Assembly: GCF_054482525.1 (NCBI RefSeq) | Contig: NZ_CM137006.1 | Length of the DNA stretch: 64,000 nucleotides | Direction: 5' to 3' (one strand) | In this document: piece after piece, positions 1 through 64,000 of the stretch | How the letters are laid out: the number at the start of each line of letters is the position of its first letter | Numbering within the stretch: position 1 is the first letter of the stretch | Translations under genes and position numbers: made by a program | Notes under the pieces: generated by a model | Told to the model about the DNA's origin: nothing | Database searches by the model: none | The model's input: the letters and a program-made list of their open reading frames with translations, nothing else

Positions 1-751
1 CCAGCGCCACTAGTATCAACAGCATTTACTTTGAATGCAGGAACATGGACTTCCTGATCGCGGGTCATCCATAATGCGCCTTTTTCGCTCATGGTAACAA
101 TAATATTGTTCAGCCCTTTATCAACTAACGAACGTGCGGCCAAACGAATATGATCATAAGTATCAACCGACATACCGGTTAATATTTCCAGTTCTGTTTC
201 ATTCGGGATAAAGAAATCACATTTGCAGGCATAAGACATATCTAACTCACGCAATGCCGGAGCCGGATTTAATAACACTTCAATACCATTTTTCTTACCA
301 AACTCAATCGCGTGGTAAACTGTTTCCAGTTGAACTTCCAGTTGTAAAACGATCAATTTGCATTTTTTCAGATCTTCTGCAGCTCGATCGATATCTTCCG
401 GGGAAAGAAATTTATTCGCTCCCTTAATTATTAATATACTATTGCTCGAGTTGGCATTAACAAAGATCGGTGCAACACCACTGCTGGTACAGGGGACCTT
501 CTCAACATAAGTGATATTAATTCCCCATGATTCGAGATTACGAATAGTATTATCCGCAAAAATATCATCACCTACTTTAGTCAGCATCAGGACTTTTGAA
601 TTCAATTTAGCCGCCGCCACCGCTTGATTAGCACCTTTCCCACCACATCCGATTTTGAAGGCAGGTGCTTCCAGAGTTTCTCCTTCTTTAGGCATCTGAT
701 TAGTGTAAGTAATGAGATCCACCATATTGGAACCAATAACTGCAATGTCCA
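1..751 (-). CDS. PfkB-family carbohydrate kinase (ribokinase-like); C-terminal end lies beyond window start
   Basis: Minus-strand frame is open from the ATG at 751-749 to the window edge; my translation begins MDIAVIGSNMVDL... and has a PfkB/ribokinase-like sugar-kinase character. Not in the ORF track because it lacks a stop inside the window. Confidence 0.55.
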
Positions 752-1057
752 TTTCACTACCTCTTATAAACTTTCGCATAACAATGGTATTTAAATAACA
801 TTAGCATGTTACTTTTGCATCATTTGTGACTGAGATCGCGATTAGCACATCAACCCGATGTTTATTTAATAGACTTCCAGTCTCATCACTCAGGCCAACA
901 CGATCTAATCATAAGCAACCTAACAGGATTAATACCGAAAACTCAGCAGCCTATACCCTTTTCATTTCAAAGGGGCGGTCGTATAGTATGGTAATGAAAA
1001 CAATGTTTACTAACGCCAAAATGTTATTTTTATAACATTCTTACGGAGAGAGAGTTG

Positions 1058-1840
1058 ATGGAAACGAAGCAAAAAGAGCGTATCCGACGTTTGATGGAAC
1101 TGCTTAAGAAAACCGACAGAATCCATTTGAAAGACGCAGCGCGAATGCTGGAAGTTTCTGTAATGACTATTCGTCGCGATCTCCATCAGGAAGATGAACC
1201 TCTGCCACTGACCCTACTGGGTGGCTATATTGTAATGGTGAATAAACCCGCGCCATCCATGCCAGTAATCCATGACGTTCCAAAAAATCATCGTGATGAC
1301 TTACCTATTGCAATTCTGGCTGCCGGAATGGTTAATGAAAATGATCTGATCTTCTTTGATAATGGTCAGGAGATACCACTCGTTATAAGCATGATCCCGG
1401 ATGCAATCACCTTCACCGGTATCTGTTACTCACATCGCGTCTTTGTTGCGTTGAATGAAAAGCCTAATGTAACAGCAATACTTTGTGGTGGTACGTATCG
1501 TGCCAGAAGTGATGCTTTTTACGATGCCAGTAACTCTTCGCCATTAGACTCTCTCAATCCGCGAAAAATATTTATTTCCGCCAGCGGTGTGCATAATCAC
1601 TTTGGCGTCAGCTGGTTTAACCCTGAAGATCTTGCCACTAAGCGTAAAGCGATGAACCGTGGACTACGGAAAATTTTGCTCGCCCGCCACGCGTTGTTCG
1701 ATGAAGTGGCCTCTGCCAGCCTCGCACCGATCTCTGCATTTGACGTTCTGATTAGCGATCGTCCGTTACCGGCAGATTATGTTACGCACTGCCAGAATGG
1801 TTCTGTAAAGATCATTACACCTGATTCAGAAGACGAATGA
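1058..1840 (+). CDS. DeoR-family transcriptional regulator
   Basis: ORF 1055..1840; ATG at 1058 follows a GGAGAGAGAG Shine-Dalgarno-like stretch; N-terminal HTH typical of DeoR/GlpR regulators (LKDAARMLEVSVMTIRRDL) and a sugar-phosphate-binding-like C-terminal domain. Confidence 0.7.
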   Translation: METKQKERIRRLMELLKKTDRIHLKDAARMLEVSVMTIRRDLHQEDEPLPLTLLGGYIVMVNKPAPSMPVIHDVPKNHRDDLPIAILAAGMVNENDLIFFDNGQEIPLVISMIPDAITFTGICYSHRVFVALNEKPNVTAILCGGTYRARSDAFYDASNSSPLDSLNPRKIFISASGVHNHFGVSWFNPEDLATKRKAMNRGLRKILLARHALFDEVASASLAPISAFDVLISDRPLPADYVTHCQNGSVKIITPDSEDE

Positions 1841-2951
1841 CTTACTGAAAAAACACCACAATCTTGTTAAACATCGTCGGATTGGACTGATTACGTTGCA
1901 CTTTCACCACATATTCCAGCTTATCTATTTGGCTTATCACCTACTCCAGACGCTGGTCATCCTTGACCAGTAGCCAGATATGGCTTTTGTCGCAGTCCTG
2001 AATCGGCAGGCAGAGAATGTCTTCAACGTTAAGAGCGCGACGGGCAAAAGCCCACAAAGGTGAGTCATTACACCCGGATGGTAAACAGGCACTTCCTTGT
2101 TGTAGAAGCCGTTATATTGTCCATAATGTCTGGGTTTTTAATGCATACTGGGTAACAACCGGACGAATCTTCGAATATCACTGGCGCTGCCAGCCGGTTT
2201 GAATTCATCTCACAACCCTGCATAGAGCGAATCTCCTGCCTGCACGTCACTCCACTCCATGGTATCAACTTCACACTCTTTATCTGCGGCTAGTTTCAGC
2301 CACCAGATAAGCATCGACTATGAAAGATGAGCCATGACAACATAACGTTGGTAACGCTCTGACGCCTTAATGGAAGATGCCTGCCACCATAGGGAATGTA
2401 AACGACTGAAGTGTGGCCTTTAATGCCGTGAACGGCTCATGGTCTCCTGGCACGGTTGCCGCCCCAACCTGTAACAACATTCCACAGTACAATGTCTGTC
2501 AGAGTCAGAGCCTCCCATGCTTGTTGTAGTAACTCTACCAGTTACGAACATCCTTCCTCAAAATTGTTGTCATATCTCGCATGGAAGAAAAGATCCTGGC
2601 TAAGGAGCAACACACAACGTATTGCGGAACTTGCATATTTTTCCTGTAACTAGTGTATTACCACATATGGTAATAGCTACCTGTGTGGTTTCGCTGGATA
2701 GCAAGGGGATTTATTCGCAAGTAAAATGCCTGATAAAATACACGAATCTAGTAATCATCAATATTTACTCTGGTCGAATGACGCGTGAAGTGGACTGCCA
2801 GCAGACGCGGCCAGTGGTCCACCGCCTGCTGAACAAAACGCCAGATATCTCCCGGCTCTGAAAGTAACGCTTCGGTTATTTGCACGGAATACTACTCCTT
2901 CAGACTCTGTTAAGTTTTGTTTGTTAAACCGGTGCAGACCTGCAGGAAAGC

Positions 2952-4204
2952 ATGCCAGCACCGGCACTGTACGATATAAACATCCGGTACCGGGGATACG
3001 AATGGAATGACGAATACGCCAGAAAAGGGATAACAACCTTCCTCATAATGGTGAAATCATTCGCTATCGGTTACACGGTACGCGATGTCGCCAAAGGCAG
3101 CTGGATCGACGAATCCACGGTCACGCTACCGAAAGCGCCGCCGCTTAACACCCTGCCTCGGGCGACCAAAGTGCCGGAGCCGCAGCCGCCGCAGGAAGAT
3201 TACACCTTTGAAGGTTACCGCAACGCCGACGGCAGCGTGGGCACCAAAAACCTGTTGGGTATTACCACCAGCGTGCACTGCATGGCAGACGTTGAGGACT
3301 ACGTGGTTAAAATTATCGAACGCGACCTGCTGCCGAAATACCTGAGCATCGACGGCGTGGTCGACTTGAACCACCTCTACGGCTGTGGCGTAGCGATTAA
3401 TGTACCGGCCGCCGTGGTGCCAATTCGCACCATCCATAATATTGCGCTGAACCCAAACTTCGGTGGCGAAGTGATGGTGGTGGGCATGCAGTGCGGTGGC
3501 AGCGACGCGTTCTCCGGCGTTACCACTAACCCCGCGCTGTCGGCTACGACTCTGACCTGCTGGTGCGCTGCGGCGCAACGGTGATGTTCTCCGAAGTCAC
3601 TGAAGTACGCGACGCCATTCATCTGTTAACGCCACGCGCCATCAATGAAGAAGTGGGCAGGCGTCTGCTCGAAGAGATGGCCTGATACGATAACTATCCC
3701 GATATGGGCAAAACCGACCGCAGCGCCAACCCTTCGCCGGGCAACAAAAAGGGCGGCCTCGCCAACGTGGTAAAGAAAGCACTCGGCTCCATTGCTAAAT
3801 CGGGTAAAACCGCAATTGTTGAAGTGCTGTCGCCCGGTCAACACCCGACTAAACGCGGATTAATTTACGCCGCGACGCCAGCCAGCGATTTTGTCTGTGG
3901 CACGCAACAGGTGGCTTCGGGTATCACCGTGCAAGTGTTTACGACCGGCCGTGGTACGCCGTACGGCCTGATGGAGGTACCCGTCATTAAAATGGCGACC
4001 CGCACCGGGCTGGCGAACCACTGGTTTGATTTAATGGATATTAACGCAGGCACTATCGCTACCGGCGAAGAAACCATTGAAGAGGTGGGCTGGAAGTTGT
4101 TCCACTTTATTCTCGACGTCGCCAGCGGGAAGAAGAAAACCCTCTCGGATCAATGGGGATTGCATAACCAACTGGCAGTGTTTAACCCGGCACCGGTGGC
4201 CTGA
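2952..4204 (+). pseudogene. UxaA/GarD-family sugar-acid dehydratase (altronate/galactarate dehydratase-like), frameshifted and 5'-truncated
   Basis: Two ORF-track pieces (2952..3584, 3704..4204) and an intervening segment in a third frame together read as one dehydratase homolog; the second piece ends ...[25 protein letters not shown], typical of this family; N-terminal about 50 aa absent. Confidence 0.6.
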
Positions 4205-4231
4205 TATTCTCTTCATACATTAAGTTGTATT

Positions 4232-4259
4232 ATGCCCGATAACGCTTGTTTATCGGGCA
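4232..4259. terminator. hairpin between convergent genes (putative bidirectional terminator)
   Basis: Inverted repeat gcccgataa...ttatcgggc located between the 3' ends of the dehydratase pseudogene and the minus-strand DeoR regulator. Confidence 0.35.
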
Positions 4260-4266
4260 TAGTGAA

Positions 4267-5091
4267 TCACAGCGAAGACGCGAGCTCCCCGACCAGAATC
4301 ACTTCAACCCCAGCCTTTCGCAAGCCTTCCAGACTATCCGCAGGAATGCCTTCATCAACAATGATCATGTCGATACGTTGAGTATCAATGATCTTATGTA
4401 AACTGGAACGATTGAACTTACTGGAATCGGTGACCACGATGATCCGTTCCGCAACTTCGCACATCCGGCGGTTTAAACGGGCTTCATCTTCATTATGCGT
4501 GCTGACGCCGCGCTCCAGATCGATCGCATCTACACCAAGAAACAGCATATCGAAGTGGTAATTTTGCAGCGATTGCTCAGCCTGATCGCCGTAAAAAGAT
4601 TGCGACTGACGGCGCAAATGCCCGCCGGTCATCAGCAGCTCAACGCCTTCCGCTTCCAGCAACGCATTAGCCACGTTCATACCGTTGGTCATCGCAATTA
4701 CGTCAGTGTGCTTGCGCATCAGACGAGCAATCTCAAAAGTGGTGGTCCCGGAATCGAGGAGCACCCGATGACCTGGCTGAATCAACTCAACGGCAGCTTT
4801 CGCAACGCTGCGTTTCATCGCGGTGTTCAGTGCGCTTTTGTCTTCCACTGATGGCTCGACTGACGGCGTCGTGCTATCGCAGATCAACGCGCCACCATAG
4901 GCACGCACAGCGATCCCCTGCTTTTCCAGAAACGCCAGATCGTTGCGGATCGTCACAGTAGATACGCCATACAATGCCGACAGATCGTTAACCTGCACAC
5001 TCCCTTGCTGTCGCAGACGCTGAATGATCTGTTCTCGTCGCTCGCTGGTGCCTGTCACTCGCTTCTCACCTGAAGCGTCGGTATTACTCAT
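4267..5091 (-). CDS. DeoR-family transcriptional regulator
   Basis: 274-aa ORF; N-terminal HTH ([26 protein letters not shown]) and DeoR C-terminal effector domain; divergent from the downstream PTS operon. Confidence 0.7.
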
Positions 5092-5409
5092 AGTAAGTCC
5101 TTTCGTAAAACTTTCGTTTCATTTCGTTTTGCCTATTAACGCCTTTCTATTAAGCAAATGCAAGCCCACCTTGCCCATTGGCGCAAGCTACTCTCGTTTC
5201 ACTGACTTTCATTATGTTTCTTTTGTGAATCAGATCAGAAAACTATTATCTTTCGTTTTATTTTTATCTCACCATGACGCAGTATCAACTGAAACAAAAC
5301 GAAAGATTAATATCGCAGCAATCTGAACTGGAGAGGAAAGTGAAACATCTGACAGAAATGGTGAGGCAGCACAAAGCGGGCAAAACAAATGGAATTTATG
5401 CCGTTTGTT

Positions 5410-5678
5410 TTGCCCGCTTTGTGCTGCATGGGGCGAGCGATGTGCCGGATGAGTATGTTCGTCGCACCATTGGGCCAGGCGTCTGCAAAGTCAACGTTGC
5501 AACCGAGTTGAAGATCGCCTTCTCTGACGCTATCAAAGCTTGGTTTGCTGAAAATCAGCAGAGCAACGATCCGCGCTTTTACATGCGGGTTGGCATGGAC
5601 GCCATGAAAGAGGTGGTCAGAAGCAAAATCGCCGTCTGCGGCTCGGCAAATCGATTACGGCTACCGGCGGAGGCCTGA
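5410..5678 (+). pseudogene. class II tagatose/fructose-bisphosphate aldolase 3' remnant (GatY/KbaY-like)
   Basis: Only the C-terminal about 85 aa of ORF 5274..5678 ([16 protein letters not shown]...[12 protein letters not shown]...[17 protein letters not shown]...CGSANR) match class II aldolases; the N-terminal barrel is absent. Confidence 0.6.
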
Positions 5679-5791
5679 TCCAACAGCGTATTACCTCAAT
5701 ATTTCAAAATAATTATAAGTCCCACAAATATGAAGGCGCGTCCTTAAACCGGGTAGTGCCTTCCATTATCCTAAAATTCGAGGAGCCCTAT

Positions 5792-7363
5792 ATGACACAA
5801 AAAAAATCTTTTAAATCAAAATTATGGGAATTTTTACAAAGTCTGGGGAAAACCTTTATGTTCCCGGTTTCGCTTCTTGCCTTTATGGGATTGCTGCTGG
5901 GTATCGGTAGTTCAGTCACCAGCCCTTCCACCATTACTAGTTTTCCCTTTCTGGGCGGCGAATTTACCCAGTTGACCTTTGGCTTTATCGCTATGGTCGG
6001 TGGCTTTGCTTTTACCTATCTGCCGCTGATGTTTGCCATGGCGATCCCCATGGGGCTTGCCAAGCGCAACAAAGCGGTCGCTGCCTTTGCCGGGTTCGTT
6101 GGCTACATGCTGATGAACATGAGCATTAATTATTACCTGACGGCTACCCACCAGCTTGCCGACCCCGCCACCATGAAACAGGTAGGACAATCGATCGTGC
6201 TGGGCATTCAAACCCTGGAGATGGGGGTATTAGGTGGCATTGTGGTTGGGGTTATCACCTATTTTCTGCATGACCGTTTTCAGGACACGGTTCTGCATGA
6301 CGCCTTCGCCTTCTTTAGCGGCATTCGTTTCGTGCCGATTATTACCGCGCTCACCCTGTCGCTGGTGGGTCTGTTCATTCCCATGCTGTGGGAATACGTC
6401 GCGCTGGGCATCGCGGGCATTGGGCATATCATCCAGAGCACCAGCGTTTTCGGCCCCTTCCTCTACGGCGTAGGCGTGCTGCTGCTTAAACCTTTTGGTC
6501 TGCACCACATCCTGCTGGCGATGGTGCGTTTTACCCCAGCAGGCGGCATTGAAATGGTAAATGGCCATGAGGTCGCCGGGGCGCTGAATATCTTCTACGC
6601 CGAGCTCAAAGCCGGCCTGCCGTTTAGCCCGCACGTTACCGCGTTTCTGTCACAAGGGTTTATGCCGACCTTTATCTTCGGTTTACCCGCCGTGGCTTAC
6701 GCCATCTACCGCACCGCGCGTCCGGAAAATCGGCCGGTCATTAAGGGGTTGCTGCTTTCCGGCGTGCTGGTTTCCGTCGTCACCGGTATTTCAGAGCCGA
6801 TTGAGTTCCTGTTCCTGTTTATCGCCCCCGCGCTTTACGCCTTCCATATCGTCATGTCTGGCCTGGCGCTGATGGTAATGGCCCTGCTGGGAGTGACCAT
6901 CGGCAATACCGACGGCGGCATTCTGGATCTGCTGATTTTCGGCGTGATGCAGGGAATGTCGACCAAATGGTATCTGCTGTTCCCGGTTGGTATTGCCTGG
7001 TTTGCCATCTACTTCTTTGTCTTCCGCTGGTACATCCTCAAACACAACATCAAAACGCCGGGCCGCGAGGTGGATGTTCAGGGGGCACAGCAAGCCGTCG
7101 AGGCGAACACCCGCGCGCGCGGAAAATCAAAATACGATCACGAGCTTATCCTACGTGCGCTCGGAGGTAAAGAGAACATTGAGTCGCTTGATAACTGTAT
7201 TACCCGCTTGCGTCTGGTGGTGAAAGATATGGGCCTTATCGATCAGCAGGCGCTGAAAGCGGCAGGCGCGTTGTCAGTGGTGATGCTTGATGCGCATAGC
7301 GTGCAGGTGATCATCGGACCGCAGGTACAGAGCGTCAAAACCGGCATTGAAGCCTTAATTTAA
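5792..7363 (+). CDS. PTS EIICB component, glucose/maltose family (MalX-like paralog)
   Basis: ATG at 5792 preceded by GAGGAG; long membrane EIIC domain and C-terminal EIIB with the phosphorylatable Cys motif NCITRLR; colinear similarity to E. coli MalX as I recall it. Confidence 0.85.
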   Translation: MTQKKSFKSKLWEFLQSLGKTFMFPVSLLAFMGLLLGIGSSVTSPSTITSFPFLGGEFTQLTFGFIAMVGGFAFTYLPLMFAMAIPMGLAKRNKAVAAFAGFVGYMLMNMSINYYLTATHQLADPATMKQVGQSIVLGIQTLEMGVLGGIVVGVITYFLHDRFQDTVLHDAFAFFSGIRFVPIITALTLSLVGLFIPMLWEYVALGIAGIGHIIQSTSVFGPFLYGVGVLLLKPFGLHHILLAMVRFTPAGGIEMVNGHEVAGALNIFYAELKAGLPFSPHVTAFLSQGFMPTFIFGLPAVAYAIYRTARPENRPVIKGLLLSGVLVSVVTGISEPIEFLFLFIAPALYAFHIVMSGLALMVMALLGVTIGNTDGGILDLLIFGVMQGMSTKWYLLFPVGIAWFAIYFFVFRWYILKHNIKTPGREVDVQGAQQAVEANTRARGKSKYDHELILRALGGKENIESLDNCITRLRLVVKDMGLIDQQALKAAGALSVVMLDAHSVQVIIGPQVQSVKTGIEALI

Positions 7364-7374
7364 CAGGAGGAGTG

Positions 7375-8550
7375 ATGTTTGATTTCGACAAAATCATTGA
7401 GCGTCAAAGTGATAAGTGCCGTAAATGGGACCATACCTTTGTTTGCTCGCGTTTCGGTGACGTCCCGGAGTCCTTTATCCCCCTATGGATAGCCGATATG
7501 GATTTCACCTCACCACCTGCGGTGATTGACGGTTTCCGGCGCATCGTGGAGCACGGCACCTTTGGTTATACCTGGTGCTTTGACGAATTCTACGACGCGG
7601 TCATTGCCTTCCAGCGCAAACGTCATCAGGTTGAGGTGGAAAAGTCGTGGATCACGTTGACCTACGGCACCGTATCCACGCTGCACTACACGGTTCAGGC
7701 ATTCTGCAAACCGGGTGACAGCGTGATGATGAACACGCCGGTCTACGATCCTTTTGCGATGGCGGCACAGCGCCAGGGCGTGCAGGTACTGGCTAACCCG
7801 CTGCGCGTGGAGGAAAACCGCTATCAGCTTGATTTTAATCTGATAGAAGAACAGCTCAAAACCCACCGTCCAACGCTGTGGTTCTTCTGCTCGCCACATA
7901 ACCCGTCCGGCAGGATCTGGCGCGAGGAAGAAATACGCCAGGTGTCCGATCTCTGTCAACGCTACGGCACGATTCTGGTGGTCGATGAGGTTCACGCTGA
8001 ACACATTCTGGATGGCAAATTCGCCAGTTGTCTCACCTCTGGCTGTGCCGCCCAGGACAACCTGATCGTGCTCACATCGCCCAACAAAGCGTTCAATTTG
8101 GGCGGGCTGAAAACCTCCTACTCCATGATTCCAGACGACTCGCTGCGCCAGCGCTTCCGCCAGCAGCTCGAGAAGAACTCCATTACCTCGCCCAATTTGT
8201 TCGGGGTATGGGGAATCATTCTGGCCTATCAACACGGTCTGCCCTGGCTCGACGCGCTGAACGGTTATCTGCAAGGCAACGCCCGGTATCTGGCGGATGC
8301 CCTCCAGACCCACTTCCCGGCGTGGAAGATGATGAACCCGGAATCGTCGTATCTGGCGTGGATAGACGTAAGCGCGGATGAGCGTAGCGCAACGCAGCTA
8401 ACCCAACATTTCGCACGGCAGGCAGGCGTGGTCATAGAAGACGGCAGCCACTATGTACAAAACGGCGAAAACTACCTGCGGATTAATTTTGGCACCCAGC
8501 GCTACTGGCTGGAGCAGTCCATTAACCGAATGCTGAAAAATGACAAATAA
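7375..8550 (+). CDS. PLP-dependent C-S lyase / aminotransferase class I-II (MalY/PatB-like)
   Basis: MFDFDKIIERQ... N-terminus and overall similarity to MalY; immediately downstream of the PTS gene as in the malX-malY arrangement. Confidence 0.8.
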   Translation: MFDFDKIIERQSDKCRKWDHTFVCSRFGDVPESFIPLWIADMDFTSPPAVIDGFRRIVEHGTFGYTWCFDEFYDAVIAFQRKRHQVEVEKSWITLTYGTVSTLHYTVQAFCKPGDSVMMNTPVYDPFAMAAQRQGVQVLANPLRVEENRYQLDFNLIEEQLKTHRPTLWFFCSPHNPSGRIWREEEIRQVSDLCQRYGTILVVDEVHAEHILDGKFASCLTSGCAAQDNLIVLTSPNKAFNLGGLKTSYSMIPDDSLRQRFRQQLEKNSITSPNLFGVWGIILAYQHGLPWLDALNGYLQGNARYLADALQTHFPAWKMMNPESSYLAWIDVSADERSATQLTQHFARQAGVVIEDGSHYVQNGENYLRINFGTQRYWLEQSINRMLKNDK

Positions 8551-8563
8551 GGATCTTACCCCG

Positions 8564-10453
8564 ATGAAGAAAGTGCTCACTCTCTCACTGCTGGCTCTCT
8601 GCGTTTCTCATGGTGCAGCGGCAGCAAACTACGCGCTCAATAACGACAATATTGCCCTCTTGTTTGATGATACAAACTCAACGGTCGTGGTGAAGGACAA
8701 CAAGGCTAACCATCCGCTCACGCCGCAGGAGTTGTTCTTTCTGACGCTGCCGGATGAGAGTAAAATCCACACCGCGGATTTCAAAATCAAGCACGTCGAA
8801 AAGCAGGATAACGCGATTGTCATCGACTTTACGCACCCGGATTTTAACGTCACGGTGAAGCTGAACCTGGTGAAGGGAAAATACGCCAACATCGGCTACA
8901 CCATTGCCGCCGTGGGGCAGCCGCGCGACGTCGCTAAAATCACCTTCTTCCCGACCCAAAAACAGTCTCAGGCCCCTTACGTAGACGGCGCAATCAATAG
9001 CTCTCCGATCGTTGCGGACTCGTTCTTTATCCTGCCGGATAAACCGATCGTGAATACCTACGCCTATGAAGCCACCACCAATCTCAACGTAGAGCTGAAA
9101 ACGCCGATTCAGCCAGAGGCGCCGGTCAGCTTTACTACCTGGTTCGGCACTTTCCCGGAAACCAGCCAGCTGCGCCGCAGCGTGAACCAGTTTATTAATG
9201 ACGTACGTCCACGCCCATACAAGCCTTATCTGCACTACAACAGCTGGATGGATATCGGCTTTTTCACTCCCTACACTGAACAGGATGTGCTGGGGCGTAT
9301 GGACGAGTGGAACAAGGAGTTCATTACGGGCCGCGGCGTGGCGCTGGACGCCTTCCTGCTGGATGATGGCTGGGACGATCTGACCGGACGCTGGCTATTT
9401 GGCACGGCATTCAGAAACGGTTTTAGCAAAGTACGGGAGAAAGCCGACAGCCTGCACAGCTCCGTTGGGCTATGGCTTTCACCGTGGGGTGGCTACAACA
9501 AACCGCGCGACGTTCGCGTTTCGCATGCAAAAGAGTATGGGTTCGAAACCGTGGACGGCAAACTGGCGCTGTCGGGAGCGAACTACTTTAAAAACTTCAA
9601 TGAGCGGATCATCAAGCTTATCAAAAACGAGCACATCACCTCATTTAAACTCGACGGGATGGGTAACGCCAGTTCGCATATCAAAGGCAGCTCGTTCGCC
9701 TCAGATTTCGATGCATCAATCGCCCTGCTGCACAATATGCGCAGCGCAACCCCGAATCTGTTTATCAACCTGACCACCGGCACCGACGCCAGCCCGTCCT
9801 GGCTGTTCTACGCTGATTCTATCTGGCGTCAGGGAGATGACATTAACCTGTATGGTTCCGGTACGCCGGTGCAGCAGTGGATGACCTACCGCGATGCCGA
9901 GACGTACCGCTCCATTGTCCGTAAAGGCCCTCTGTTCCCGCTGAACTCGCTGATGTACCACGGGATAGTCAGCGCCGAGAATGCCTATTACGGGTTAGAG
10001 AAGGTGCAAACGGACAGCGACTTTGCCGATCAGGTCTGGAGCTACTTCGCGACCGGCACCCAGCTGCAGGAGCTGTATATTACCCCGTCCATGCTGAACA
10101 AGGTGAAGTGGGATACGCTGGCGAAGGCTGCAAAATGGTCGAAGGAAAATGCCAGCGTGCTGGTTGATACCCACTGGATTGGCGGCGACCCAACGGCGCT
10201 TGCCGTGTACGGCTGGGCATCCTGGAGCAAAGACAAAGCCATTCTCGGTTTGCGCAACCCATCGGATAAGCCACAGGCCTACTATCTGGATTTGGCTAAG
10301 GATTTCGAAATACCGACAGGAGACGTGGCGCAGTTTAGTCTGAAAGCGGTATACGGCAGCAATAAAACCGTGCCCGTTGAGTATAAAAACGCGACGGTGA
10401 TTACGTTGCAGCCGCTGGAAACGCTGGTGTTTGAGGCGGTGCCCGTTAACTAA
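8564..10453 (+). CDS. secreted glycoside hydrolase-like protein (alpha-galactosidase-like DDGW motif)
   Basis: Signal peptide MKKVLTLSLLALCVSHGAAAA; LLDDGWDD motif reminiscent of GH27/36-type hydrolases; start alternatively at 8540. Confidence 0.5.
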   Translation: MKKVLTLSLLALCVSHGAAAANYALNNDNIALLFDDTNSTVVVKDNKANHPLTPQELFFLTLPDESKIHTADFKIKHVEKQDNAIVIDFTHPDFNVTVKLNLVKGKYANIGYTIAAVGQPRDVAKITFFPTQKQSQAPYVDGAINSSPIVADSFFILPDKPIVNTYAYEATTNLNVELKTPIQPEAPVSFTTWFGTFPETSQLRRSVNQFINDVRPRPYKPYLHYNSWMDIGFFTPYTEQDVLGRMDEWNKEFITGRGVALDAFLLDDGWDDLTGRWLFGTAFRNGFSKVREKADSLHSSVGLWLSPWGGYNKPRDVRVSHAKEYGFETVDGKLALSGANYFKNFNERIIKLIKNEHITSFKLDGMGNASSHIKGSSFASDFDASIALLHNMRSATPNLFINLTTGTDASPSWLFYADSIWRQGDDINLYGSGTPVQQWMTYRDAETYRSIVRKGPLFPLNSLMYHGIVSAENAYYGLEKVQTDSDFADQVWSYFATGTQLQELYITPSMLNKVKWDTLAKAAKWSKENASVLVDTHWIGGDPTALAVYGWASWSKDKAILGLRNPSDKPQAYYLDLAKDFEIPTGDVAQFSLKAVYGSNKTVPVEYKNATVITLQPLETLVFEAVPVN

Positions 10454-10520
10454 ACGCTTGTCCCAATGAGCAGACCGGGTAAGGCGCAAGCGCCACCCGG
10501 CAAAACCGGCAGCAGGGGCT

Positions 10521-10830
10521 TATTCCCCCTGCTGTTCCAGCGCATACTTATACAACGCATTCTTCTTCACTCCGTGGATTTCTGCCGCCAACGCCGCCGC
10601 TTGCTTCAACGGCAGCTCAGCCTACAACAGCGCCAGCGTACGCAGCGCATCGGCGGGCAGTTCGTCATCCTGGGCTTTATGGCCTTCAATAATCAGCACC
10701 ATCTCGCCTTTGCGAGGGTTTTCATCTTCTTTGATCCACGCCAGCAGTTCGCCGACCGACGTGCCGTGGATGGTTCCCAGGCGGGTGTTCATCACATAAC
10801 GGTATAGGGCATCATTCAGCGGAGCCATTA
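10521..10830 (-). pseudogene. rsmI (yraL)-like 16S rRNA methyltransferase 3' remnant with in-frame amber codon
   Basis: Minus-strand translation gives ...[86 protein letters not shown]; matches the RsmI C-terminus with CAG to TAG at 10622-10624; the 5' two-thirds is missing. Confidence 0.6.
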
Positions 10831-10932
10831 ACAGGCAGCACGCGTCAACCCAGTTGGAGAGTAACGCCGTCATTGGGTTATTTCTTTCCATAAAAATACG
10901 CAAACATGCCCCATACCTCCTGTTCCAACAGC

Positions 10933-12369
10933 TCAACCTTTCTTAATCATTGCCGAAATTGCGCCACAGTCATGAAACTTATCAAAACCAGTGGTGCCTT
11001 TGATATATTCAGTAACCAGAGTACCAATAATCTTAACCGTTTCTTTGTTCGTTGTGATAAAGCCCAGTGGCATCGTTACAGGCAATATTTCGGGTTGAGA
11101 AATATGATAGATAACGGCAGATAACTCATCCTCAAGATGAAGGATCTCAACATTACCATCTAACAGCCCCTCAACTAGTCCTTTAGCGTACTCATGGAAT
11201 TGCCCAAGTTCATACTTCCACTGTCTGGCAACCCGAGCATCAGCTGCATCCCGGACAGGTACGTACAGCACCGGTTTATACAGCTGCTTATCCTTCGTAG
11301 CCGACTTGCTAAGAAAATTGCTCAGGCTTGAGATAAATCGAATGCTTTTTGACCAGTAGGGATCTGATGGTGCCACCCAGATGAACGGGCTACCTCCATA
11401 ATCAGTTTTATCTCTGATACGCTGATTGAGCGCTGGTGCCAGAGCTTTCTGCAGCTTTTCCCAGTTGTTTTTAGAATAAACCGGACCTAAAAAAGTCGTT
11501 CTGCCTGAGGACGAGTATTCTTCCAGTGCTTGCATATCTTTGATAAACAACGGATTAAGTCGATTCGTTTTAGAGTCAAACAGCTTAAGCGTAAGGTCAT
11601 CGTTAATGGATTGCATGGCCTTAAAAATACTCATGGTATTGTTATGCCGTGATAACCTGGCTATCTCAACAGCCATTAACTCATGAACACATTCCGAACT
11701 ATTTAACTGTTCATAGTCTTCACGCTCGACAGCCTTACCATCGCTATCCATTTTAAATTCCGTTGTTAAACGGAGTGGTATTTGCCGCAGCTTATTAACA
11801 GAATTAACGGTATAGATAGAAGGTTGTTCTTTTCCGACCTGAACCTGCAGGTGAGACAGGTAACCTTTATCCAGGATTTGATTAAACTGGTATTGAAAGT
11901 GCTTCTCAACCAGTTTCTCACTTTGAGAAATGTTGTTGTCATCAACCTTTAATGTTACCCCTCCCCTCCAGTGGTCCTGAAAAGCCTGGTTGCTGAAGCA
12001 ACTAAATGTGGCTAAATCAAAGGATAAGGTACAGCCACTGTCCTGAATAGTTGAAAGATGCGGTATCTCGCCAACCTCTGAAAAATAGCCATTTGATTTG
12101 TCTGTTAAGGCCAGTCTGCCGTCTGAGGAGAGCGTCAATTCGCCACGCTGCACAAGATCGGAAATCGCCTCCTCTGTCTCACGGTGGGTCAGGCCGAAAT
12201 AGGTTGCTATTTGTGCTTTGCTCATCGAAGCTACATGAACAAGTCTCAGCACAAACTCCCGGATAAATGGCAGCCCCTTCTGGGAAACATAGGAAAACTG
12301 AATGTTAAACCTCTGTGCTGGCAGCAGGAAGTCAACCTCATGATAGGTAACTTTGTTATCAGATATCAT
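10933..12369 (-). CDS. hypothetical protein (478 aa), translationally coupled to the upstream helicase-domain gene
   Basis: ATG at 12369-12367 overlaps the TGA (12368-12366) of the upstream gene (ATGA overlap); no domain recognised by me. Confidence 0.7.
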
Positions 12370-15300
12370 TTCTTTTTGCCTCCCTGCTGAGCAGAGAGGA
12401 ACCTGTATCCAGCTTCCTGACCTCGCTCAGCCATATAACTTACAACGTAGCCTAATGGCAATTCTTTATTGTTTCCCTTCCAGATATCGGCATTACCCAC
12501 AATCAACAGTCGATCCATTGCGCGTGACATCGCGACATTTATACGGTTTGGAACGCGTAAGAAACCTGGGCTATGCTGCTTATCCGAACGCGTCAGTGAC
12601 AGGATAATGATCCGATTTTCCTTTCCCTGATAACTGTCAACAGTGTCAATTTTAACAATGTCCTTAAATCCCTCGCTCCAGATTTCCTGATTGAATTTCT
12701 GACGGAGTAACCGCTTTTGTTCGGCATACATACATATCACGCCGATAGCGGCTTCATCTTTGCTAACAAGTTTTGAAAGCTTAGCGACAAATTCTTCATT
12801 CTCTGACACCTGTTTAAGAACAGAAATAATCTCGTCAGCTTCACATCGGTTGTAAATGCTTGTTCCGCGATCTTCAAGATGATGTGCTCGGTGGCCCTGA
12901 TTAGCAGTATCAAGCCAGGTTACAACGCTACGTAACGCTTCCGGAGCTTGCTGATAGACATCCGGAATTGCCCGTACTCCATTCAGAAGCTTCCCGTCAT
13001 AAAACGTCTTCGATACGAGATTACCAATCGGTGGAGCCATACGATACTGGGTCATCAAAGCTGCACTCGTCTGCGCACCATAAGCAGAGTTGAAGGCTCG
13101 GGCAAAGTCACTTCGTAATACCTCGTCAATTTCAGTGCGGGAGTTATTGATACCCAGCTTCCTCGCTAATGCCGCCTTGTGGGCATCTGAGTACAATGGA
13201 GGAAGCTGCATGTGGTCACCCACCAACAGGACACGCCGGGCTGACTGCATTGCAATGGCCAGCTCACTTGAAATCGAGCGCGCCGCCTCATCAATAATCA
13301 CCCAGTCATAGATATTCTCCTGAATGCCAATGTGCCCTTGTCCAATACCAACGCATGTGCCAGCCACTAACTGCCTGGAGCGCGAATAAAACTCGTCCAG
13401 GTTCACTCGCTCTCCCGACATAGCATCCTGCATATCACGGGATATTTTAGCTAATGCTTTTACTCGTCTTGCCTCATCAGGTCTGACACCATACTCTGTA
13501 CATAGCTTGGAAATCAGAATGTCTTTTGCTGCTGAGACCTTCACGCCATTGTCCAAGTTAATCCCATACTCCTGACTCAGCTTAGAGCGGATGGAAAAAT
13601 CGAGTTCGACTGCAATATCTTTCAGTTCATTGCTCTCATTTGAATCCGTTAAATTGTTAACCTGATAGAGCAATTTCTCAAGGTGATCGATTTGTCTGAA
13701 CAAATTGAGCTCTGCAAGAACAACACCCGAAATAAATCCCGGCTCAAGACCAATAGCTTCACTCAATGCTTCAACACGGTACTTAATTTCAGCATTGAAG
13801 AGTTCGCGCTTCTCTGTTGTGATTGCGTGTGAGTACACATCTTTTAAGCCAGGGGAAACGGCTCCCTCTCGGTTGCTGAACCTGACAACGTCCAACTCTG
13901 TACCAAGCCGGGAACAATGCTTTCTGATACGCTCGGCCGCTGTATTCACAGCCTCGTGTGACTGGCTGACCAGTAAAATGCGTTTGGTATTCTGTTTCTC
14001 GATCAGGTAGTGAACAAAGGCCGCGATGAACTCGGTTTTACCGGTCCCCGGTGGCCCCTGAAGCAGGGAGAGAGGGCCATTATTGACCAGTTTGTTAAAC
14101 GCCTTTCTTTGCTGTTCATTCAGACTGATCTTGTTTCCGTGCTGATCTTCACGGTCGTATCTGGCAAAATCGGTATCGCTGAGAGTGATACCATAATTTT
14201 GAGCCGCCTGTTTGCAGGATGGATCGAACAAGTCAATTAAGTCAGGCAGCACACTTTCTCGATCTAGGAGACGTTCCAGTGCGCGTTTACGTTTCTGATA
14301 AGATGCACGAGTCGGCCTTGTACGGAAGAAGACAATATCAGAATCCTTCAGCTTGAAGGCTGCTGAACTAACTTTGACAAGACGAATCTCTTTGAGCTCT
14401 GACTTCTTAAGTGACACTTCACCAATAAATCGCTCAACACCTTCCTGATCGACCTGTAAGGCTTCGACTTCATCACTACTTCTGAAAGCACCGAGTGGAT
14501 CAACATCAGCAGAGTAAGGGAGAAGAAGCTCTCCATGAGCATCTGCAACCGGGACCACTTCACCGCTGATTTCAATGTTTGGATAAGATTCTGTTTCAGT
14601 ATCCAGAATGGCGCGCCACAGTTTCACTGTTGGGATTTCCAGCACTTCTCTTAAAGAAGGTTCAAGCGTCTGCTTATCAAGCCTTGCAAAGGTATCTTTT
14701 AGCTGAAGCGTAAGTGGCTCTTGTACCTGAACATCTTCAGTTGCGGCAATCAACTCGATTGCCCGCGCAAAAGATTCTTCTTCATTAAGCAATACTGTCA
14801 ACGCCGACAGATCCTGCGGACTGCCGGGAATAATCTTGATGCCAGTATCAATTTCGAACTGGCTTTCATCAATATCTTGCTTACGAATTGTGACGCGAGC
14901 CCGTGGCCTGAAGCCATGAACCAGCGTCTTCTGATCTTTGTTGAACACCGCAGTAAAACTGCCACCAATCCCAGAGAAAGTCACATTTACTTCAGCTGGC
15001 GCTTTAGGATTTGACTTAACTTTGACATACAGATGCCCGTTATCAGGCAGAATAGAGATTATTTCATCGGCATTTCCTGCAGTAATCTCTATCAGGTCTT
15101 GTTCTGGCACCAGGTCATTACTATCTATCGCTTTTTTAAAGCGGCCTAAATCCTTAAACCCAAAAACCGGATCTTCCAGCTCTGCTCGGATAGCATTCGC
15201 GATTGTCGGATAAATGTCTGATTCCAGCCCCCATGACATGCCTAGCAACTCGCAGGACATCTTCATCACTGCATAGTTGTCACGTTCAAAAGAAGTACAA

Positions 15301-15682
15301 TTATCAATGTATTCAGGGCTGTAACTGTGATTTTTAGGTTCGTCACCGGACGGTGAAAAATCGGGGATATCGATGAGAAAAAGCAAACGGCTCTGTGTCT
15401 CAAATATCACATTGCCAGGGTGGATGTCCCCGTGAGAAACACCCAGACCATGTAAGTGCTCAACGGCGGCGACAAACTTACCAATGAGGTCGATTTTTTC
15501 ATCATCGGGGACCGCTATTTTATCCCAGGTTTCTCCCTGTACCTGATCCGTGACCATATATAGGCTTGATGATTTTGATGCGATACCGAATTCACGAATT
15601 TGAGGTAGATACGTTGTTTTAACTGAAGAAAGCCGCTCAACCTGCTTTAAAAACTTCAGAACCTGGAAATTAATTGACGGAT
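12366..15682 (-). CDS. 3' portion of IS629-split gene: protein-kinase-like C-lobe plus SF1 Upf1-like helicase
   Basis: ORF track 12366..15557 (1063 aa); the frame stays open upstream to the IS629 boundary at 15682 (my manual translation). Motifs HGDIHPGNVIF and IDIPDF (kinase-like), GPPGTGKT (Walker A), VIIDEAA (Walker B), DTVDSYQGKE and VAMSRAMDRLLIVG (SF1 helicase). Confidence 0.75.
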
Positions 15683-15736
15683 TGAACCGCCCCGGGAATC
15701 CTGGAGACTAAACTCCCTGAGAAAGAGGTAAACAGG

Positions 15737-16063
15737 ATGACTAAAAATACTCGTTTTTCCCCCGAAGTCCGTCAGAGGGCGATTCGTATGGTTCTGGAAA
15801 GTCAGGGCGAATATGACTCACAGTGGGCGGCAATTTGTTCCATTGCCCCAAAGATTGGCTGTACACCGGAGACTCTGCGTGTCTGGGTACGCCAGCATGA
15901 GCGGGATACCGGAGGCGGTGATGGCGGGCTCACCACCGCTGAACGTCAGCGTCTGAAAGAGCTGGAACGTGAAAATCGTGAACTGCGCCGCAGTAACGAT
16001 ATCCTTCGCCAGGCTTCCGCTTATTTTGCGAAGGCGGAGTTCGACCGCCTCTGGAAAAAATGA
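15737..16063 (+). CDS. IS629 transposase OrfA
   Basis: 108-aa [25 protein letters not shown]... with HTH and leucine-zipper-like C-terminus; IS3-family OrfA. Confidence 0.85.
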
Positions 16064-16950
16064 TGCCACTGCTGGATAAGCTGCGTGAGCAGTACGGGGT
16101 CGGACCGCTATGCAGCGAACTGCATATTGCCCCGTCAACGTATTACCACTGTCAGCAACAGCGACATCATCCGGATAAACGCAGTGCCCGTGCGCAGCGC
16201 GATGACTGGCTGAAGAAAGAGATACAGCGCGTATACGATGAAAATCATCAGGTGTACGGTGTGCGTAAAGTCTGGCGTCAGTTGTTACGGGAAGGTATCA
16301 GAGTGGCCAGATGCACTGTGGCACGTCTCATGGCGGTTATGGGACTTGCCGGTGTTCTCCGGGGTAAAAAGGTCCGTACGACCATCAGCCGGAAAGCCGT
16401 TGCCGCAGGCGACCGCGTAAACCGTCAGTTCGTGGCAGAACGACCTGACCAGCTGTGGGTGGCTGATTTTACTTACGTCAGCACATGGCGGGGCTTCGTC
16501 TATGTGGCGTTCATCATTGATGTGTTTGCCGGATACATCGTGGGGTGGCGGGTCTCATCGTCTATGGAAACGACATTCGTGCTGGATGCTCTGGAGCAGG
16601 CGTTATGGGCCCGTCAACCGTCCGGCACAGTCCATCACAGTGATAAAGGTTCTCAGTATGTATCGCTGGCCTACACACAGCGGCTTAAGGAAGCCGGATT
16701 ACTGGCATCAACAGGAAGTACTGGTGACTCGTATGACAACGCGATGGCGGAGAGCATCAATGGCCTTTACAAAGCGGAGGTAATACACCGTAAGAGCTGG
16801 AAAAACCGGACAGAAGTGGAGCTGGCCACACTCACGTGGGTGGACTGGTATAACAATCGACGATTGCTGGAAAGGCTGGGCCATATCCCACCGGCAGAAG
16901 CAGAAAAAGCTTATTATGCTTCCATCGGAAACGATGATCTGGCAGCCTGA
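16060..16950 (+). CDS. IS629 transposase OrfB (DDE integrase domain)
   Basis: 296-aa ORF overlapping orfA; DDE transposase core; normally expressed as an OrfAB fusion by frameshifting. Confidence 0.85.
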
Positions 16951-16992
16951 GTTCACAGATAAAACACTCTCCAGGAAACCCGGGGCGGTTCA

Positions 16993-18649
16993 GATCGTAT
17001 CCCTGTCCCCCAACATTCAGCCAAGCCTTCACGAGCCTTCCTTTCGAGATATAGACTTCTTTGTCGACTGTTTCGACCTGAAACTGAAAGCCATCGTCTT
17101 CCGGGTATTGACGAGCGTGATTGATAGCATGTCGGTAAGGGTCAAGCTCAGTATCATCAAATGTTGGAATATCCTTGCCAGCAGGTTCGGCTTGTTTCAG
17201 GGCATCAAAGAATTCTGTTGCAGAAGTGAATTTTGCGGCAACGGCATCCCGTAATACAGATGAATACCAGTGCTGGCTGTTTAGCATGTTGTCCTGTACT
17301 TTCTCCAGACTCTTTGGCGACATGCGCATACCGCTAAATAAGTGCCAGGCGACAAGGCCCAGAGTATGAACATCTTGCTGAAAAGGCGTAAGCTCGCCCT
17401 TATCAAGCATGTCTTTTACGTGGACTGCACCTACGGATAAAAGCTTACGGTAATCGCCAACCGTTCCGGCTGGCTGGTGGTAAGCCGAAATAAAGTTCGA
17501 AAGAGCAACTTCTTTTGAAGGTGAAATCCACAGACTGTGATCGGCGACATCCCTGTGCGCAATTTTCATCTCATGGAGATCACTAAACTTTGCAATGAGC
17601 AGTTTCACCACATTCAAGCGGTCCATATCAGAAAAGTTCTTACCATATTTTCCGATAAACTCATTAAACCGGACATGACCCGGCGGAACTTCGTAGACTT
17701 CGCTATACTCGGCCGTCACCTCGTCTTTCTGAAAACTCGTCAAAGACCTGAGACAGTGGTTATACAGGTCACGATTCTGGTGATTGATGTGCTGTAACAC
17801 TTCGCGCTCACGTGAAACAATCTGAGCTCGTCCTTCCGGGGTATTCGCTTTCGTTCCCGTTATATTTCTAAAATTCCATACTCTGAGTAGCGCTTCGCTG
17901 TTCGTTGATATCTCAGATTTTGCCAGATATTCTCGATACACCTTTTTAGGATGTTCGAAAATCATATCATTAGCTTCATAGCCATTAACTCTCAAGGCTT
18001 TTGGTGCCGTCTGAGGCCCTAGGAACAAATCATCGAAAAGATGGAAATCCTTGTTAAGAACCTTGGTAGCTGGGTGCGGTTTGAAATAGTTATTGAAGCT
18101 CCCGCGATCGGCAAACTTCAGGAAATCTTTTAACGAGATCGTATGGCGCCGTTGTTCCTCCGGCAGCGCGCTGAAATCTGCATTGCCGGTCATCACAACA
18201 AAAAAATGAACAATCGGGATATAGCCTTTGTTCGTAAAACGGTCTACCAGACGCTTGAGTTTTTTGTCCAGCATGAATTTTTTGCTACGAGTCACGCTTA
18301 CTGGCGAGCGCCCCATGTTCTTATCACCTTTAAACCAAGTATCTCCGCGTGCGGTTACAGGCTGATGGTTCCAGTCTTTCAGTTCAACAATGATCACGTT
18401 GCAGTGTGTTACAATAACTAAATCGAATTCCCCCTCTTTTTTTGCCTCAACAAATCGAAAACCTGCATAACCTTTCCAAGGGAACATTTCATTGCCGATA
18501 AAACCATAGCTTTTTAGCTGCTCACTAATTGAACCGCTACGGAAAGGCTTGTCAGGCTTAGATACGTTGACTGAAAAAGCAGCTTTTATTTTCTCGATAG
18601 CCAATACTTCCTGTTCTTGTAAGCCACCATCCCACATTTCTACTTCCAA
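16993..18649 (-). CDS. 5' portion of IS629-split gene: NERD nuclease-related domain plus protein-kinase-like domain
   Basis: TTG start at 18649 preceded by AAGGAG; NERD-like signature EFDLVIVTHCNVIIVELKDW; kinase-like HRD at KIAHRDVADHSLWI and DVHTLGLVAWHLFSG. The annotated ORF runs on into IS629 (to 16832), so its last about 50 codons are IS-derived. Confidence 0.75.
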
Positions 18650-19311
18650 CGGTGTTCTCCTTAAATTTCAGTAAAAATAAGGTCATTTATTCTGGTCAAT
18701 ATGGCAGGTTTCGATGTTTATAGTTCTGAATACTATGGTGTTTTACACGTTCATTCTGGTTATTATACGTAGAAAAGAATTTATCGGGCAACGCCGAGAT
18801 GACGCGGCCCCGTTAAACCGTGTAGTGGTAGATGATGAGATCAGATACAGGGATCAACTGACGGTGAGCGCAGTCCCCACATTTTATCCGGAGTTTACCG
18901 CTATTCCCGGCTGCCATTCGTTAGCACAGGCCCGCAAGTACCCTGATTTGCCGCTGGTTTTGCTTTCCCATCGAAGGGCCCATACATCATCACGCCCGCG
19001 AAACAGTCGACAAAATAACGCAACTTTCTCATCCGTGGATAATACGGAAACGCACTGCACAGGACTCTGCGGTTTACGTCACCATTCAATCCCATAAGCT
19101 TCAAGTTATGTTTGCCCTCAGTGCAGCTAATTCATCACTGTCAGATTTATGAACCATATTCGTTACCTGTATCCGATCCACTGAGGCACCACGGCAGAAA
19201 TTCGGGTCCCCTACACTGATGACAAAGCGCCCCGCCCTCTTCTGCCTATTAACTCAAGCACCTCCCAACAACTTACAGAAACTTAATTCTAATACCTAAT
19301 ACAACTGTAAT

Positions 19312-19875
19312 TCAGTTATGTCGTGGTCGGCCCCGGTTGCTTTTTTCGGGAAGCCTGCTACGGCCCAGAATAATACCGTGTTCTTTCTGATCCTGTTTAG
19401 CCAGGTAGCTAAGGGCGTAACGTAAACCGTCTACCGCAGACTTATCACTATAGTGAATCACGTGATCGATACGCACCGGGTATTTGTCTTTAGTACTGCA
19501 CAGGTGAAAATAACCCTCCCCTTCCGTGATCCGACTCCAGATATCTCCCAGTTGCCTGGATATCCGATAAAATTTCTTGTGACGTTGCCCATCCAAGTAG
19601 CCGATAAAATGAATATGAAGTCCCTTGTTTGACGTATATTCCATTACCCAGTAATATCCCGCCAGCATCGTTTGGGTTTCACTAAGTAAGCGGTGCATTT
19701 CAATACACATACTGTGCCTACAGGAATGACCAAAACTGGGCGTGTCTTTCCTGTAGGCAAAATCAATTCTGAAAGGTAACAGTTTAGAAAAACGTTGAAA
19801 CAGACCTTCCATGTGTTCATTCACGTCTTTCAGAATCATGAAGTCCATTTCGTAATTGGGATTAGCATTATACAT
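19312..19875 (-). CDS. island-associated protein (YfjJ-like / inovirus Gp2-type family, by recollection)
   Basis: 187-aa ORF; character of CP4-57-type island backbone proteins; family assignment from memory only. Confidence 0.45.
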   Translation of the reverse strand: MYNANPNYEMDFMILKDVNEHMEGLFQRFSKLLPFRIDFAYRKDTPSFGHSCRHSMCIEMHRLLSETQTMLAGYYWVMEYTSNKGLHIHFIGYLDGQRHKKFYRISRQLGDIWSRITEGEGYFHLCSTKDKYPVRIDHVIHYSDKSAVDGLRYALSYLAKQDQKEHGIILGRSRLPEKSNRGRPRHN

Positions 19876-20695
19876 TTTATAGTCCTTACTTTATAAAAGT
19901 TACAGGAAGGTGGAATTACATAAATACTGAGAGTACAGAAACGCCGTACCGCGGCATTAATAAACGAGGTAACCAGCAGCACAGACAACCTGATAAAACT
20001 GTTTCGTATTACCTCATTACTCCAAAGAGGTAATATTTCAGAGTACAGTAAGACTCACTTAAACTGAGGACCAGTACGAATTACAATGGTAAAAACACAC
20101 CTCATAGAATTGAGTTTAAGGAAGTACCATTCAATCACTTACAGGAAGTAATCTGACATTCACAAAAGCCAGTATCGGGTAGCCACAGGCAACACCGCTA
20201 TTAATACTTCTGTACCATTAAGTAAAAACAGCGACCCAGCTTAAGGCCTCTACAGATATTTAACTTCACCATAAAAATGATGGTATACAGACCATACCCC
20301 ACACACCATAAGAATATTATTTCATACAGGAAAGATTATATTTTTTCATACCTATAAACTGTAACAGAGCCATAACATACTCTAATAGTGTTCCGGTACG
20401 TAACCAGTGTTAAGTGCGTACAAGACAACATAACAGATCACATAACTTCCACTAATAATACTAATTAACCTAAATTATTTATTGAACACGAAAACAATGA
20501 AGGCCCCACCTCACCTCAGACTAAAGCCGACAATATCCTGAGCAACACTCTATCCAATAGTAAATAGTGGTTACACCAGTTATATTTACTGACTGACCTG
20601 TACCAGAGTTTTCTAATACAACGCTGACATGGTAAAGACATTAGTCTCCTCCGCAAGTAGCAGAGGAGACTATATGTACTCAACGATTAAGTCGT

Positions 20696-22147
20696 TCAGA
20701 GGTCAAAGTTAGGTGCGACACACAACGTTTTTCCCTCAATAACCGGTACAACTCTGTTTTGTTCATACAGTAAATCCAGTAACCAGTTGATTTTATCCTT
20801 TTTCCGGAAACGGTTCGGACCACGCTGTAAAATGTCATTTTTTTTCATACAGAGGATCCCCTTCTCAATACAATAGCTTTTTATCCAGTTGAAAAGTTCA
20901 AGCTCCTCTGGAATGAGTCGCACAGGTACGGTCAGGGCAGAGTTGTCAAAAGTTAACGGATTAGACAACCGCACATACTCATTACCGTACCATATTGCTA
21001 ATTCTCTCGCCATTTCTGCAGTGTAAGGGGAAATCTCCCCCTCTTCACCGCTCGAATGGTAAATAAGTCCTGCCAATCTTGCCATATACTCTGCATTTTT
21101 AGCAGCATATTCCCGGCAATGTCTTAAAGGCCCCAATCCCCCCAGCTTCGATTCCACATCATTGTAATAATCCGTCCAGATTCTGGCAGCCTGAGGAGAA
21201 AAGTGAAGGCAACGTCGTTCACCACTCATCGCCAGACTTTCATCAATAAGCTCATTGATCCTCTCTTCAAACAAATCCTGATACTGTGATGAATAATTAT
21301 CTCCGGTTATTATCCTTGTCCCCTGCGTTGATGTTGGTTGACACATCAAAAACCTTGCATGATGTCCTGACGTTTTCACAATTTCTTTTTTTCGCGTACA
21401 AAAACCTTTGTGGTAAACATCAGGCTGAATCATCACCGATATCGTCAGTCTTGGCTCCTTCAAATTAATTCCGGGAGATGATTTCCTGTCGATGAAAAGA
21501 GAACCTCCATCCCACAAAGTGTTAATAATTCCCAGTTTACTCATGGCCCGGCTGTCAAAAATTACCCCCCCTTCACTGGATACAAGAGCAAAAGAGCGAT
21601 TGCTATCGGAGTAATATTTTAACATTCCCTCTATCGTTGTCTCATTAAAAATTGTTCGACGTATCTGCGGCGGAACAGGAGGTTTATTCAGATGCGTTTC
21701 AAGCTCTGATTCTGTTGCCTTGTAATCTTTACCGGCACGAATCTCTTTATGAAATTTTGATTCCAGCGCTTTTTGTTTTTGCTCCCATATTTCCTTTTCT
21801 GTACTGTAATTCTCAACCAGTTTCGCGTATTCTTCCGCCAGGGCTTCATCCCTGAGATAAAATGCTTTCATAAACACTTTATCCACGGTCGTTTTCCTTT
21901 CACCGGAATCAGCCAGAATCAGAGAGTAAAGATTAACAGGCCCATGTAAATTTCCAGGTCTGCATACGTCAATCTGATTCTGACAGGCAATTGAGATCGC
22001 TGTTAATGCGGATGTTGCCACCATAGCCAAAGGTGCCTGTGTATTTTTTTGAGTTTCAATTATTGCATTTCTCACCAGCGGTGGTAGTGCATATATCGGA
22101 TAAGGATTTTCTGGTGCAAGTAAGCACATAAAAGCCTCTCTTTTCAT
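20696..22147 (-). CDS. DUF3987-type (YfjI-like) island protein
   Basis: 483-aa ORF; resembles the large P-loop-less YfjI/DUF3987 proteins found beside AlpA in P4/CP4-57-like islands. Confidence 0.55.
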   Translation of the reverse strand: MKREAFMCLLAPENPYPIYALPPLVRNAIIETQKNTQAPLAMVATSALTAISIACQNQIDVCRPGNLHGPVNLYSLILADSGERKTTVDKVFMKAFYLRDEALAEEYAKLVENYSTEKEIWEQKQKALESKFHKEIRAGKDYKATESELETHLNKPPVPPQIRRTIFNETTIEGMLKYYSDSNRSFALVSSEGGVIFDSRAMSKLGIINTLWDGGSLFIDRKSSPGINLKEPRLTISVMIQPDVYHKGFCTRKKEIVKTSGHHARFLMCQPTSTQGTRIITGDNYSSQYQDLFEERINELIDESLAMSGERRCLHFSPQAARIWTDYYNDVESKLGGLGPLRHCREYAAKNAEYMARLAGLIYHSSGEEGEISPYTAEMARELAIWYGNEYVRLSNPLTFDNSALTVPVRLIPEELELFNWIKSYCIEKGILCMKKNDILQRGPNRFRKKDKINWLLDLLYEQNRVVPVIEGKTLCVAPNFDL

Positions 22148-22347
22148 TAATGGGTTAGTAAAATAGCAGCAAATCCCGCTACAATAGCGAAAATAGCTGC
22201 TATTCAGACCTGATGCTCTGAGAAATACAGAGCATTTGTAGATCTGATGTTTAATAAACCGATAAGGTTAATTCAGTGAAGACTGTATTATTCACCACGA
22301 AATATCATTCATATTTCTCATTCTTAATACCTCCAGAAATTATTTCA

Positions 22348-22680
22348 CTAATACCTTTCCCCCGGTCTTTTCCCTTTCTCCAGAACCATAGTGTAAATAT
22401 TAACGGCCCCACGTAAATTTCCGGGACTGCATACGTCAACCTGATTCTGACAGGCAATTGACATCGCTGTTAATACTGACATTGCAACCAGAGTCAGAGG
22501 TACTTGTTTATTGTATTGAACTTTAATTATTGCATTCCCTATCATTGATGGTCATGCATATACTGAATACGGCATATCCGGTTTGATGTAAGGCATAAAT
22601 GCTTCCTTTTTCGTAATACGTTTCGGTTATAGCAGCAATTACCGCTACAATAGCGACAATAGCTGCTCTTTCAACAATGA
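22348..22680 (-). pseudogene. diverged tandem duplicate of the 5' end and promoter of the DUF3987 gene
   Basis: 22380-22670 aligns at roughly 80 percent identity with 21900-22200; the 65-aa ORF 22348..22545 repeats the N-terminus of the 483-aa protein (VPLTLVAMSVLTAMSIACQNQVDVCSPGNL versus APLAMVATSALTAISIACQNQIDVCRPGNL). Confidence 0.5.
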
Positions 22681-22771
22681 ATGCTGGAAATTCTGTTTAT
22701 CAATTAAACTTCTGGCTAAATTGTTCTTATGCTTCTTTTTCCTCCTGAGGTGATCACGTGATGACAAAAAC

Positions 22772-23080
22772 TTATCTGCTCATGGTCATATCTGAAGAAA
22801 GCGTATGTCTCACTTCGTCATTAACACCTTTGACTGCTGATCTGGCAGGTACAGTATGTAAAGTAAGCCATTCGTCAATAGCTGATGAACGCCAGCCCAC
22901 AGAACCACTACCAAGACGTACCGGCCTGGGGAAGGTTGCATCGTAGTATTTCGATAACGGATTCATTTTTTCGTAAATTGTCGAACGAGATATACCTAAC
23001 AATTGGCTCAGTTCAGGCATCCGTAAGATGCGTGAAGGAGTCCTGCAGTGTCCGGATTGATCTGGCATTTTATCCCCCAT
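22772..23080 (-). CDS. alpA: AlpA-family transcriptional regulator / excisionase-like
   Basis: ORF 22772..23152; the region RILRMPELSQLLGISRSTIYEKMNPLSKYYDATFPRPVRLGSGSVGWRSSAIDEWL matches the AlpA HTH family; start codon uncertain. Confidence 0.6.
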   Translation of the reverse strand: MGDKMPDQSGHCRTPSRILRMPELSQLLGISRSTIYEKMNPLSKYYDATFPRPVRLGSGSVGWRSSAIDEWLTLHTVPARSAVKGVNDEVRHTLSSDMTMSR

Positions 23081-23229
23081 AGTGTGGTGAACTGTCGTTA
23101 CAGTTTGTATTCCCCGGGTAAATTTGTCTGCGTAAAAAAATGGGTTGAGCAAAAAGACAATAAATAATTAAAAATCAATATGATAGAAAACGACAGCATT
23201 AGTGTTATTTTACTTTTCCCTTATCGCTG

Positions 23230-23990
23230 TCGATTCTCATTATCATTCATGGCAAAAAAACAGCAAAAGAGGCCCTGGTAATGACTCCTGTCAGTAGTAC
23301 ATGTGTTTTCGATAAATGAACCAATGGCTTTTCGTGAATTTCCAGGGAGCGTAAAAAGTAAATCGTTTTCCGGGCAGGTCGTTTGATGTGAGTACGAAGT
23401 GTCAGATTGTTGCGCTCAATGCGCCGGGTAAATATCTTGCCGACAAGATGCTTATCCTGTGGCATTTCTCTGGTATAACTGCTCCGGTTGTCTCTGGTTA
23501 TCATGCCTGCGGAGAATGGCTTCAGGAATTCCGGCAACTCACGGCATGTTTCATCAGTGCGAGGACCAAAAGTGTAAGCCAGCACACCGTCAGCTTTGGT
23601 CTTATACGCGTACCAGTGCCACTGCTGACGAGCTTTGTTTTCGACAAAACTCCATTGTTCATCAAGTTCACAGATAAGTGCCACATCGACACTGGCGGCT
23701 GGAGATATGGTTACTTTACGTGGTGAGCGTTTTTTAAAGTGAGAATGACGGTGTTGATATCCACCTTCAGCGTTCTGGAGCTATCGCGAACCCCGGCTCC
23801 GTTATGAACCATTTCAACAATTTGCTCTTTAATGCCTGGTTTTCGGGTTTCGTAGATGTAATTCAGTTGAAATACACGTTTGCAGGATTAGCACTGGAAA
23901 CGCTCATGATCTGAGGTGCTGTGATCATAACGGTACACTTTATAGGAATTACAGCGGGGAGAATATACTGTAACTGTTGCCATATGGTCT
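23230..23990 (-). mobile_element. IS1-family element remnant (InsB-like ORF and InsA-like frame with premature stop)
   Basis: ORF 23247..23684 resembles IS1 InsB (ELDEQWSFV..., FTRRIERNNLTLRTHIKR); an upstream minus-strand frame starting MATVTVYSPRCNSYKVYRYDH is InsA-like but stops early; boundaries approximate. Confidence 0.45.
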
Positions 23991-24179
23991 CCAGATACCA
24001 ATAGAATACAACATTAATCTATCGTCAGAAGGCATCACCGGGGCCTTCTGACATAATCTGTTAATACGTGTACTATTACCCTGTTCAGAAAACATTGATT
24101 CAAAAATGAAAACCAGTTAACAGAAAAGCAAAATGATATAATGTTAAAATTTTATATAGTGCAATAAAAGGAGAATGTT

Positions 24180-25997
24180 ATGTATAATTTTATCACTATA
24201 ATGTATGATGTCTTTTCATGTTTTGGTGTTCTGGCTAAAAACCAGAATAGCCGTGACATCCGAAATATTAAAAATTTTTCCTCACATCAACATTCACTGG
24301 GCGACATGTTTGATGAATTAATAAACATTATTGATAAAGAACAAGTATTGAGTAAAGAACAACGAAAAGTTATATTTAGGAGATATGAAGATCTCTATGT
24401 TAAGCTAATGCACTATTCTGTTTTTACAGACAAAACACATCAAATAATAAAACAAAAATATTTTAATGACATTGTACCAATGATTCTCGCACTCGACATC
24501 AGGAACACATATCGCCCGGATAATGAGATGGCATTTTACTATCATATTCATTCTTTTCTCACTCAGATACCGGATAATGAGGATGATATATATCATGCTG
24601 CAAGGACATATCTGCGAAATTACGTTAAGTTATGTTTATCCGGATACACGCCAGCGAATGCGCATTTCAAAGATATCTTTGATGGCGTATATGAATTCAT
24701 TCGTAATATTCGCAAAAACAGTACACCAGGAAAAACAAAACTTATCGCAACTATCAACACATGCAAAGAAACCTGTAAACATCTGCTTTATTTAAGTAAT
24801 GAAGACAAGGAAAAAATAATTTCTGACTTAGATAAAGTTCAGGTTGCATGTTATTATCTCACTATATTACTGGCTTTCGAAAGACGAACTTCATTAACAA
24901 GCACCCTGGCAACTTTATATAAAATGCTGATAAGCGAAAGAGAAGTTTCAGAATATGAATGCCAGTTATTATATTTAACCAACCCAATAGATGTAATGAA
25001 TATACTGAACAAATACATATATTACTTTCCTAATGAGAACTCACCATTTTATACACTGAAAATTGACAGTGCATTATCGTGGGATGCCATTGACGCAATA
25101 CGAGACTATAGTATTTCTGATATTTATCTTTATCCTGAACAAAAAACAATAAATTGTGTCGTTGAGATTGAAAACATTGTCTTTGGCGGTTACATTTATA
25201 CATTGAACAACGGCGTCACATTACAAAACATAGAAAACTCTTTAAAAGATTCTTCATGCCATTATGTCTTAAATGGCTATACAGAATTTGTTAACTGTTT
25301 GAGACAACTTACTTCAGGAAAGACTGAAAGTGTTCATCGCACCATCAATAAACTGAACTATGAGAAATTACCTTTTGGATTTATCATTGCCGCGTTTGCT
25401 ATACTAAAGATAGCATTTAAAATAAAATTCAGTAAAAATCATGTAAATATCCGAGCATTATTAAATGACATCAATTATTTTATGACTTATCAGGGCGAGT
25501 CCATTAACCTTATTTCACTGGATCACGAATACCCAGAGTCCTGTCTTCAAAATGACACAAACACATATTTATTAGGAAGAGTAATATTTCTGTATAACTC
25601 AATGATTTATAAGTTCATAAACTGTCAGGAACATGAAACCAATAACATTCACTCAGCTATGATAAATAACCTATTACAGGAAGTTGATATAGCCCTTGGT
25701 AAAATAAATGACATTATAGACAGCAGAAACATATCAACCCCCCATGAACTGGCAAATATTCTTACCCGCGAAAAAATACTTACAACACGGGAAAAAAAAG
25801 GAAACCTGATAAGCCTGTTTGATGGATTCACTTTATTCCATTGTGTTGGAATGATAACCTTTCTTATCCATTATCTCAGAACACCTGAAGAAAAAGTTGA
25901 AAATATATTTATGTTATATGGTGCAGATAAAAACAATAAACTACGCAGAAGACTGATTTATGACGCACTAGGAATAATTCAGTCTCAGCAGGAGTGA
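24180..25997 (+). CDS. hypothetical protein (605 aa), strongly AT-rich orphan gene
   Basis: ATG at 24180 preceded by AAAGGAG (24167-24173); no motif recognised; composition far more AT-rich than the backbone. Confidence 0.6.
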   Translation: MYNFITIMYDVFSCFGVLAKNQNSRDIRNIKNFSSHQHSLGDMFDELINIIDKEQVLSKEQRKVIFRRYEDLYVKLMHYSVFTDKTHQIIKQKYFNDIVPMILALDIRNTYRPDNEMAFYYHIHSFLTQIPDNEDDIYHAARTYLRNYVKLCLSGYTPANAHFKDIFDGVYEFIRNIRKNSTPGKTKLIATINTCKETCKHLLYLSNEDKEKIISDLDKVQVACYYLTILLAFERRTSLTSTLATLYKMLISEREVSEYECQLLYLTNPIDVMNILNKYIYYFPNENSPFYTLKIDSALSWDAIDAIRDYSISDIYLYPEQKTINCVVEIENIVFGGYIYTLNNGVTLQNIENSLKDSSCHYVLNGYTEFVNCLRQLTSGKTESVHRTINKLNYEKLPFGFIIAAFAILKIAFKIKFSKNHVNIRALLNDINYFMTYQGESINLISLDHEYPESCLQNDTNTYLLGRVIFLYNSMIYKFINCQEHETNNIHSAMINNLLQEVDIALGKINDIIDSRNISTPHELANILTREKILTTREKKGNLISLFDGFTLFHCVGMITFLIHYLRTPEEKVENIFMLYGADKNNKLRRRLIYDALGIIQSQQE

Positions 25998-26183
25998 AGA
26001 GTTAAACAGGCAAATTATTTTTTATAAAAAGGGGATTGTTAAGTAATCCCCTGTTAATCAAAATACGCTTTCCTGACGATCTGATAATTATCAGCTCAAT
26101 ACATTTGACATAAAAGCGGTTTCTTAATTACTACTGCTACGATCACATATCAAATCATGATCGTACAATATACATTTTCACTA

Positions 26184-27386
26184 TTATTTATTCACAATTT
26201 GAGACATCACATAATCCGCCCATGCCTGCATCATCGGTACACGCTGCTCCAGTAGATCAGTACGATGATATGCCGCCTCAACCTTATTTTTCAGCGTATG
26301 AGCGAGCGCCCTTTCCGCCAGATCCCGCGAATACCCCTGTTCGCTACACCAGTCCCTGAATGTTGAGCGAAAACCATGTGCCGTGGCAACTCGCCCCGGA
26401 ATGTCACTGACGGCTTTCTTTTTACGCAGAAAACTTGTCAACACCATATCGGAAAGGATCTGCTGCTTTCTGGGTGAAGGGAACACCAGTTCATCATGCA
26501 GGCCACGTATATTTTCCAGAATGTAAATAGCCTGCCGGGATAAAGGAACACGATGCTGTAGCCTAGCTTTCATTCTTTCTGCAGGTATAGTCCATACCCG
26601 CTTATGAAAATCAATTTCAGCCCAGCGCATTCCCCTGGCTTCGCCCGAGCGAGTTGCTGTAAGTATCACCATTAATAACAGTGCGCGGGTAACATTATAA
26701 GGTTCATCGGTATACACACTGGTCGCCACAAAAAGCGGTAACTGCCTCCAGGGCATTGCGGGTTGGTGTTCATCACGTCCTCTTGTCTGCTGAGGAAGCA
26801 AATGGTCAACCACATCAACAGGATTTGCTACACAAAAACCGTGCGCCCATCCCCACTGCATAACAACATGAATGCGCTGTTTAACCCGGCTTGCCGTTTC
26901 TGACAAGGTTAACCAGACTGGACGCAGTGTTTCTGCCACGTCCGCAGCCGTAATCGAATCCAGCGTTTTTGCTCCCAGTTGAGGAAACGCGTAATTCTCA
27001 AGCGTCGATAACCACTGCCTTACATGCTTTGGATTTTCCCATCCAGGAGACAGTTCTGCATGTACACGCCTGGCTGCATCGGCAAATGTTGGGATAGCGA
27101 CTTTCTCAGATTCAGCCTTTTTAATCTCCAGAGGATCATCACCTGCAGCAAGTTGCTCTCGCATTATCCGGGCAGTACGTGCAGCTTCAGCAATACTGAC
27201 CTCTGGGTAAGTTCCCAATCCAGCATTACGTCTTTTTTGTGTCACCGGACTTACATAACGAAAAACCCATTTCCCCCGCCCCTTTACTGAAGAAGGATGA
27301 AGGGTCAGTCCGGTAATTCCCCCATGGGGCAATGGTTTGTCATCAGGTTTGATATGTCTTGCTTTCGTATCCGTCAATACTGCCAT
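26184..27386 (-). CDS. int: tyrosine site-specific integrase (P4/CP4-57 IntA-like)
   Basis: 400-aa ORF with phage-integrase C-terminal catalytic region (...HGFRSTFRDW...LAHTL...AYHRTDL); N-terminus lies about 160 bp from the island-end direct repeats. Confidence 0.85.
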   Translation of the reverse strand: MAVLTDTKARHIKPDDKPLPHGGITGLTLHPSSVKGRGKWVFRYVSPVTQKRRNAGLGTYPEVSIAEAARTARIMREQLAAGDDPLEIKKAESEKVAIPTFADAARRVHAELSPGWENPKHVRQWLSTLENYAFPQLGAKTLDSITAADVAETLRPVWLTLSETASRVKQRIHVVMQWGWAHGFCVANPVDVVDHLLPQQTRGRDEHQPAMPWRQLPLFVATSVYTDEPYNVTRALLLMVILTATRSGEARGMRWAEIDFHKRVWTIPAERMKARLQHRVPLSRQAIYILENIRGLHDELVFPSPRKQQILSDMVLTSFLRKKKAVSDIPGRVATAHGFRSTFRDWCSEQGYSRDLAERALAHTLKNKVEAAYHRTDLLEQRVPMMQAWADYVMSQIVNK

Positions 27387-27546
27387 ACGCTAATTCCCGT
27401 CACTCTGGTATGCCATCCAGTATGCCATTAGTCTCTCGCTTCACTAAGAATACATTAGATAATATCGGACAACAAAAAGTGTAATACATTGTTTATAATG
27501 AAATTATATAACACCCCTGGATTAAGTCAGATTTATTTCAGGCGGT

Positions 27547-27606
27547 CCCCCTCACCGCCATATTCAAAGAAGAGCTCGTACGAAAGTGCGAGCTTTTTTT
27601 TCGCAT
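27547..27606 (+). repeat. direct repeat copy 1 containing a tRNA 3'-end-like motif (TCCCCCTCACCGCCA) and a terminator-like hairpin plus T-run
   Basis: Near-identical to 27724-27785 (one substitution and one indel); the ...CTCACCGCCA end resembles the acceptor/CCA end of tRNA-Ser. Confidence 0.5.
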
Positions 27607-27723
27607 ATTGCACTCCAGGGGGGATGAGAAGCCCCGACCGGGGTTCGACAACTGGCGCAGCCAGTTGGACAGACCACGAACGCAGTGAGTGGGCTGCCCG
27701 CAGGGCGAGCGAAGCGAGTCAAT

Positions 27724-27785
27724 CCCCCCCCTCACCGCCATATTCAAAGAAGAGCTCGTACGAAAGTACGAGTTTTTTTTCGCAT
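27724..27785 (+). repeat. direct repeat copy 2 containing a tRNA 3'-end-like motif (AATCCCCCCCCTCACCGCCA) and a terminator-like hairpin plus T-run
   Basis: See copy 1; this copy has a longer match to a tRNA-Ser T-arm/acceptor 3' strand, but no complementary 5' acceptor strand (GGTGAGG) exists upstream, so it is not an intact tRNA. Confidence 0.5.
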
Positions 27786-28083
27786 TTTATCTGCCTGTAC
27801 GGCAGTGAACGGTATAAAAATCGAGTTTTTCTTTCGGTTGGCTTTCTAAGCTGCCTGTACGGCAGTGAACTCAAATACTACACGTCTAGCCCGTTGTTAA
27901 TAAAGCAAAACCATCTCATTTTCCTGCTACCACCCTTTTTTATCCTTACCTTCCCGCAGCACTAATTATCAACAACTTACAATCATCATCAAAAAAAGGG
28001 TCTGAACCTCCTCCACCCCATAAATAAAAAGTCCGTAACCTCTTTCGAGATTACGGACTTCACCAACCTACCTAACAATTAGA

Positions 28084-30360
28084 TTAATGCGTTGCTTCCG
28101 CCTTGTGCTTTTGTGCACTCTGGAATCCGTAAGTCAGCTCATTTTTCTCTTTATCCAGCGCGACGGTGACCTGACCGCCGTCCACCAGCGAACCAAACAG
28201 CAGTTCGTTGGCGAGCGGTTTTTTCAGGTTGTCCTGGATGACACGCGCCATCGGACGTGCGCCCATTGCCCGGTCGTAACCTTTCTCGGCCAGCCAGTTA
28301 CGCGCTTCCTGGCTCACTTCCAGAGAAACACCTTTCTGATCCAACTGAACCTGCAACTCGACGATGAATTTATCCACTACCTGATGGATCACGTCGGTGG
28401 AGAGATGATCGAACCAGATAATGTTGTCGAGACGGTTACGAAACTCCGGCGTAAAGATCTTCTTGATCTCTTCCATCGCATCGGTGCTGTTGTCCTGGTG
28501 GATAAGACCAATCGATTTACGCTCAGTTTCTCGTACCCCAGCGTTGGTGGTCATCACCAATACCACGTTACGGAAGTCCGCTTTGCGTCCGTTGTTATCG
28601 GTCAGCGTACCGTTGTCCATCACCTGCAACAGAATATTGAACACGTCCGGGTGCGCTTTCTCGATTTCGTCCAGCAGCAGCACCGCATGTGGATGCTTGA
28701 TGACCGCATCAGTCAGCAAACCGCCCTGATCAAAACCAACGTATCCCGGAGGCGCACCAATCAGACGGCTGACGGTATGGCGTTCCATATACTCGGACAT
28801 ATCAAAGCGCAGAAGCTCAATGCCCAAAGCTTTCGAAAGCTGTACCGTCACCTCTGTTTTCCCGACCCCGGTAGGGCCTGCAAACAGGAACGAACCGACC
28901 GGTTTATGTTCGTGACCTAAACCTGCACGCGCCATCTTAATGGCTTCAGTCAGCGCCTCAATGGCTTTATCCTGACCGAAGACCAGCATTTTCAGGCGAT
29001 CGCCGAGGTTTTTCAGGGTATCGCGGTCACTCTGAGAAACACTCTTCTCTGGAATGCGTGCAATACGGGCCACCACGGACTCAATATCCGCCACATTAAC
29101 GGTTTTCTTGCGTTTGCTTACCGGCATCAGGCGTGCGCGAGCGCCCGCTTCGTCGATAACGTCAATGGCTTTATCCGGCAGATGACGATCGTTAATGTAT
29201 TTCACCGCCAGCTCTACCGCTGCACGCACCGCTTTTGCGGTATAACGCACGTCGTGGTGCGCTTCATACTTCGGTTTCAGGCCATTGATGATTTGAACAG
29301 TTTCTTCGATCGACGGTTCAGTAATATCAATTTTCTGGAAGCGACGCGCCAGAGCACGGTCTTTCTCGAAAATGTTGCTGAACTCCTGATAGGTTGTCGA
29401 ACCAATTACGCGAATTTTACCGCTGGAGAGCAGCGGTTTGATCAGGTTAGCCGCATCGACCTGGCCACCAGAGGCTGCACCCGCACCGATAATGGTGTGG
29501 ATCTCATCAATAAACAGGATGCTGTTAGTATCCTGCTCCAGCTGCTTGAGCAACGCTTTAAAACGTTTTTCAAAGTCGCCGCGATATTTAGTGCCCGCTA
29601 ACAGAGAACCGATATCGAGAGAGTAAATCGTACAGTCAGCCATCACTTCCGGCACATCGCCCTGAACAATTCGCCAGGCAAGACCTTCCGCAATCGCGGT
29701 TTTACCGACACCAGATTCCCCCACCAGCAGCGGGTTGTTTTTACGGCGACGGCAGAGAACCTGAATAGCACGCTCCAGCTCCTTCTCACGACCAATCAGT
29801 GGGTCGATTCCGCCCACACGCGCAAGCTGATTCAGGTTCGTCGTGAAATTCTCCATACGTTCCTCCCCACCAGCTTGTTCTTCGCTGTTTGGCTGGCTGC
29901 CAGGATCAGAAGACTGTGTCGGCTCGTCTTTACGCGTGCCATGAGAGATAAAGTTCACCACATCGAGACGGCTGACTTCATGTTTACGCAACAGATATGC
30001 CGCCTGCGACTCCTGTTCGCTAAAGATAGCGACCAGAACGTTTGCACCGGTAACCTCATTGCGACCGGAGGACTGGACATGGAAGACCGCACGTTGCAGT
30101 ACACGCTGAAAACTCAGCGTCGGCTGTGTGTCGCGCTCCTCTTCACTGGCAGGCAGAACGGGTGTGGTTTGTTCAATAAAGGCTTCCAGTTCCTGACGGA
30201 GCGCAACCAAATCCACAGAACACGCTTCCAGCGCCTCCCGGGCAGATGGGTTACTGAGCAGCGCCAGTAACAAGTGCTCGACGGTCATAAACTCATGACG
30301 GTGCTCGCGCGCTCTGGCGAAAGCCATATTTAAACTGAGTTCCAGTTCTTGATTGAGCAT
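28084..30360 (-). CDS. clpA: ATP-dependent Clp protease ATP-binding subunit ClpA
   Basis: ORF 28084..30375; protein begins [35 protein letters not shown]...; two AAA+ modules ([16 protein letters not shown]). Confidence 0.95.
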
Positions 30361-30390
30361 AGGCACCTCCCCCAATTTTTATGCCTGCAT

Positions 30391-30711
30391 TCAGGCTTTT
30401 TCTAGCGTACACAGCAATGGATGCTCATTCTCCCTCGCGTACTTGTTCACCATCGCCACTTTGGTTTCTGCAACCTCGGCGGTAAAGACTCCGCAAATGG
30501 CCTTCCCCTGGTAGTGAACAGCGAGCATCAATTGCGTTGCACGTTCTACATCATAAGAAAAGAATTTTTGTAACACGTCAATAACAAACTCCATCGGAGT
30601 GTAATCATCATTGACTAATATCACTTTATACATAGATGGCGGTTTTAGCGCGTCGCGAACTTTTTCTTCCGCCAGTTGATCAAAGTCCAGCCAGTCGTTC
30701 GTTTTACCCAT
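30391..30711 (-). CDS. clpS: ClpA adaptor protein ClpS
   Basis: 106-aa [50 protein letters not shown]...; immediately upstream of clpA. Confidence 0.95.
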
Positions 30712-30795
30712 TGTCAGTTATCATCTTCGGTTACGGTTATCGGCAGAACGCCCTGCCGCTGACAAGAGCTTATTTGCCTGACCAATCTACTCCAC

Positions 30796-30813
30796 ATGAT
30801 AGATAACTATCAT
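30796..30813 (+). repeat. putative attL core (ATGATAGATAACTATCAT), imperfect 18-bp direct repeat of 41786-41803
   Basis: 17/18 identity with the copy next to cspD; itself palindromic (ATGATAG/CTATCAT arms); lies at the left junction of the satellite-like element. Confidence 0.55.
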
Positions 30814-31497
30814 TTATATCATTTAGTTAATTAGTCTTTATTTTTCATTATGTTGCAAATAACAAGCCCGTCAAAAACAGTGATATTAACTACACCATTA
30901 ACTACACCGCTTCACGAACAATATCGAACAACCGCGAACAAAGATCAACACGCTTTAATCATTATCATTTTCCGGCTATCCGTCATGAAGCTGGTGGATG
31001 ATCTGCGTGGTGATTTCCACCATTCAGAGCAGGGGCGGTCATCATGACCATGCCATAACAAAAACCCCATATTCGTGGTTTTTCTGTGTCGGGGCTATTC
31101 TGCTGTTGCCGTGCTGGTGGATATTCTCCGGTATGCGGCTCCCCATATCGGCATCAGGCCCACCAGCGTGAAGCGTTTTTCATTTTTCGCGGGTATAAAA
31201 AATCGATGGGGCTGGCAGTCCTGAAGACGTCAGGGTACGGAGATTTGACCCGCCCCTCCCTGTGCATGAGCACAATAAGTAACCGAAGGCGGAATTCCGC
31301 CCTCGGTACTTACATATGAGAAACGATATTTCTTCCACCGATACCCTTTATTTGGGTATTGCGAGTAAGCCCCAAAATCTGGGTGTTACTCTTACTACCC
31401 AAACTACGGGTAGTTTCCGTAGTTTCATGGTCGAGTTGCAAATCTGCAACTCACCCACCAGCCAACGCAATTTTGCGTTATCGGGAATATCAGCAAG

Positions 31498-31785
31498 TTA
31501 CCGCCGCAGTCGTTCCGGCTTCTTCCACTGGTAAGTATTTTTCGCGCTCTCCCTCCGTTGTTGAGAACGGCGACGGTATGCCAGCAACTCAAGGACTCTG
31601 GTTCGTATGTTGCGCATATCCACGCCGTTAAGCTCAATACCATCACGGCGCATCACCTCAGCAACAACACGCGCGTAATTTTCAGCGGTGACTGTATCCG
31701 GCTGCGCGGCCTGTTCGTCAGCCAACTGGCTGATTCCACCAGCACAGCGGATTAATCGCAGTATTTCAGATTCGGTCATTATCAT
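31498..31785 (-). CDS. hypothetical protein (95 aa), packaging-module associated
   Basis: ORF whose start overlaps the small-terminase gene stop (4-bp overlap); function unknown. Confidence 0.45.
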   Translation of the reverse strand: MIMTESEILRLIRCAGGISQLADEQAAQPDTVTAENYARVVAEVMRRDGIELNGVDMRNIRTRVLELLAYRRRSQQRRESAKNTYQWKKPERLRR

Positions 31786-32270
31786 GCCTGTTTTGCGACC
31801 TCATTCACTACGTCATTTTTTACCATCCGGCTGATAATCTGATTACACAAATCGTCAATAATTGACTGCACTCTGTTTACTGCCATCGGTTTAAGCCCGG
31901 CATCACGTGCCAGAATATTGGGGAGTTTTGCCAGTTCCTCGCTTACGATTTCCCCCCATATAGCCATCTCTTTTCGCACATCATCGGCGGGTATGAGTTG
32001 CGCCGTTTCCTGTTCGAACTTGAGGCGTTCACGTTCGGACTGATACCAGGCCTTACGGTCATGTGGCTCCATTTCTTCCAGTGATGCCGGAACGGGAAGA
32101 TCAAGAAAACAGGTCAGAATGTCAGTCACCCGATAGAGTTTCAGCTTGTCATGCCCTCCGGCTGGCTGGATGTTTTTCAGCCTTGCCGCCGCAGTCTGAC
32201 GACATATTCCCGCTATCGCCGCCAGTTGATTAATGTTCAGCATCAGATTTTTCAGTTCTCGATCCATACC
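31782..32270 (-). CDS. phage terminase small subunit-like protein
   Basis: ORF 31782..32354; likely start at MDRELKNLMLNINQLAAIAGICRQTAAARLKN (HTH typical of TerS/Nu1-like proteins). Confidence 0.55.
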   Translation of the reverse strand, partial: GMDRELKNLMLNINQLAAIAGICRQTAAARLKNIQPAGGHDKLKLYRVTDILTCFLDLPVPASLEEMEPHDRKAWYQSERERLKFEQETAQLIPADDVRKEMAIWGEIVSEELAKLPNILARDAGLKPMAVNRVQSIIDDLCNQIISRMVKNDVVNEVAKQA

Positions 32271-32523
32271 CGCTCCAGAATGTTTTAAACATGCATCTTG
32301 CGAACAACTTTCAGAAGAGGTCAAAAAATGCGCTATATGTTGAGCATAAAACAAGCAAAATTAACATGCCAAAAATAAAAATACTTAAAATTCAATACAA
32401 TATGAAGATGATGATGACGAATGAAAATGCAAAAACTAGCCTTTTTCCGCGCCGCTCCCGCCCCGTGGCAGACCACTCCACCGGGAGGACCCGTAAAAAA
32501 GGCGGCTGTCGCCGCCCTTGTTG

Positions 32524-34437
32524 TCATGCTCCACTCGATTTCAGTAATCCGCGATAATCGAGGGCCGCGACACCTGCATCTATGCGCACTTTCCAGGCGA
32601 CACCATCAACAGTAAAGCCCACCTGCTCCTCAAGATATGGCGTATCCATACCATCAAGATAAGCGACTTCTATTGTGTCCATCCCCTTAGCTGCGGCTAC
32701 ATACCATTCCTTGCTATTGGCCTTATCAAGACGTGGCTCAACAATTACTTCTGCCATATCTTTCACCACGTTAATGATGCCGGGGTTCTGATTGATAGTG
32801 CTCTCATCACCAACCGGAAAGACTGATGACGATGACAGAATGGCGCGACGCGCGGCAGATTCCAGCGCGGCAGGGACCAGAACAAAAGCAGGGGTAATAT
32901 TCAGTGAGTCGCCGTTAGCATCCTCCTGGAGGCGCATCAGCTTACGGGCTTCATCAAGCCCCACCATGTCCATATCCTTCGCAATAAGATTTTTATGATC
33001 GGCATGGAATAACGCTTTACCATCCGTAAATTTGCCGTTGCTGGTTAACAGAAGATAAACCAGATTACCTACTGTTCTGGCGGCCGCACGCCCCATCGCC
33101 ATGGGGATTGTAGTTAACTGGGTCAGGTCATCGTTGATAATGGCCTGACGGGTAACAGAAAAAATATTACCGTATGTGGCCAGCGCAATAGGTACACCTT
33201 TATCGCTGGTGGTGATGTATTTATATTCCGCACCTTCCGGTACTTTATCCAGCTTTGAAAAACCATTCAGACCAACGCGCTTTGCTTCATGAAAGTTTGA
33301 AAGCGATCCGGTACGCGTCCATTTCTGGAACGTTTCGCCGCTGTCCTGCCAGCCTTTCAGCACTGATTTTTCAGCACCACCAGCCAGAATATGAGAAAAA
33401 TCGCTGCTGCTGTGTGTGAAAGCTGCATTAACGACCTGCGAGCGATTTAAAAAACTGCCAACACTGATACCACGATCAGTTAGTGATGCCTGGGCCATTT
33501 CAAAAAGGCTCATCATCGCGTAAGGATTTCCCCGCTCTGGGCGTTCATACCCAAGACGAGAATAAAGCCCCTGACGAATTGCATCGCCTGTTATGTTCCC
33601 GTTACCGGCATAAATATGAGTCGGGATATTTTTATTGGATGGCGTGGACTCGCGCCCCAGCTCGTTCAACAACTTTTCACGGGCCATCTCCGGTGTACAT
33701 GATGCATCCTCCAGGCACGCCATTTTGATCCCGTCGTAACGACTGCCGAACAGGCTAAACACTTCACTTATTCCGTTGATGCGCTTCTGTTCATTACCAG
33801 CAATATTGGCTGCTCCCTGTGGCGGGGTAATCATTCCTTTAATGGTTTCAGGCATGTGTGAAAAATCTCCTGTGCGTTTCGATTCAATTCGCGCCATTGC
33901 TGTGACAGATGGCAACAATTCATCAGCAAAACCGTGCTTAAGGCATTCTTTCCCGTCCATCCAGGTTTCATCTTCCAGCATGGCGGTAATTTCCTGTGCT
34001 GATTTGCCCGTTTTTCTGGCATAAGCAGGGACTAACACGGTTTCCACCTTATCCAGCAAATCAGCATAATCACGCATATCACCAGCATTTCCGCCAGAGA
34101 TACCCCACGGCTTATGTATCATCATCATGGCGTTTTCCGGCATCACAACACGATCGCCAGCCATTGCGACAACCGAAGCCATTGAAGCCGCAACACCATC
34201 GATATAAACCGTAATTTCTGCCGGATGATTCCGTAACAGGTTATAGATGGCGATGCCTTCAAACACGTCACCACCTGGCGAATGGATCCGCAGGTCGATA
34301 TGTGAGACATCGCCCAGGGCTTTCAGGTCTTCCGCAAACTGCTTCGCGGTAATACCGAAGCCGCCAATTTCTTCATAGATGGATATTTCTGCCGCTCCGC
34401 GAACACCCAGCGCCTTAATGGTGTACCAGTGATTCAT
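32524..34437 (-). CDS. fusion of ClpP-like prohead protease and HK97-type major capsid protein
   Basis: 637-aa ORF; N-terminal about 190 aa resemble ClpP/S14-type serine protease (HSPGGDVFEGIAIYN...MASVVAMAGDRVVMPENAMMMIHKPW); the remainder resembles HK97-fold major capsid proteins. Confidence 0.65.
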   Translation of the reverse strand: MNHWYTIKALGVRGAAEISIYEEIGGFGITAKQFAEDLKALGDVSHIDLRIHSPGGDVFEGIAIYNLLRNHPAEITVYIDGVAASMASVVAMAGDRVVMPENAMMMIHKPWGISGGNAGDMRDYADLLDKVETVLVPAYARKTGKSAQEITAMLEDETWMDGKECLKHGFADELLPSVTAMARIESKRTGDFSHMPETIKGMITPPQGAANIAGNEQKRINGISEVFSLFGSRYDGIKMACLEDASCTPEMAREKLLNELGRESTPSNKNIPTHIYAGNGNITGDAIRQGLYSRLGYERPERGNPYAMMSLFEMAQASLTDRGISVGSFLNRSQVVNAAFTHSSSDFSHILAGGAEKSVLKGWQDSGETFQKWTRTGSLSNFHEAKRVGLNGFSKLDKVPEGAEYKYITTSDKGVPIALATYGNIFSVTRQAIINDDLTQLTTIPMAMGRAAARTVGNLVYLLLTSNGKFTDGKALFHADHKNLIAKDMDMVGLDEARKLMRLQEDANGDSLNITPAFVLVPAALESAARRAILSSSSVFPVGDESTINQNPGIINVVKDMAEVIVEPRLDKANSKEWYVAAAKGMDTIEVAYLDGMDTPYLEEQVGFTVDGVAWKVRIDAGVAALDYRGLLKSSGA

Positions 34438-34643
34438 TGCTCCCCCCCAGATGCAAAACCATTCTTATCAAGCCACGCGTTAACCGCGTGTCTGACAATC
34501 TGCGCCGCACCTGGTAATGGTTGGTCAGGATGATGATTTATGTGGTCGATCCTGTACTGCTTAAGGCGCATAACGGTCTGCGCATCCAGATGAACGGAAC
34601 CACCTTTTACCTCGCCTGTGTTCAGGTCGTTAATACAATTCAC
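34434..34643 (-). CDS. hypothetical small protein (69 aa)
   Basis: Stop overlaps the capsid-fusion start by 4 bp (translational coupling). Confidence 0.4.
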   Translation of the reverse strand: MNCINDLNTGEVKGGSVHLDAQTVMRLKQYRIDHINHHPDQPLPGAAQIVRHAVNAWLDKNGFASGGEQ

Positions 34644-35066
34644 AGTAACTTCCTCTTACTGACTAAACTGCGCGCATTATTGATCGATAAAAGTGGTAGA
34701 TAAACATATTTCTATCATAAAAATAGATTAATCAGATTCAGACACAAAAAAGCCGGAGAGAATCCGGCATAAATATCCCGCCATCTGAACACGTTTTGCA
34801 CAGGCAACTCCATCTGGCAGGTGAAAAACAAATTTATTTATATATTTCAATTAATTGCAAACTGGTCTAATGACAGGGAGAAAAAAATATTGTACAGGTG
34901 AAAACAGAAATAACTTTTAATTATCAATAAATTACTACACATGCTGCCGCCGCCATGAAAATGCAAAAACCAGCCTTTTTCCGCGACGCTCCCGCCCCGT
35001 GGCAGGTCACTACACCGGGAGGACCCATAAAAAAGCCGGATTGCTCCGGCTTCTGTTACTCGTTGC

Positions 35067-35489
35067 TTAAAACGGTATGTTATCCCCGTACGGATCATCA
35101 TTTCCCGCCTGTTGTTTTGCTCTGCTCAGTGCATCAGTAGCCTGCCCCTGTTGGCCTTTTTTGCCGCCCGGTCGCGCCGTTCTCGCACTGATTACGCTGT
35201 CTGCGATAACCTGCCAGCCCTGCCGCGTCTCCCCGTTCTGTCCGGTCCACTGGCTCACCTGCATGTTACCCGCCACGCTCAGGAGTTCACCCTTGCGGTG
35301 CTTTGCCAGTGCTTCGGCCTGTCTGCCAAACGCCAGGACGGATAACCACATCGTCGCCGTTCCGTCATCTGCCTGGCTGCACGGAAGTGGGACCGCCATA
35401 CTCGCCATCGTCATTTGTGTACCCTTGCTGGTGGTCTTTAACTGCGGGTCAGCCACCAGCCGCCCGTAAGCCGCTATCTGTGCTGTCAT
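35067..35489 (-). CDS. ssb: single-stranded DNA-binding protein (SSB-like)
   Basis: 140-aa ORF with OB-fold-like N-terminus, Gly/Gln-rich linker and acidic tail ending DDPYGDNIPF (SSB C-terminal DDDIPF-type motif). Confidence 0.65.
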   Translation of the reverse strand: MTAQIAAYGRLVADPQLKTTSKGTQMTMASMAVPLPCSQADDGTATMWLSVLAFGRQAEALAKHRKGELLSVAGNMQVSQWTGQNGETRQGWQVIADSVISARTARPGGKKGQQGQATDALSRAKQQAGNDDPYGDNIPF

Positions 35490-35731
35490 GCTGTCTGCTC
35501 TCCGGTTTTAACGTTGATGGTTGTCACCTGTTCCGCTTCGGCAATCTCCCGTTCTGTCAGCGTGGCAAAGTTTGCAGCTGCCGTTGTCATGAATGAGCTA
35601 ATCAGTTCGGGATGTGCTTTCGCATATCCTTCCCCGGCGTTGCGGTCGATGATTTTTATCGACACCCTTAACCAGTGTTCCGTCAAATCAAGGGCGTGCG
35701 ATTGTGATTTTTTTGTGTGCTTCGCTGTCAT
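35486..35731 (-). CDS. hypothetical small protein (81 aa)
   Basis: ORF with a 4-bp overlap to ssb; sits between the iteron origin and ssb. Confidence 0.4.
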   Translation of the reverse strand: MTAKHTKKSQSHALDLTEHWLRVSIKIIDRNAGEGYAKAHPELISSFMTTAAANFATLTEREIAEAEQVTTINVKTGEQTA

Positions 35732-35782
35732 AGGCTTTATCTCACAGCAGTAAATTAAAATTTTTGCGTTTTAACCCTTCAC

Positions 35783-36005
35783 CTGTTCACCTTTTGATAT
35801 TTTATCTTTTAATTCATAATGTTAAGGGGTGAACAGTTTCACAAAAACTATTCACCAACTGTTCACCACTGTTCACCCTTGAAGCTCAATAAACAATCAA
35901 AAAGGTGAACAGTGAATAGTTTGGTGAACAGTTCATAAATAACTGTTCACCCTATAACATACTGATACAAAAGATATTTATGACAGGGTGAACAGTGGTG
36001 AACAG
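35783..36005. repeat. iteron cluster, putative replication origin (9 copies of GTGAACAG/CTGTTCAC)
   Basis: 8-mer copies at 35783, 35829, 35859, 35869, 35905, 35924, 35943, 35988, 35998 in both orientations within an AT-rich tract immediately downstream of the primase gene. Confidence 0.6.
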
Positions 36006-36018
36006 TTATTCCATAAGT

Positions 36019-37851
36019 TTAATTTTTGCTATCGTCATTAGTGACCGATACACATGATGGCATCCAGTCTTCTGATTCCTCCGTCAGTGTCACGTTTGAA
36101 CGCAAACCGTGCTTCGTTTTCCGTTTCATATACTCCCTGCCATATTCCGCCATTGCCCCCGGCATATCTTTACCGAAGCGCGTCAGTGTTACAGGTTTAC
36201 CAAACCCATGTGCCCTCATATAAGCCAGATAGGCATGATAGAGATACCTGCGTGGGCTGAATGGCACAATTTCAGCATTACCCACTAACAGGCCATCACA
36301 CATTACCGACGCCATGAGATAGCCGCAGAAGTCCACCAGCGAATCACCTTCACGCTTTATCGCGAGTGCTTCTTCTGATTTCTGCTGCTCATATAAAAGG
36401 CGTCTGGCTTCGTCCTGGTCAGCAAACCGTGTAAGCAGATGGCGAATCACTACCGCCAGCTCACCTTCTATTTTTTCCGCCAGCATTGGATCACGTTCGT
36501 TCTCCGGTACAACTTCCGAAAAATTGAATATCACCCGACGACGTGAGATCCCCCCGCTGCGGTCACTGAATGACATGGCGTTATTGTTAACCGCCAGCAC
36601 TACTGCCGGAATACGCGTTGAGTAGGGGGCTTTGTGTTTCGGGTCAATTGCCACCTTGTCACCGCCTGTAATAGCCTTAATCCCTGCCCCATCACCAGCG
36701 TAGCGGGTCATATCCGGCATGATAATCAGCGAAAAGCCAACCACTAACGCGCGTTCCCTTGCATCTTCCAGCGCCTTCATGCTTGCCGATACTGTGTTGG
36801 CCTTACCCGCCAGCATGGTGCAAATCTCCGCCATCACGCTTTTACCACTTCCCCCTGGACCTGTTACCTCAATGAATAACTGCCAGTCGTACCGGTTCGC
36901 CAGCACCATGAATAATGCAGCCAGTACGCGATCCGCCTTGCGGTCATTCTCAGCCACCGAACGGCGTAACCACTTCCAGAAATTCGGCGCATGTGTTGCC
37001 AGCGTTTCCCCCTCTGCTGGTGGGCTGAAAGGTAATTCACTGGCAATTAACAACCAGTCGTTTTTGTTATGCTCCCGAAAATTACCTGTTCTGGTATCAA
37101 ATACCCCGTTACTGAATCCAATCAGGTTACGGGCTGTATTCCCCATTACAGGCAAACTTAACTTCATGGTATCGACCGCCGATTTAATGGCGTTCTGCGA
37201 ATAGCTGATCTCCGCATCAATGAAAATCTGTGCCATAGCTCGCTGTAATTCTTTATCCTGTACTGGCTCCCATACAACGCCGTTGTAATGGTGAACAGTG
37301 TCAGAGTCAGCATGAATCGCCAGTTCACCGCCATAATGTGCCAGGAGAACTTCGCCGCGTTGACTTGCTCCCATCTGGTTAAGCGCCAGTGATGAAGCGT
37401 TATCGTCTTTTACCCGCTCTTTTTTCTTTACAGGCAGTTCAACTACCTTTTTCTTTTCCGCCAGCTCTGCCCGTTCACGTTCCAGATATTCGCGCCAGTT
37501 CTCCCGTTTCTGGCTGTGCATTCCTTCAGGGTAATAATCAGCATCCCTGACACCTGCCGCTGCCAGTTTCTGCCCGATGGTATTAACAAGCCCCGGACGC
37601 AATAACCCCGCCTGATAGAGACGCACGCGATAGCGTCCGTCCGGTACGATTTGCAGGTTGTCCAGTTCGGCAAGTTGTTGCTCTCCAAGCCAGACAGGTG
37701 GCACGTTATCGCCAGCCAGTCGCCCGTCCTGTTCCTGCCACTGATTCGCATGTGCCCACGCATCACTACCCGCAAAAATGATGACTTCCGTCATTTTGTC
37801 ACGCGGCTGGTGTTTTAAATTTGGCGCTTTTTTCATTTCTGCTCTCTCCAC
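36019..37851 (-). CDS. primase / replication initiator (Pri-Rep-like, P-loop NTPase)
   Basis: 610-aa ORF; P-loop GPGGSGKS; overall resemblance to P4 alpha / PICI Pri-Rep proteins (primase C-terminal plus D5-like NTPase). Confidence 0.7.
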   Translation of the reverse strand: MERAEMKKAPNLKHQPRDKMTEVIIFAGSDAWAHANQWQEQDGRLAGDNVPPVWLGEQQLAELDNLQIVPDGRYRVRLYQAGLLRPGLVNTIGQKLAAAGVRDADYYPEGMHSQKRENWREYLERERAELAEKKKVVELPVKKKERVKDDNASSLALNQMGASQRGEVLLAHYGGELAIHADSDTVHHYNGVVWEPVQDKELQRAMAQIFIDAEISYSQNAIKSAVDTMKLSLPVMGNTARNLIGFSNGVFDTRTGNFREHNKNDWLLIASELPFSPPAEGETLATHAPNFWKWLRRSVAENDRKADRVLAALFMVLANRYDWQLFIEVTGPGGSGKSVMAEICTMLAGKANTVSASMKALEDARERALVVGFSLIIMPDMTRYAGDGAGIKAITGGDKVAIDPKHKAPYSTRIPAVVLAVNNNAMSFSDRSGGISRRRVIFNFSEVVPENERDPMLAEKIEGELAVVIRHLLTRFADQDEARRLLYEQQKSEEALAIKREGDSLVDFCGYLMASVMCDGLLVGNAEIVPFSPRRYLYHAYLAYMRAHGFGKPVTLTRFGKDMPGAMAEYGREYMKRKTKHGLRSNVTLTEESEDWMPSCVSVTNDDSKN

Positions 37852-38132
37852 GCGGCAATCATGTTTTTCAGTTCCTGTAGTTTTTTATCAACATCCATAC
37901 ATGACACATGGTTATTTCTGGAAAGCGGGATTTCCCGCCTGAATCTGCTAATAAAGATCTCCACGTTCAGCGAACTATGAAATGAATAGCCATCACGAAT
38001 AAAATACACACGGTCAAACATCAGTTCTTTTACCGTTACTCTGTTACCGTTCTTATCCAGATAAATAGCGCCGGGGATAATTTTGGGGTGTGCATAACCG
38101 CTGGCAGTCAAGCCAGATAAATATGTTCTCAT
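37833..38132 (-). CDS. hypothetical protein (99 aa)
   Basis: ORF overlapping the primase start; unknown function. Confidence 0.4.
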   Translation of the reverse strand: MRTYLSGLTASGYAHPKIIPGAIYLDKNGNRVTVKELMFDRVYFIRDGYSFHSSLNVEIFISRFRREIPLSRNNHVSCMDVDKKLQELKNMIAAWREQK

Positions 38133-38138
38133 GATTAT

Positions 38139-38459
38139 TTATCCCCGATTTGAATCAGTATTCGCTTTCTTTATGGCATTTAATGCATCTGTGGCATTTT
38201 CAATGGTGCACCGTAACGAAATATCAAACTGCCCAAGCATTGCCAGTAACAAACCGATATTACCCATATCAATGCGCATAGCCTTTTCGTCATAGTCCTC
38301 ATTTTCTGACGCATGCCACATCAGGCTACCAATTGACGCAATACCCATTGATATATTGTCAGTAGCCCCATCCGCAGCGGAATAAACCTTTTTAGCAATA
38401 TCATGCTCACAGTTAAAATGCGGATTAATCAGGTACTGGTAATTTGACATATCAGGCAT
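38139..38459 (-). CDS. hypothetical protein (about 106 aa, [10 protein letters not shown]...)
   Basis: C-terminal part of ORF 38139..38894 from an internal ATG; the upstream part of that ORF is Pro/Arg-rich and looks like an off-frame artefact. Confidence 0.4.
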
Positions 38460-38991
38460 GGCACACCCCCTGGCGAATACGGGCGGCGAATACAGCAACA
38501 CAACCGGACGGGCAGCGGTTACGCGCTTCACGTTCCGTCCAGGCGGTGACGTGGATGATTTGATGGTCTGACGCGCCAAAGATGATAAAGCGCCAGAGAA
38601 AGGCGGTTTGAGAATGTACAAGGGTAGGGATAGTAGCCATGTTGGCAGCCTCCTTTGACAGTGAAGAATTTCCACCGCAGGAAACGCCAATTTCGCTGGC
38701 GGTGGACTGAACGGGGTTGGCGTAACCGGCGTCAAAGGGAACCGGCGCTTCCGAAGAAGCCCCCGCCCAGCCCACCATAACTTTGATGTGAGCGAATGCG
38801 GACGATAAAAAAGACGCTGGCGCGTCATATATCGCCTTTGACATTTCCAGGACGCCAATCCCGGCACCAGATTTTGCTGGTGCGGATAAATCATAGCCCT
38901 GGCTTGCAGTGGCGATCAACTGGTTTTTTACACCCGCTTTATTCAGGTTGTGCGAGTCCCGCCCTTGCGGGTGTGTGGTATGATTTCTCAT
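38452..38991 (-). CDS. hypothetical protein(s); contains an internal SD-preceded start (MATIPTLV... at 38640) that may define a separate 62-aa gene
   Basis: 3' part of ORF 38452..39741; AAGGAGG precedes the ATG at 38640; the N-terminal 250 codons of the 429-aa ORF overlap the operator region and plus-strand genes and are treated as spurious. Confidence 0.3.
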
Positions 38992-39088
38992 AGCGACCTC
39001 GATACTATCGTTATCGTTGGTGGTTAGAAGCCCCGTTACTGCTCCAACAGTGCGGGGTTTCGTCGTTTCTGCACCTTGCATCAACAAG

Positions 39089-39140
39089 GTGTTGAACACC
39101 AATGTAAACTCAGGTGTTGAACACGTCAAGTGTTGAACAC
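39089..39140. promoter_or_regulatory. three perfect 11-bp palindromic repeats GTGTTGAACAC (putative operator sites) in a divergent promoter region
   Basis: Copies at 39089-39099, 39114-39124, 39130-39140, between the minus-strand gene block and the plus-strand small gene at 39191. Confidence 0.55.
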
Positions 39141-39190
39141 TTGTTTTTTTTCCTGCATACTGCATTTGTTTTTTGTGAGGGGTACACAAC

Positions 39191-39370
39191 ATGGCGACAA
39201 AAGCAGTAAACGCAAAATCACAAACAGTTGCGGCAAGGGTTCCGCATGAAGTTATGAACAATGTTGAGGCGGTAAAAATGCCTGGTGAAAGTACAGGGCA
39301 ATTTGTAACAGCAGCATTAAAGCGAGAAGTTGAATACCGCCAGCGACGCAAGGCTAAAGAGCAAGAATAA
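39191..39370 (+). CDS. small basic protein (59 aa), putative DNA-binding regulator
   Basis: My translation [59 protein letters not shown]; GAGGGG before the ATG; below the ORF-track size cutoff. Confidence 0.45.
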
Positions 39371-39427
39371 TCACTATCAGCGCTGTGGTGTGAGGTACTC
39401 CGGCGCATTGCTTTACAGGTCGGCACT

Positions 39428-39637
39428 ATGAGCAAAAAATACCTATCCACTGAAGAGATTTTCGCAGAACAACGAAGATTGCTTTTACAGAGCATTGTTG
39501 CACGCCAGAAAGAAAAGGCACACGCTAAACAAATGCCACCAAATACAGAACCAGCGCCTACAAAATTTGCGCTTGATGAGTTTCTCAATAAACAGCCCCG
39601 GGTAATGAAAGCTAACAGGAACCGCCCACCAGGCTGA
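39428..39637 (+). CDS. hypothetical small protein (69 aa)
   Basis: ORF-track entry; weak ribosome-binding site; uncertain. Confidence 0.3.
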
Positions 39638-39751
39638 TCACATTGCCCACCAGCCAGCAAATCGCTATGATGGCTGGGCTTATGTTTAGTGTATTCCCAC
39701 TGGCGACCTCTGATCCGGGTCGCCTTTGTTTTATGTGTCATATGCCCCCCT

Positions 39752-39961
39752 TTACGCTGCCTTGCCTGAATTAATGCGATCCCGGCTTTTAACCCATTCC
39801 ATAACCTCGGACAGCAGCCAACCTACAGAACGACCGCCCAGATTACGGCGTGACGGGAAATTCCCTTTTTTCTCCAGTTCATAGCGTGTAGTGCGACACA
39901 CTCCAGTTAACTTACGACATTCATCCTCACGGATTACGCGATCTTCATTTATTTCACGCAT
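39752..39961 (-). CDS. alpA: AlpA-family transcriptional regulator / excisionase-like
   Basis: 69-aa [60 protein letters not shown]; AlpA-type HTH. Confidence 0.65.
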
Positions 39962-40380
39962 ACAAAAACCTACATAAAAAATTACGTATATAAACTTTTC
40001 TCTTAGCTGTAGATATATGAGATCGGATATTACTTAGATTCTTTTTTCACCTCTTAAATTAAAAACACAACCTTGCTAAAGGCTTTGTTCGCTAAGGTTC
40101 GTAGAAGCTCGTTAGTGTTTAAAATCGTGTCACGAGTTTTTAAGCGATGCAACAAAAAATGTCGTTATTTGGCATTACGCTTGAATTATCTCATTAAAAA
40201 CAAATAGATAAACCATCAAGTGTTGGAACAATCAAGAAACAGAGAATAAAAGTTCAGAAGAAGACATTCCAATTTTTTGATGGTTGACATATATAAAGCG
40301 AAGATATTTGCAGATATTTTCCGATATTCTACGATTTATTCACGGCTGTAATCTCTTAAAGAAAAAACAGCCGTAATTTG

Positions 40381-41619
40381 TCAAGAATTTTGGGTGTAAA
40401 TTCGCGGGGTCATAACAACGATTTTTTTATCATTGTTCTGGAGAAGCTCGAGACGGTCTACCCATAGATTAAGAGCATCACGTTTTGCATCAAGATAACG
40501 GGAGTGGTTATAGACTCGTTGCATCCCCGGCATCTGGTGGGCGGTAAGCTGCTCGACAATATGCGGATCCACGCCTAAATCGTTCAGCATGGTTGTAAAT
40601 GTGTGCCGGATATCGTGTAACGTCCAGGGGGCTTGATTAATTCGTCTGTGCGCTGTTCTTCCGTACTCTGCTACCGAAGATTGTCCTTTCAGTTCACCAA
40701 GCAATAAGCCTGTGTGTCTGTTCTGCTCCACCAGTTGCGTGACGAACGGCAAAATGCTTTCCGGTATTGGCCTGAATATGGCGACCTTCGTTTTGCTGTG
40801 CTCCTTCGGTACTGTCCAGAGCATTTCTTTAAAATCCCACTCCTGCACCTCAGAGCGCCTTAGCTCAGTGGTACGGCATCCAAAAACAATCAGGAGGCGA
40901 ATTAGGGCGCTGTAGTATGGCGGGAATATTTTGTCATCCAGGGCGCGGAGTAATTCCCCAAGCTCCTTATTTGTTAGTACGCGCTCGCTCACTTCTGCTT
41001 TTTTTCCCACATCACCGACAACCATATCATCAAGAACGTTGCTGATTGCGTATCGTCGTTTTCGGCAGTACTTAAGCGCCTGTTTGCATACCTGTAGCAA
41101 AAATCCGGCAGATACTGGGCTTCGCTTTGCCATCTGGTCAAAACATGCCAACCAGTGCCGTAGCTCGCATTTTTCCAACGGCAAAGCGCCAATCTGGCTG
41201 ATTATGTGTTTATTGATCCGGCTTTTCAGTGATTCGTAGTCAGTGCGCTTTTCCTTTGCATACGATTCAAGCCAGTAAGTGAGCGCTTCCTTAACTGTCA
41301 CGGGGGCTAACGCATCCTGTACAGCACGATTAAGCTCATAGCGCGGATTTTTCCCCTCAGCCAGCCAGGCGCGACACTGTGCTGCTTTTTCCCTGGCTGC
41401 TTTCAGGCTCAGATCGGGATAATTGCCCAGTCTCAGACGTTCCGGTGATACCTGCCTACCAGTTCCGGCCCTGTAAGTGAAATACCAGGTTAACAGGCCG
41501 CTGGTGGAATGTCTTACGCTAAGATTGCCACCGTCATTAAAAAAGGCGTTTTTTGTGGTTGGTGATCCGCTTAATTTTCGTAAAAGAGTGTCGCTAAGTC
41601 TATGAATTGCGCTGCTCAT
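40381..41619 (-). CDS. int: tyrosine site-specific integrase
   Basis: 412-aa ORF with phage-integrase catalytic region (...LHDIRHTFTTMLNDLGVDPHIVEQLTAHQMPGMQRVYNHSRYL); adjacent to the right att repeat. Confidence 0.85.
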   Translation of the reverse strand: MSSAIHRLSDTLLRKLSGSPTTKNAFFNDGGNLSVRHSTSGLLTWYFTYRAGTGRQVSPERLRLGNYPDLSLKAAREKAAQCRAWLAEGKNPRYELNRAVQDALAPVTVKEALTYWLESYAKEKRTDYESLKSRINKHIISQIGALPLEKCELRHWLACFDQMAKRSPVSAGFLLQVCKQALKYCRKRRYAISNVLDDMVVGDVGKKAEVSERVLTNKELGELLRALDDKIFPPYYSALIRLLIVFGCRTTELRRSEVQEWDFKEMLWTVPKEHSKTKVAIFRPIPESILPFVTQLVEQNRHTGLLLGELKGQSSVAEYGRTAHRRINQAPWTLHDIRHTFTTMLNDLGVDPHIVEQLTAHQMPGMQRVYNHSRYLDAKRDALNLWVDRLELLQNNDKKIVVMTPRIYTQNS

Positions 41620-41785
41620 GTTTCGCGTTTCCGGTCATCAAAATTAACTACACCATTGACTACACCGTGCATCGTACAAGGGCAAACCGTGACGAACAAG
41701 AGCGAACAAGGAAAACAAAATTTTCCTTTATAATCATAGCGATGAATGCACACAAAACACTACCACGAACACCCGCGAACACTAG

Positions 41786-41803
41786 ATGATAAATAACTAT
41801 CAT
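41786..41803 (+). repeat. putative attR core (ATGATAAATAACTATCAT)
   Basis: 17/18 identical to 30796-30813; lies between the integrase and cspD. Confidence 0.55.
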
Positions 41804-42023
41804 CTATCGTTGGCATCAGCGACATCTGTCACATTCCTGTCAATAGCGTTAACTGCTTCAAATTTTTGATTCATACCTGCCCCCTGGCCCCTGTCAAATG
41901 CTTGACGGCTCGCCCTAATTCTCTAAATTGTATTTCTAGAGTTGGCGAGGTTTTGAACAGCCCCCTCTCTGACCCCGGTTTATTCCATCTTACTTGTATA
42001 AGATTTGCGAAGGATGTCGAAGC

Positions 42024-42248
42024 ATGGAAAAGGGTACTGTTAAGTGGTTCAACAATGCCAAAGGGTTTGGTTTCATCTGCCCTGAAGGCGGCGGCGAAGA
42101 TATTTTCGCTCATTATTCCACCATTCAGATGGATGGTTACAGAACGCTAAAAGCTGGACAATCCGTTCAGTTTGATGTCCACCAGGGGCCAAAAGGCAAT
42201 CACGCCAGTGTTATTGTGCCCGTCGAAGTAGAAGCGGCAGTCGCATAG
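42024..42248 (+). CDS. cspD: stationary-phase cold-shock-family protein CspD
   Basis: MEKGTVKWFNNAKGFGFICPEGGGEDIFAHYSTIQMDGYRTLKAGQSVQFDV...; ORF 41994..42248 with an internal ATG at 42024. Confidence 0.9.
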   Translation: MEKGTVKWFNNAKGFGFICPEGGGEDIFAHYSTIQMDGYRTLKAGQSVQFDVHQGPKGNHASVIVPVEVEAAVA

Positions 42249-42280
42249 CTCTTCTGTCTCATTGTGTACATCCTAAAGGC

Positions 42281-42311
42281 AAAATGCCAGCCCGATCGGC
42301 TGGCATTTTTA
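42281..42311. terminator. bidirectional rho-independent terminator between convergent cspD and macB
   Basis: Stem gccagcc / ggctggc with loop cgatc, flanked by A-run and T-run. Confidence 0.6.
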
Positions 42312-42320
42312 TCTCAAAAA

Positions 42321-44267
42321 TTACTCTCGTGCCAGAGCATCTACTGGATCCAGTCGTGCCGCATTTCGTGCGGGTAACCAGCCAAATAAAATCCCGGTGA
42401 CCGTCGAGCAGAGAAACGCCAGCAGCAGCGCCAACGGTGAAAAACCAATCTCCCAGCCGGGTAAGAAAAGCTGCAAGGTGAAAGCAATTAACAGTGACAG
42501 TGTTATTCCCAACGCGCCACCGACCAGGCAAACCAGTACGGCTTCGATCAGAAACTGTTGCAAAACATCGCTTGCTCGCGCACCTACAGCCATGCGAATG
42601 CCAATTTCCCGCGTCCGCTCGGTCACTGACACCAGCATAATATTCATTACACCAATACCGCCCACCACCAGTGAAATCACCGCCACCAGCGTCAGAAACA
42701 GTTGTAAAGTACGTGTGGTCTTTTCAACGGTTTTCAAGACGCCGTCCATGTTCCAGGTAAAGAAATCCTTCTTACCGTGGCGCAGTAAAAGTAAACGCGT
42801 GAGTTGCTGTTCCGCCTCAGCGCTGTCAAATCCTTCTTTCACCCTGACAGTAATGGAGTTCAGCCACGACTGGCCCATAACTCGCCCGGACATCGTGCTG
42901 TAAGGTAGCCAGACACGCAGCACTTTACTGCTACCAAACATCGACTGTTTTTCTTCCGCCACACCAATGACTCTGGCGGGCATATTGCCGACCAGAATCA
43001 CCTCGCCAACCACATCTGCTTTATGGGGGAAAAGCTGGCGGCGAGTATTACTGTCGAGAACCACGACCTGCGCACGACCGTTCAGCTGCTCCTGATTAAA
43101 GGTGTTCCCTTCACTGAAGGTCATGCCATAGACATTAAAATAATCGCCGCTCACGCCATTGGCACTGGCAGCCACATCAACATTGTTATAACGCAGGCGC
43201 AGGTTTTGCGAGACGGCAGGTGTGGCTGAGGCGACCCACGGTTGTTTTTGGATGGCGATTAAGTCGTCGTACTTCAGCGCCTGCTGATATTGCGGATCGT
43301 CATCGCCAAAATCTTTCCCGGGATAGACATCAATAGTATTCGTACCAATAGAACGAATATCCGCCAGCACCATTTGTTTGGCGGCGTCGCCCACCACGAC
43401 AATGGAAACCACCGACGCAATACCGATAATAATCCCCAGCATGGTCAGTAAAGTACGCATTTTATTCGCTGCCAGCGCCCGCCATGCCATCGTCAGCGCC
43501 TCGTTAAAACCGCTGACAAACTGCCGCCAGCCAGAGGCCGTGTTGACAACAGGTTCCGTCCCGCCAGTAGCATTCACTTTTTCAACGGCGGGAGGATTGC
43601 GCACAATTTCGCCGTCGCGAATTTCGATCACCCGCTCGGCCTGAGCAGCGACCTGCGGATCGTGGGTAACGATAATCACCGTATGCCCGCGATCGCGCAG
43701 CTGATGCAGGATCGCCATCACCTCTTCGCCAGAATGGCTGTCCAGTGCGCCGGTCGGTTCATCGGCAAGAATTACCTGACCGCCGTTCATCAATGCCCGC
43801 GCGATGCTGACGCGCTGTTGCTGACCACCCGAAAGCTGTGCCGGATAATACTCTGTACGGTCTTCCAGCCCCAGTCGTTGCAGCAACTCCTGGGCGCGAA
43901 GCAGCCGCTGTTTCCGCTCAAGACCAGCATAGACGGCGGGTACTTCAACGTTCTGCTCGGCGGTTAAATGCGAAAGCAAATGGTAACGCTGGAAAATAAA
44001 GCCGAAATGCTCGCGGCGTAGTTGCGCCAGCGCATCGGCGTCCAGCGTGGCAACATCCTGACCGGCGACGCGATAGGTGCCGCTGGTGGCCTTATCCAGG
44101 CAGCCGAGAATATTCATCAGGGTCGATTTACCGGAACCCGAAGCGCCGACAATCGCCACCATCTCACCAGCATAAATATCGAGGGTGATGCCCTTCAGCA
44201 CCTCAACCTGCTCATCACCGGCAGGATAGCTGCGACGAATATCCTTTAATTCGAGCAAGGGCGTCAT
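42321..44267 (-). CDS. macB: macrolide export ABC transporter ATP-binding/permease MacB
   Basis: 648-aa ORF; N-terminal ABC ATPase ([29 protein letters not shown]) plus C-terminal FtsX-like permease. Confidence 0.9.
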
Positions 44268-45379
44268 TGTGCAGCTCCTGGTTTGGCCTCACCAATCACC
44301 ACTTCATCGCCCGCTTCCAGCCCTTTGACAATCTCAACATCGGTATCGTTACGTGCGCCAATCGTCACTTCACGCTCGCGTGTTTCACCATTACGCAACA
44401 ATTTGACTTTATAACGATTATCGCCAACCGGATCGCCTAACGCCGACAGAGGGATCGTCAGCACATTTTTCACATCGGTGAGCTGAATATGCACTTGCGC
44501 GGTCATATCCAGCCGCAGCAAACCATTGGGGTTGGGTACTTCAAAACGGGCGTAATAGAAAATAGCGTCGTTAACCTTTTCCGGCGTCGGTAGCACATCC
44601 TTGATTTGCCCCTCATAGCGCGTCAGTGGATCGCCAAGCACCGTAAACCAGGCTTTTTGCCCCGGCTTCAGGTGGATTACATCCGCTTCAGAAACCTGCG
44701 CTTTTACCAGCATGGTGCTCATATCTGCCAGCGTCAGAATGTTCGGTGCTTGTTGTGCGGCAATCACCGTCTGGCCTTGCAGAGTGGTTATTTGCGTGAC
44801 TTCCCCGGCCATCGGGGCAACGATGCGGGTGTAATCGAGATTGGTTTTAGCCGTATCGAGAGAGGCCTGATTGCGCTTGATTTGCGCGTCAATGGTGCCA
44901 ATTTGCGCCTGTTTCACAGCCATCTCCGTCGCGGCGGTATCGAGATCCTGCTGTGAAACCGCCTGCGTTTGTGCAAGACGTTGCTGACGGGAATACGTCA
45001 CCCGCGCCAGTTTCAGCTCCGCTTCCGCCTGCTGCCGCTGCGCGCGTAGCTCCATCAGAGTTGCTTCCACCTCCTTGATCTGGTTTTCAGCCTGTTCAGG
45101 ATCAATAACCCCTAAAAGCTGGTCTTTTTTTACTTTATCGCCAATCGCCACCGACAGCGTTTTCAACTGACCGCTGACCTGCGCGCCCACATCAACCTTA
45201 CGCAGCGCGTCCAGCTTTCCGGTCGCCAGCACGCTTTGCTGTAAATCACCGGGGCGCACAATCAGCGTCTGATAAGTCGGCACGGGTGCGTTAAGAATTC
45301 TCCATAACGTAATCAGCCCGGCGATGACTATCACCAGCGCAATAACGTAACGCTTCTTCACGGTTTTCCGCTTTTTCAT
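44264..45379 (-). CDS. macA: macrolide export membrane fusion protein MacA
   Basis: ORF 44264..45406; likely start [15 protein letters not shown]...; HlyD-family periplasmic adaptor; 4-bp overlap with macB. Confidence 0.9.
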
Positions 45380-45493
45380 AAATATTCTGAATACTCCATA
45401 TGCCAATCCGGGTCATTAACTTCAACGAAATATCAACAAAACCCTAAAATTTACGTTAGTAATCACACTATTGATGTTTGGTTAAGATACGCA

Positions 45494-46486
45494 ATGGTGA
45501 AATCGACGTCATGTATAACCATTGATTTCATGAATATGTCGCAGCTAACTGAACGGACCTTTACGCCATCTGAATCTCTCAGCAGCCTGTCACTTTTTCT
45601 TAGTCTGGCACGTGGACAGTGTCGGCCGGGTAAATTCTGGCATCGCCGTAGTTTTCGCCAGAAATTTTTGCTGCGCTCGTTGATTATGCCGCGTTTAAGC
45701 GTTGAGTGGATGAACGAACTTTCCCACTGGCCTAATCTCAATGTGTTGTTAACGCGCCAGCCGCGACTGCCTGTGCGTCTGCATCGCCCTTACCTTGCGG
45801 CGAATCTTAGCCGTAAGCAATTGCTGGAGGCGTTACGTTACCATTATGCGTTACTCCGCGGGTGTATGTCGGCGGAAGAATTCAGCTTATATTTGAATAC
45901 CCCCGGGCTGCAACTCGCGAAGCTGGAAGGCAAAAACGGCGAGCAGTTCACACTTGAGCTGACCATGATGATCTCAATGGATAAAGAAGGTGACAGCACA
46001 ATCCTGTTCCGCAACAGCGAAGGTATTCCTCTGGCAGAGATCACGTTTACCCTGTGTGAATATCAGGGGAAAAGAACAATGTTTATTGGCGGACTGCAAG
46101 GCGCAAAATGGGAAATTCCACATCAGGAAATCCAGAATGCGACGAAAGCCTGCCACGGGCTATTTCCCAAACGCCTTGTGATGGAAGCGGCCTGTCTGTT
46201 TGCCCAACGTTTGCAGGTAGAGCAGATTATTGCCGTCAGCAATGAAACGCATATTTACCGCAGCCTGCGTTATCGTGATAAAGAAGGCAAGATCCATGCC
46301 GATTACAACGCGTTCTGGGAGTCGGTTGGCGGCGTATGTGATGCTGAACGCCATTACCGCCTTCCGGCACAGATAGCACGAAAAGAGATTGCCGAAATCG
46401 CCAGTAAAAAACGGGCTGAATACCGTCGGCGCTATGAGATGCTCGACGCTATTCAGCCACAAATGGCCACGATGTTTCGCGGTTAA
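45494..46486 (+). CDS. ybjX: VirK/YbjX-family protein (DUF535)
   Basis: 330-aa ORF; recognised as YbjX by sequence recollection; start may be the downstream MNMSQL... ATG. Confidence 0.8.
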   Translation: MVKSTSCITIDFMNMSQLTERTFTPSESLSSLSLFLSLARGQCRPGKFWHRRSFRQKFLLRSLIMPRLSVEWMNELSHWPNLNVLLTRQPRLPVRLHRPYLAANLSRKQLLEALRYHYALLRGCMSAEEFSLYLNTPGLQLAKLEGKNGEQFTLELTMMISMDKEGDSTILFRNSEGIPLAEITFTLCEYQGKRTMFIGGLQGAKWEIPHQEIQNATKACHGLFPKRLVMEAACLFAQRLQVEQIIAVSNETHIYRSLRYRDKEGKIHADYNAFWESVGGVCDAERHYRLPAQIARKEIAEIASKKRAEYRRRYEMLDAIQPQMATMFRG

Positions 46487-48141
46487 TCCGCGCGACCGCG
46501 CGCCAGCCACAGCACGCGTGAGAACATTTTTTTCAGCAGCGTCGGTACGGAGTCCACACCACGACGTCCGGCCTCCATTGCCACTTCAATGGCAAGATCG
46601 GGTTTGGAAGAGCGATGGATCGCTTTCGAGATAATTTTGCGCAGATTCATCGGTACATTTTCCGGGATTTGCGCCACGCGGTGGAACACATCGGAAAATC
46701 CCTGGCGATACATAAAATGTTCCATATCCAGCGCCGGTAACGCCGTTAAATGTTCTCGTTCGGCTTCCCGATCATTATTCAACAGGCTGCGTACCGTAGC
46801 GGCATATTTCTTCCCTGCTTCATCGCCATCGACCAGTACATGCCATTCAATCCCCATTCGCCGGGCAAATTTAACCAGTGGCTTTAGCCCGGACTGGGCA
46901 AACTCAATGACCTTGATCCCTTCGGCATCAAAATGATGTCCGCACTGACGCGCCAGTTCATTGATAACCCAGGTTTCCGTTTCCCCTTCCACCAGCAGCC
47001 AACAACGGGCAAACAGCGATGACGGACGGTTAAAACGAATGTGAAAGGATATGCGTCGGCTATCTTCGGTACTCAAGCCACTCGGTCCCAGACGCCAGGC
47101 GGCAACGCGAGAGGACTCACGTACCAGTCGGCAAACATGCTCTACCGGCGTTAACGAAAGCAACTCTCCCGAGTTGGTAGTAGCGATGCGCTGCAATGGC
47201 AGAAGGTTCAACAGATGCCAGGCAACTGAAAGCATAATGGGGTGTAAACGGGTTTCTGGATCTTCAATCAGCAATAATGGACGGGCGTCTTTATCCAGTC
47301 GCAATGTGCCTTTTGCCTGCAACAAAGTAGCAAACAGGCCGAGCAAAATAACCCGATACGAGCGCCCACCAGGTCGGTCAATCATCCGGTTGATGATATC
47401 CAGATAGCGCCAGCTTCGTTGCTCATTGCTGGCTCGCCGCCGCATTAAACGATATCGCGCCTGTCCGGCCCCCTGCTCAGAGAAATAATGCTCAAGCAGC
47501 TGTACCATTGCGGAAAGTCCCTGACGAATCTGTCCATCAGAGAGATTTTGCGGATGTGAGGACAACTCACGGGCGAGGAAATCGAGCTGGCGCGCGGTGA
47601 CTTCCACATTAGGGACATTTGGCACCGTGCCGTTACGAATACGGCGCATAAAACGGGCATCACGCAAGCGCAGCACCGGCATTAAACGCACCAGATGGCG
47701 TGCCTGATCGTTAATATCCTCGACATCAATCGGATGTCCGTCTTTATCGAGAAAACTGCGCAGTGTCATCACGCTGCCGTCTTCCGCACTCTCCCCTTCC
47801 AGACGATAAAAAATACGGTGATAGCCATCGGTGCATGGCGTCCAGCACGCTTCCAGCGGCCGATAGCGGCGTACCCGATGTCGGCCTGGCAGCGATTCGC
47901 GGAAGGTCAAAATAATATGCAGATGATGTTCTCGCCCGTTGATATCTCCCGGCGGGAACCAGAAATCGTCGCGCTCAAAATGGTAGAGATCTGATTCTGG
48001 CGATAGCAGCAGGGTTAAGGCGTCCAGCAAGCTGGATTTACCCCACGCGTTCTCCCCAATCAGGACGTTGTTTTGTTCCAGCATCAACGACAAACGGTTG
48101 ATACCGCGAAAACCCACAATTTCAACGCGCTCAAGAATCAT
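46483..48141 (-). CDS. ybjD: OLD-family AAA ATPase / TOPRIM nuclease-like protein YbjD
   Basis: 552-aa ORF MILERVEIVGFRGINRLSLMLEQNNVLIGENAWGKSSLLDAL... (N-terminal ATPase, C-terminal TOPRIM-like). Confidence 0.85.
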   Translation of the reverse strand: MILERVEIVGFRGINRLSLMLEQNNVLIGENAWGKSSLLDALTLLLSPESDLYHFERDDFWFPPGDINGREHHLHIILTFRESLPGRHRVRRYRPLEACWTPCTDGYHRIFYRLEGESAEDGSVMTLRSFLDKDGHPIDVEDINDQARHLVRLMPVLRLRDARFMRRIRNGTVPNVPNVEVTARQLDFLARELSSHPQNLSDGQIRQGLSAMVQLLEHYFSEQGAGQARYRLMRRRASNEQRSWRYLDIINRMIDRPGGRSYRVILLGLFATLLQAKGTLRLDKDARPLLLIEDPETRLHPIMLSVAWHLLNLLPLQRIATTNSGELLSLTPVEHVCRLVRESSRVAAWRLGPSGLSTEDSRRISFHIRFNRPSSLFARCWLLVEGETETWVINELARQCGHHFDAEGIKVIEFAQSGLKPLVKFARRMGIEWHVLVDGDEAGKKYAATVRSLLNNDREAEREHLTALPALDMEHFMYRQGFSDVFHRVAQIPENVPMNLRKIISKAIHRSSKPDLAIEVAMEAGRRGVDSVPTLLKKMFSRVLWLARGRAD

Positions 48142-48566
48142 ATCCCCTCCAGAAATATGTGACTTATCCTTTACGCTGGCAGTATAACGGGAAAGGCCAT
48201 GCTAATACGTGATGACATCACATTTAAGCATGGCAAATGTCTGAAAAATGAGCGAATAATCGCGTTATACTCCCTCTTGCTGATAAGCCTGCAAAAACAA
48301 CAAAATCAAATAATTAGCATGATAAATTATTTTTTATTACGCCTAAAGGATTAAATCTTTTGCTTGCACTACACTGTCAATCAGACAAATGACTATATGG
48401 GGCAACCCGCTGTTGCCCTAAATCAAATTTACTGGATTTATTTATCTGGTGAATGACTCGCCTTCGTTTTTAAAATAGCCGCGCATTATTTCCGTCGTCA
48501 CTTTTTTACGACGACCCTATAAAACGACCATATTTTTCACAGGGTCAATTTTTAATTGAGGTGGAT

Positions 48567-49262
48567 ATGTTCAGAAAATTAGCAGCTGAATGTTTTGGTA
48601 CTTTCTGGCTTGTTTTTGGTGGCTGTGGTAGTGCCGTACTGGCCGCAGGCTTCCCGGAATTAGGCATTGGTTTTGCCGGCGTGGCGTTGGCGTTCGGTCT
48701 GACCGTTCTGACGATGGCCTTTGCTGTTGGTCACATTTCTGGTGGTCATTTTAACCCGGCGGTCACTATTGGTTTATGGGCTGGCGGACGTTTCCCGGCA
48801 AAAGAAGTCGTTGGCTACGTAATTGCCCAGGTTGTCGGCGGTATTGTTGCGGCGGCGCTGCTGTATTTAATTGCCAGTGGTAAAACGGGTTTTGACGCGG
48901 CAGCCAGCGGTTTTGCTTCTAACGGTTATGGCGAGCATTCGCCAGGCGGTTATTCCATGCTTTCCGCGCTGGTAGTTGAACTGGTATTGAGTGCAGGTTT
49001 CCTGCTGGTGATCCACGGCGCAACCGACAAATTCGCTCCTGCTGGTTTTGCGCCGATCGCTATTGGTCTGGCCTTAACCCTGATTCACTTAATCAGTATT
49101 CCGGTGACTAACACTTCTGTTAACCCGGCGCGCAGCACCGCGGTTGCTATCTTCCAGGGCGGCTGGGCATTAGAACAACTATGGTTCTTCTGGGTGGTGC
49201 CAATTGTCGGCGGCATTATCGGTGGTCTGATTTACCGGACTCTACTGGAAAAACGTAATTAA
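48567..49262 (+). CDS. aqpZ: aquaporin Z
   Basis: [27 protein letters not shown]...; two NPA motifs (HFNPAV, VNPARS). Confidence 0.95.
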
Positions 49263-49271
49263 TTAACGCAG

Positions 49272-49300
49272 AAGGCCTGGCGCAATGTCAGGCCTTTTTT
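49272..49300 (+). terminator. rho-independent terminator of aqpZ
   Basis: Stem ggcctg / caggcc with loop gcgcaatgt followed by TTTTTT. Confidence 0.65.
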
Positions 49301-49329
49301 AAATATATTGATTCATCTTCCTGTTGCGC

Positions 49330-49600
49330 TCCTTGATGTGTTAAGCCACATATAGTCACTGGCGCAGGGAGCGCGCAGGGGGCGGCCAATCGCCGCCGCC
49401 CCCTGCACCCCCGGGCTCTGGCGAACAAAATCGCCGCTGCGCGGTGCCCTCGACTTATCCCTTGCGGCTACCGGGTCGGGCGCGAGGTAACATCCCTGTA
49501 AAACGCGCCCTCAGCCCACATCCATGTGGGCTGCCCCGGCCTTCAGGGAACGCCTCGGCGATTTTGACGCCACCAACACCGGTGCGGTTTGTAATTAAAG
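49330..49600. repeat. GC-rich palindromic repeat cluster (REP/BIME-like) in the aqpZ-lysO intergenic region
   Basis: Imperfect palindromes such as gcccacatccatgtgggc and repeated gcgcaggg / ccctgcgc units; no coding potential. Confidence 0.45.
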
Positions 49601-49745
49601 CGCAAGAATATCTTTAAATGAAAATGAATACCCTACCGATCCTTATGCATAACATTTCCTTTTAATTGCAACTTTACTCGTCCTTCCGCTTTCAGTAGTG
49701 TGTCATCGCGCATTTCGACTTCATCTTTGCAAGGACTGGGTTTTC

Positions 49746-50645
49746 ATGTTTTCTGGGCTGTTAATCATTCTGGTTCCCCTGATTGTGGGTTACCTCATTC
49801 CGCTTCGCCAAAAAGCTGCATTAAAAGTTATTAATCAGCTCTTAAGCTGGATGGTTTACCTTATTCTCTTTTTTATGGGTATCAGTCTGGCGTTTCTCGA
49901 TAACCTCGCCAGTAACCTGTTGGCAATTCTGCATTATTCCGCCGTCAGCATTACCATTATTTTACTCTGCAATATTATTGCGTTGTTGTGGCTGGAGCGC
50001 GGTCTGCCGTGGCGCAACCACTACCAGCAAGAAAAACTCCCGTCGCGTATTGCGATGGCGCTGGAGTCGCTAAAACTGTGCGGCGTAGTAGTGATTGGTT
50101 TTGCCATTGGCCTGAGTGGACTGGCTTTCTTACAACATGCGACCGAAGCCAGTGAATACACCTTAATTCTGCTACTTTTCCTCGTCGGTATTCAGTTGCG
50201 CAATAATGGCATGACCTTAAAGCAGATTGTCCTTAATCGCCGGGGAATGATTGTCGCCGTGGTGGTGGTTGCCAGTTCATTAATTGGTGGTTTAATTAAC
50301 GCCTTTATTCTTGATCTTCCCATCAATACCGCGCTGGCAATGGCCTCTGGTTTCGGCTGGTATTCTCTTTCCGGTATTTTATTGACCGAATCTTTTGGTC
50401 CGGTAATCGGGAGCGCGGCATTTTTTAATGATCTGGCCCGTGAGCTGATTGCAATTATGTTGATCCCTGGGCTGATTCGCCGCAGCCGCTCTACCGCACT
50501 GGGCTTATGCGGTGCGACGTCGATGGATTTCACCCTGCCCGTTCTTCAACGTACTGGCGGGCTGGATATGGTCCCGGCGGCAATTGTTCACGGTTTTATT
50601 CTTAGCCTGTTAGTGCCGATCCTCATCGCCTTTTTCTCTGCGTAA
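49746..50645 (+). CDS. lysO: lysine exporter LysO (YbjE)
   Basis: ORF 49698..50645; start MFSGLLIILVPLIVGYLIPL...; polytopic membrane protein. Confidence 0.85.
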   Translation: MFSGLLIILVPLIVGYLIPLRQKAALKVINQLLSWMVYLILFFMGISLAFLDNLASNLLAILHYSAVSITIILLCNIIALLWLERGLPWRNHYQQEKLPSRIAMALESLKLCGVVVIGFAIGLSGLAFLQHATEASEYTLILLLFLVGIQLRNNGMTLKQIVLNRRGMIVAVVVVASSLIGGLINAFILDLPINTALAMASGFGWYSLSGILLTESFGPVIGSAAFFNDLARELIAIMLIPGLIRRSRSTALGLCGATSMDFTLPVLQRTGGLDMVPAAIVHGFILSLLVPILIAFFSA

Positions 50646-50788
50646 TACCTCTCTGGCGGTAGATCCCTGCCGCCAAAATTGCGCTAAATCAATCTCCCTT
50701 AAAGTTGCATGAAAAATCCCTTTTATCCCTGCGTTAAGCGTCTTAACCTTAAACATGTATATTAAATATAACTTTAAAAGGTGTGATC

Positions 50789-52441
50789 ATGTTTTGTGTG
50801 CAATGTGAACAAACTATCCGTACTCCGGCAGGAAACGGCTGCTCATACGCGCAGGGGATGTGTGGTAAAACGGCGGAAACCTCTGACCTTCAGGATTTAC
50901 TCATCGCGGCGCTGCAAGGGCTTTCGGCCTGGGCGGTAAAAGCGCGTGAATACGGCATCATCAACCACGATGTAGACAGCTTTGCGCCACGCGCATTTTT
51001 CTCAACCCTGACCAACGTTAACTTCGATTCTCCGCGTATTGTCGGCTACGCTCGTGAAGCAATTGCCCTGCGCGAGGCGCTGAAAGCACAATGCCTGGCT
51101 GTAGATGCCAACGCCCGCGTCGATAACCCGATGGCTGACCTGCAACTGGTGAGCGATGATCTCGGCGAGCTGCAACGTCAGGCAGCAGAATTTACCCCTA
51201 ACAAAGATAAAGCGGCGATTGGCGAAAACATTCTCGGCCTGCGTCTGCTGTGCCTGTATGGCCTGAAAGGTGCGGCGGCCTATATGGAACACGCACACGT
51301 TCTCGGTCAATACGACAACGATATTTACGCCCAGTACCATAAAATCATGGCGTGGCTGGGGACCTGGCCTGCCGATATGAACGCGCTTCTTGAGTGTTCA
51401 ATGGAAATCGGCCAGATGAACTTCAAAGTGATGAGCATTCTGGACGCAGGCGAAACCGGTAAATACGGTCACCCGACCCCAACCCAGGTCAACGTCAAAG
51501 CGACGGCAGGTAAATGCATTCTGATTTCCGGTCACGATCTCAAAGATCTCTACAACCTGCTGGAACAGACCGAAGGCACGGGCGTTAATGTCTACACCCA
51601 CGGTGAAATGCTGCCTGCGCATGGCTACCCGGAGCTGCGTAAATTCAAGCATCTGGTCGGTAACTACGGCAGCGGCTGGCAGAATCAGCAAGTGGAGTTC
51701 GCTCGTTTCCCTGGCCCCATCGTGATGACCTCGAACTGCATCATCGACCCAACCGTAGGCGCTTATGACGATCGTATCTGGACCCGCAGCATCGTTGGCT
51801 GGCCGGGTGTGCGTCATCTGGATGGCGAAGATTTCTCTGCGGTCATCGCCCAGGCGCAACAAATGGCGGGCTTCCCGTACAGCGAAATTCCGCACCTGAT
51901 CACCGTGGGCTTTGGTCGTCAAACGCTGCTTGGCGCAGCGGATACGCTGATTGATCTGGTAAGCCGTGAAAAACTGCGTCATATCTTCCTGCTTGGCGGC
52001 TGTGACGGCGCACGCGGCGAGCGTCACTACTTCACCGATTTCGCCACCAGCGTGCCGGATGACTGTCTGATCCTGACTCTCGCCTGTGGTAAATATCGCT
52101 TTAACAAACTCGAGTTTGGCGATATCGAAGGTCTGCCGCGTCTGGTAGATGCTGGTCAGTGTAACGATGCTTACTCAGCGATTATTCTGGCGGTAACGCT
52201 GGCAGAAAAACTGGGCTGCGGTGTCAACGATCTGCCGCTGTCGCTGGTGCTCTCGTGGTTTGAACAGAAAGCGATTGTCATTCTGCTGACACTGCTTTCT
52301 CTGGGTGTGAAAAATATCGTAACCGGCCCGACTGCACCTGGTTTCCTGACACCAGACCTGCTGGCGGTGCTGAACGAGAAATTCGGCCTGCGTTCTATCA
52401 CCACTGTTGAAGAAGACATGAAGCAACTGTTGAGCGCGTAA
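50789..52441 (+). CDS. hcp: hybrid-cluster protein (hydroxylamine reductase) Hcp
   Basis: [27 protein letters not shown]... N-terminal Cys cluster; 550 aa. Confidence 0.95.
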
Positions 52442-52452
52442 GGAGTTTGTCG

Positions 52453-53421
52453 ATGACGATGCCAACGAATCAATGCCCGTGGCGGATGCAGGTTCATCAC
52501 ATTACGCAAGAAACGCCGGATGTGTGGACGATTTCCCTGATTTGCCACGATTACTACCCATATCGCGCCGGGCAATATGCACTGGTCAGCGTGCGTAACT
52601 CAGCGGAAACGCTGCGTGCTTACACCATTTCCTCCACGCCAGGCGTGAGTGAATACATCACCCTGACTGTGCGGCGGATTGATGACGGTGTCGGCTCCCA
52701 GTGGCTGACGCGCGATGTAAAACGCGGTGATTATCTCTGGCTTTCGGACGCGATGGGGGAATTTACCTGCGACGATAAAGCAGAAGATAAATTCCTGTTG
52801 CTGGCGGCAGGCAGCGGCGTCACGCCGATTATGTCGATGCGTCGCTGGCTGGCGAAGAACCGTCCGCAGGCCGATGTGCAGGTGATCTACAACGTGCGTT
52901 CGCCGCAGGATGTTATTTTCGCCGATGAGTGGCGCAACTATCCGGTGACGCTGGTGGCAGAAAATAACGTTACCGAAGGCTTTATCGCTGGTCGTCTCAC
53001 TCGCGAACTGCTGGCAGGTGTCCCTGACTTAGCTTCACGTACCGTGATGACCTGCGGCCCGGCTCCGTATATGGATTGGGTAGAGCAGGAAGTGAAAACG
53101 CTCGGCGTGACGCGTTTCTTTAAAGAGAAATTCTTCACTCCAGTAGCGGAAGCGGCGACCAGCGGTCTGAAATTCACCAAACTGCAACCGGCACGAGAAT
53201 TTTACGCCCCGGTTGGCACCACGCTACTGGAGGCGCTGGAAAGCAATAACGTTCCGGTTGTCGCCGCCTGCCGTGCGGGTGTTTGCGGCTGCTGCAAGAC
53301 GAAAGTGATTTCCGGTGAATATACGGTGAGCAGCACAATGACGCTGACCGACGCCGAAATCGCTGAAGGTTACGTACTGGCCTGCTCCTGCCATCCACAG
53401 GGGGATTTGGTTCTCGCATAA
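52453..53421 (+). CDS. hcr: NADH oxidoreductase Hcr (FAD/NAD-binding plus 2Fe-2S ferredoxin domain)
   Basis: MTMPTNQCPWRMQVHH...; C-terminal CRAGVCGCCKTK 2Fe-2S motif; immediately downstream of hcp. Confidence 0.9.
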   Translation: MTMPTNQCPWRMQVHHITQETPDVWTISLICHDYYPYRAGQYALVSVRNSAETLRAYTISSTPGVSEYITLTVRRIDDGVGSQWLTRDVKRGDYLWLSDAMGEFTCDDKAEDKFLLLAAGSGVTPIMSMRRWLAKNRPQADVQVIYNVRSPQDVIFADEWRNYPVTLVAENNVTEGFIAGRLTRELLAGVPDLASRTVMTCGPAPYMDWVEQEVKTLGVTRFFKEKFFTPVAEAATSGLKFTKLQPAREFYAPVGTTLLEALESNNVPVVAACRAGVCGCCKTKVISGEYTVSSTMTLTDAEIAEGYVLACSCHPQGDLVLA

Positions 53422-53430
53422 TCGCCTTAT

Positions 53431-53461
53431 GCCCGATGATATTCCTTTCATCGGGCTATTT
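53431..53461 (+). terminator. putative terminator of the hcp-hcr operon
   Basis: Hairpin gcccgatga...tcatcgggc followed by a short T-rich tract. Confidence 0.45.
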
Positions 53462-53553
53462 AACCGTTAGTGCCTCCTTTTTCCCCCATCCCTTCCCCCT
53501 CCGTCAGATGAACTAAACTTGTTACCGTTATCACATTCAGGAGATGGAGAACC

Positions 53554-64000: not shown

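Follow-up and report, generated by a model that had tools for sequence, protein, structure and literature searches.

Three palindromic sites in the divergent control region of an Escherichia coli satellite island as candidate operators of an adjacent ribbon-helix-helix protein

The control region of a satellite island in E. coli contains three copies of an 11-bp palindrome. Analysis of the window, the whole 64-kb stretch of DNA that contains the island, suggests that these are operators (O1, O2 and O3) of an adjacent 59-aa ribbon-helix-helix (RHH) protein, which would silence the leftward replication operon of the island as well as its own gene. The probability of this reading is put at about three in four. 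It draws on the placement of the sites over two divergent promoters, on the predicted fold of the protein, and on the way in which the sites change together with the protein among relatives.

The sequence GTGTTGAACAC occurs as three exact copies, at 39089-39099 (O1), 39114-39124 (O2) and 39130-39140 (O3), and neither strand of the 64-kb window has a further exact copy. Only 0.05 copies are expected by chance; in 100 dinucleotide-preserving shuffles of the window the maximum was one copy, and none of the 100 reached three. Each site consists of inverted 5-nt arms, GTGTT and AACAC, around one central base (5+1+5), and its reverse complement, GTGTTCAACAC, therefore differs at the centre. Flanking bases lengthen the symmetry to GGTGTTGAACACC at site 1 and to CAAGTGTTGAACACTTG at site 3. 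The site centres are 25 and 16 bp apart. Three identical 11-bp palindromes between a leftward gene block and a rightward gene for a 59-aa basic protein had been reported in the preliminary description, and both the copies and their position, to the right of a leftward block that begins at 38991, were confirmed. Three perfect copies are a minority state among close relatives. The commonest form among 44 of these in IMG/VR has GTGTTAAACAC at site 2, and the central base of O2 varies between G and A. A repeat-versus-shuffle test in 100-nt windows had little power: when two mismatches were permitted, the repeat count observed in the window was reached in 7 of 40 shuffles, and the repeats of two relatives (L033 and L034) were not significant.

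The gene for the 59-aa protein (39191..39370, plus strand) starts 50 bp to the right of the sites and is preceded, at a distance of 8 nt, by the Shine-Dalgarno sequence GAGGGG. The product is indeed basic, with 11 K/R vs 7 E. The ORF track misses the gene for its size, as had been said, the default cut-off being 60 aa. Systematic annotation errors were also noticed: the small RHH gene is at times left out, and the neighbouring ORF is drawn too long, so that it runs over the operators.

The protein falls into the YlcI/YnfO family. Residues 9-50 match NCBIfam NF041551 (YlcI/YnfO) with 59.7 bits against a cut-off of 30, phrog_949 matches across the full protein with E = 4.7e-22, and PGAP labels an identical protein as YlcI/YnfO family. 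The AF2 monomer has an extended segment at residues 1-18, a helix at 19-28, a turn G32-E-S-T35 and a second helix at 35-58, with a mean pLDDT of 84. A single-chain dimer gave a strand at 10-18 and helices at 19-28 and 35-59 in both copies with a pLDDT of about 90. This is the RHH topology of a beta-strand, a helix, a turn G-x-S/T/N and a helix within about 45-50 residues, and the model has structural likeness to solved RHH proteins. One UniRef homologue is named "CopG-like ribbon-helix-helix". Foldseek returned no significant match, the Pfam RHH families (RHH_1, Arc, MetJ, CopG etc.) gave none at E <= 0.1, and no sequence relative was found in the PDB at E <= 10; a sub-threshold Pfam match to Med10 was rejected as spurious. 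The 59-aa protein thus models as a ribbon-helix-helix DNA binder. Sequence-specific binding by a beta-ribbon in the major groove is supported indirectly, through the co-variation of beta-strand and sites described below.

A second rightward gene, encoding 69 aa (39428..39637, plus strand), is co-transcribed with the RHH gene. It is not conserved across the family, and its product has no Pfam, PHROG or NCBIfam match; in relatives the gene downstream of the RHH gene differs or is absent. An intrinsic terminator found by the terminator scan (39702..39734, plus strand; 8-bp stem with 6 GC pairs, tail TTTGTTTTAT) closes the rightward RHH operon ahead of the convergent alpA.

The repeated sites overlap the -35, spacer or start site of two divergent promoters. 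The leftward promoter, PL (39101..39129, minus strand), has a -35 TTGACG at 39129-39124, a 17-nt spacer and a -10 TACATT at 39106-39101, and scores 9/12 in the promoter scan. In 18 of 20 operator classes the top-scoring minus-strand promoter falls at the homologous position; across classes the -35 begins at -62 and the -10 ends at -90/-91 from the RHH start codon. With the PL position taken from both the scan and the class comparison, O2 fills the spacer and abuts the -35, and the centre of O1 coincides with the predicted start, which should lie at about 39094 since the -10 ends at 39101. The rightward promoter, PR (39133..39161, plus strand), has a -35 TTGAAC at 39133-39138, which lies within O3 (O3 itself being just upstream of the PL -35), a 17-nt spacer that includes a T8 tract (39144-39151), and a -10 CATACT at 39156-39161. 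It scores 8/12, under the threshold of the scan, and its -35 is weak in most classes. The -10 (TATACT/CATACT) is found at about -36 in most classes. Within the window's class the PR -10 is 100% conserved and GTCAA, the PL -35, 99%; this within-class footprint counts only for these two elements and is discounted for the sites, since the contigs had been retrieved by requiring two exact copies. Seen on the opposite strand, the T/A tract immediately precedes the PL -35 and may be an UP-element-like sequence. With sites on the PL spacer and start and on the PR -35, the geometry indicates repression of PL and negative autoregulation of PR. A conserved terminator-like hairpin with a T-rich tail (39027..39072, plus strand) lies next to O1, in the leader region of the leftward transcript. 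It has a folding energy of -21.9 kcal/mol (z = -3.66) and 13 pairs, 11 of which show compensatory changes among 19 loci, and its G-U pairs are valid on the plus strand only.

The island, about 10.8 kb long, is inserted between clpS and cspD/macAB and is flanked by direct repeats (att) at 30885 and 41643. The plus strand carries no genes other than the 59-aa and 69-aa ORFs, which are convergent with the gene for an AlpA-family regulator (39752..39961, minus strand; Pfam Phage_AlpA, 2.9e-16). Beyond it lies a tyrosine integrase gene (40381..41619, minus strand; Pfam Phage_integrase, Arm-DNA-bind_3). The main cargo of the leftward operon is a primase-helicase (36019..37851, minus strand; Pfam D5_N, DUF5906, Pox_D5) with 50.7% identity to P4 alpha over residues 150-600 of the latter. 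Further minus-strand products are a 106-aa protein, a DUF4222 protein, an SSB, a ClpP-protease/major-capsid fusion and a DUF1441 protein. With an integrase, AlpA, a primase/SSB zone, captured phage late genes and direct repeats, the island is of the PICI type, and it matches the zones (integration, "Bro"/immunity, replication, late) of Gram-negative PICI-type satellites (PMC10111431).

The first leftward ORF (38452..38991, minus strand, 179 aa) has an "Ash" N-terminal part (Pfam Phage_ASH, 1e-18) and an Icd-like C-terminus (NCBIfam, residues 131-174), and shows 32% identity to the P4 "cI" ORF (E = 2e-7). Its "Ash" part hosts two immunity RNAs: an isrK-type RNA, a relative of P4 seqA (38807..38883, minus strand; Rfam RF01394, 75.1 bits vs a gathering score of 50), and a C4 antisense RNA, a relative of the P4 CI RNA (38695..38782, minus strand; Rfam RF01695, 82 bits vs a gathering score of 45, E = 2.9e-15). 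The c4-a1b1 profile scored 43.8 bits, just under its gathering score of 46.7. isrK/C4 correspond to seqA/CI (PMC10111431). A second leftward promoter, equivalent to P4 PLE (38890..38919, minus strand; TTGATC, 18 nt, TATGAT; 9/12 in the promoter scan), ends about 6 nt ahead of isrK, with its -10 aligned to that of PLE. The promoter and isrK region aligns with P4 PLE/seqA, and the element carries RNA immunity of the P4/P1 immI type. This tempers the earlier reading of the sites as operators for a "master" repressor, since the element has, besides the RHH protein, isrK/C4 RNA immunity with its own promoter, and AlpA. C4 and isrK as a general partner of the RHH module were rejected: neither was found at the gathering score in any of 19 relatives. 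There the promoter leads directly to small icd-like and replication genes, so that the RHH module can stand alone.

Relatives were collected as 32 loci by protein similarity alone, one genome per species, plus E. coli loci, about 40 in all. These loci share a scaffold in which a site, the leftward -10, a second site, the leftward -35 (GTCAA), a T tract, the rightward -10 and a further site follow one another. In coordinates relative to the start codon, the first site, at about -100, is followed by a minus-strand TAnnnT, a site at -77 to -67, GTCAA at -66, the T-rich tract, TATACT/CATACT at about -36 and a further site at -32. The O1 position (-102/-99) holds a class-specific site in nearly all relatives. 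In every class the O2 position is the same, -77 to -67, with the conserved GTCAA adjoining it on the right. O3 is found only in the class with the centre TTGAA (the window, L001, L005 and most IMG/VR relatives); in most other classes its place is taken by a site at -32 that covers the PR -10/+1. The window's lineage has lost the -32 site, and deeper relatives have both. In L010, L035 and L039 site 1 keeps its position but has the opposite orientation to site 2, as expected of a symmetric dimer.

All sites fit (G/C)TG-N5-CA(C/G), and the central 5 bp differ by subgroup. The motif is kept within a class, and class-specific motifs stand at the same positions elsewhere; the want of conservation in related elements that the preliminary description had named as speaking against its reading was therefore not observed. 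The site centre changes with the N-terminal beta-strand of the protein, in at least 12 classes. Proteins with the strand QT[VIL]AAR accompany the centre TTGAA, [KR]KLEAR accompanies TCAGC, QSLKSR TGGYC, QKIHAR GTTCC, QKLQ[AT]R GACTC, QKMSAR GCACC, QS[VL]TAR CTTAC, QLTTVR AAACA and AQKKIR TACCCC; KRFDVR and QKTSVR share the centre TCGGA. A recognition code of two residues (12 and 14) was tried and fails: L007 (K12/S14) and L019 (R12/D14) both have TCGGA, and L023 (K12/S14) has GCACC.

Some of this co-variation reflects phylogenetic linkage: outside the chimeras, the operator lies next to the gene and is inherited with it. Three sharper comparisons were therefore made. The first is a natural chimera, P0027 (in L039/L040), in which a window-like C-terminal half and left flank are combined with the strand QSVTAR. 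Its sites have switched to GTGTAAGACAC, GTGTCTTACAC and TGTCTTACACC at unchanged positions, which maps specificity to the N-terminal half of the protein. The beta-strands of RHH proteins read bases and set specificity (PMC3413123). The second concerns KKLEAR proteins of E. coli and of Xenorhabdus/Pectobacterium, which have divergent helices and share common GTGTCAGCCAC sites. In the third, the independence of neighbouring genes, identical protein-site pairs were found beside D5 primase, DUF927 or AAA_25 helicases, and beside AlpAs of only 21-29% identity (L039/L040 and L041-44); the window and L039 have AlpAs that are 100% identical and different sites. The operators thus co-vary with the recognition element of the RHH protein, independent of the other genes.

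These comparisons also bear on other explanations of the sites. They might be replication-origin iterons bound by the P4-alpha-like primase-helicase, given the similarity of the primase to alpha, the location of the P4 ori in a divergent control region between vis and sid, and the match of minus-strand GTGTTCAACAC to the P4 iteron TGTTCACC at 6 of 8 positions. The true iterons are elsewhere. Nine exact copies of the P4 type-1 iteron TGTTCACC, a motif different from the palindromes, form an origin/crr-like array at 35784..36004 directly downstream of the primase gene, as in P4 crr (1.87 copies are expected in the whole window), and none is present in the control region (38992-39190). The same iteron cluster accompanies four site classes (the window, L010, L019 and L029), loci that share the window's sites lack the cluster, and identical sites occur beside unrelated types of replicase as described above. 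With the TGTTCACC array independent of site class and replicase type, the origin reading was rejected and is scarcely credible. Binding by AlpA or another protein of the element, such as the 69-aa product or the Ash/Icd-like protein, is hardly more probable. PICI operons are activated by AlpA (PMC6092414), and alpA is encoded 400 bp from the sites, but the identity matrices, in which one AlpA goes with different sites and the same sites with dissimilar AlpAs, led to the rejection of AlpA as the site-specific binder. The lack of conservation of the 69-aa gene argues against its product, and in the chimera the left flank and the start of the Ash/Icd-like ORF remain window-like while the sites switch.

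A further possibility, held to be very unlikely, is that the RHH gene is incidental and that the sites are targets of a host or helper-phage factor, or hairpins in DNA or RNA, with site 3 and T8 resembling a terminator. The terminator scan does flag CAAGTGTTGAACACTTG with T8 and also GGTGTTCAACACC, and the outer GTG/CAC does not vary between classes, which might suit a host factor common to all of them. However, the class-specific centres follow the beta-strand of the adjacent protein, the chimera included. Relatives without site 3 retain the T tract, which is therefore not a terminator tail, and the hairpins are AT-rich with stems of 5-7 bp. As for a helper factor, the preliminary description had advised a search for the palindrome in helper phages, and the IMG/VR scan for the tandem motif found no array there: of 49 viral contigs, 48 are the satellite module itself and one (L046) is unrelated. 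Finally, the RHH protein could bind the sites and yet silence no island, being an activator, a Cro-like early regulator or an autoregulating antitoxin whose toxin is encoded by the downstream gene. This is improbable, if less so than the foregoing. The downstream gene varies among relatives and is missing from some (L002 and L019), no toxin family was matched, and the conserved partner of the RHH gene is the leftward replication operon rather than the downstream gene; in addition the geometry, with sites across the spacer and start of the divergent promoter, is a repressing one.

Operators of an RHH repressor therefore remain the favoured reading of O1-O3. The proposal of an operator array had already been made, and it is strengthened here by sites that lie on core elements of both predicted promoters and co-vary with the adjacent protein. 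A DNA-binding RHH regulator is supported, and of the two roles proposed earlier a repressor is favoured over an anti-repressor. In the proposed mechanism RHH dimers would bind each GTG-N5-CAC site, with the invariant Arg16 and the N-terminal arm reading the invariant outer GTG/CAC and the variable residues 12 and 14 reading the centre. Occupancy of the sites would block RNA polymerase at PL and keep the leftward operon silent, that is the leader, the Ash/Icd-like ORF with isrK and C4, DUF4222, primase-helicase, SSB and probably the capsid genes. At O3 the protein would act on its own gene, a negative autoregulation. CopG is an RHH precedent that represses by excluding RNA polymerase (PMC2724298). 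The spacings of 25 and 16 bp exceed the 7-13 bp typical of cooperative RHH arrays, which leaves cooperativity and stoichiometry uncertain. PL lies about 210 nt upstream of the PLE-like isrK/C4 promoter, so that the palindromes would gate a promoter in the position of P4 PLL; the RHH protein would control the upstream, translated transcript and the RNA system would handle transcripts from the inner promoter. Upon helper infection repression might be lifted by an anti-repressor, or by antisense read-through from alpA.

The closest analogue in logic of the proposed module is the immI region of phage P22. There Mnt and Arc, both RHH repressors, act at the divergent promoters Pmnt and Pant through operators that overlap spacer and start sites; a repressor gene is expressed from one promoter and an antirepressor-type operon from the other, and the autoregulation is negative. 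Both systems would thus pair small RHH repressors with back-to-back promoters. The P22 proteins have no detectable sequence similarity to the YlcI/YnfO family, and here a single protein would act on 11-bp GTG-N5-CAC sites 16-25 bp apart, three in this island and three or four elsewhere, and the controlled operon would be the Icd/primase replication operon of a satellite. The plasmid copy-number and partition regulators CopG (pMV158), omega (pSM19035) and ParG, also RHH proteins, differ in having contiguous 7-13 bp sites vs 11 bp at 16-25 bp, and in genetic context and sequence family.

Compared with P4 immunity (PLE, seqA, CI RNA, PLL, Vis) and P1 immI (c4 RNA, icd, ant), the island is alike in its PLE-like promoter, isrK/seqA, C4/CI RNA and Icd-like ORF. 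It also resembles P4 in its alpha-like primase, its crr-like TGTTCACC iterons and a second promoter upstream of the immunity RNAs (cf. PLL). In P4, however, the upstream promoter is under Delta and Vis with no divergent RHH protein; no YlcI-like gene was found in P4, and no GTG-N5-CAC site at PLE. The late regions differ as well: of the core set of P4-like satellites (alpha, epsilon, int, alpA, delta, sid, psu), the capsid-size and late-control genes sid, delta and psu were not found among ORFs of at least 50 aa in 30.7-34.6 kb, a search non-exhaustive for profiles, and the island has instead the ClpP-protease/major-capsid fusion and DUF1441. The SaPI Stl and PICI Rpr master repressors of Gram-positive satellites are alike in that a divergent regulator heads the satellite replication operon, with the proposed role of quiescence until a helper phage is active; they differ in being larger helix-turn-helix proteins. 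K-12 YlcI (DLP12) and YnfO (Qin) belong to the same NCBIfam family and have the RHH-like signature IRFP...NFSAWV, but their genes lie beside nohD/cos in lambdoid prophages. K-12 ylcI was rejected as a model for the module, as no GTG-N5-CAC array is found upstream of it.

The window's class is present in 488 of 5,426 complete E. coli genomes (9%), and other classes occur in Escherichia, Salmonella, Klebsiella, Pectobacterium, Xenorhabdus, Proteus, Yersinia and other genera. The same module is found in the capsid-encoding satellite vB_KppS-Ant, recorded as an "induced prophage". In a tblastn search of the 59-aa protein against 50,697 phage records no match was obtained at 1e-3, and at E <= 10 the only match was this satellite-like record. 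The RHH module is absent from the model PICI of EDL933, and it therefore belongs to a subset of satellites and is not universal.

A broader proposal is put forward tentatively, at somewhat less than even odds. The YlcI-like RHH gene with its GTG-N5-CAC operators could be a portable "immunity cassette", the sought-after quiescence repressor of many Gram-negative satellites (P4-like, PICI and capsid-encoding), in which at least a dozen interchangeable specificity classes would set cross-repression and helper phages would switch the cassette off. The distant YlcI/YnfO paralogues in helper prophages hint at possible cross-talk.

For Gram-negative PICIs the global repressor has been reported as unclear, with AlpA as an activator (PMC6092414). 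In the literature covered, which lies mostly outside subscription journals, neither a functional study of YlcI/YnfO nor an RHH repressor in PICI or P4-like satellites was found. RHH repressor/operator modules are already known, and the satellite YlcI/YnfO module is an addition to them. The 59-aa protein, together with the three 11-bp sites where the replication operon begins, offers a concrete repressor candidate for Gram-negative satellites and bears on the question of their repressor (PMC6092414). A likely function can be assigned, from sequence comparison, to the uncharacterised YlcI/YnfO family. In addition the at least 12 matched protein-operator pairs form a natural set for studies of RHH specificity or for use as orthogonal repressors.

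The predicted operators turn over within the window's own class of loci. In deeper relatives (loci L002, L005 and L055 were compared) a fourth site, catacTGTTGAACACC, lies over the rightward -10/+1 region, at -32 from the start codon of the ribbon-helix-helix (RHH) gene. Site 4 is gone from the window lineage (the homologous stretch is 39162-39172), whose ancestors lost it, and site 3 is lost in some relatives. It therefore seems that one site, over either the rightward -35 element or +1, would be sufficient for autoregulation.

Next to operator O1, on its left, the + strand carries a conserved hairpin followed by a T-rich tail (39027-39072). Comparison of 19 loci showed compensatory change in 11 of its 13 pairs, and folding gave -21.9 kcal/mol with a z of -3.7; a comparison with Rfam families returned no match for it. 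In all classes a TAnnnT box is found 42-43 nt upstream of the hairpin, the window copy being TGGTATGAT at 38976-38984. Together the box and hairpin suggest a cis-antisense RNA of about 75 nt that would cover the leftward gene's start codon together with its ribosome-binding site, although this reading is clouded by the coincidence of the box with conserved first codons.

The leftward 'Ash'/Icd-like ORF itself houses a P4-type RNA immunity system (38695-38919). It consists of a PLE-like promoter on the (-) strand (38919-38890), an isrK/seqA-like RNA (38807-38883) and a C4/CI-like RNA (38695-38782). The Pfam Phage_ASH match, ORF residues 34-127, overlaps the isrK and C4 RNA genes. The region is therefore either dual-coding, or the protein family partly mirrors RNA conservation.

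Public records contain annotation problems. In L095, a related island of E. coli CREC-629, the PGAP 'Icd-like' ORF (8053-8793) is stretched over the predicted operators as far as the start of the YlcI-like RHH gene. In locus L034 (1351-2763) and in vB_KppS-Ant (L038, 8578-9552) a long ORF is annotated on the opposite strand and the small RHH gene is omitted. The window has the same spurious open frame, of 429 aa, at 38452-39741 (-).

The island spans about 10.8 kb between its att direct repeats, ATTAACTACACCATT(A/G)ACTACACCG at 30885-30909 and 41643-41667, and is inserted between clpS and cspD. Immediately 3' of the primase-helicase gene, AT-rich DNA at 35784-36004 carries nine exact copies of the P4 type-1 iteron TGTTCACC in both orientations, as against 1.87 expected by chance in the whole window. 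This array is likely the origin/crr equivalent of the island.

A 94-nt direct repeat with 88% identity (32421-32514 and 34955-35048) lies on either side of a segment that holds the protease-capsid fusion gene and a 69-aa gene. A regulatory or terminator element may have been duplicated here, or the repeat may be a scar left by recombination when the capsid module was captured. At the clpS site, the L095 island (NZ_CP024815.1; six matches in the record) is repeated in tandem. Its late module encodes a separate major capsid protein, decoration protein and terminase small subunit, whereas the window has the protease-capsid fusion; thus the late zone is mosaic. The PICI-type island of E. coli EDL933 (L037), which adjoins pepT/roxA, encodes int, an AlpA-type HTH protein, an Icd-like protein, DUF4222, a DUF927 primase, SSB and PerC; it has no YlcI-like gene, and a leftward 247-aa ORF takes its place.

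The YlcI-like protein also occurs as 101-aa variants (L033, 1751-2056; L034, from 1751; L035, 1752-2057). These have a helical C-terminal extension of about 40 residues, a possible oligomerisation or partner-binding domain, which ends in the same RRKAKE tail. In L041, a second small Arc-like gene (3185-3364; …FQFRLDPDLREKM…), unrelated to the first, is placed after the first module and has its own hairpin copy and its own upstream repeats, tgtgtgtaatgtgtatatacacataaacacatta. Tandem stacking of RHH control cassettes is thus possible. The family namesake, E. coli K-12 ylcI (L094, 10252-10446), is a gene of prophage DLP12 that is close to cos and is oriented divergently to nohD (terminase small subunit), and a GTG-N5-CAC array was not found upstream of it. 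Its location in DLP12 indicates that lambdoid prophages hold distant paralogues of the putative satellite repressor.
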